This document shows positions 1-25,638 of a stretch of DNA of 25,638 nucleotides, piece after piece. Position 1 is the first letter of the stretch. Every line of letters starts with the position of its first letter. Source of the stretch: a virus (Duplodnaviria > Caudoviricetes); IMG/VR virus record IMGVR_UViG_3300038335_000075, positions 1-25,638 of that record; one strand, 5' to 3'. Made by a program: the position numbers and the translations under genes. The notes beneath the pieces were generated by a model. The model was not told the origin of the DNA, did not search any database, and was given only the letters and a program-made list of their open reading frames with translations.

Positions 1-189
1 ACGATCATGTATGATCTTGCGGGCAAAGCAAAAAAGGAGATACCGCATGACATAGAAGAGATTATGATGGAGGGTGAAATAGGAAAGATGGCCAGGTTCG
101 CTCTTCGGCAATCCAATGCCGGGGTGATCGATGAAGAGGATTGGAAGAAGTTTATAAGATCAATTGAAAAGAAAGGAGGGAAGAAATGA
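1..189 (+). CDS. C-terminal part of a probable XRE-family HTH regulator (5' truncated by window edge)
   Basis: Frame open from base 1; MYDLAGKAKKEIPHDIEEIMM resembles the C-terminal region of XRE proteins encoded upstream of ImmA/IrrE genes; stop overlaps next start (ATGA, 186-189). The HTH itself is not visible. Confidence 0.55.
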   Translation, partial: TIMYDLAGKAKKEIPHDIEEIMMEGEIGKMARFALRQSNAGVIDEEDWKKFIRSIEKKGGKK

Positions 190-995
190 TACAATTCAGG
201 TGGCCGAAAGTCAGCAACCGAGATGGTACTCCGATATTAAAAGATTCGGAAATTGACGAATTAACGGAAATGCTGATTTGTGATTACAACCCGAAACTTC
301 TAAAAGAACCGGGTAGGGTGGACTGGTGCCACTTTCTGGAATACTACCTTGGCGCCACGTTGGATGTCCAGGATATTTACTATGAAGAGGGAGAACGGCC
401 CATCCTGGGAGCAACAGCATTTAATACAGAAGTTTTGCGAGTATTCGATCGTGAGAATCTTTGCACGAGAAAGATCAAGGTGAAACGCCGCACCGTTATT
501 TTAGACCGCAGCATTACCCTTCAGGGTAAAGAGAGTCTGGCTCTTTCCACGGGCCTACATGAAGCAGGACATCTTTGGCTGCACTCTGGTGTCTACTCAC
601 AGATGGATGGACAAATGAGTTTCATGAAAGATTCGAGCTCAGTGGTCTGCTGCAGGATTGGTGGTATTGAACTAAGCGGGACAAAAAAGAGACTCGAAAC
701 GCCACTGGAATGGCGAGAACATCAGGCAGGGTATTTCGCAGCGGCCTTTGCTATGCCAAAAAAAACCTTAGTCCCGTTTGCAAAGGACTTGATTAAACGG
801 ACAGGTTATTTCGATGACGATCAAGACTCTGTTGTACTGGGAAAGAATTGTATCCTTGACTGGGTCGGAAGACGGGTTCTTCCAGGCCAAATTGCAGAAC
901 AGTATGGGGTTTCCCGTCAAGCGGCGATTATTCGCTTGCAAAAGTGTGGAATCTTGGTTACCGAGGAAACAGCCATGAATCGATGGAGCATATAA
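186..995 (+). CDS. ImmA/IrrE-family metallopeptidase (anti-repressor type)
   Basis: HExxH motif HEAGH, downstream EWREHQAGYFAAAFAMP and C-terminal HTH-like IAEQYGVSRQAAIIRL; RBS AAGGAGG upstream. Confidence 0.85.
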   Translation: MIQFRWPKVSNRDGTPILKDSEIDELTEMLICDYNPKLLKEPGRVDWCHFLEYYLGATLDVQDIYYEEGERPILGATAFNTEVLRVFDRENLCTRKIKVKRRTVILDRSITLQGKESLALSTGLHEAGHLWLHSGVYSQMDGQMSFMKDSSSVVCCRIGGIELSGTKKRLETPLEWREHQAGYFAAAFAMPKKTLVPFAKDLIKRTGYFDDDQDSVVLGKNCILDWVGRRVLPGQIAEQYGVSRQAAIIRLQKCGILVTEETAMNRWSI

Positions 996-1006
996 AAATT
1001 TTACAT

Positions 1007-1032
1007 ATTGTTACGCAAATATGCGTAACAAT
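1007..1032. promoter_or_regulatory. Perfect 11-bp inverted repeat, candidate repressor operator
   Basis: ATTGTTACGCA-aata-TGCGTAACAAT between the ImmA-like gene and the RBS of the next gene; no U-tract follows. Confidence 0.55.
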
Positions 1033-1050
1033 TCAGAAAGGAGATTGCCA

Positions 1051-1218
1051 ATGAAGAAAATGAAGTGCTCCCACTGCGGCCGAAGAGCCTTTGACATCTC
1101 TGATCTTCCAAAAGAACAAGTCGAAGTAAGCTTAAAGTGCCCGCAGTGTGGAAAGCTTGTCTCAGTTCCTTGTGATGAGAAATCGGAGATCAAGGTTTGC
1201 AAAAGACTTGATCGATAA
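1051..1218 (+). CDS. Small zinc-ribbon protein (55 aa)
   Basis: Two CxxC motifs (CSHC, CPQC); start moved from 1021 to ATG 1051 because GAAAGGAG precedes it. Confidence 0.65.
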   Translation: MKKMKCSHCGRRAFDISDLPKEQVEVSLKCPQCGKLVSVPCDEKSEIKVCKRLDR

Positions 1219-1309
1219 AACTAGCACCAACAGCAAGCTCAGCGAACAGTACATTGCAAGAGGCAATATCGCCATAAAAAAGTAAACGTATAAATTCATA
1301 CCGAGCAAC

Positions 1310-1440
1310 GGAGCCGAGTGCGAGCTACCAAATGGCCGGATGAGTTACGAAACCAAAATTCGTAACCATCCGGTTTTTTGTATTTCGTAACCATTCGGCT
1401 TTATATATCTCACGCTTGGCTCCTTTCTGAAAGGAGCCAA
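1310..1440 (+). ncRNA. Candidate cis-regulatory structured leader with alternative pairings
   Basis: Terminator hairpin 1336-1379, second copy of its 3' arm at 1384-1399, perfect RBS-sequestering inverted repeat 1416-1440, and 1310-1324 complementary to 1409-1423 (14/15 pairs with G-U). Confidence 0.55.
1336..1379 (+). terminator. Intrinsic terminator within leader
   Basis: CCGGATG-a-GTTACGAA / loop ACCAAAA / TTCGTAAC-CATCCGG followed by TTTTTT. Confidence 0.75.
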
Positions 1441-1443
1441 ACA

Positions 1444-1836
1444 ATGAAAATCAACTACAAAGATGCCGACGGCAAACTCATTGACATCGAAGTGTCAGAA
1501 GAAGTCGGAACCTTCTACCTTGAGTCAATCGAAGCAGAAAAGAAAAACGACCGAAAAAACTCACGTCCGGATCGACACTCACAGCTATCGACCTTTGCAT
1601 ACGAGGACATCCGCTACTTCAGCGATGATACAGACATCCTCGCAGACTTAATCGAATCCGAAGCCATAAACCATATCATCACTCGTCTCAACGAACGGCA
1701 ACAGTACCTGATCCGCAAATGTCTGCTCGAAGGCTGGTCATACACAGATCTCGCCAAAGTAGAGGGCAAAGATGAATCCGCCATCCGACATGCCGTGGAT
1801 CGCGCTAAGAAAAAACTTGGAGAAGCTCTGGAGTAA
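1444..1836 (+). CDS. Sigma-70 region 4-type (ECF/sigma-24-like) DNA-binding protein
   Basis: C-terminal LNERQQYLIRKCLLEGWSYTDLAKVEGKDESAIRHAVDRAKKKL fits a sigma region 4 HTH; start moved to ATG 1444 after GAAAGGAG. Confidence 0.75.
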   Translation: MKINYKDADGKLIDIEVSEEVGTFYLESIEAEKKNDRKNSRPDRHSQLSTFAYEDIRYFSDDTDILADLIESEAINHIITRLNERQQYLIRKCLLEGWSYTDLAKVEGKDESAIRHAVDRAKKKLGEALE

Positions 1837-1901
1837 ACCGTCCGATTCGGATTGCTCTCATGGTTTACAACAGAAGGCGCACAAACCAGCCTTCAGAAAG
1901 G
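1837..1901 (+). promoter_or_regulatory. Repeated intergenic motif, copy 1 (candidate element-specific promoter plus hairpin)
   Basis: ACCGTCCGA-N10-TCTCATGG...GAAGGC...AGCCTTCAGAAAGG; same blocks recur at 6177-6247. Confidence 0.6.
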
Positions 1902-1913
1902 AAAGGTGAGCAT

Positions 1914-2126
1914 ATGAGACATGCACTTAAAATCAGTGTTTCAAAAGAACCGCCGGGCGGAGGAATCGTCGGCTGCCGAGATGTCACTATACGGGAGCGA
2001 TTGGTACGCTTTCTACTAGGTGATAAACGAAGGCTGACGGTCATAGTTCCTGGTGACAGCGTAAAGACCCTATCCATTGTTGAGGAGGAAGGTGAAGAAG
2101 GTGAGCAAAACGAAACTGTTACTTGA
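1914..2126 (+). CDS. Conserved phage hypothetical protein (70 aa)
   Basis: ATG 1914 after GAAAGGTGA; MRHALKISVSKEPPGGGIVGCRDVTIRERLVRFLLGDKRRLTVIVPGDSV resembles small proteins at this position in Bacillota prophages. Confidence 0.7.
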   Translation: MRHALKISVSKEPPGGGIVGCRDVTIRERLVRFLLGDKRRLTVIVPGDSVKTLSIVEEEGEEGEQNETVT

Positions 2127-2418
2127 TGTGGTCGATAACTTGCGTTCTCTGGCAGAGAGCATCCAAGCTGTTGCACAGGCAATGGCGGGCAACGAACCTG
2201 CCCAGTCTGCACCACAAGAACCTCCGGCCGATGAGTCAAAACCTGTAGCCAAAACAGTCTCGCTTGAACAGGTGCGTGCTGTTCTTGCCGATAAGAGCCA
2301 GGCTGGACTCACAGCTGAGGTACGCATGCTTTTGGAAAAGCACGGTGCTCCGAAACTAAGCCAGATTGACCCGGCAAACTATGCTGCTTTACTTGCGGGT
2401 GCGGAGGCACTGAAATGA
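2101..2418 (+). CDS. Conserved phage protein (family often auto-annotated 'rRNA biogenesis protein rrp5'; function unknown)
   Basis: GTG 2101 after purine-rich RBS; SLEQVRAVLADKSQAG...LLEKHGAPKLSQIDPANYAALL; stop overlaps next ATG. Confidence 0.7.
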   Translation: MSKTKLLLDVVDNLRSLAESIQAVAQAMAGNEPAQSAPQEPPADESKPVAKTVSLEQVRAVLADKSQAGLTAEVRMLLEKHGAPKLSQIDPANYAALLAGAEALK

Positions 2419-3542
2419 GCAATCACGCAATACTGTCCGCATCTGGAGCGCATCGCTGGATGAACTGTACCCCGTCAGCAAGGCTGGAGCGAGAGTTTGA
2501 AGATAAGAGTGGCGAAGCGGCTGCTGAGGGTACTGCAGCTCATGCACTAGCGGAACATAAGCTTCGAAAAGCCCTTAAGCTGCGTTCAAAGAAACCAGTA
2601 TCGCAATACGACTCAGATGAAATGGACGCCTACATAGATGGCTATGTGGAATTCGTGTTGGAGATCATCGAAGGTCTAAAGCAAACCTGTTTTGATCCAA
2701 AGATCTTGATCGAGCAGCGTCTGGACTTTTCCCGCTTCGTGCCAGGCGGTTTTGGCACAGGGGATTGTGTGGTAATCGGCGACGGAACGCTTCACATCGT
2801 CGACTTAAAGTATGGACAAGGAGTTTTGGTTCATGCCGAAGACAACCCACAAATGAAGCTATATGCACTTGGTGCACTAAACCTTTTCGACGGCATTTAT
2901 GATATCAGCGAAGTGTCCATGACAATCTATCAGCCACGCAGGGAAAACGTAAGCACCTACACAGTATTTAAAGAATCGCTCTACCAGTGGGCAGAAGAGT
3001 GCCTAGTACCAACAGCAAAGATAGCCTTTGAAGGCGATGGGCAGTATCGCTGCGGTGACTGGTGCCAGTTTTGTCGGGCATCCGTCAAGTGTCGGGCGCG
3101 TGCTGAGGAAAAGCTGAATCTTACAAAGTTTGATTTCTCCTTGCCGCCAATCCTCACGGATGACAACATCGAAGACATTCTTTTAAAGCTGTACGACCTA
3201 ACCTCCTGGGCCAATGACATCGAAGCTTATGCTATGGACGCTGCACTCAATCACGGAAAACGCTGGCAAGGATTCAAGCTGGTTGAGGGCCGATCAGTCA
3301 GAAAGTACAAGGACGTGGAAGCCGTCACAGAAGCAGCAAAATCAGCTGGCTACCGCGATATCTTCAAACAGTCCTTACTCACCCTCACCGAGATGGAAAA
3401 ACTAATGGGTAAGCCAAGGTTCAATGAAATCTTAGGCAACCTCATCGAAAAACCGCCCGGTAAACCGGCCCTGGTCCCCATAGCCGACAAACGACCGGAA
3501 ATCAACACATCCGCAAAACATGATTTTAAGGAGGAAATGTAA
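2415..3542 (+). CDS. DUF2800 family Cas4-like PD-(D/E)XK exonuclease
   Basis: HAILSASGAHRWMNC, GTAAHALAE, EQR...GTGDC...IVDLKYG, QMKLYA, and C-terminal WCQFC-x5-C completing a 1+3 Cys cluster. Confidence 0.88.
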   Translation: MSNHAILSASGAHRWMNCTPSARLEREFEDKSGEAAAEGTAAHALAEHKLRKALKLRSKKPVSQYDSDEMDAYIDGYVEFVLEIIEGLKQTCFDPKILIEQRLDFSRFVPGGFGTGDCVVIGDGTLHIVDLKYGQGVLVHAEDNPQMKLYALGALNLFDGIYDISEVSMTIYQPRRENVSTYTVFKESLYQWAEECLVPTAKIAFEGDGQYRCGDWCQFCRASVKCRARAEEKLNLTKFDFSLPPILTDDNIEDILLKLYDLTSWANDIEAYAMDAALNHGKRWQGFKLVEGRSVRKYKDVEAVTEAAKSAGYRDIFKQSLLTLTEMEKLMGKPRFNEILGNLIEKPPGKPALVPIADKRPEINTSAKHDFKEEM

Positions 3543-3543
3543 C

Positions 3544-4125
3544 ATGTCAAACAATGTAAACAGAATGAACTCAGATGCAAAAGTAAATCCTACGAAGGTC
3601 GTCACAGGTATCGTGCGTCTCAGCTTCGCCAACGTCTGGGAGCCTAAAAGTATCAACGGAGGCGCAGAGAAATATAGTGTCTCGCTCATCATCCCTAAGT
3701 CCGATACCAAGACCACTGATGCGATCAATAAAGCGGTGGACTCTGCTATCGAAGAAGGCCGCGGAAAATTCGGTGGCAAGGTACCAAGTAAGACAGTGCT
3801 CAAACTACCACTTCGTGACGGGGATATTGATCGCCCAGATGATGAGGCGTATGCAGGCTGCTATTTTGTGAACGCCAATTCCAACTCCGCGCCAGAGATC
3901 GTGGACAAGTCGCTAAACCCCATCATGAGCCGTTCCGAAGTCTACTCCGGTGTCTATGCGAGGGTCAGCATCAACTTCTATGCCTTCAATTCCAACGGCA
4001 ACCGCGGTATCGCCTGCGGCCTTGGAAACATCCAAAAGGTACAAGATGGTGAGCCGCTTGGTGGCAAGACCAGCGCTGTCGATGATTTCGCATCGGATTA
4101 TGATGGCGATGACTTCCTTGGATAG
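3544..4125 (+). CDS. DUF2815 family phage single-stranded DNA-binding protein
   Basis: VRLSFANVWEPKS, LPLRDGD, VYSGVYARVSINFYAFN, LGNIQK, acidic tail DDFASDYDGDDFLG; ATG 3544 after AAGGAGG. Confidence 0.88.
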   Translation: MSNNVNRMNSDAKVNPTKVVTGIVRLSFANVWEPKSINGGAEKYSVSLIIPKSDTKTTDAINKAVDSAIEEGRGKFGGKVPSKTVLKLPLRDGDIDRPDDEAYAGCYFVNANSNSAPEIVDKSLNPIMSRSEVYSGVYARVSINFYAFNSNGNRGIACGLGNIQKVQDGEPLGGKTSAVDDFASDYDGDDFLG

Positions 4126-4145
4126 GGTGTAAACAACAATACTAC

Positions 4146-4179
4146 GAAAGAGGCGGCGGGATACCTTGCCGCCTCTTTC
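4146..4179 (+). terminator. Strong intergenic hairpin between SSB and polymerase (weak terminator or mRNA stability element)
   Basis: GAAAGAGGCGGC...GCCGCCTCTTTC perfect 12-bp outer stem; U-tract poor. Confidence 0.5.
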
Positions 4180-4194
4180 CGATAGGGAGGGCAT

Positions 4195-6162
4195 ATGAAA
4201 ACACTTACGATCGACATTGAAACGTATGCAAGCGCTGATCTTTCCAAATGCGGTGTTTACCGTTACGCTGAGTCTCCGGATTTTGACATCCTATTGTTTG
4301 GCTATTCGATTGATGGTGGGGAAGCAAAGGTCATTGATCTTATTGCTGGAGAAACTTTACCTGAAGAAGTAAAAAAAGCCCTGTCGGATGACGAAGTTAT
4401 CAAGTGGGCTTTCAACGCCCAGTTTGAGCGAGCTTGTCTTTCCCGCTGGTTTCATCAAATGGGCATAACACTAGATCCATGCAATCCCGAGAGCCAATTT
4501 TTCAACCCTTCATCCTGGCGCTGTTCTATGGTCTGGTCAGCCTACATGGGATTGCCGCTTTCTTTGGAGGGTGCTGGTGTAGTGCTGGGACTTGAAAAGC
4601 AAAAGCTCAAGGAGGGAAAAGAGCTGATCCGCTATTTTTCTATGCCATGTAAACCATCAAAGGTAAACGCCGGACGTGAACGCAACATATCAGCTGATGC
4701 ACCCGATAAATGGGAACAGTACAAAGCCTATAACGCCCGCGATGTTGAAACTGAGCTTGAACTCCAGGCGAAGCTTCACAAGTTTCCTGTTCCGGAAGTT
4801 GAATGGCAAAACTATATCCTCGATCAAGAGATTAACGATCGAGGCATACTTCTTGACATGGACTTGGTTAGTGAAGCCATCAATTTTGATATTCGGGCAA
4901 AACAAGAACTAACTCACTTGATGCAACAGATTACCGAGCTTGATAATCCAAACTCAGTCATCCAGATGAAGGCGTGGCTATCTGAGCAAGGCATGAAAAC
5001 GGATACACTGGGCAAAGCTGCCGTGAAAGAGCTTCTTAAGACTGCGCCTGAGCCACTCGGCAAAGTGTTGGAGCTGCGGCAGTCTCTGGCCAAAAGCAGC
5101 GTCAAGAAATACACGGCGATGAGAAATGCCGTTTGTTCCGATGGCAGGGTTCGCGGTCTACTGCAATTTTATGGCGCAAACAGGACGGGGCGCTGGGCCG
5201 GAAGACTCGTACAGGTTCAGAATTTGCCTCAGAATCATATGTCCGATTTAGAGCAAGCAAGAGGGCTCGTCAAGCTTGGCCAGTATGACATGCTGGAAAC
5301 GCTCTACGATGCAGTGCCAGAGGTGCTGTCGGAACTCATCCGTACCGCCTTTATACCGAAGGCTAATTGTCAATTCATCGTGGCTGACTTTTCGGCGATT
5401 GAGGCTCGCGTTATTGCTTGGCTTGCTGGCGAAGTCTGGCGAAACGAGGTGTTTGCCACCCACGGCCGGATTTATGAAGCGTCGGCTAGTCAGATGTTTC
5501 ATGTACCACTAGAGGAAATCACCAAGGGCAGCCCCTTGCGGCAAAAAGGCAAGATCGCAGAACTCGCCCTCGGTTATGGCGGATCGGTTGGCGCGCTGAA
5601 AGCCATGGGTGCACTTGATATGGGTGTCGCAGAAGATGAGCTTCAGCCGTTGGTCAATATATGGCGTGCAGCCAACCCTAACATCATCCGCTTCTGGTGG
5701 AATGTGGACCGGGCTGCCATGACGGCTGTTCGAGAATGCACTGTTACTGCTACCCACGGCATCCAGTTTGAGTGTAGAAGCGGGATGCTCTTCGTGACAC
5801 TGCCTTCAGGTAGACACATTTCCTATGTGAAGCCGAGGATTAGCCAGAACCGATTCGGAAATGACGCAGTGACTTATGAGGGTGTAGGTGCAACAAAAAA
5901 GTGGGAACGCATTGAGACCTATGGTCCGAAGCTGGTGGAAAACATTGTCCAGGCTGTTTCGCGCGATATTCTTTGTCATTCACTCCAGGCATTTCGGCAC
6001 TATGAAATCGTTATGCACGTACATGACGAAATCGTTATCGAAGTGGACAAGGAAATGTCCGTTGACGCCATATGCGAGCAAATGAGCCGTATTCCTGCTT
6101 GGGCTGAAGGACTTTTCCTGCGTGCCGATGGATTCGTGTGCCCATTTTATAAAAAAGAGTAA
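4195..6162 (+). CDS. Phage family A DNA polymerase with 3'-5' exonuclease domain
   Basis: Exo motifs DIETY, FNAQFE, YNARD; polymerase RTGRW, QNLP, motif A ADFSAIEARV, motif B RQKGKIAELALGYG, motif C HVHDEI. Confidence 0.95.
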   Translation: MKTLTIDIETYASADLSKCGVYRYAESPDFDILLFGYSIDGGEAKVIDLIAGETLPEEVKKALSDDEVIKWAFNAQFERACLSRWFHQMGITLDPCNPESQFFNPSSWRCSMVWSAYMGLPLSLEGAGVVLGLEKQKLKEGKELIRYFSMPCKPSKVNAGRERNISADAPDKWEQYKAYNARDVETELELQAKLHKFPVPEVEWQNYILDQEINDRGILLDMDLVSEAINFDIRAKQELTHLMQQITELDNPNSVIQMKAWLSEQGMKTDTLGKAAVKELLKTAPEPLGKVLELRQSLAKSSVKKYTAMRNAVCSDGRVRGLLQFYGANRTGRWAGRLVQVQNLPQNHMSDLEQARGLVKLGQYDMLETLYDAVPEVLSELIRTAFIPKANCQFIVADFSAIEARVIAWLAGEVWRNEVFATHGRIYEASASQMFHVPLEEITKGSPLRQKGKIAELALGYGGSVGALKAMGALDMGVAEDELQPLVNIWRAANPNIIRFWWNVDRAAMTAVRECTVTATHGIQFECRSGMLFVTLPSGRHISYVKPRISQNRFGNDAVTYEGVGATKKWERIETYGPKLVENIVQAVSRDILCHSLQAFRHYEIVMHVHDEIVIEVDKEMSVDAICEQMSRIPAWAEGLFLRADGFVCPFYKKE

Positions 6163-6176
6163 GAAATTCACAATGG

Positions 6177-6247
6177 ACCGTCCGAAACCTTACTTTCTCA
6201 TGGCATACAGCGAAGGCACTAACAAAATCTTCTAGCCTTCAGAAAGG
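6177..6247 (+). promoter_or_regulatory. Repeated intergenic motif, copy 2
   Basis: ACCGTCCGA-N10-TCTCATGG...GAAGGC...AGCCTTCAGAAAGG, same first spacing as 1837-1901. Confidence 0.6.
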
Positions 6248-6253
6248 GCGGTT

Positions 6254-6757
6254 ATGTTCATGAGCAGGTTACAAATCAGAATTACAGACAGCAAAGGAAA
6301 TGAGGAATTTTTAAATTGCTTTCTAAAACGAGGTGATAGCAAGGACAGATTTAATGCAGAACACTATCCCGATCCAACAGCGACCGAAGCACTGACGAAC
6401 ATAGAACGAGAGGAAAAAGCAAAAGCCCGAAAACCCTGCGTGTTCATTTGCTCCCCGTTTGCTGGGGATGTCGCTATTAACACCATGAGAACCATTCGGT
6501 ACATGCGGTTTGCTGTGATTAAAGGCGCGATTCCTTTCGCACCCCACCTACTTTATCCACAAGTGTTGGATGAAGATGATCCTTCCGAACGAGAGCTTGG
6601 GCTGTTCTTCGGAATGGTGTGGCTCGGAAAGTGCGACGAGCTTTGGGTGTTTGGCCGGAATATATCGGGTGGAATGGCACGCGAAATTGCCAAGGCAAAA
6701 AAGCGCGGTATTCCCATAAGGCGTTTCAATTCGGTATGCGAGGAGGAGTTCAAATGA
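6254..6757 (+). CDS. DUF4406-like / nucleoside 2-deoxyribosyltransferase-fold phage protein
   Basis: VFICSPFAGD, PFAPHLLYPQ, LGKCDELWVFG...ISGGMAREI; N-terminal NAEHYPDPTA segment. Start uncertain (6254 or 6260). Confidence 0.7.
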   Translation: MFMSRLQIRITDSKGNEEFLNCFLKRGDSKDRFNAEHYPDPTATEALTNIEREEKAKARKPCVFICSPFAGDVAINTMRTIRYMRFAVIKGAIPFAPHLLYPQVLDEDDPSERELGLFFGMVWLGKCDELWVFGRNISGGMAREIAKAKKRGIPIRRFNSVCEEEFK

Positions 6758-9087
6758 AAATCGCTGTCGGTAACAGTCGTATGGACAAAATATGGAAGAA
6801 CAAGGATATCACATGGCCGGCTTTCAAGGATGCGGTTTGCGCCACCCGGCGCACCACCGAGACAGTGTCCGAGTTTCGTAAGATGACAAAGGCTCGACAG
6901 GATTCCATCAAGGACATCGGCGGATTTGTGGGCGGTGCATTGCGGGAAGGCAAACGACGAAACGGCTATGTGCTTTGCCGGTCCATGCTCACCCTCGATA
7001 TGGACTACGCAACACCCGATACCTGGACACAGCTTGAGTCCCTCTACGACTGGGCCTGTTGCCTATACTCTACTCATAAGCATACGCCGGAGGCACCGCG
7101 CCTTCGTCTTGTCATCCCACTGGAACGCGAGGTAAGCGAGGACGAGTATCCGGCACTGGGACGTATGGTGGCCAAAGAAATCGGCATCGACATGTTTGAT
7201 GACACCACCTATGAACCATCCCGCCTGATGTACTGGCCGTCCACATCATCGGACGGTGAGTTCGTGTTCCAATACAAGGACGGCACTTTTCTTGATCCCG
7301 AAATGTACCTTTCAAAGTATGCCGATTGGCGAGATACCTCTATGTGGCCTACTTCGAAACGACAATCGGAAGTAATCCAGCATAGCATCAAGCAACAAAA
7401 AGACCCGCTCGAAAAAAGCGGTGTAGTCGGCGCATTCTGCAGGGCTTACTCCATCGAGGAGGCCATCGCTGTGTTTTTGGCTGACGTTTATGAACCTTCT
7501 GCGATGGAAGGCCGCTTTGACTATATTCCTGCAGACTCCAGTGCCGGTGTTGTTATTTACGGTGACAAGTTCGCTTATTCTCATCATGCCACGGACCCAG
7601 TCTGCGGAAAGCTGCTGAATGCCTTTGATCTGGTCCGGCTTCATAAATATCCCGAGCTTGACGAAAAGGGATCCTTCAAGGCCATGTCCGAATTCGCAGT
7701 TAAGGATGCGCGGGTGAAGGCGGAGTTTTCTCAGGAACGAAAAGTTCAGGTAGAAGACGAATTTTCAGACGATGAGGATTGGCAAGGCCGGCTAGAGCTT
7801 GAAAAGAATGGCAAGATCAAGGACACGCTTTCCAATATTTCCACTATTCTACGGTTTGATCCGGCACTGCAGTCGATCGTGTTCAACCAGTTCAAGAGCT
7901 TGATCGACGTGGTCGGCGAGCTGCCTTGGCCGCAAGTGAAGCCAGGTTGGAGTGACACCGACCTGGCTTGTGCCAAGCTATATTTTGAGCGCACCTATGG
8001 GATCTGGTCACCGACCAAGTTCAAGGATGCGCTGCTTGGCGTGGTATCGGTGGAGCGGCTTTATCATCCGATCAAAGACTATCTCGGTTCACTGAAATGG
8101 GACGGCATCGAGCGGCTGGACTCGCTGCTCATCGACTACCTTGGTGCAGAAGATACTCCATATGTCCGTGCAGTCACGAGGAAAACGCTGGTGGCGGCGG
8201 TTGTCCGAATCTATCGACCGGGCACGAAATTTGACTCTATCCTCGTGCTGAATGGATCTCAAGGCATCGGCAAGTCGACGCTCTTTGCCCGGTTAGCCGG
8301 CCAGTGGTACTCCGATTCGCTTTCCATCTCCGACATGAAGGACAAAACCGCGCCGGAAAAGCTACAGGGCTACTGGATACTAGAGCTTGGCGAACTTGCG
8401 GGCATCAAGAAGATGGACGTGGAAACAGTGAAGTCATTCATCACGCGTACCGATGATAAGTATCGCCAGTCCTATGGCGTGTCGGTGGAAAGCCACCCGC
8501 GCTCCTGCATCATTGTCGGCACCACCAACTCCGATGGCGGGTTCCTTCGCGACATCACAGGAAATCGCCGGTTCTGGCCTGTGCGCGTCATGGGTCATGG
8601 CAAATATTATGCATGGGAGCTTACCGAAGTCGACCAGATCTGGGCAGAAGCCATTGAGCGCTATAAGGTCAGAGAGGAACTTTTTCTAAAAGGCGCGTTG
8701 GCCGAAGAAGCCGTCTCGCAGCAGAGGGATGCCATGGAAGGCGACGATCGCGAAGGGTTGGTCGCTGAATATCTCGAATGCCTGCTGCCAGAAGCTTGGG
8801 ACAAAATGGACCTCTATCAGCGGCGAAATCACCTAAATGGTGGCGAATTTGGTGAGCCATTAAACCATGGAACCATGAAACGCACCCAGGTCTGCGTGAT
8901 GGAGATTTGGTGCGAGTGCTTCTGCAAAGCACGCGAATCGATTAGGAAGGGCGACTCCTATGAGATTGAAGGAATCCTGAATAAGATTGGCGGATGGAAG
9001 AAGTTTGATGGAAACAAGACCGGTAAAAAGCATGTGCCGTTATATGGGCCACAGCGTGTGTTCGTTCGATCGGAAAGGGAGGGTTAG
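6754..9087 (+). CDS. Virulence-associated E (VapE)-type phage primase/helicase
   Basis: N-terminal primase-like motifs GGFVGG, LTLDMD, YSTHKH, PRLRLVIPL; P-loop GSQGIGKST, ILELGEL, GTTN, FLRDITGNRRFWP. Start moved to ATG 6754 (after GAGGAGG, ATGA overlap). Confidence 0.9.
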   Translation: MKIAVGNSRMDKIWKNKDITWPAFKDAVCATRRTTETVSEFRKMTKARQDSIKDIGGFVGGALREGKRRNGYVLCRSMLTLDMDYATPDTWTQLESLYDWACCLYSTHKHTPEAPRLRLVIPLEREVSEDEYPALGRMVAKEIGIDMFDDTTYEPSRLMYWPSTSSDGEFVFQYKDGTFLDPEMYLSKYADWRDTSMWPTSKRQSEVIQHSIKQQKDPLEKSGVVGAFCRAYSIEEAIAVFLADVYEPSAMEGRFDYIPADSSAGVVIYGDKFAYSHHATDPVCGKLLNAFDLVRLHKYPELDEKGSFKAMSEFAVKDARVKAEFSQERKVQVEDEFSDDEDWQGRLELEKNGKIKDTLSNISTILRFDPALQSIVFNQFKSLIDVVGELPWPQVKPGWSDTDLACAKLYFERTYGIWSPTKFKDALLGVVSVERLYHPIKDYLGSLKWDGIERLDSLLIDYLGAEDTPYVRAVTRKTLVAAVVRIYRPGTKFDSILVLNGSQGIGKSTLFARLAGQWYSDSLSISDMKDKTAPEKLQGYWILELGELAGIKKMDVETVKSFITRTDDKYRQSYGVSVESHPRSCIIVGTTNSDGGFLRDITGNRRFWPVRVMGHGKYYAWELTEVDQIWAEAIERYKVREELFLKGALAEEAVSQQRDAMEGDDREGLVAEYLECLLPEAWDKMDLYQRRNHLNGGEFGEPLNHGTMKRTQVCVMEIWCECFCKARESIRKGDSYEIEGILNKIGGWKKFDGNKTGKKHVPLYGPQRVFVRSEREG

Positions 9088-9090
9088 CTA

Positions 9091-9300
9091 TGCCCATATG
9101 TCTCATTGGCTGTCAGGCACATAAGATGGGCAAAGTCGCAAGCCCTTCATCTAGTAGGCTTCTCGACGTACTTGTTCCCATTGTGCCCATTACTTATTTA
9201 TTAAATGTTGTAGTTATAAGAAGTAAAGGAATATTGGACACGTATAAACGCATATATACGCGTAAGAGTTTAAACTGCTTGGGCACGGTCATGGGCACAA
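9091..9300. repeat. Candidate replication origin: TGCCCA(T)-type repeats in both orientations around an AT-rich core
   Basis: TGCCCAT 9091, ATGGGCA 9126, TGTTCCCAT 9173, TTGTGCCCAT 9181-9190 with perfect inverse ATGGGCACAA 9291-9300, TTGGGCAC 9279; AT-rich stretch from 9190; directly after primase/helicase. Confidence 0.5.
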
Positions 9301-9310
9301 GGAGGTTCTT

Positions 9311-9619
9311 ATGCGCGAAAAATTGATTGAACAGAAACTGGTCCGGGCAGTAAAAGCGGCTGGTGGAATTGCTGTGAAGTTTGTTTCTCCTGGCTTTGAT
9401 GGAATGCCTGACCGACTTGTACTTTTACCGGGTAGAAAATTGGCCTTTGTTGAGGTCAAGAGGGTGGGATGTAAACCACGTCCTTTGCAGGTCAAAAGGC
9501 ATGAAATGATAAGATCTTTAGGGTTTGTGGTGTATGTGCTTGATGATGAAAGGAAGATACTGCCGATGTTGTCTGATATTTGTGGAGGAGGCGGAGTATG
9601 CCAGCAAAAAACAGAGTGA
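9311..9619 (+). CDS. VRR-NUC domain nuclease
   Basis: MREKLIE...KFVSPGFDGMPDRLVLLPG...FVEVK...RPLQ PD-(D/E)XK pattern; GGAGG RBS. Confidence 0.9.
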   Translation: MREKLIEQKLVRAVKAAGGIAVKFVSPGFDGMPDRLVLLPGRKLAFVEVKRVGCKPRPLQVKRHEMIRSLGFVVYVLDDERKILPMLSDICGGGGVCQQKTE

Positions 9620-10098
9620 CGGTCACTTGTGACTGGTGCGGGAAAATGATTGAAAAGTGGCCATCCATTATAAAAAGACACAATTTTTGTAGTCGGCAGT
9701 GCTTAGCTGATTTCAGCAATAAAACAAAGAATCCAGATGAATATGGCAAACTGAAAGACTACACTGGACAAAGGCAGAACATGGCGGAGATGAATCGCAA
9801 ACTTAATCCGTCAAGAATGACTGCCATCACAAGGTCAAAGTTGCGTCAGGCTCGCCTTCAGACAGAACATAACGGTAGGACATATGCAAAATTTTATGGC
9901 CGTCTCCAGCATCGACTGGTTGCAGAGAAAATGCTGGGACGGAAACTGCGAGATGATGAGGTAGTCCATCATATGGATGGTGACAAACGCAACAACGGCC
10001 CCGAAAACCTCATGGTTATGACGGCTGCAGAACATGGACGCTTTCATCTCCGCCTCCGTCGTTTCTGGTTCAAAGGCGGTGCTGACGATGATTGCTGA
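9598..10098 (+). CDS. Free-standing HNH endonuclease with N-terminal Cys4 zinc domain (homing-endonuclease-like)
   Basis: HRLVAEKMLGRKL...EVVHHMDGDKRNNGPENL...EH; N-terminal CDWC...FCSRQC; ATG 9598 after GGAGG. Confidence 0.85.
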   Translation: MPAKNRVTVTCDWCGKMIEKWPSIIKRHNFCSRQCLADFSNKTKNPDEYGKLKDYTGQRQNMAEMNRKLNPSRMTAITRSKLRQARLQTEHNGRTYAKFYGRLQHRLVAEKMLGRKLRDDEVVHHMDGDKRNNGPENLMVMTAAEHGRFHLRLRRFWFKGGADDDC

Positions 10099-11461
10099 TC
10101 TTCACGAATATCAGGAATTCTCCGTGGATTACCTTCTCTCGCATCCCGTCGCTGCACTTTTCCTAGACTGCGGTCTTGGGAAAACGCTTATTGCATTATC
10201 TGCCATCTTCGATCTGACGCTGGATTGCTTTCTGATTCGAAAGGTACTGGTGATTGCACCTCTCAGGGTGGCTCGTGATACCTGGCCTGCTGAGATCGAG
10301 AAATGGGATCACATTAAGGGACTCAAATATTCCGTTGCTGTTGGCAGTGAACCAGAACGCAAAGCGGCACTGCTACAAAAGGCCCAGGTGCATCTCATCA
10401 ACCGTGAAAACATAGAATGGTTGGTCACAAAGAGCGGTCTACCTTTTGACTACGACATGGTGGTCGTCGATGAGCTGTCATCCTTCAAATCTCATCAGGC
10501 TAAGCGGTTTAAGAGCCTATTGAAAGTACGACCTGGTGTAAAGCGGATTGTTGGGCTTACGGGAACGCCTTCTAGTAACGGTCTCATGGATCTGTGGGCC
10601 GAGTTCAAACTTCTGGATAGAGGGCAGCGACTGGGCAGGTTTATCGGGAATTACCGGTCCACCTTCTTTGTTCCTGACAAACGAAATGCCCAGGTGGTAT
10701 TTTCCTATAAACCGAAACCCGGTGCGGAAGAAGCCATCTACCAGTTGGTCTCTGATATAACGATCTCCATGAAGAGCAGCGATTATCTGAAACTGCCGGA
10801 AATGGTGATGAACGAGGTCTCCGTCCGGATGTCAGCTCTGGAGGCGCTACACTACCAAACTATGAAAGACGAGATGGTGTTGTCCTTAAAGGGCAAAGAG
10901 ATTGATGCCGCGAATGCAGCCGCCCTTTCCGGGAAACTGCTGCAAATGGCAAACGGTGCGGTCTATGACGAAAACCATGGAGTTGCTCGTCTTCATGACC
11001 GGAAGTTGGATGCGCTGGAGGATCTGATCGAAGCGGCAAATGGAAAACCGGTTCTCATCGCTTACTGGTTTAAGCATGATCTTGCACGAATACTTGAGCG
11101 CTTTCCTGCTGACCGCCTTGATTCAGCACAGAGTATTCGCCGGTGGAATGCGGGTGAGATTCCCATTGCTGTTATTCATCCTGCATCGGCCGGACATGGC
11201 CTGAACCTACAGACTGGAGGGTCCACTCTCATCTGGTTCTCGCTGACATGGAGTCTTGAGCTTTACCAGCAAACCAATGCCCGGCTTTGGCGGCAAGGGC
11301 AGAAGGACACGGTGGTTATCCACCACATCATCGCGAGGGGCACAATTGACGAACAGGTCATGAAAGCCCTTCGGCTGAAAGATAAAACACAGTCCGCACT
11401 GATTGATGCCGTGAAAGCAAACATTGGAGGTAAGATTGATGATAGCCTGGAAATATCTTGA
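10088..11461 (+). CDS. SNF2-related phage helicase
   Basis: HEYQ Q-motif, DCGLGKT Walker A, VVDELS Walker B, LTGTP, AGHGLNLQ, QTNARLWRQGQ; start moved to ATG 10088. Confidence 0.92.
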   Translation: MIADLHEYQEFSVDYLLSHPVAALFLDCGLGKTLIALSAIFDLTLDCFLIRKVLVIAPLRVARDTWPAEIEKWDHIKGLKYSVAVGSEPERKAALLQKAQVHLINRENIEWLVTKSGLPFDYDMVVVDELSSFKSHQAKRFKSLLKVRPGVKRIVGLTGTPSSNGLMDLWAEFKLLDRGQRLGRFIGNYRSTFFVPDKRNAQVVFSYKPKPGAEEAIYQLVSDITISMKSSDYLKLPEMVMNEVSVRMSALEALHYQTMKDEMVLSLKGKEIDAANAAALSGKLLQMANGAVYDENHGVARLHDRKLDALEDLIEAANGKPVLIAYWFKHDLARILERFPADRLDSAQSIRRWNAGEIPIAVIHPASAGHGLNLQTGGSTLIWFSLTWSLELYQQTNARLWRQGQKDTVVIHHIIARGTIDEQVMKALRLKDKTQSALIDAVKANIGGKIDDSLEIS

Positions 11462-11891
11462 TAAACAGCAAGCAACGCTCAATGCACTCAGTGATTATCG
11501 AAATATGGAAGCCATTATAGAAATAACCCCAGTGGAGATTAAAGATATCAAGGAGAGTATGTCGAGTCCAAAAGGTTCTGTAATAGATGGAATGCCGCGC
11601 GCAAGCGATATAAGAAGTGGAGAAAATTTGGTGTGCAACTCCATTGATCAGTGTGATGTGCTGCAAAACCGATACCTGCAGGCAGTAGAGTTTATGTCCT
11701 GGTTCACACCAGCATGGCTCGAGCTTTCAGAGGAGGAACGGCTTCTTCTTGAAGCCTTCTATATGGGTGAAGATAACAAGACTACTGCTGTTGAGAATAT
11801 CAGCGAGCAGCTTAATATAGAGAGAGCTCAGATATATAGGCGCAAGGACAAGGCACTGAATCGACTGGCGATTTTTCTATATGGTACGTAA
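11439..11891 (+). CDS. Probable late-gene transcriptional activator (RinA/ArpU/DUF1492-like)
   Basis: Position at end of replication module; C-terminal sigma-4-like HTH LSEEERLLLEAFY...ISEQLNIERAQIYRRKDKAL; ATG 11439 after GGAGGT. Confidence 0.7.
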   Translation: MIAWKYLDKQQATLNALSDYRNMEAIIEITPVEIKDIKESMSSPKGSVIDGMPRASDIRSGENLVCNSIDQCDVLQNRYLQAVEFMSWFTPAWLELSEEERLLLEAFYMGEDNKTTAVENISEQLNIERAQIYRRKDKALNRLAIFLYGT

Positions 11892-11954
11892 AAGAAGAAG
11901 GCTCCGATGCTTTACGCCAAGGAGCTCTTATGTACTATGCAATTTTGTAACGGA

Positions 11955-12791
11955 TTATAGTAAACTATCTAATATTTCCCTTATGGTTATACAGACATCG
12001 CTGTACTGGATATCTTTTGCATAATCAAATTGATTTTGATAATCAATCCAATGGTCTTTCATGATGTCACTTGTTTCAATTGTCTGTAGAATCTCATGGT
12101 ATTGATCAAAAAGCAAAAGTGTATTTCGGCTTTGTGCAGTTGCTGTTAGTGCGGCGTGAAGAGAGACAGGATTAATATTCTGCCATTGCAGCTGACGAAT
12201 AATGTAAATATCATAATAGTCTCTTGGGCGTGTGTTCTGATCTCCTCTAGAAATCACAGTTTCCAGTTTTTCCGCGATGATGGTTTCAAGGTTATATGCT
12301 AACACCTGAATGTTTCGTGGTTCGAGGAGAAGCCTAAATTCGTAGACTATCTCTCGAGGCGTAATTATATCACCGGTAGTAATATCTATCTTCAAGGGTA
12401 CTCTCATTGGAGGATACTTCGCCTCAAGAGTAATGCGCAGTCCGGCATAGTCTGAACTTTCTCGTATTTCCTCAGTGCGTTTGAGGGAAAAAGTGACATC
12501 ATCGTTCAAGGGGATATTGCATATTTCTTCAAACACTTTTGTGATTGTCTCAGCATTTACTGGCAAGCCACGAAGCGTTGTATCCATATCCATGGTCGCT
12601 CGCGTGTCTAGACCAACCATGGCTGCAATTAAAAAACCTCCTTTTAGAATGAAGTTGGATTTGTAAGGAGATATGGATATGCGCTCCAGTAAACGCTCCA
12701 GCATATAGTTTTGCATAATAATTTGAGCGGATATATTCTTGCTCTTTGCCATATTTCTGATAACAGCTTTTAGCTGCATTGCGTTGTTCAT
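11955..12791 (-). CDS. abiEii: AbiEii/AbiGii-family nucleotidyltransferase toxin (type IV TA)
   Basis: FILKGG...RATMDMD, KIDIT, AEKL, RPRDYYD motifs; ATGA-coupled to upstream antitoxin. Confidence 0.92.
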   Translation of the reverse strand: MNNAMQLKAVIRNMAKSKNISAQIIMQNYMLERLLERISISPYKSNFILKGGFLIAAMVGLDTRATMDMDTTLRGLPVNAETITKVFEEICNIPLNDDVTFSLKRTEEIRESSDYAGLRITLEAKYPPMRVPLKIDITTGDIITPREIVYEFRLLLEPRNIQVLAYNLETIIAEKLETVISRGDQNTRPRDYYDIYIIRQLQWQNINPVSLHAALTATAQSRNTLLLFDQYHEILQTIETSDIMKDHWIDYQNQFDYAKDIQYSDVCITIREILDSLL

Positions 12792-13381
12792 AGCAAGACC
12801 TCCAAGTAAGAACGGAGCTTTTCTTCAACCCTAAAAAGCTTTGCGTATTTTGAAAGCAAGGGAATGTTTTTTTTGTCTAAGCGGGCATAACGATTAAATG
12901 CATCTGTCACAATTTGGATTTCTGTGGCGCTACGGCCTTTTAAGATATCGCAAAGTGTTCTTTCAGCATTATAATGCTTGACGTCATTACCGCCGGGAGA
13001 TTTAGCAGTGATAATACCAACCTCGTAGAGATCTTCTTTGACTCGATAGTATTTGACATTTTCGTAGTTTAGCGCAGTTGTGTTATATCCAAGCGGAAAC
13101 GTCATGGAATATTTAATTGGAGTACGGTCAGTTAAATCTAACAAGAAAAGAGCAGTTTCATGAGAGAAAATTCCTCGCTTGAACCGCATTTGAAGATTAA
13201 ACATTTCATCATCAAAAATTGCAGGGATAATATATACGCCACGTGTTGAAGGTTCAAGCAAGCCTTTTTTGACAAGAACTCTTATATGTTCACGCAAAAT
13301 ACCGGCTTCTGTTACTTGTGATGTAGTGACTACTCCGTTGTTATTGTGGGCTATTTTAAGAATCTGTTCGCCATAATTCAT
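12788..13381 (-). CDS. abiEi: AbiEi-family antitoxin / autorepressor (type IV TA)
   Basis: N-terminal winged HTH ending RGVY, SHETAL-x-LLDLTDRTP, ERTLCDI; RBS GAGGTG. Confidence 0.92.
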   Translation of the reverse strand: MNYGEQILKIAHNNNGVVTTSQVTEAGILREHIRVLVKKGLLEPSTRGVYIIPAIFDDEMFNLQMRFKRGIFSHETALFLLDLTDRTPIKYSMTFPLGYNTTALNYENVKYYRVKEDLYEVGIITAKSPGGNDVKHYNAERTLCDILKGRSATEIQIVTDAFNRYARLDKKNIPLLSKYAKLFRVEEKLRSYLEVLL

Positions 13382-13415
13382 ATGTTCTCACCTCAAATCA
13401 TATTAAACTTTTTCA

Positions 13416-13462
13416 TTGACTTCCATGCACACAATTATAATAAAAGAGTGCATGGAAGTCAA
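13416..13462 (-). promoter_or_regulatory. abiE promoter embedded in a perfect 15-bp inverted repeat operator
   Basis: TTGACTTCCATGCAC-N17-GTGCATGGAAGTCAA; minus strand reads TTGACT (13462-13457)-17 nt-TATAAT (13439-13434). Confidence 0.85.
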
Positions 13463-13496
13463 CGTAAGTTTTATAAACGGTTAATATTCCTTTGAA

Positions 13497-13542
13497 GATG
13501 AGAAAAACGTGAGATGAAATTTACTTTTAAAGGTCATATAAT
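13497..13542 (+). promoter_or_regulatory. Candidate activator-dependent late promoter
   Basis: TATAAT at 13537-13542, weak -35 ATGAAA 17 nt upstream, TGAGA direct repeats 11 bp apart (13499, 13510); upstream of packaging HNH. Confidence 0.5.
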
Positions 13543-13569
13543 AATAACATAGAGAACTGTAAAAAAACG

Positions 13570-13603
13570 AAGGCTCCCAGGCGAAACCGCTTAGGGGCTT
13601 TTT
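13570..13603 (+). terminator. Terminator-like hairpin upstream of packaging HNH
   Basis: AAGGCTCCCAGGCG-AAAC-CGCTTAGGGGC followed by TTTTT. Confidence 0.55.
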
Positions 13604-13650
13604 AATGTACGAATAAGGCAATAAAAGGTGAAAAAACGAGGTGAAACCTA

Positions 13651-14013
13651 GTGCCATTTAAACCAAAACGTCCGTGCTCTCATCCTGGCTGCCCGAAGCT
13701 AACAGACGGACGGTTCTGCGAGGAACACACCAAACAAGAAGCAAGACGCTACGAAAAGTATGACCGCGATCCTGCCGCCAGGAAAAGATACGGCCGGACG
13801 TGGAAGCGTATACGAGACGGGTACATTGCTGCACATCCACTATGCGAACAGTGTCAGAAGAACAGCAAGACCACACCGGCCACAGAGGTCCACCACAGCA
13901 AGCCTCTCTCTCAAGGTGGCAACAACAGTTTCGAAAACCTGATGGCTCTTTGTAGGCCTTGCCATTCAGAGATCACTGCTCGCGAAGGAGGTCGCTGGGG
14001 ACGCAAGGACTGA
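13651..14013 (+). CDS. Packaging-associated HNH endonuclease (HK97 gp74-like)
   Basis: MPFKPKRPCSHPGC...FCEEH, HPLCEQC, EVHH, GGNN...NLMALCRPCH; located before TerS. Confidence 0.9.
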   Translation: MPFKPKRPCSHPGCPKLTDGRFCEEHTKQEARRYEKYDRDPAARKRYGRTWKRIRDGYIAAHPLCEQCQKNSKTTPATEVHHSKPLSQGGNNSFENLMALCRPCHSEITAREGGRWGRKD

Positions 14014-14122
14014 CCCCCAGGGGCGGTCTGAATCTCTGGGACTTTTAAATTGTAGAACGGGCGCGGGGTTTCGTGTGAGTTTTTCAAAAATCAAAAATCA
14101 AAAAATCAAATTCAAAATCAAA
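14014..14122. other. Candidate cos / packaging site region
   Basis: Between HNH and TerS, the usual cos position in HK97-like phages; CCCC-A-GGGG palindrome, GC-rich AACGGGCGCGGGG block, six tandem TCAAA(A/T)n units at 14084-14122. Confidence 0.45.
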
Positions 14123-14136
14123 GCGAGGTGACGCTA

Positions 14137-14637
14137 ATGCCCAGCGGAGGCTACCGTCCGGGTGCAGGCCGCCCTCGGAAGAATCCAATCGACAAAAAAC
14201 TAGAAGGTAAATCAACAGTCAGCAAAGCAACCCCAAAACCGACTGTCAAAAAGCTCGCAACTCAAAATGTCATGGCTGGCTATTTCGGTGTGGCAATGAA
14301 GGAATGCGAAAAGGAAGTACCCTCAGCGGAAATTCTACGAAACGAAATTGAGGAATACATCGCGGCTCGCGGTTGCGACGGCTTGGTCGCTCCGCAGACG
14401 ATAACAGACTATGTGCTGAATAGGCAAGGTTTCCTCGCCTGCGAAGCGATGAACCGTAAAATCGGACGTATGACCAAGGAACTGAAGCTCTCACCCTACG
14501 TCACAGCAGGCGCAGGCTATTACAAAGCGATGCAAGCTGACTTCAACCTGATCATGCAAATCATCAATCGCTTCAGCAGCAATCAGAACGACGAGAAGAA
14601 CGCCTTCTTGGAACTACTCACGAACAGGGGATTTTAG
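14137..14637 (+). CDS. terS: Terminase small subunit (divergent, P27-like)
   Basis: N-terminus MPSGGYRPGAGRPRK typical of TerS; SPYV motif; position after HNH; ATG 14137 after GAGGTG. Confidence 0.72.
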   Translation: MPSGGYRPGAGRPRKNPIDKKLEGKSTVSKATPKPTVKKLATQNVMAGYFGVAMKECEKEVPSAEILRNEIEEYIAARGCDGLVAPQTITDYVLNRQGFLACEAMNRKIGRMTKELKLSPYVTAGAGYYKAMQADFNLIMQIINRFSSNQNDEKNAFLELLTNRGF

Positions 14638-15074
14638 ATAACCATACCAACTCTTGCCATTTTATCAGCTATGTTGTTAAACTCAACATCAGAATGCGCC
14701 TTAACTTTGACAAAGCGAATTCGCATATTCATGCGCTTACGCTCAATAAATTCGGCGTACTGAATGTAGCATTGGCAGCCTTGATGACGAGGCTTTAAGT
14801 TAGACTTGTCTGCGAAGTACGCCAGCCCATCCCAGTCGTGATAAATGGTTAGATATGTGACACCAAGTGATCTTGCAGCTCTAATTGCAGTTTTGACAGC
14901 ATTAATCTCCGCAATATTTGCACCATATTTATTTAGTTTTGAGTACTGTCGCTGAAAGGCGATTCGATGCGGACGATGGTTTTGATTGGTAATCAGTATC
15001 ACTGCCGATCCCGCGGAACTTGTCTGGGGCTTGAAACTGCCGTCAACATATGCTCTTGCCTTAAGTTTTGCCAT
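14634..15074 (-). CDS. Ribonuclease HI-like protein (catalytic domain only)
   Basis: All four carboxylates and the His loop present: YVDGSF, NIAEINA, IYHDW, KVKAHS...NNIADKMA; strong AAGGAGG RBS. Confidence 0.9.
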   Translation of the reverse strand: MAKLKARAYVDGSFKPQTSSAGSAVILITNQNHRPHRIAFQRQYSKLNKYGANIAEINAVKTAIRAARSLGVTYLTIYHDWDGLAYFADKSNLKPRHQGCQCYIQYAEFIERKRMNMRIRFVKVKAHSDVEFNNIADKMARVGMVI

Positions 15075-15093
15075 ATATTTTCCTCCTTAACTA

Positions 15094-15260
15094 AAATGCA
15101 GCCGTTAACCGTCAAATAGACTTATTCAGTCATTTGACGGTTAGCGGCTGCATTTGAAATGCCGAAGGCGGATATGAGGAACTCGGATCCTTAAGCCTTC
15201 GAAGAACGGGTGGTAGCCAGTGACCGTTCCGCGCCATAGCAAGCACTCATGTATTTGCTA
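15094..15260. ncRNA. Multi-hairpin non-coding element upstream of RNase H gene
   Basis: Hairpins at 15094-15155 (24-bp arm with one mismatch plus 4-bp inner stem), 15163-15201, 15204-15229 and 15237-15260; candidate minus-strand promoter TTGCCA (15308-15303)-17 nt-CAAAAT (15285-15280). Confidence 0.55.
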
Positions 15261-15343
15261 TACATATTTATCTAATTTTATTTTGCCACACATTCATATA
15301 TTTGGCAATCACATTCAACTTCATTTTATTCGGAGGTATTTAC

Positions 15344-16600
15344 ATGCAGACTACAGAACGATTTGAAAAGGTGGACATCGATCGCCTTGTCCCATACGCG
15401 AGGAACGCCCGCACTCACAGCAAGGAGCAGATTCTGCAGCTTCGCTCTTCGCTCCGTGAGTTCGGATTCGTCAACCCTATCATTGTGGATAGGGAATTGA
15501 ATATCATTGCGGGACACGGGCGGGTACTTGCAGCCAAAGCCGAAGGTTTATCGGAATTGCCGTGCGTGTTTGCAGAGCATCTGACTGATGCTCAGAAACG
15601 CGCTTATATCTTGGCTGATAACAAACTCGCCTTGAACGCTGGTTGGGACGAGGAACTATTAGCTCTCGAATTCGGTGAATTAAAAGACCTCGGTTTCGAC
15701 CTTGAACTCACCGGCTTCGGCCTGGACGAGATCGAAAAGTTGTTTGCTGCTGATGGCGGTGACGTACATGACGACAACTTTGATTTGACAGCCGCCCTTG
15801 AGCAGGCGGCTTTTGTTTTGCCGGGCGATGTGTGGACCCTTGGACGACACAGGCTGATTTGTGGTGACGCCATCAAGGCAGACACCGTCAAAAAACTAAT
15901 GGATGGCCGAAAGGCAAACCTCATCCTAACGGACCCGCCGTATAATGTGTCCTTCGAATCAGCCAGCGGGTTAAAAATCAAAAACGACAATATGGCGGCG
16001 GAGCAGTTTTACATTTTCCTGCTCTCAGCATTCAAGTGCTTTTACGAGAACCTTGCCGACGGCGGGGCTTTTTACTGCTTCCATTCGGATTCAGAAAAGG
16101 TGAATTTCTTCCGCGCATGCGTAGATGCAGGCTTTCACTACTCCACAACTTGCATTTGGGTGAAAAATGCTCTTGTACTCGGACGCGGCGATTACCAACA
16201 GATGCACGAGCCGGTACTGTACGCCTTCAAAGATACCGCTAAGCACAAATGGTACTCCGATCGTAAACAGACCACAATTTGGAACTTCGACAAGCCGAAG
16301 AAGAACAACGACCATCCGACAAGCAAGCCACTGGATTTGTTGGCGCATCCTATAACAAACAGCAGCCAGGCAAACGCCATCGTGCTGGACACCTTTGGTG
16401 GCAGCGGCTCAACACTCATCGCCTGCGAGCAGCTTGACCGGACCTGCTATATGCTCGAACTCGACGAAAAATACGCAAGTGTCATCCTGCGTCGCTACGC
16501 CGAATTCAAGCAGAGTAGCGGCGATGATATCACCTGTGAGCGCGATGGAGAAACGCTCCACTATGCAGATTTGGTAAAGCAGGTCGCCAGCCGCGAGTAG
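15344..16600 (+). CDS. ParB/Srx-domain N6-adenine/N4-cytosine DNA methyltransferase (beta class)
   Basis: ParB-like N-terminus (PYARNARTH, IIAGHGR, ILADNK); catalytic TDPPY, HPTSKP, SAM-binding DTFGGSGST; ATG 15344 after GGAGGT. Confidence 0.92.
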   Translation: MQTTERFEKVDIDRLVPYARNARTHSKEQILQLRSSLREFGFVNPIIVDRELNIIAGHGRVLAAKAEGLSELPCVFAEHLTDAQKRAYILADNKLALNAGWDEELLALEFGELKDLGFDLELTGFGLDEIEKLFAADGGDVHDDNFDLTAALEQAAFVLPGDVWTLGRHRLICGDAIKADTVKKLMDGRKANLILTDPPYNVSFESASGLKIKNDNMAAEQFYIFLLSAFKCFYENLADGGAFYCFHSDSEKVNFFRACVDAGFHYSTTCIWVKNALVLGRGDYQQMHEPVLYAFKDTAKHKWYSDRKQTTIWNFDKPKKNNDHPTSKPLDLLAHPITNSSQANAIVLDTFGGSGSTLIACEQLDRTCYMLELDEKYASVILRRYAEFKQSSGDDITCERDGETLHYADLVKQVASRE

Positions 16601-16632
16601 AAAAATCTATACCTTAAACCTACACAAAAAAC

Positions 16633-16693
16633 TTGCTATTACAGCCTTTTAGAGTGATATATGTAATCACCGAAAGGCAGCCTACGCCTTCGG
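16633..16693 (+). promoter_or_regulatory. Candidate internal promoter plus hairpin for accessory genes
   Basis: TTGCTA at 16633, TGATATATGT downstream inside GTGAT-N7-ATCAC dyad, then CCGAAAGGC...GCCTTCGG hairpin; spacing not ideal. Confidence 0.35.
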
Positions 16694-16721
16694 AATCTAG
16701 AGAAAAGTGGAGGCTTTTACC

Positions 16722-17453
16722 ATGAGAATCAACTACAACATAACTGGTCCGAAACGAAAATCCCTGGTAGCCGCAATCAGCCAGGAACTGAACGCCCCAA
16801 CACACTACCTCGGACCGCCGACCTTCGCCTATGGGGTGGGCGGATACCATATTGATAAGAACGGCGTGGTCACTGGTCCAGACAACCTCGACTTCGAGGC
16901 TGACCTTCAAGACCGCCACGGCTTTGAAGCGATAGAGCGTGAATACGACGAACGCGATATTTATGAAAGCGGACGTAGCGGCATGCTGGCCAGCGATATT
17001 CCCCAACCTGATGAAACAGATCAGCTAACCATTGAAATGCCTCTTTCCTTTTTCACTGAGGAGGGATTCGCCAATCTAGAAAAACTGATTGCAAGCAAGG
17101 CTGACCTGATCAAGAAGGCTCTAGGAGTAGATGCCCTTCCTATCGAACAGACAGAAAGCACACTCAAGTTCCCATGGTTCCGGTTTCCTGCCGGAAGTGA
17201 TGAAGTCGCTGCCTACTCTCGCTTCATCGGCGCGCTTTGCGCGGCAGCCAAGCGCCAGAAGCGGGTCACAGCGCATGAGAAGACGGTCGATAATGAAAAG
17301 TACGCCTTTCGCTGCTTCTTGCTGCGACTCGGCTTCATCGGGGACGAATATAAACAAGTGCGTAAAATTCTCCTGAGAAACCTTACTGGAAATTCTGCCT
17401 TCAAGTCAGGCAACAAGAAAGGAGCGGAGGTGTGTGATGAGGTTTCCGAATAA
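16722..17453 (+). CDS. Conserved prophage protein (family commonly auto-annotated 'virulence protein')
   Basis: RKSLVAAIS...YLGPPTFAY, NLEKLIASKADLIKKALG, FPWF, NEKYAFRCFLLRLGFIG...LLRNLTGNSAF; ATG 16722 after GGAGG. Function unknown. Confidence 0.75.
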   Translation: MRINYNITGPKRKSLVAAISQELNAPTHYLGPPTFAYGVGGYHIDKNGVVTGPDNLDFEADLQDRHGFEAIEREYDERDIYESGRSGMLASDIPQPDETDQLTIEMPLSFFTEEGFANLEKLIASKADLIKKALGVDALPIEQTESTLKFPWFRFPAGSDEVAAYSRFIGALCAAAKRQKRVTAHEKTVDNEKYAFRCFLLRLGFIGDEYKQVRKILLRNLTGNSAFKSGNKKGAEVCDEVSE

Positions 17454-17661
17454 TGAAACGGTCGATCGAGTTCGAAAGCAATATCCGAGGGGTACGAGAG
17501 TTGAACTGATAACCATGACCGATCCCTACTCTACCCTCAGACCCGGAGACCAAGGAACAGTGGACTTCGTGGACGACACAGCCACGATCTTTGTGTTCTG
17601 GGACAAGGGTTCCACTCTTGGTGTGGTCTACGGCGAGGATGCTATCAAGTCACTGATCTAA
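17437..17661 (+). CDS. DUF4314 family protein
   Basis: YPRGTRVELITMTDPY...GDQGTVDFVDD...WDKGSTLGVVYGED signature. Confidence 0.85.
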   Translation: MRFPNNETVDRVRKQYPRGTRVELITMTDPYSTLRPGDQGTVDFVDDTATIFVFWDKGSTLGVVYGEDAIKSLI

Positions 17662-17936
17662 CCAACGAATATGACCAATAACATGTCCTGCAAAGAGCTA
17701 TTCTCATTAAAAGCCAATATTTGCAATATTACAAGGCTTCCGAATGTCAACAGGCAATCGGAATCTACCGATCTCATCATGCTGAACTTTGTTTTAGGCA
17801 TCTTGCTTGATACGGTATTTACATTTGTGCCAAGTGATGATACCTTATTAATTGAAGCCACTTTATTGTTGGGGAAACTCTTTTGAGCTACACCCTTATT
17901 TGTAACAAAAGGTGGCTTTTTTATTGCCCGTACCAT
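17658..17936 (-). CDS. Possible small antisense ORF with hydrophobic C-terminus
   Basis: 92 open codons filling an AT-rich gap; no clear RBS, no recognisable family; a competing + strand ORF exists. Confidence 0.25.
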   Translation of the reverse strand: MVRAIKKPPFVTNKGVAQKSFPNNKVASINKVSSLGTNVNTVSSKMPKTKFSMMRSVDSDCLLTFGSLVILQILAFNENSSLQDMLLVIFVG

Positions 17937-18006
17937 TTATTACACGAGAAATGTACTTTTATACCTAATAGTATGGGGTATTTATAGAATTGATATTGAT
18001 TTCCAC

Positions 18007-18030
18007 CAGAGCCGAAGGCTCTGTTTTATT
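18007..18030 (+). terminator. Intrinsic terminator-like hairpin upstream of terL
   Basis: CAGAGCC-GAA-GGCTCTG followed by TTTTATT. Confidence 0.6.
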
Positions 18031-18052
18031 TTACGCGGAAAGAGGTTAGCTA

Positions 18053-19657
18053 ATGACTTATAAATACACACCCACACCGCTGATGCTTCCCACATCGCAC
18101 TACGACAAGAGACGGGCCGACTTTGCGGTAGGTTTCATCCAAATGCTCAAGCACACTACAGGGGAATGGTACGGTAAGCCGTTCCACCTCATGCCATGGC
18201 AAGAACAAATCATCCGGGATATTTTCGGGATTGTGGATGCGGATGGTTTCAGGCAATTCCGTACCGCCTATGTTGAGGTTGGAAAGAAAAACGGCAAGTC
18301 GGAGCTTGCGGCAGCGATCGCCCTCTATCTTCTATTTGCTGACGGTGAAGCTGGGGCCGAGGTCTACTCCTGCGCTGCGGACATTAATCAAGCAAGTATC
18401 GTGTTCAACACCGCCAAGGCAATGGTGGAGCAATGCGTGGACCTGCGAGATTTATCCAAACTCGTACCATCTACGAAGCGGATTATCTTCCCCCATACAA
18501 ATAGCTTCTACAGGGTGTTGTCCTCTGAAACCAAATCCAAGCAGGGTTTTAACGTATCAGGGCTTATATTTGATGAGTTGTTCGCCCAGCAAACCCGTGA
18601 GCTGTTCGACACCATGACCAAGTACACAGGTGATGCCAGACGACAACCCCTCTACTTCCTTATCACCACGGCTGGGCGCGACAAGACATCGATTTGCTAT
18701 GAAATCCATTGTAAAGCGAAAGCTGTTCTAGACGGTTCGAAGATAGACCCCGCCTTTTATCCCGCAGTCTTCGGTATTGAAGAGGAAGACGACTGGCAGG
18801 ATCAGCGCATCTGGCTGCGAGTAAACCCATCCATCGGCGTGACCATTCCTTTTGATACAGTACAAGCGGCTTACGAGCAGGCAAAGCAAAATCCCGCTGA
18901 AGAGATGCACTTTCGACAGTTTCGTCTCAATGAGTGGTGCAACGCCGATATTCGCTGGATGCTAATGGATAAATGGGACGCCTGTGGCGAGGTCTTGAAT
19001 CTTGAAGATTATGAAGGGCGTGAATGTTACTGCGGACTAGATTTATCCTCTACAGGCGATTTGACCGCCCTCGTTCTGGTCTTCCCACCGTGCTCAGGAG
19101 ATACGAAGTACACAGTCCTTCCGTTTTACTGGCTACCAGATGATGTTATTGATCTGCGCACCCGCCGCGATCATGTCCCCTATGCTGTGTGGAAAAAGAT
19201 GGGCGTGTTCAACACCACGGAAGGAAATGTTGTGGACTATGATTACATTGTGGCATTCATTGCTAAGCTGTCAGAGCGATTCCGTATTCGCGAAATTGCC
19301 TATGACCGTTACGGCGCGGAGAAAATGCGGCGTGATCTCGAGGAACTGGGAGCAGAAAACGGTTTTGTCGTTTTCCCTTTTGGACAGGGATTCATTAGTA
19401 TGTCCCCGCCCGCCAAAGACCTCTATCAGTTTGTGATGGAGGGACGGATTCGCCATGGCCGCCACCCAGTACTCGACTGGAACATGGCGAACGTCATAGT
19501 GGATCAAGACGCGGCGGGCAATATCAAGCCCAACAAGAAGAAATCCACTGAAAAAATAGATGGTGCAGTAGCGCTGGTCATGGCGCTTGCGAGAGCCACC
19601 ATTGGCGGTGGTATTACAGATAGTATTTACGATGAGAGGGGATTGTTGTTTATTTGA
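18053..19657 (+). CDS. terL: Terminase large subunit
   Basis: LMPWQ, Walker A GKKNGKS, Walker B LIFDE, ITTAG, nuclease GLDLSSTGDLTA and KIDG. Confidence 0.96.
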   Translation: MTYKYTPTPLMLPTSHYDKRRADFAVGFIQMLKHTTGEWYGKPFHLMPWQEQIIRDIFGIVDADGFRQFRTAYVEVGKKNGKSELAAAIALYLLFADGEAGAEVYSCAADINQASIVFNTAKAMVEQCVDLRDLSKLVPSTKRIIFPHTNSFYRVLSSETKSKQGFNVSGLIFDELFAQQTRELFDTMTKYTGDARRQPLYFLITTAGRDKTSICYEIHCKAKAVLDGSKIDPAFYPAVFGIEEEDDWQDQRIWLRVNPSIGVTIPFDTVQAAYEQAKQNPAEEMHFRQFRLNEWCNADIRWMLMDKWDACGEVLNLEDYEGRECYCGLDLSSTGDLTALVLVFPPCSGDTKYTVLPFYWLPDDVIDLRTRRDHVPYAVWKKMGVFNTTEGNVVDYDYIVAFIAKLSERFRIREIAYDRYGAEKMRRDLEELGAENGFVVFPFGQGFISMSPPAKDLYQFVMEGRIRHGRHPVLDWNMANVIVDQDAAGNIKPNKKKSTEKIDGAVALVMALARATIGGGITDSIYDERGLLFI

Positions 19658-19683
19658 TCGCAGCAACTGTACGGATGATTGCA

Positions 19684-20049
19684 CGGTACAACATCGGGAG
19701 ATGGCTTTTGACCGCTGGGGTGCAGTGCAGATGGTTCAAAACCTCGAAGGCTTGGCTTTAAGGTGGTTCCGCTTGGGCAGGGCTTTAAGGATATGTCGCC
19801 TCCCACCAAGGAACTGATGAAGTTGACCCTTGAGGAGAAAATCGCTCATGGCGGCCACCCGGCTTACGCTGGATGATGACAACATCTTCATTAGGACCGA
19901 CCGTGCAGGCAATGTGAAGCCTGATAAAGGAAAATTCACAGAGCGGATCACGGTGCGGTGGCGACCATCATGGCTCTTGACCGTGCGATACGCTGTGGCA
20001 ATTATAATGTCGCTTCAGTTTATGACGAAAGGGGACTATTGATTTGTAG
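19684..20049 (+). pseudogene. Frameshifted relic of the 3' end of a second, different terminase large subunit
   Basis: Stitching frames gives RYNI/REMAFDRWGAVQMVQNLEGL/GFKVVPLGQGFKDMSPPTKELMKLTLEEKIAHGGHP/LRWM/DNIFIRTDRAGNVKPDKGKFTERI/GAVATIMALDRAIRCG...SVYDERGLLI, colinear with the last ~125 aa of the intact TerL. Confidence 0.9.
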
Positions 20050-20290
20050 ACGAAATAGTCGATTAGTATATACTAATACTAATGAGCGTATTGTCCGGAG
20101 CAATTACGCAAAGATGAAGCATGATGCCCCGAAGAGCCATGGCAGGTGTTTGAAGACGATGGTGAGACAGTGACGATTTGAAACGAAGTCAGAGATACGT
20201 TGATGCGGCATAAAGAATTCCACAAAAGTGGTCACATAAAATGACATATTCAATATTGGCAAAATAGGTAGTAACAGTGCACCGCCAAAT

Positions 20291-20364
20291 CCAGCAGCAC
20301 TAGATTAAAAGAGTGGGCAAAGATAATTTCAAAAGTATATCGCCGCTCAACTCTATGCAGTTGG
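20291..20364. repeat. attC-like imperfect palindrome upstream of DUF1232 gene
   Basis: Left arm CCAGC-AGCAC-TAGATT...GAGTGG; right arm CCGCTC-AACTCTA-TGCA-GTTGG; related half-site TAAC-AGCAT-TAGAGTT directly after the gene's stop (20766-20781). Confidence 0.4.
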
Positions 20365-20396
20365 CTTGTATATGCTGATTATAGGGGCGTGAGAAA

Positions 20397-20765
20397 ATGA
20401 ATCTGAAAGATCGTGCCAAACAGCTAAAAATCGATATTCCAGCCGTGTTCATAGCTCTTAAAAAGAAGGAAACACCATTGCTGGCAAAAATCATCGCAGG
20501 GATTACGGTTGGTTATGCACTGTCTCCTATTGATTTGGTGCCGGATTTTATTCCTGTACTTGGATATCTCGATGATTTGATCATCTTACCTGCTTTGGTG
20601 GCATTAACAATCAGATTAATTCCGAATCAGGTGTTTGCGCAATGCAGAATTGAATCTGATGCACTTTGGGAGAATGGAAAGCCAAAAAAATGGTATTATG
20701 CCATACCCGTTGTGCTGATATGGCTGCTATTGGTTTTCTTCATCATCAAGACATTTATAAAATAG
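20397..20765 (+). CDS. DUF1232 / YkvA-family membrane protein (cargo gene)
   Basis: Signature YALSPIDLVPDFIPVLGYLDD; hydrophobic segments; AT-richer than flanking phage genes. Confidence 0.9.
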   Translation: MNLKDRAKQLKIDIPAVFIALKKKETPLLAKIIAGITVGYALSPIDLVPDFIPVLGYLDDLIILPALVALTIRLIPNQVFAQCRIESDALWENGKPKKWYYAIPVVLIWLLLVFFIIKTFIK

Positions 20766-20784
20766 TAACAGCATTAGAGTTCTG

Positions 20785-20811
20785 AGGACAATCGACTGGT
20801 TGTCCTTTTTT
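20785..20811 (+). terminator. Intrinsic terminator between DUF1232 gene and portal
   Basis: AGGACAATC-GACT-GGTTGTCCT followed by TTTTT. Confidence 0.7.
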
Positions 20812-20840
20812 CATGCCATTTTTTTAGGAGAGTGATGTCG

Positions 20841-22163
20841 ATGGGAATACTGCAAGGAATATTTAAGGCGCGTGACAAGCCTCAAGATGCCTTGGGGGGA
20901 AGCCGCTACAGCTTCTTTTTTGGTAGCACTTGTGCAGGAAAACCAGTCAATGAGCAAACCGCAATGCAAATGACAGCTGTATATAGCTGCGTGAGGATAC
21001 TATCAGAGGCAGTGGCGGGATTGCCGCTACACCTTTATCGATATAACGAGTCAGGCGGAAAAGAGAAGGCAATCAACCACTCACTCTATTTCCTCCTTCA
21101 CAATGAACCGAATCCAGAGATGACCTCCTTTTCGTTTCGAGAAACACTGATGAGTCATCTTTTATTATGGGGAAATGCTTATGCCCAGATCATCCGAAAT
21201 GGTCGAGGTGAAGTAGTAGCCCTGTATCCTTTAATGCCAAACCGCATGACTGTGGATCGGGATGCCAGTGGTAGATTGTACTACCTCTACACAAGAACAA
21301 CGGAAGATGCACCTACCTTAAGCAATAAGGCCAGCCAAGTGGTACTAAGTCCGACGGATGTACTACACATACCAGGACTTGGCTTTGACGGGCTGGTCGG
21401 ATACTCTCCAATCGCGATGGCCAAGAACGCCATTGGGATGGCGATCGCCTGTGAGGAGTATGGCGCAAAGTTCTTTGCCAACGGGGCTGCTCCCGGCGGG
21501 GTCTTAGAGCATCCGGGCGTGGTAAAGGACCCAGCAAAGGTGCGAGAAAGCTGGAATTCGGTGTATCAGGGTAGCGGCAATTCTCATCGTGTCGCAGTGC
21601 TTGAGGAAGGGATGAAGTATCAACCGGTCGGGATCTCACCGGAGCAGGCTCAGTTCTTAGAAACACGCAAGTTTCAGATTAACGAGATTGCCCGTATTTA
21701 TCGGATTCCGCCACATATGATAGGCGATCTTGAAAAATCAAGTTTCTCGAACATAGAGCAACAGTCCTTGGAGTTTGTGAAGTATACCCTCGACCCATGG
21801 GTGGTTCGCTGGGAGCAAACCATGCACCGTTTGCTTTTTACAGCTGATGAGAAAAAACAATACTTCATTAAGTTTAATGTCGATGGGCTGCTTCGCGGAG
21901 ATTATGTGAGCCGCATGAACGGATATGCCACAGGAAGACAAAATGGCTGGCTTTCAACTAATGACATTCGGGAACTGGAAGATCTAGATCGCATATCTTC
22001 TGAGCTTGGCGGCGACCTATATCTTGTAAACGGCAACATGACAAAGCTCTCTGATGCAGGCATTTTCGCCAATACTAAAACACAAAAGGAGGAAGAAACC
22101 ATTGAAAGTACCGATGCCAAATCCAAATCCAGAAAACGCGCAATCCAAAGTCCCGAACCCTAA
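20841..22163 (+). CDS. HK97-family portal protein
   Basis: AVYSCVRILSEAVAGLP, LLWGNAYA, GLVGYSPI, VLEEGMKY, IARIYRIPPHMIG, SFSNIEQQ. Start could also be 20832 or 20835. Confidence 0.95.
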   Translation: MGILQGIFKARDKPQDALGGSRYSFFFGSTCAGKPVNEQTAMQMTAVYSCVRILSEAVAGLPLHLYRYNESGGKEKAINHSLYFLLHNEPNPEMTSFSFRETLMSHLLLWGNAYAQIIRNGRGEVVALYPLMPNRMTVDRDASGRLYYLYTRTTEDAPTLSNKASQVVLSPTDVLHIPGLGFDGLVGYSPIAMAKNAIGMAIACEEYGAKFFANGAAPGGVLEHPGVVKDPAKVRESWNSVYQGSGNSHRVAVLEEGMKYQPVGISPEQAQFLETRKFQINEIARIYRIPPHMIGDLEKSSFSNIEQQSLEFVKYTLDPWVVRWEQTMHRLLFTADEKKQYFIKFNVDGLLRGDYVSRMNGYATGRQNGWLSTNDIRELEDLDRISSELGGDLYLVNGNMTKLSDAGIFANTKTQKEEETIESTDAKSKSRKRAIQSPEP

Positions 22164-22866
22164 TAGCTTGCGGTTTTGGGACTGGGCCAAAAACGAGGAC
22201 GAAACTCGCACTCTGTTTCTAAATGGGGCGATCGCCGAAGAGAGTTGGTTTGACGATGATGTCTCCCCAGCTCTTTTTCGTTCCGAGCTAGTAAGCGGGA
22301 CCGGCGACATCGTGGTCTGGATCAATTCGCCCGGGGGTGACTGCATTGCAGCCGCTCAGATCTACAACATGCTCATGGATTATAAGGGGAATGTGACCGT
22401 TAAAATCGATGGCATTGCAGCGAGCGCGGCCTCGGTTGTGGCAATGGCTGGAACCAAAGTCTTGATGTCTCCAGCCTCGCTTCTGATGGTGCATAATCCG
22501 CTCACCATTGCGATCGGCGACAGCGAGGAGATGCGAAAAGCCATCGCGATGCTGGATGAAGTAAAAGAAAGCATCATTAACGCCTACGAGATCAAGACCG
22601 GCATGTCAAGGACAAGACTCGCTCACCTCATGGATGCAGAGACATGGCTAAACGCCAACAAAGCGATGGAGTATGGCTTCGCTGACGGTATCTTATTTAA
22701 AGATAGCACAGAGGTCTCCGATGCCATGCCGCAGGACGGATTTCTCTTTAGCAGACGTGCCGTCACCAATTCACTTATAAGCAAAATCAACCTGAAACTG
22801 CCGCCTGAGAAAACAGGCAAACCCGTTACCGAGTTCGACAAGAGATTGAATCTGCTAAAGATTTAG
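22102..22866 (+). CDS. ClpP-like (S14) prohead maturation protease
   Basis: WINSPGGD, GIAASAAS (catalytic Ser), MVHNP (His), MDAETW; TTG 22102 lies 9 nt after AAGGAGG and overlaps the portal 3' end. Confidence 0.92.
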   Translation: MKVPMPNPNPENAQSKVPNPNSLRFWDWAKNEDETRTLFLNGAIAEESWFDDDVSPALFRSELVSGTGDIVVWINSPGGDCIAAAQIYNMLMDYKGNVTVKIDGIAASAASVVAMAGTKVLMSPASLLMVHNPLTIAIGDSEEMRKAIAMLDEVKESIINAYEIKTGMSRTRLAHLMDAETWLNANKAMEYGFADGILFKDSTEVSDAMPQDGFLFSRRAVTNSLISKINLKLPPEKTGKPVTEFDKRLNLLKI

Positions 22867-22876
22867 GAGGAGTAAT

Positions 22877-24073
22877 ATGAACAAGATTTTAGAATTACGT
22901 GAGAAGAGAGCCAAAGCTTGGGAGGCCGCGAAAGCGTTTTTGGACACCAAGCGCGGTACGGACGGCCTTATGTCAGAGGAAGACGTAGCCAACTACGAAA
23001 AGATGGAAACCGATGTTGTAAATCTCGGAAAAGAAATCGATCGCTTGGAAAGGCAGCGAGCCCTGGACAACGAGCTATCAAAACCGGTCAATGCACCACT
23101 AACAGATAAACCTTCGGTCCCTTCTGCTGAAACCAAAAAAGGCAGAGCCAGTGACGAGTATAAGCAGGTGTTTTGGAATGCGATGCGCAACAAAGGTAGT
23201 TATGAGATGCGAAACGCCCTGGAGGTAGGCACGGATTCAGAAGGCGGATACCTTGTACCAGAGGAATTCGAACGAACCTTGATCGAAGCGCTCTTAGAAG
23301 AAAACATCTTTCGAAGCATCGCAAAAGTCATCAATACTTCCTCGGTCGACCGGAAGATTCCCGTGGTCGCCTCAAAGGGAACAGCGTCATGGGTTGACGA
23401 AGAGGGTGAGATCCCCGAATCTGACGATGCTTTCGGCCAAGTTTCGATTGGAGCCTATAAACTAGCTACAATGATCAAAGTCTCCGAAGAGCTATTAAAC
23501 GATAGCGTCTTCAATTTGGAAAGCTATATCGCAAAGGAATTTGCAAGACGCATTGGGGCTAAGGAAGAAGAGGCCTTTTTCATCGGGGACGGTACAGGAA
23601 AACCAACCGGGATCTTCCATACGACGGGGGGAGCGCAACTGGGTACTACTACAGCATCTGCCACTGCACTTACGGTTGATGAGGTTATGGACCTATTCTA
23701 TAGCTTAAAGTCCCCGTACAGGAAAAACGCCATCTTTGTAATGAATGACGCAACTGTTAAGGTTATCCGAAAACTAAAAGACGGAAATGGCCAGTACATA
23801 TGGCAGCCTTCGCTCACGGCGAGTCAGCCGGACATGATCCTAAATCGACCGGTCAAGACTTCATCTTATGTGCCGACCATCGAAGCTGCCGCAAAGACCA
23901 TCGCCTTTGGCGACTTTGGATACTACTGGGTGGCTGATCGTCAAGGCAGAGCGTTTAAACGACTGAACGAACTATTCGCAGCGACGGGGCAGGTAGGGTT
24001 TATGGCAACCCAGAGAGTCGACGGAAAGCTAATCCTTTCCGAAGCCATTAAAGTCCTGCAGCAGAAAGCGTAG
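22877..24073 (+). CDS. HK97-family major capsid protein
   Basis: N-terminal coiled-coil delta domain, EGGYLVPEEF, VSEELLNDS, GDGTGKPTG, LKDGNGQYIWQP, IAFGDF, QRVDGK. Confidence 0.96.
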   Translation: MNKILELREKRAKAWEAAKAFLDTKRGTDGLMSEEDVANYEKMETDVVNLGKEIDRLERQRALDNELSKPVNAPLTDKPSVPSAETKKGRASDEYKQVFWNAMRNKGSYEMRNALEVGTDSEGGYLVPEEFERTLIEALLEENIFRSIAKVINTSSVDRKIPVVASKGTASWVDEEGEIPESDDAFGQVSIGAYKLATMIKVSEELLNDSVFNLESYIAKEFARRIGAKEEEAFFIGDGTGKPTGIFHTTGGAQLGTTTASATALTVDEVMDLFYSLKSPYRKNAIFVMNDATVKVIRKLKDGNGQYIWQPSLTASQPDMILNRPVKTSSYVPTIEAAAKTIAFGDFGYYWVADRQGRAFKRLNELFAATGQVGFMATQRVDGKLILSEAIKVLQQKA

Positions 24074-24083
24074 GTGAGCCTTG

Positions 24084-24293
24084 ATGAGTAACGTGAAAAA
24101 TTACACCGAGCAAGGCGGAGAAAAGACCGTCATCGGTGGAACGCTTGCGATCGTGGAGGGCGGCCAGATTACTGGGCTGCCCTTCTCTGAATTTCAAGCA
24201 GACAGCACAGCAACTACGATTGCTGGCTTAGTGATTGACTTTAATGCCCTGCTTGCCAAGCTCAAGGCAGCAGGGTTGATGGCAACGGAATAA
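24084..24293 (+). CDS. Head fibre / capsid decoration-type small protein
   Basis: NVKNYTEQGGEKTVIGG...STATTIAGLVIDFNALLAKLKAAGLM pattern, directly after capsid gene. Confidence 0.7.
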   Translation: MSNVKNYTEQGGEKTVIGGTLAIVEGGQITGLPFSEFQADSTATTIAGLVIDFNALLAKLKAAGLMATE

Positions 24294-24312
24294 TAACGGG
24301 GAGGTAGGTGCG

Positions 24313-24591
24313 TTGATCGTCACACTTGAAAACACAAAAGCATGGTTAAGAGTCGAGTCAACTGACGAAGATGCGCTCATCGAGAGCCTGATAATGGCTG
24401 CGGAGGATATTGTAGCAGGTATCCTCCGTTTTCCTTTAACCGATTTTACTATCGACGTTCCAGAGCCGGTCAAGCATGCCATCTATTTTGCTGTTTCTAA
24501 GTTATATGAGGAGAGAAATGAGCTAAATAGTGGCGAAATGACCGACGTTTTAAAGGCACTTCTGTTTACTTACCGAAAGGTGGAGTGGTGA
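24313..24591 (+). CDS. Head-tail connector (HK97 gp6-like)
   Basis: VTLENTKAWLRVE...EDALIESLI...VKHAIYFAVSKLYEER; TTG start after GGGAGGT. Confidence 0.88.
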   Translation: MIVTLENTKAWLRVESTDEDALIESLIMAAEDIVAGILRFPLTDFTIDVPEPVKHAIYFAVSKLYEERNELNSGEMTDVLKALLFTYRKVEW

Positions 24592-24600
24592 AAAACGAGA

Positions 24601-24686
24601 AATTATGTAAGACGGGAGTATAAATTCAATTATGTAATAAATAATATTAATTACATATTGACAAATGGACGTACATAATGTATTTT
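24601..24686 (+). promoter_or_regulatory. Sigma-A promoter with repeated TATGTA/TACATA operator-like sites
   Basis: TTGACA (24658-24663)-17 nt-TATTTT (24681-24686); AATTATGTAA at 24601 and 24628; TATGTAAT/ATTACATA dyad 24631-24657; TACAT-A-ATGTA in the spacer. Confidence 0.65.
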
Positions 24687-24728
24687 CTAGTTAAGAGCTG
24701 AACTTAATGTGAGAAAAGAGGTGCGCCC

Positions 24729-25638
24729 ATGGAAAAAGAAGTGATTGGATATTGCCCCGTGTGTAATGACAGGCTGATCGTCACTAAACTAACCTGCAAT
24801 TCTTGTAATCTGGATTTGACGGGAGATTTTCATCTACCCAAGTTTTCTTACTTAACAAAAGACGAGCAAGCATTTATCTACTTGTTTCTTCAAAGTGAAG
24901 GGAGTTTTAAAGACGTGCAGACGAAATTAGGGATCACTTATTTGAAAGCAAAGCAAATTCTTTCCGAGATCCTGGTTAAACTTTCCCTTAAAGAGGAGCG
25001 AGAAGAACCGGCGAATATGAAACAACACCCTGAAGGCGTAGAATCTATGCCGATCAAAGAGAGTGATCATTTCGTCGTCAAACGCATCAAAGATAAGCTA
25101 AATGAACATGGTGGAACAGCCACCATCCCTTTGATTTCGGCAGGCAAAGAAATGAACATATGGTTCGACCCCAATGAGAGAGGATTAGTGTGTGATAAGA
25201 TTCCGGTTGAAGATCAACTCACATGGGAAGTCTTTATCGCATCCTATAATATTGCAGTTGCACAAGATGGGGAAATATACAAAGGGTACGCCAGAATGGG
25301 GAAACTGGGAAGTGACAAACTCCCGATTGATTCTCTAGAAGGATATGTTGCACATGAAGTACATGGTGTGAAAATGGGTGAATCGGCCTATAGTCCCGGA
25401 TTTGTGATCGCTGCTATCCTAGACTGGGCGGGGATCGTTATCAACGAGAGAGGATCTATGCTAAAGGTTGTTGATAAAAACGTTTTTGTTGAATCCTATC
25501 AGGACGCTCTTGATAATGCAGAAACATTTCTTAAAGGATTAGATTCTGCAGAAGAAATCAAAGCAAGGCTAAGCGCCTTTCGGCATTGGTACTATTTTAA
25601 AGAGCTTGATGGTTTCGCGCCAAGCAAATTTATCGGTT
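24729..25638 (+). CDS. DUF2089-like zinc-ribbon/HTH multidomain protein, 3' truncated by window (not in ORF track)
   Basis: Manual translation from ATG 24729 (RBS GAGGTG) is open for 303 codons: MEKEVIGYCPVCNDRLIVTKLTCNSCNLDLTGDF...GSFKDVQTKLGITY... then AILDWAGI...RG and HWYYFKELDGFAPSKFIG. Confidence 0.8.
   Translation, partial: MEKEVIGYCPVCNDRLIVTKLTCNSCNLDLTGDFHLPKFSYLTKDEQAFIYLFLQSEGSFKDVQTKLGITYLKAKQILSEILVKLSLKEEREEPANMKQHPEGVESMPIKESDHFVVKRIKDKLNEHGGTATIPLISAGKEMNIWFDPNERGLVCDKIPVEDQLTWEVFIASYNIAVAQDGEIYKGYARMGKLGSDKLPIDSLEGYVAHEVHGVKMGESAYSPGFVIAAILDWAGIVINERGSMLKVVDKNVFVESYQDALDNAETFLKGLDSAEEIKARLSAFRHWYYFKELDGFAPSKFIG

Follow-up and report, generated by a model that had tools for sequence, protein, structure and literature searches.

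A conserved structured RNA element strictly paired with its own clade of small RNase HI-fold proteins, a candidate type III-like cassette in prophages

A folded RNA element and a stand-alone RNase HI gene lie together as a cassette in the window, the whole stretch of 25,638 nt of viral DNA analysed here. The element is a conserved, apparently uncatalogued RNA family that is strictly paired with its own RNase HI clade. The proteins form a small, basic and phylogenetically supported clade with intact catalytic residues. By analogy with described systems, this mobile two-part cassette of a folded RNA and an RNase HI-fold gene might work like a type III toxin-antitoxin pair, a reading that we rank first and place close to, and still short of, an even chance. 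We are equally tentative on the mechanism, in which the RNA of ~180 nt would bind and block the basic RNase H and decay of the RNA would release the nuclease. An earlier note on this DNA had spoken of an undescribed RNase H moron with a dedicated upstream RNA element, a description supported by 18 of 19 loci and the lack of an Rfam match. The terms defence, decoy and RNA-controlled, also used there, name putative roles of the cassette.

The window reads as a Bacillota-type prophage with replication genes, an HNH gene, a presumed terminase small subunit (terS), a ParB-methyltransferase, terL, portal and capsid, where all but the last two were assigned by ORF reading and Pfam. A gene set similar to that of the window is described for the heliusvirus lineage, and the words RNase and ribonuclease are absent from the available part of that paper (PMC11283538). 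The whole inserted cassette spans 14638-15343 on the minus strand, 706 nt from the terS stop to the methyltransferase ATG. Both flanking phage genes are located outside the cassette on the plus strand. The presumed terS (14128-14637) had no match in Pfam or PHROG and resembles the Terminase_4 gene of locus L165 with weak similarity (27%, E 2e-7). The ParB-N6/N4 DNA methyltransferase (15344-16600) starts with the ATG at 15344, and the GGAGG ahead of this ATG is supplied by the cassette edge. A methyltransferase lies downstream within the locus in 78 of the 80 viral loci that contain a related terS, and the two genes are directly adjacent in 62 of these 78 junctions, compared to 706 nt apart in the window. 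The same cassette was found in 1 of the 78 junctions as well as in one of the two left-out loci, where the contig ends just after. Family loci in unrelated contexts share only a stretch from ~-215 to +443 around the ATG, ending at the stop codon. The promoter, element and ORF thus appear to travel as one mobile unit of ~660-700 nt, with no third gene.

Six of the 78 junctions (L237, L238, L239, L253, L254 and L264) carry an unrelated sense ORF of 218-235 aa in the slot of the cassette, which is Cys-rich and homing-endonuclease-like by eye. The RNase H stop abuts or overlaps the stop of a convergent gene in the window (14634-14637), L165 (2273-2276) and L166 (8438-8441). These are three different settings, with two terS types and a SAM synthetase, and no terminator lies between the stops. 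A late transcript of the plus strand would cross the whole cassette in antisense.

The gene itself (14634-15074, minus strand) is an intact stand-alone RNase HI gene antisense between terS and the methyltransferase, as the earlier note had stated, and matches Pfam RNase_H with an E of 7e-9. The protein of 146 aa combines an RNase H fold with the D-E-D-(H)-D catalytic set expected of RNase HI (D11, E56, D80, H127 and D137). The AlphaFold2 model (mean pLDDT 89) shows an RNase HI fold, with a TM-score of about 0.6-0.75 against solved RNase HI structures. The homodimer prediction scored 0.29 (mark 0.42). A single-sequence search returned 15 close proteins (53-99%), followed by a fall to about 30%. 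A profile search identified 85 clusters at E <= 1e-20, counting proteins of 79-266 aa only. In the 50% library, a profile run against 1.84 billion representatives found five at E <= 1e-30, and a reverse transcriptase (RT) domain was absent from all 18 top matches scanned there. The alignment set consisted of 80 near-full-length members after five fragments were dropped, of which 66 are 143-149 aa long. Catalytic residues are kept almost throughout, with D11, D80 and D137 in 79/80 members each and E56 and H127 in 80/80. The dN/dS among relatives was 0.08-0.29 in 11 of 12 pairs, with one pair saturated and two having dS >2.

In the tree, 23 family rows fall on one side of a branch and 38 other RNase H rows on the opposite side (support 99/91). 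The median net charge of the family is +10 (n=80). It is -2 over the C-terminal 140 residues of hybrid-binding-domain-type proteins (n=49) and +1 among the short RNase H proteins closest to the family (n=19, range -8 to +14). Housekeeping Bacillota RNase HI of the hybrid-binding-domain type (PDB 2kq2) and stand-alone phage RNase H (phrog_531) share the fold and the D-E-D-H-D set. The family is about 30-36% identical to them and is set apart by its separate clade, the lack of an N-terminal binding domain, a much more basic charge and the dedicated upstream RNA. An origin from hybrid-binding-domain RNase HI was rejected as the tree does not nest the family there, and a transposase or RNA-guided homing system was rejected given the RNase HI fold and the absence of a guide-length loop. 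PADLOC had no match for 3/3 family proteins, NCBIfam matches of family proteins were far under the cut-offs, phage and plasmid collections held only RNase H of 26-35% identity, and the ESM Atlas held ordinary RNase H clusters only. Residue C100 of the window protein is a cysteine in 78/80 members, located beside a basic K-x-R-H motif, and no equivalent was noted for ordinary RNase HI.

The conserved structured element at 15090-15273 (minus strand) is predicted to be an RNA of ~180 nt and forms a new family (model R1) defined by alignment and a covariance model. The hairpins outlined in the earlier note were recovered as P1 (15261-15236), P2 (15230-15203), P3 (15201-15163) and P4 (15155-15094), all on the minus strand. 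P1 is a 5' hairpin of variable sequence and the weakest helix of the element, with 79% of cells paired and two-sided change in 5/7 pairs. P2 consists of a 7-bp stem, a 4-nt 5' bulge, a 3-bp stem and a short loop (96-98% paired, 8/10 pairs with two-sided change), and the third base of the bulge is A in 18/18 sequences. P3 consists of a 7-bp stem, a 4-nt 5' bulge (mostly UUAA), a 4-bp stem, a 2x2 loop and a 3-bp stem (95-98% paired, 10/14 pairs with two-sided change), and is like P2 in shape and not in sequence. P3b (15150-15162, minus strand) is a 5-bp hairpin between P3 and P4 (94% paired, 3/5 pairs with two-sided change). P4 is a hairpin of 22-28 bp which together with its T-tract covers 15093-15155 (94% paired, 13/22 pairs with two-sided change), and its 24-nt arms are 96% complementary in the window. 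Base 15144 of P4 is in a C-A mismatch in the window and paired in the near-identical L163. Loops and bulges of the element are 3-9 nt long. The absence of tandem repeats held up, as a repeat search within the RNA found no repeat family. The minus strand has a folding z-score of -6.9 and the plus strand of -7.7, with 0/200 shuffles as good.

P4 is predicted to act as a leaky intrinsic terminator. The long hairpin had been described as ending in TTTT, and the four T are present, whereas a terminator scan made no call. The T-tract directly after P4 has about 5-7 T in most homologues of a second subgroup and 4 T, partly paired, in the window. Termination is therefore plausible in the window and probably leaky. 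In the syntenic chromosomal copies (L005 9859-9986; L299 1363-1501), the gene starts ~85-130 nt past the RNA end rather than about 15, and the first RBS of L005 leads into a very short ORF.

The conserved upstream structure expected from an alignment and covariation check is present, with the element upstream of the gene in 18 of the 19 family loci read (45-99% protein identity to the window) and its pairs covarying. All of the first 12 loci (the window and 11 others, 45-99% protein identity) carry it. From a plain MAFFT alignment of these 12 loci, RNAalifold predicted 51 pairs, 28 of which changed on both sides. Among 609 cells, 95.1% pair, compared to 83.9% in column shuffles (0/500 as high) and 31-46% with partners slid, figures that overstate independence because the structure comes from the same alignment, the loci are not independent, and two-sided changes mostly fall on the divide between two subgroups. 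The blind search with the covariance model is a stronger test than the alignment statistics. It placed the element before 6 of 7 family genes found later by protein search (E 1e-41 to 2e-13). L303 represents a third, divergent type within this blind set and kept every helix and both 4-nt bulges. In the sole miss, L302, the promoter, element and initial ~20 codons with D11 have given way to unrelated sequence. One deletion may have removed the RNA and the gene start together, so that L302 supports strict pairing weakly. An alignment of 18 sequences, which leans toward the structure as it was fitted to the model, has 93.4% of cells paired and 39 of 58 pairs covarying.

In the loci searched, the element occurred together with the gene. 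A control on 94 of 199 loci gave full-length matches in 12 family loci only, and 82/82 other RNase H loci had no full-length match (one partial, E 0.13). Among the 80 terS loci, the element matched only in the two with the gene (one further match, E 0.27) and had no full-length match in the 78 lacking the RNase H gene. Three viral DNA-pattern scans, based on exact patterns and insensitive, returned known contigs only and no RNA without the gene. A comparison with Rfam, as had been suggested, returned no family at gathering score and only sub-threshold matches to miRNA-type hairpins. RNA and protein diverge in parallel (identity correlation r 0.91, 0/5000 permutations), which is expected from physical linkage alone.

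Which strand is folded in the cell bears on the role of the element. The earlier note had found G-U pairs to favour folding of the plus strand, which is true of the window copy only and is reversed across 12 homologues (62 G-U versus 9 A-C cells). The mRNA-sense strand has the lower folding energy in 11 of 12 homologues, with the window as the exception. The G-U bias and the sense-strand energies together point to selection on an RNA with the same orientation as the RNase H gene.

A predicted sigma-A promoter precedes the element at 15280-15308 (minus strand), with a -35 TTGCCA (15308-15303), a TG (15288-15287) and a -10 CAAAAT (15285-15280). The spacing TTGCCA-17-CAAAAT had been noticed before, and the extended -10 bases are kept across homologues. 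The TG and A2, A5 and T6 of the -10 are invariant in 12/12 homologues; the -35 is not conserved. The window promoter taken alone is not above chance (5 sites versus 2.3 +/- 1.9 in shuffles). Transcription is predicted to start (+1) near 15273. The AAGGAGG ribosome-binding site reported after the long hairpin is present at 15088-15082 (minus strand), with GGAGG invariant in 12/12 homologues, and no promoter-like site was called between the terminator-like hairpin and the RNase H gene. The type III order of promoter, RNA, terminator and protein gene on one strand was found in 18/19 loci, where promoter and terminator are sequence predictions, and supports the earlier choice of type III toxin-antitoxin loci as the nearest analogy. 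A promoter-like site on the plus strand, TTGCCA-18-TAAAAT (10 of 12 bases; 15068-15097), lies over the RNase H start and is aimed antisense into the RNA element. Run X1, possibly DNA, yielded six short contig pieces, none of them inside the RNA element.

The cassette is rare and its range patchy, with presence in 1/101, 1/38, 5/301, 4/149, 1/399 and 1/301 genomes, where the centre genome is counted every time. The genome and metagenome scans covered 21/64 and 16/64 parts, respectively, and the matches from both are to be read as at least that many. The cassette precedes the methyltransferase in the prophages of the window and L163-L166, adjoins a prophage integrase in L167 and L296, and has stayed intact where the phage flanks have decayed (L003 and L006, the latter from a cultured, harmless isolate). 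Plain chromosomal settings exist too. L005, L298 and L299, all from one family, share one syntenic site among housekeeping genes and look more like a domesticated gene. ShosTA-like genes directly follow the cassette in L084, and the candidate defence gene PDC-M03A with an HTH partner directly follows in L083. A raw count by reading, with no background rate, found a specific defence-like or toxin-antitoxin-like gene within about 6 kb in 8/18 neighbourhoods (window, L083, L084, L163, L165, L166, L297 and L300) and none in 10/18, based on selected ORFs per locus and leaving out L164. Such neighbours weakly support the toxin-antitoxin reading. At least four genes beside the cassette of L003 (3039-9362), including ATPase-like and radical SAM genes, are located at an RNA methyltransferase integration site. 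These genes mostly have no Pfam or PADLOC match and possibly form an undescribed defence island.

A type III system of this kind would depend on a sigma-A promoter producing an abundant RNA of ~180 nt that mostly stops at P4, and on rare read-through of P4 for expression of the nuclease. With its bulged hairpins P2 and P3, possibly also P4, the RNA would dock on the basic substrate face of the enzyme and block it. Once transcription stops, because a phage infects or the element is lost, the RNA would decay and leave the nuclease free to cut RNA in hybrids or duplexes. Abortive defence or retention of the element would be the outcome. Cleavage of dsRNA is reported for one archaeal RNase HI in the available part of PMC9719913.

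Several observations favour the type III reading. The RNA and the gene are strictly paired (18/19 loci, 6/7 in the blind set), and the sole locus without the RNA, L302, has also lost its first ~20 codons with D11. P1-P3 are kept far beyond the needs of a terminator, yet no antiterminator or leader peptide was found. The protein is basic, the range is patchy, and the cassette is intact amid decayed phage flanks. The full-length element is missing from 82/82 other RNase H loci and from 78/80 terS loci, those without the gene. Another RNase H gene is present in 2/4 host genomes tested, and ShosTA-like genes (L084) and PDC-M03A (L083) are direct neighbours. The reading is weakened by the lack of a PADLOC match, the lack of repeats, the weak T-tract in the window's subgroup, the syntenic chromosomal copies and the 10/18 neighbourhoods without a specific defence or toxin-antitoxin gene. 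We know of no ordinary RNase HI that acts as a toxin, which counts against the reading as well.

Among known systems, RCd22-AbiF is a type III pair of the C. difficile prophage phi027, for which the available part of the report (10.1101/2025.04.15.648962) gives a start site 168 nt before the ATG, read-through that supplies the toxin and an RNA that neutralises the toxin in trans. As far as that part goes, both RCd22-AbiF and the cassette appear as Bacillota prophage cargo with a sigma-A promoter, a structured RNA of 100-200 nt, an intrinsic terminator, an RBS and a nuclease on one transcript, and both place two stem-loop units ahead of the terminator. AbiF belongs to the HEPN RNases in the accessible text of PMC13064643, whereas the cassette protein has an RNase HI fold. 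The RCd22 RNA is reported to contain two copies of the abiF motif (RF03085), whereas the cassette RNA has no Rfam family and its P2 and P3 share shape only. The function of AbiF is demonstrated in the part of the report available (10.1101/2025.04.15.648962), whereas that of the cassette is putative. AvcID offers a possible parallel, in which a non-coding RNA restrains a housekeeping-type enzyme, a deoxycytidylate deaminase, until a shut-off of transcription releases it. The enzyme and RNA are different, though, and no terminator is predicted between avcI and avcD in the available sections (PMC10511110). This precedent indicates that type III toxins need not be ToxN-like.

ToxIN/AbiQ, CptIN and TenpIN share with the cassette the order of RNA, terminator and RNase. 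Antitoxins of the ToxIN type are pseudoknotted, and ToxN processes its own antitoxin. The antitoxins of ToxIN/AbiQ, CptIN and TenpIN are tandem repeats of 34-50 nt, as given in the accessible part of 10.1101/2025.04.15.648962. The cassette differs from ToxIN, CptIN, TenpIN and AbiF by the absence of tandem RNA repeats, by an RNase_H rather than a ToxN-like or HEPN protein, and by the lack of a known Rfam antitoxin motif and of a PADLOC match. Judged by sequence, the cassette would be a member of no described type III family.

In the main rival to the type III reading, which we consider rather unlikely, the element would act in cis as a 5' leader and only adjust how much of a benign accessory RNase H is made, likely through feedback. 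Binding or cleavage of the leader by the enzyme would tune read-through of P4 or translation, and the task of the enzyme would be to remove R-loops or primers on behalf of the prophage or host. The constant location of the element directly 5' of the gene on the same strand, the terminator-like hairpin at its end, the canonical RNase HI fold and residues and the syntenic chromosomal copies are all consistent with such a leader. In the window's subgroup, P3b cannot form together with the base of P4, yet this competition is missing in the second subgroup and is the only, local sign of the conserved alternative fold or leader peptide that marks a riboswitch or attenuator. No conserved antiterminator emerged (0/24 tests better than 11/60 shuffles), nor was a conserved leader peptide or small ORF found. 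Such a leader stands before 0/82 other RNase H genes, and the second RNase H gene in two of the four hosts argues against this rival too.

It is improbable that RNA and protein form an active ribonucleoprotein, with the RNA as a scaffold, activator or substrate-selecting partner rather than an inhibitor. The strict one-to-one pairing with parallel divergence, the basic protein without a hybrid-binding domain and the two similarly bulged hairpins would all suit a ribonucleoprotein. Loops and bulges of 3-9 nt leave no variable single-stranded guide, however, and linkage would by itself produce the correlation. Even less probable is a metal or metabolite riboswitch controlling the RNase H gene. 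The 5' position, the terminator-like end and the conserved bulge bases fit a riboswitch, but there is no Rfam match and no switching structure, and the loci and genomes that were searched have it upstream of no other gene type.

Highly improbable, finally, is a retron-like msr-msd RNA or decoy, copied in trans by a host RT, with the RNase H maturing or destroying the product; the adjoining RNase H gene and the order of short hairpins and then one long hairpin upstream of a gene, as in msr-msd (available part of PMC7736814), are outweighed by the missing RT and a1/a2 pairing, the terminator-like end and the G-U bias favouring the RNA strand. Retrons are characterized in that part by an adjacent RT and complementary a1/a2 ends (PMC7736814). 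The doubt already voiced about an a1/a2 repeat was justified, as the 5' end paired with the region after P4 better than shuffles in 0/12 loci (best 11/60). No RT was found among the neighbour ORFs scanned, which extends the earlier observation on the window to the neighbourhoods. PF00078 (RT) had no match in 7/10 genomes or records and matched only on contigs other than that of the cassette in three, in a set of mostly incomplete assemblies with one provirus record and one isolate genome. The retron reading of the earlier note was thus rejected, also given that selection acts on the RNA-sense rather than the cDNA-sense strand. A decoy role is improbable but conceivable, as most of the assemblies are incomplete.

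In the literature, mostly open and with two motif catalogues covered in part, we found no RNase H with an upstream RNA, antitoxin or leader. The available part of a review on lactococcal systems names AbiI alone, which has an RNase HII domain (PMC13064643), and RNase H is unmentioned in the main text of one motif catalogue (PMC5737381, in part). The catalogue of PMC8040213 was covered for the first few of its 165 RNase H rows (34-39-nt motifs), so that a prior listing of part of the RNA is possible. The cassette could be the first RNase H with a dedicated RNA partner, and with it a new class of RNA antitoxin with an RNase HI-fold toxin and a repeat-free, bulged-hairpin RNA as substrate mimic, which seems conceivable if on balance doubtful. 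It would then provide a naturally occurring RNA that inhibits RNase H at its active site, open to structural study, and a counterpart, built on the RNase H fold, of the AbiF systems, proposed ancestors of Cas13. Should the RNA prove inhibitory, a further toxin fold would join the type III toxin-antitoxin systems. The milder reading still amounts to a new family of covarying RNAs associated with a single clade of enzymes.

Further RNase H genes and cargo were observed along the way. RNase H matches on Lactococcus plasmids adjoin RnlAB and have no RNA element. There, the RNase H is located directly before RnlAB (L197 2812-5219; L198 2812-5216), and an RNase H-RnlA fusion protein (P0189) is among the profile matches. 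The slot upstream of HNH holds differing cargo in related prophages, with AbiE in the window (11892-13650), a RES-domain gene in the near-identical L163 (1883-2587) and an RmrA-like gene with a partner in L165 (3791-5356). The antisense abiEi-abiEii pair of the window (13381-11955) has a long inverted repeat upstream at 13397-13479. The repeat encloses TTGACT...TATAAT and is thus probably an operator over the promoter, presumably that of AbiEi, rather than a second RNA.
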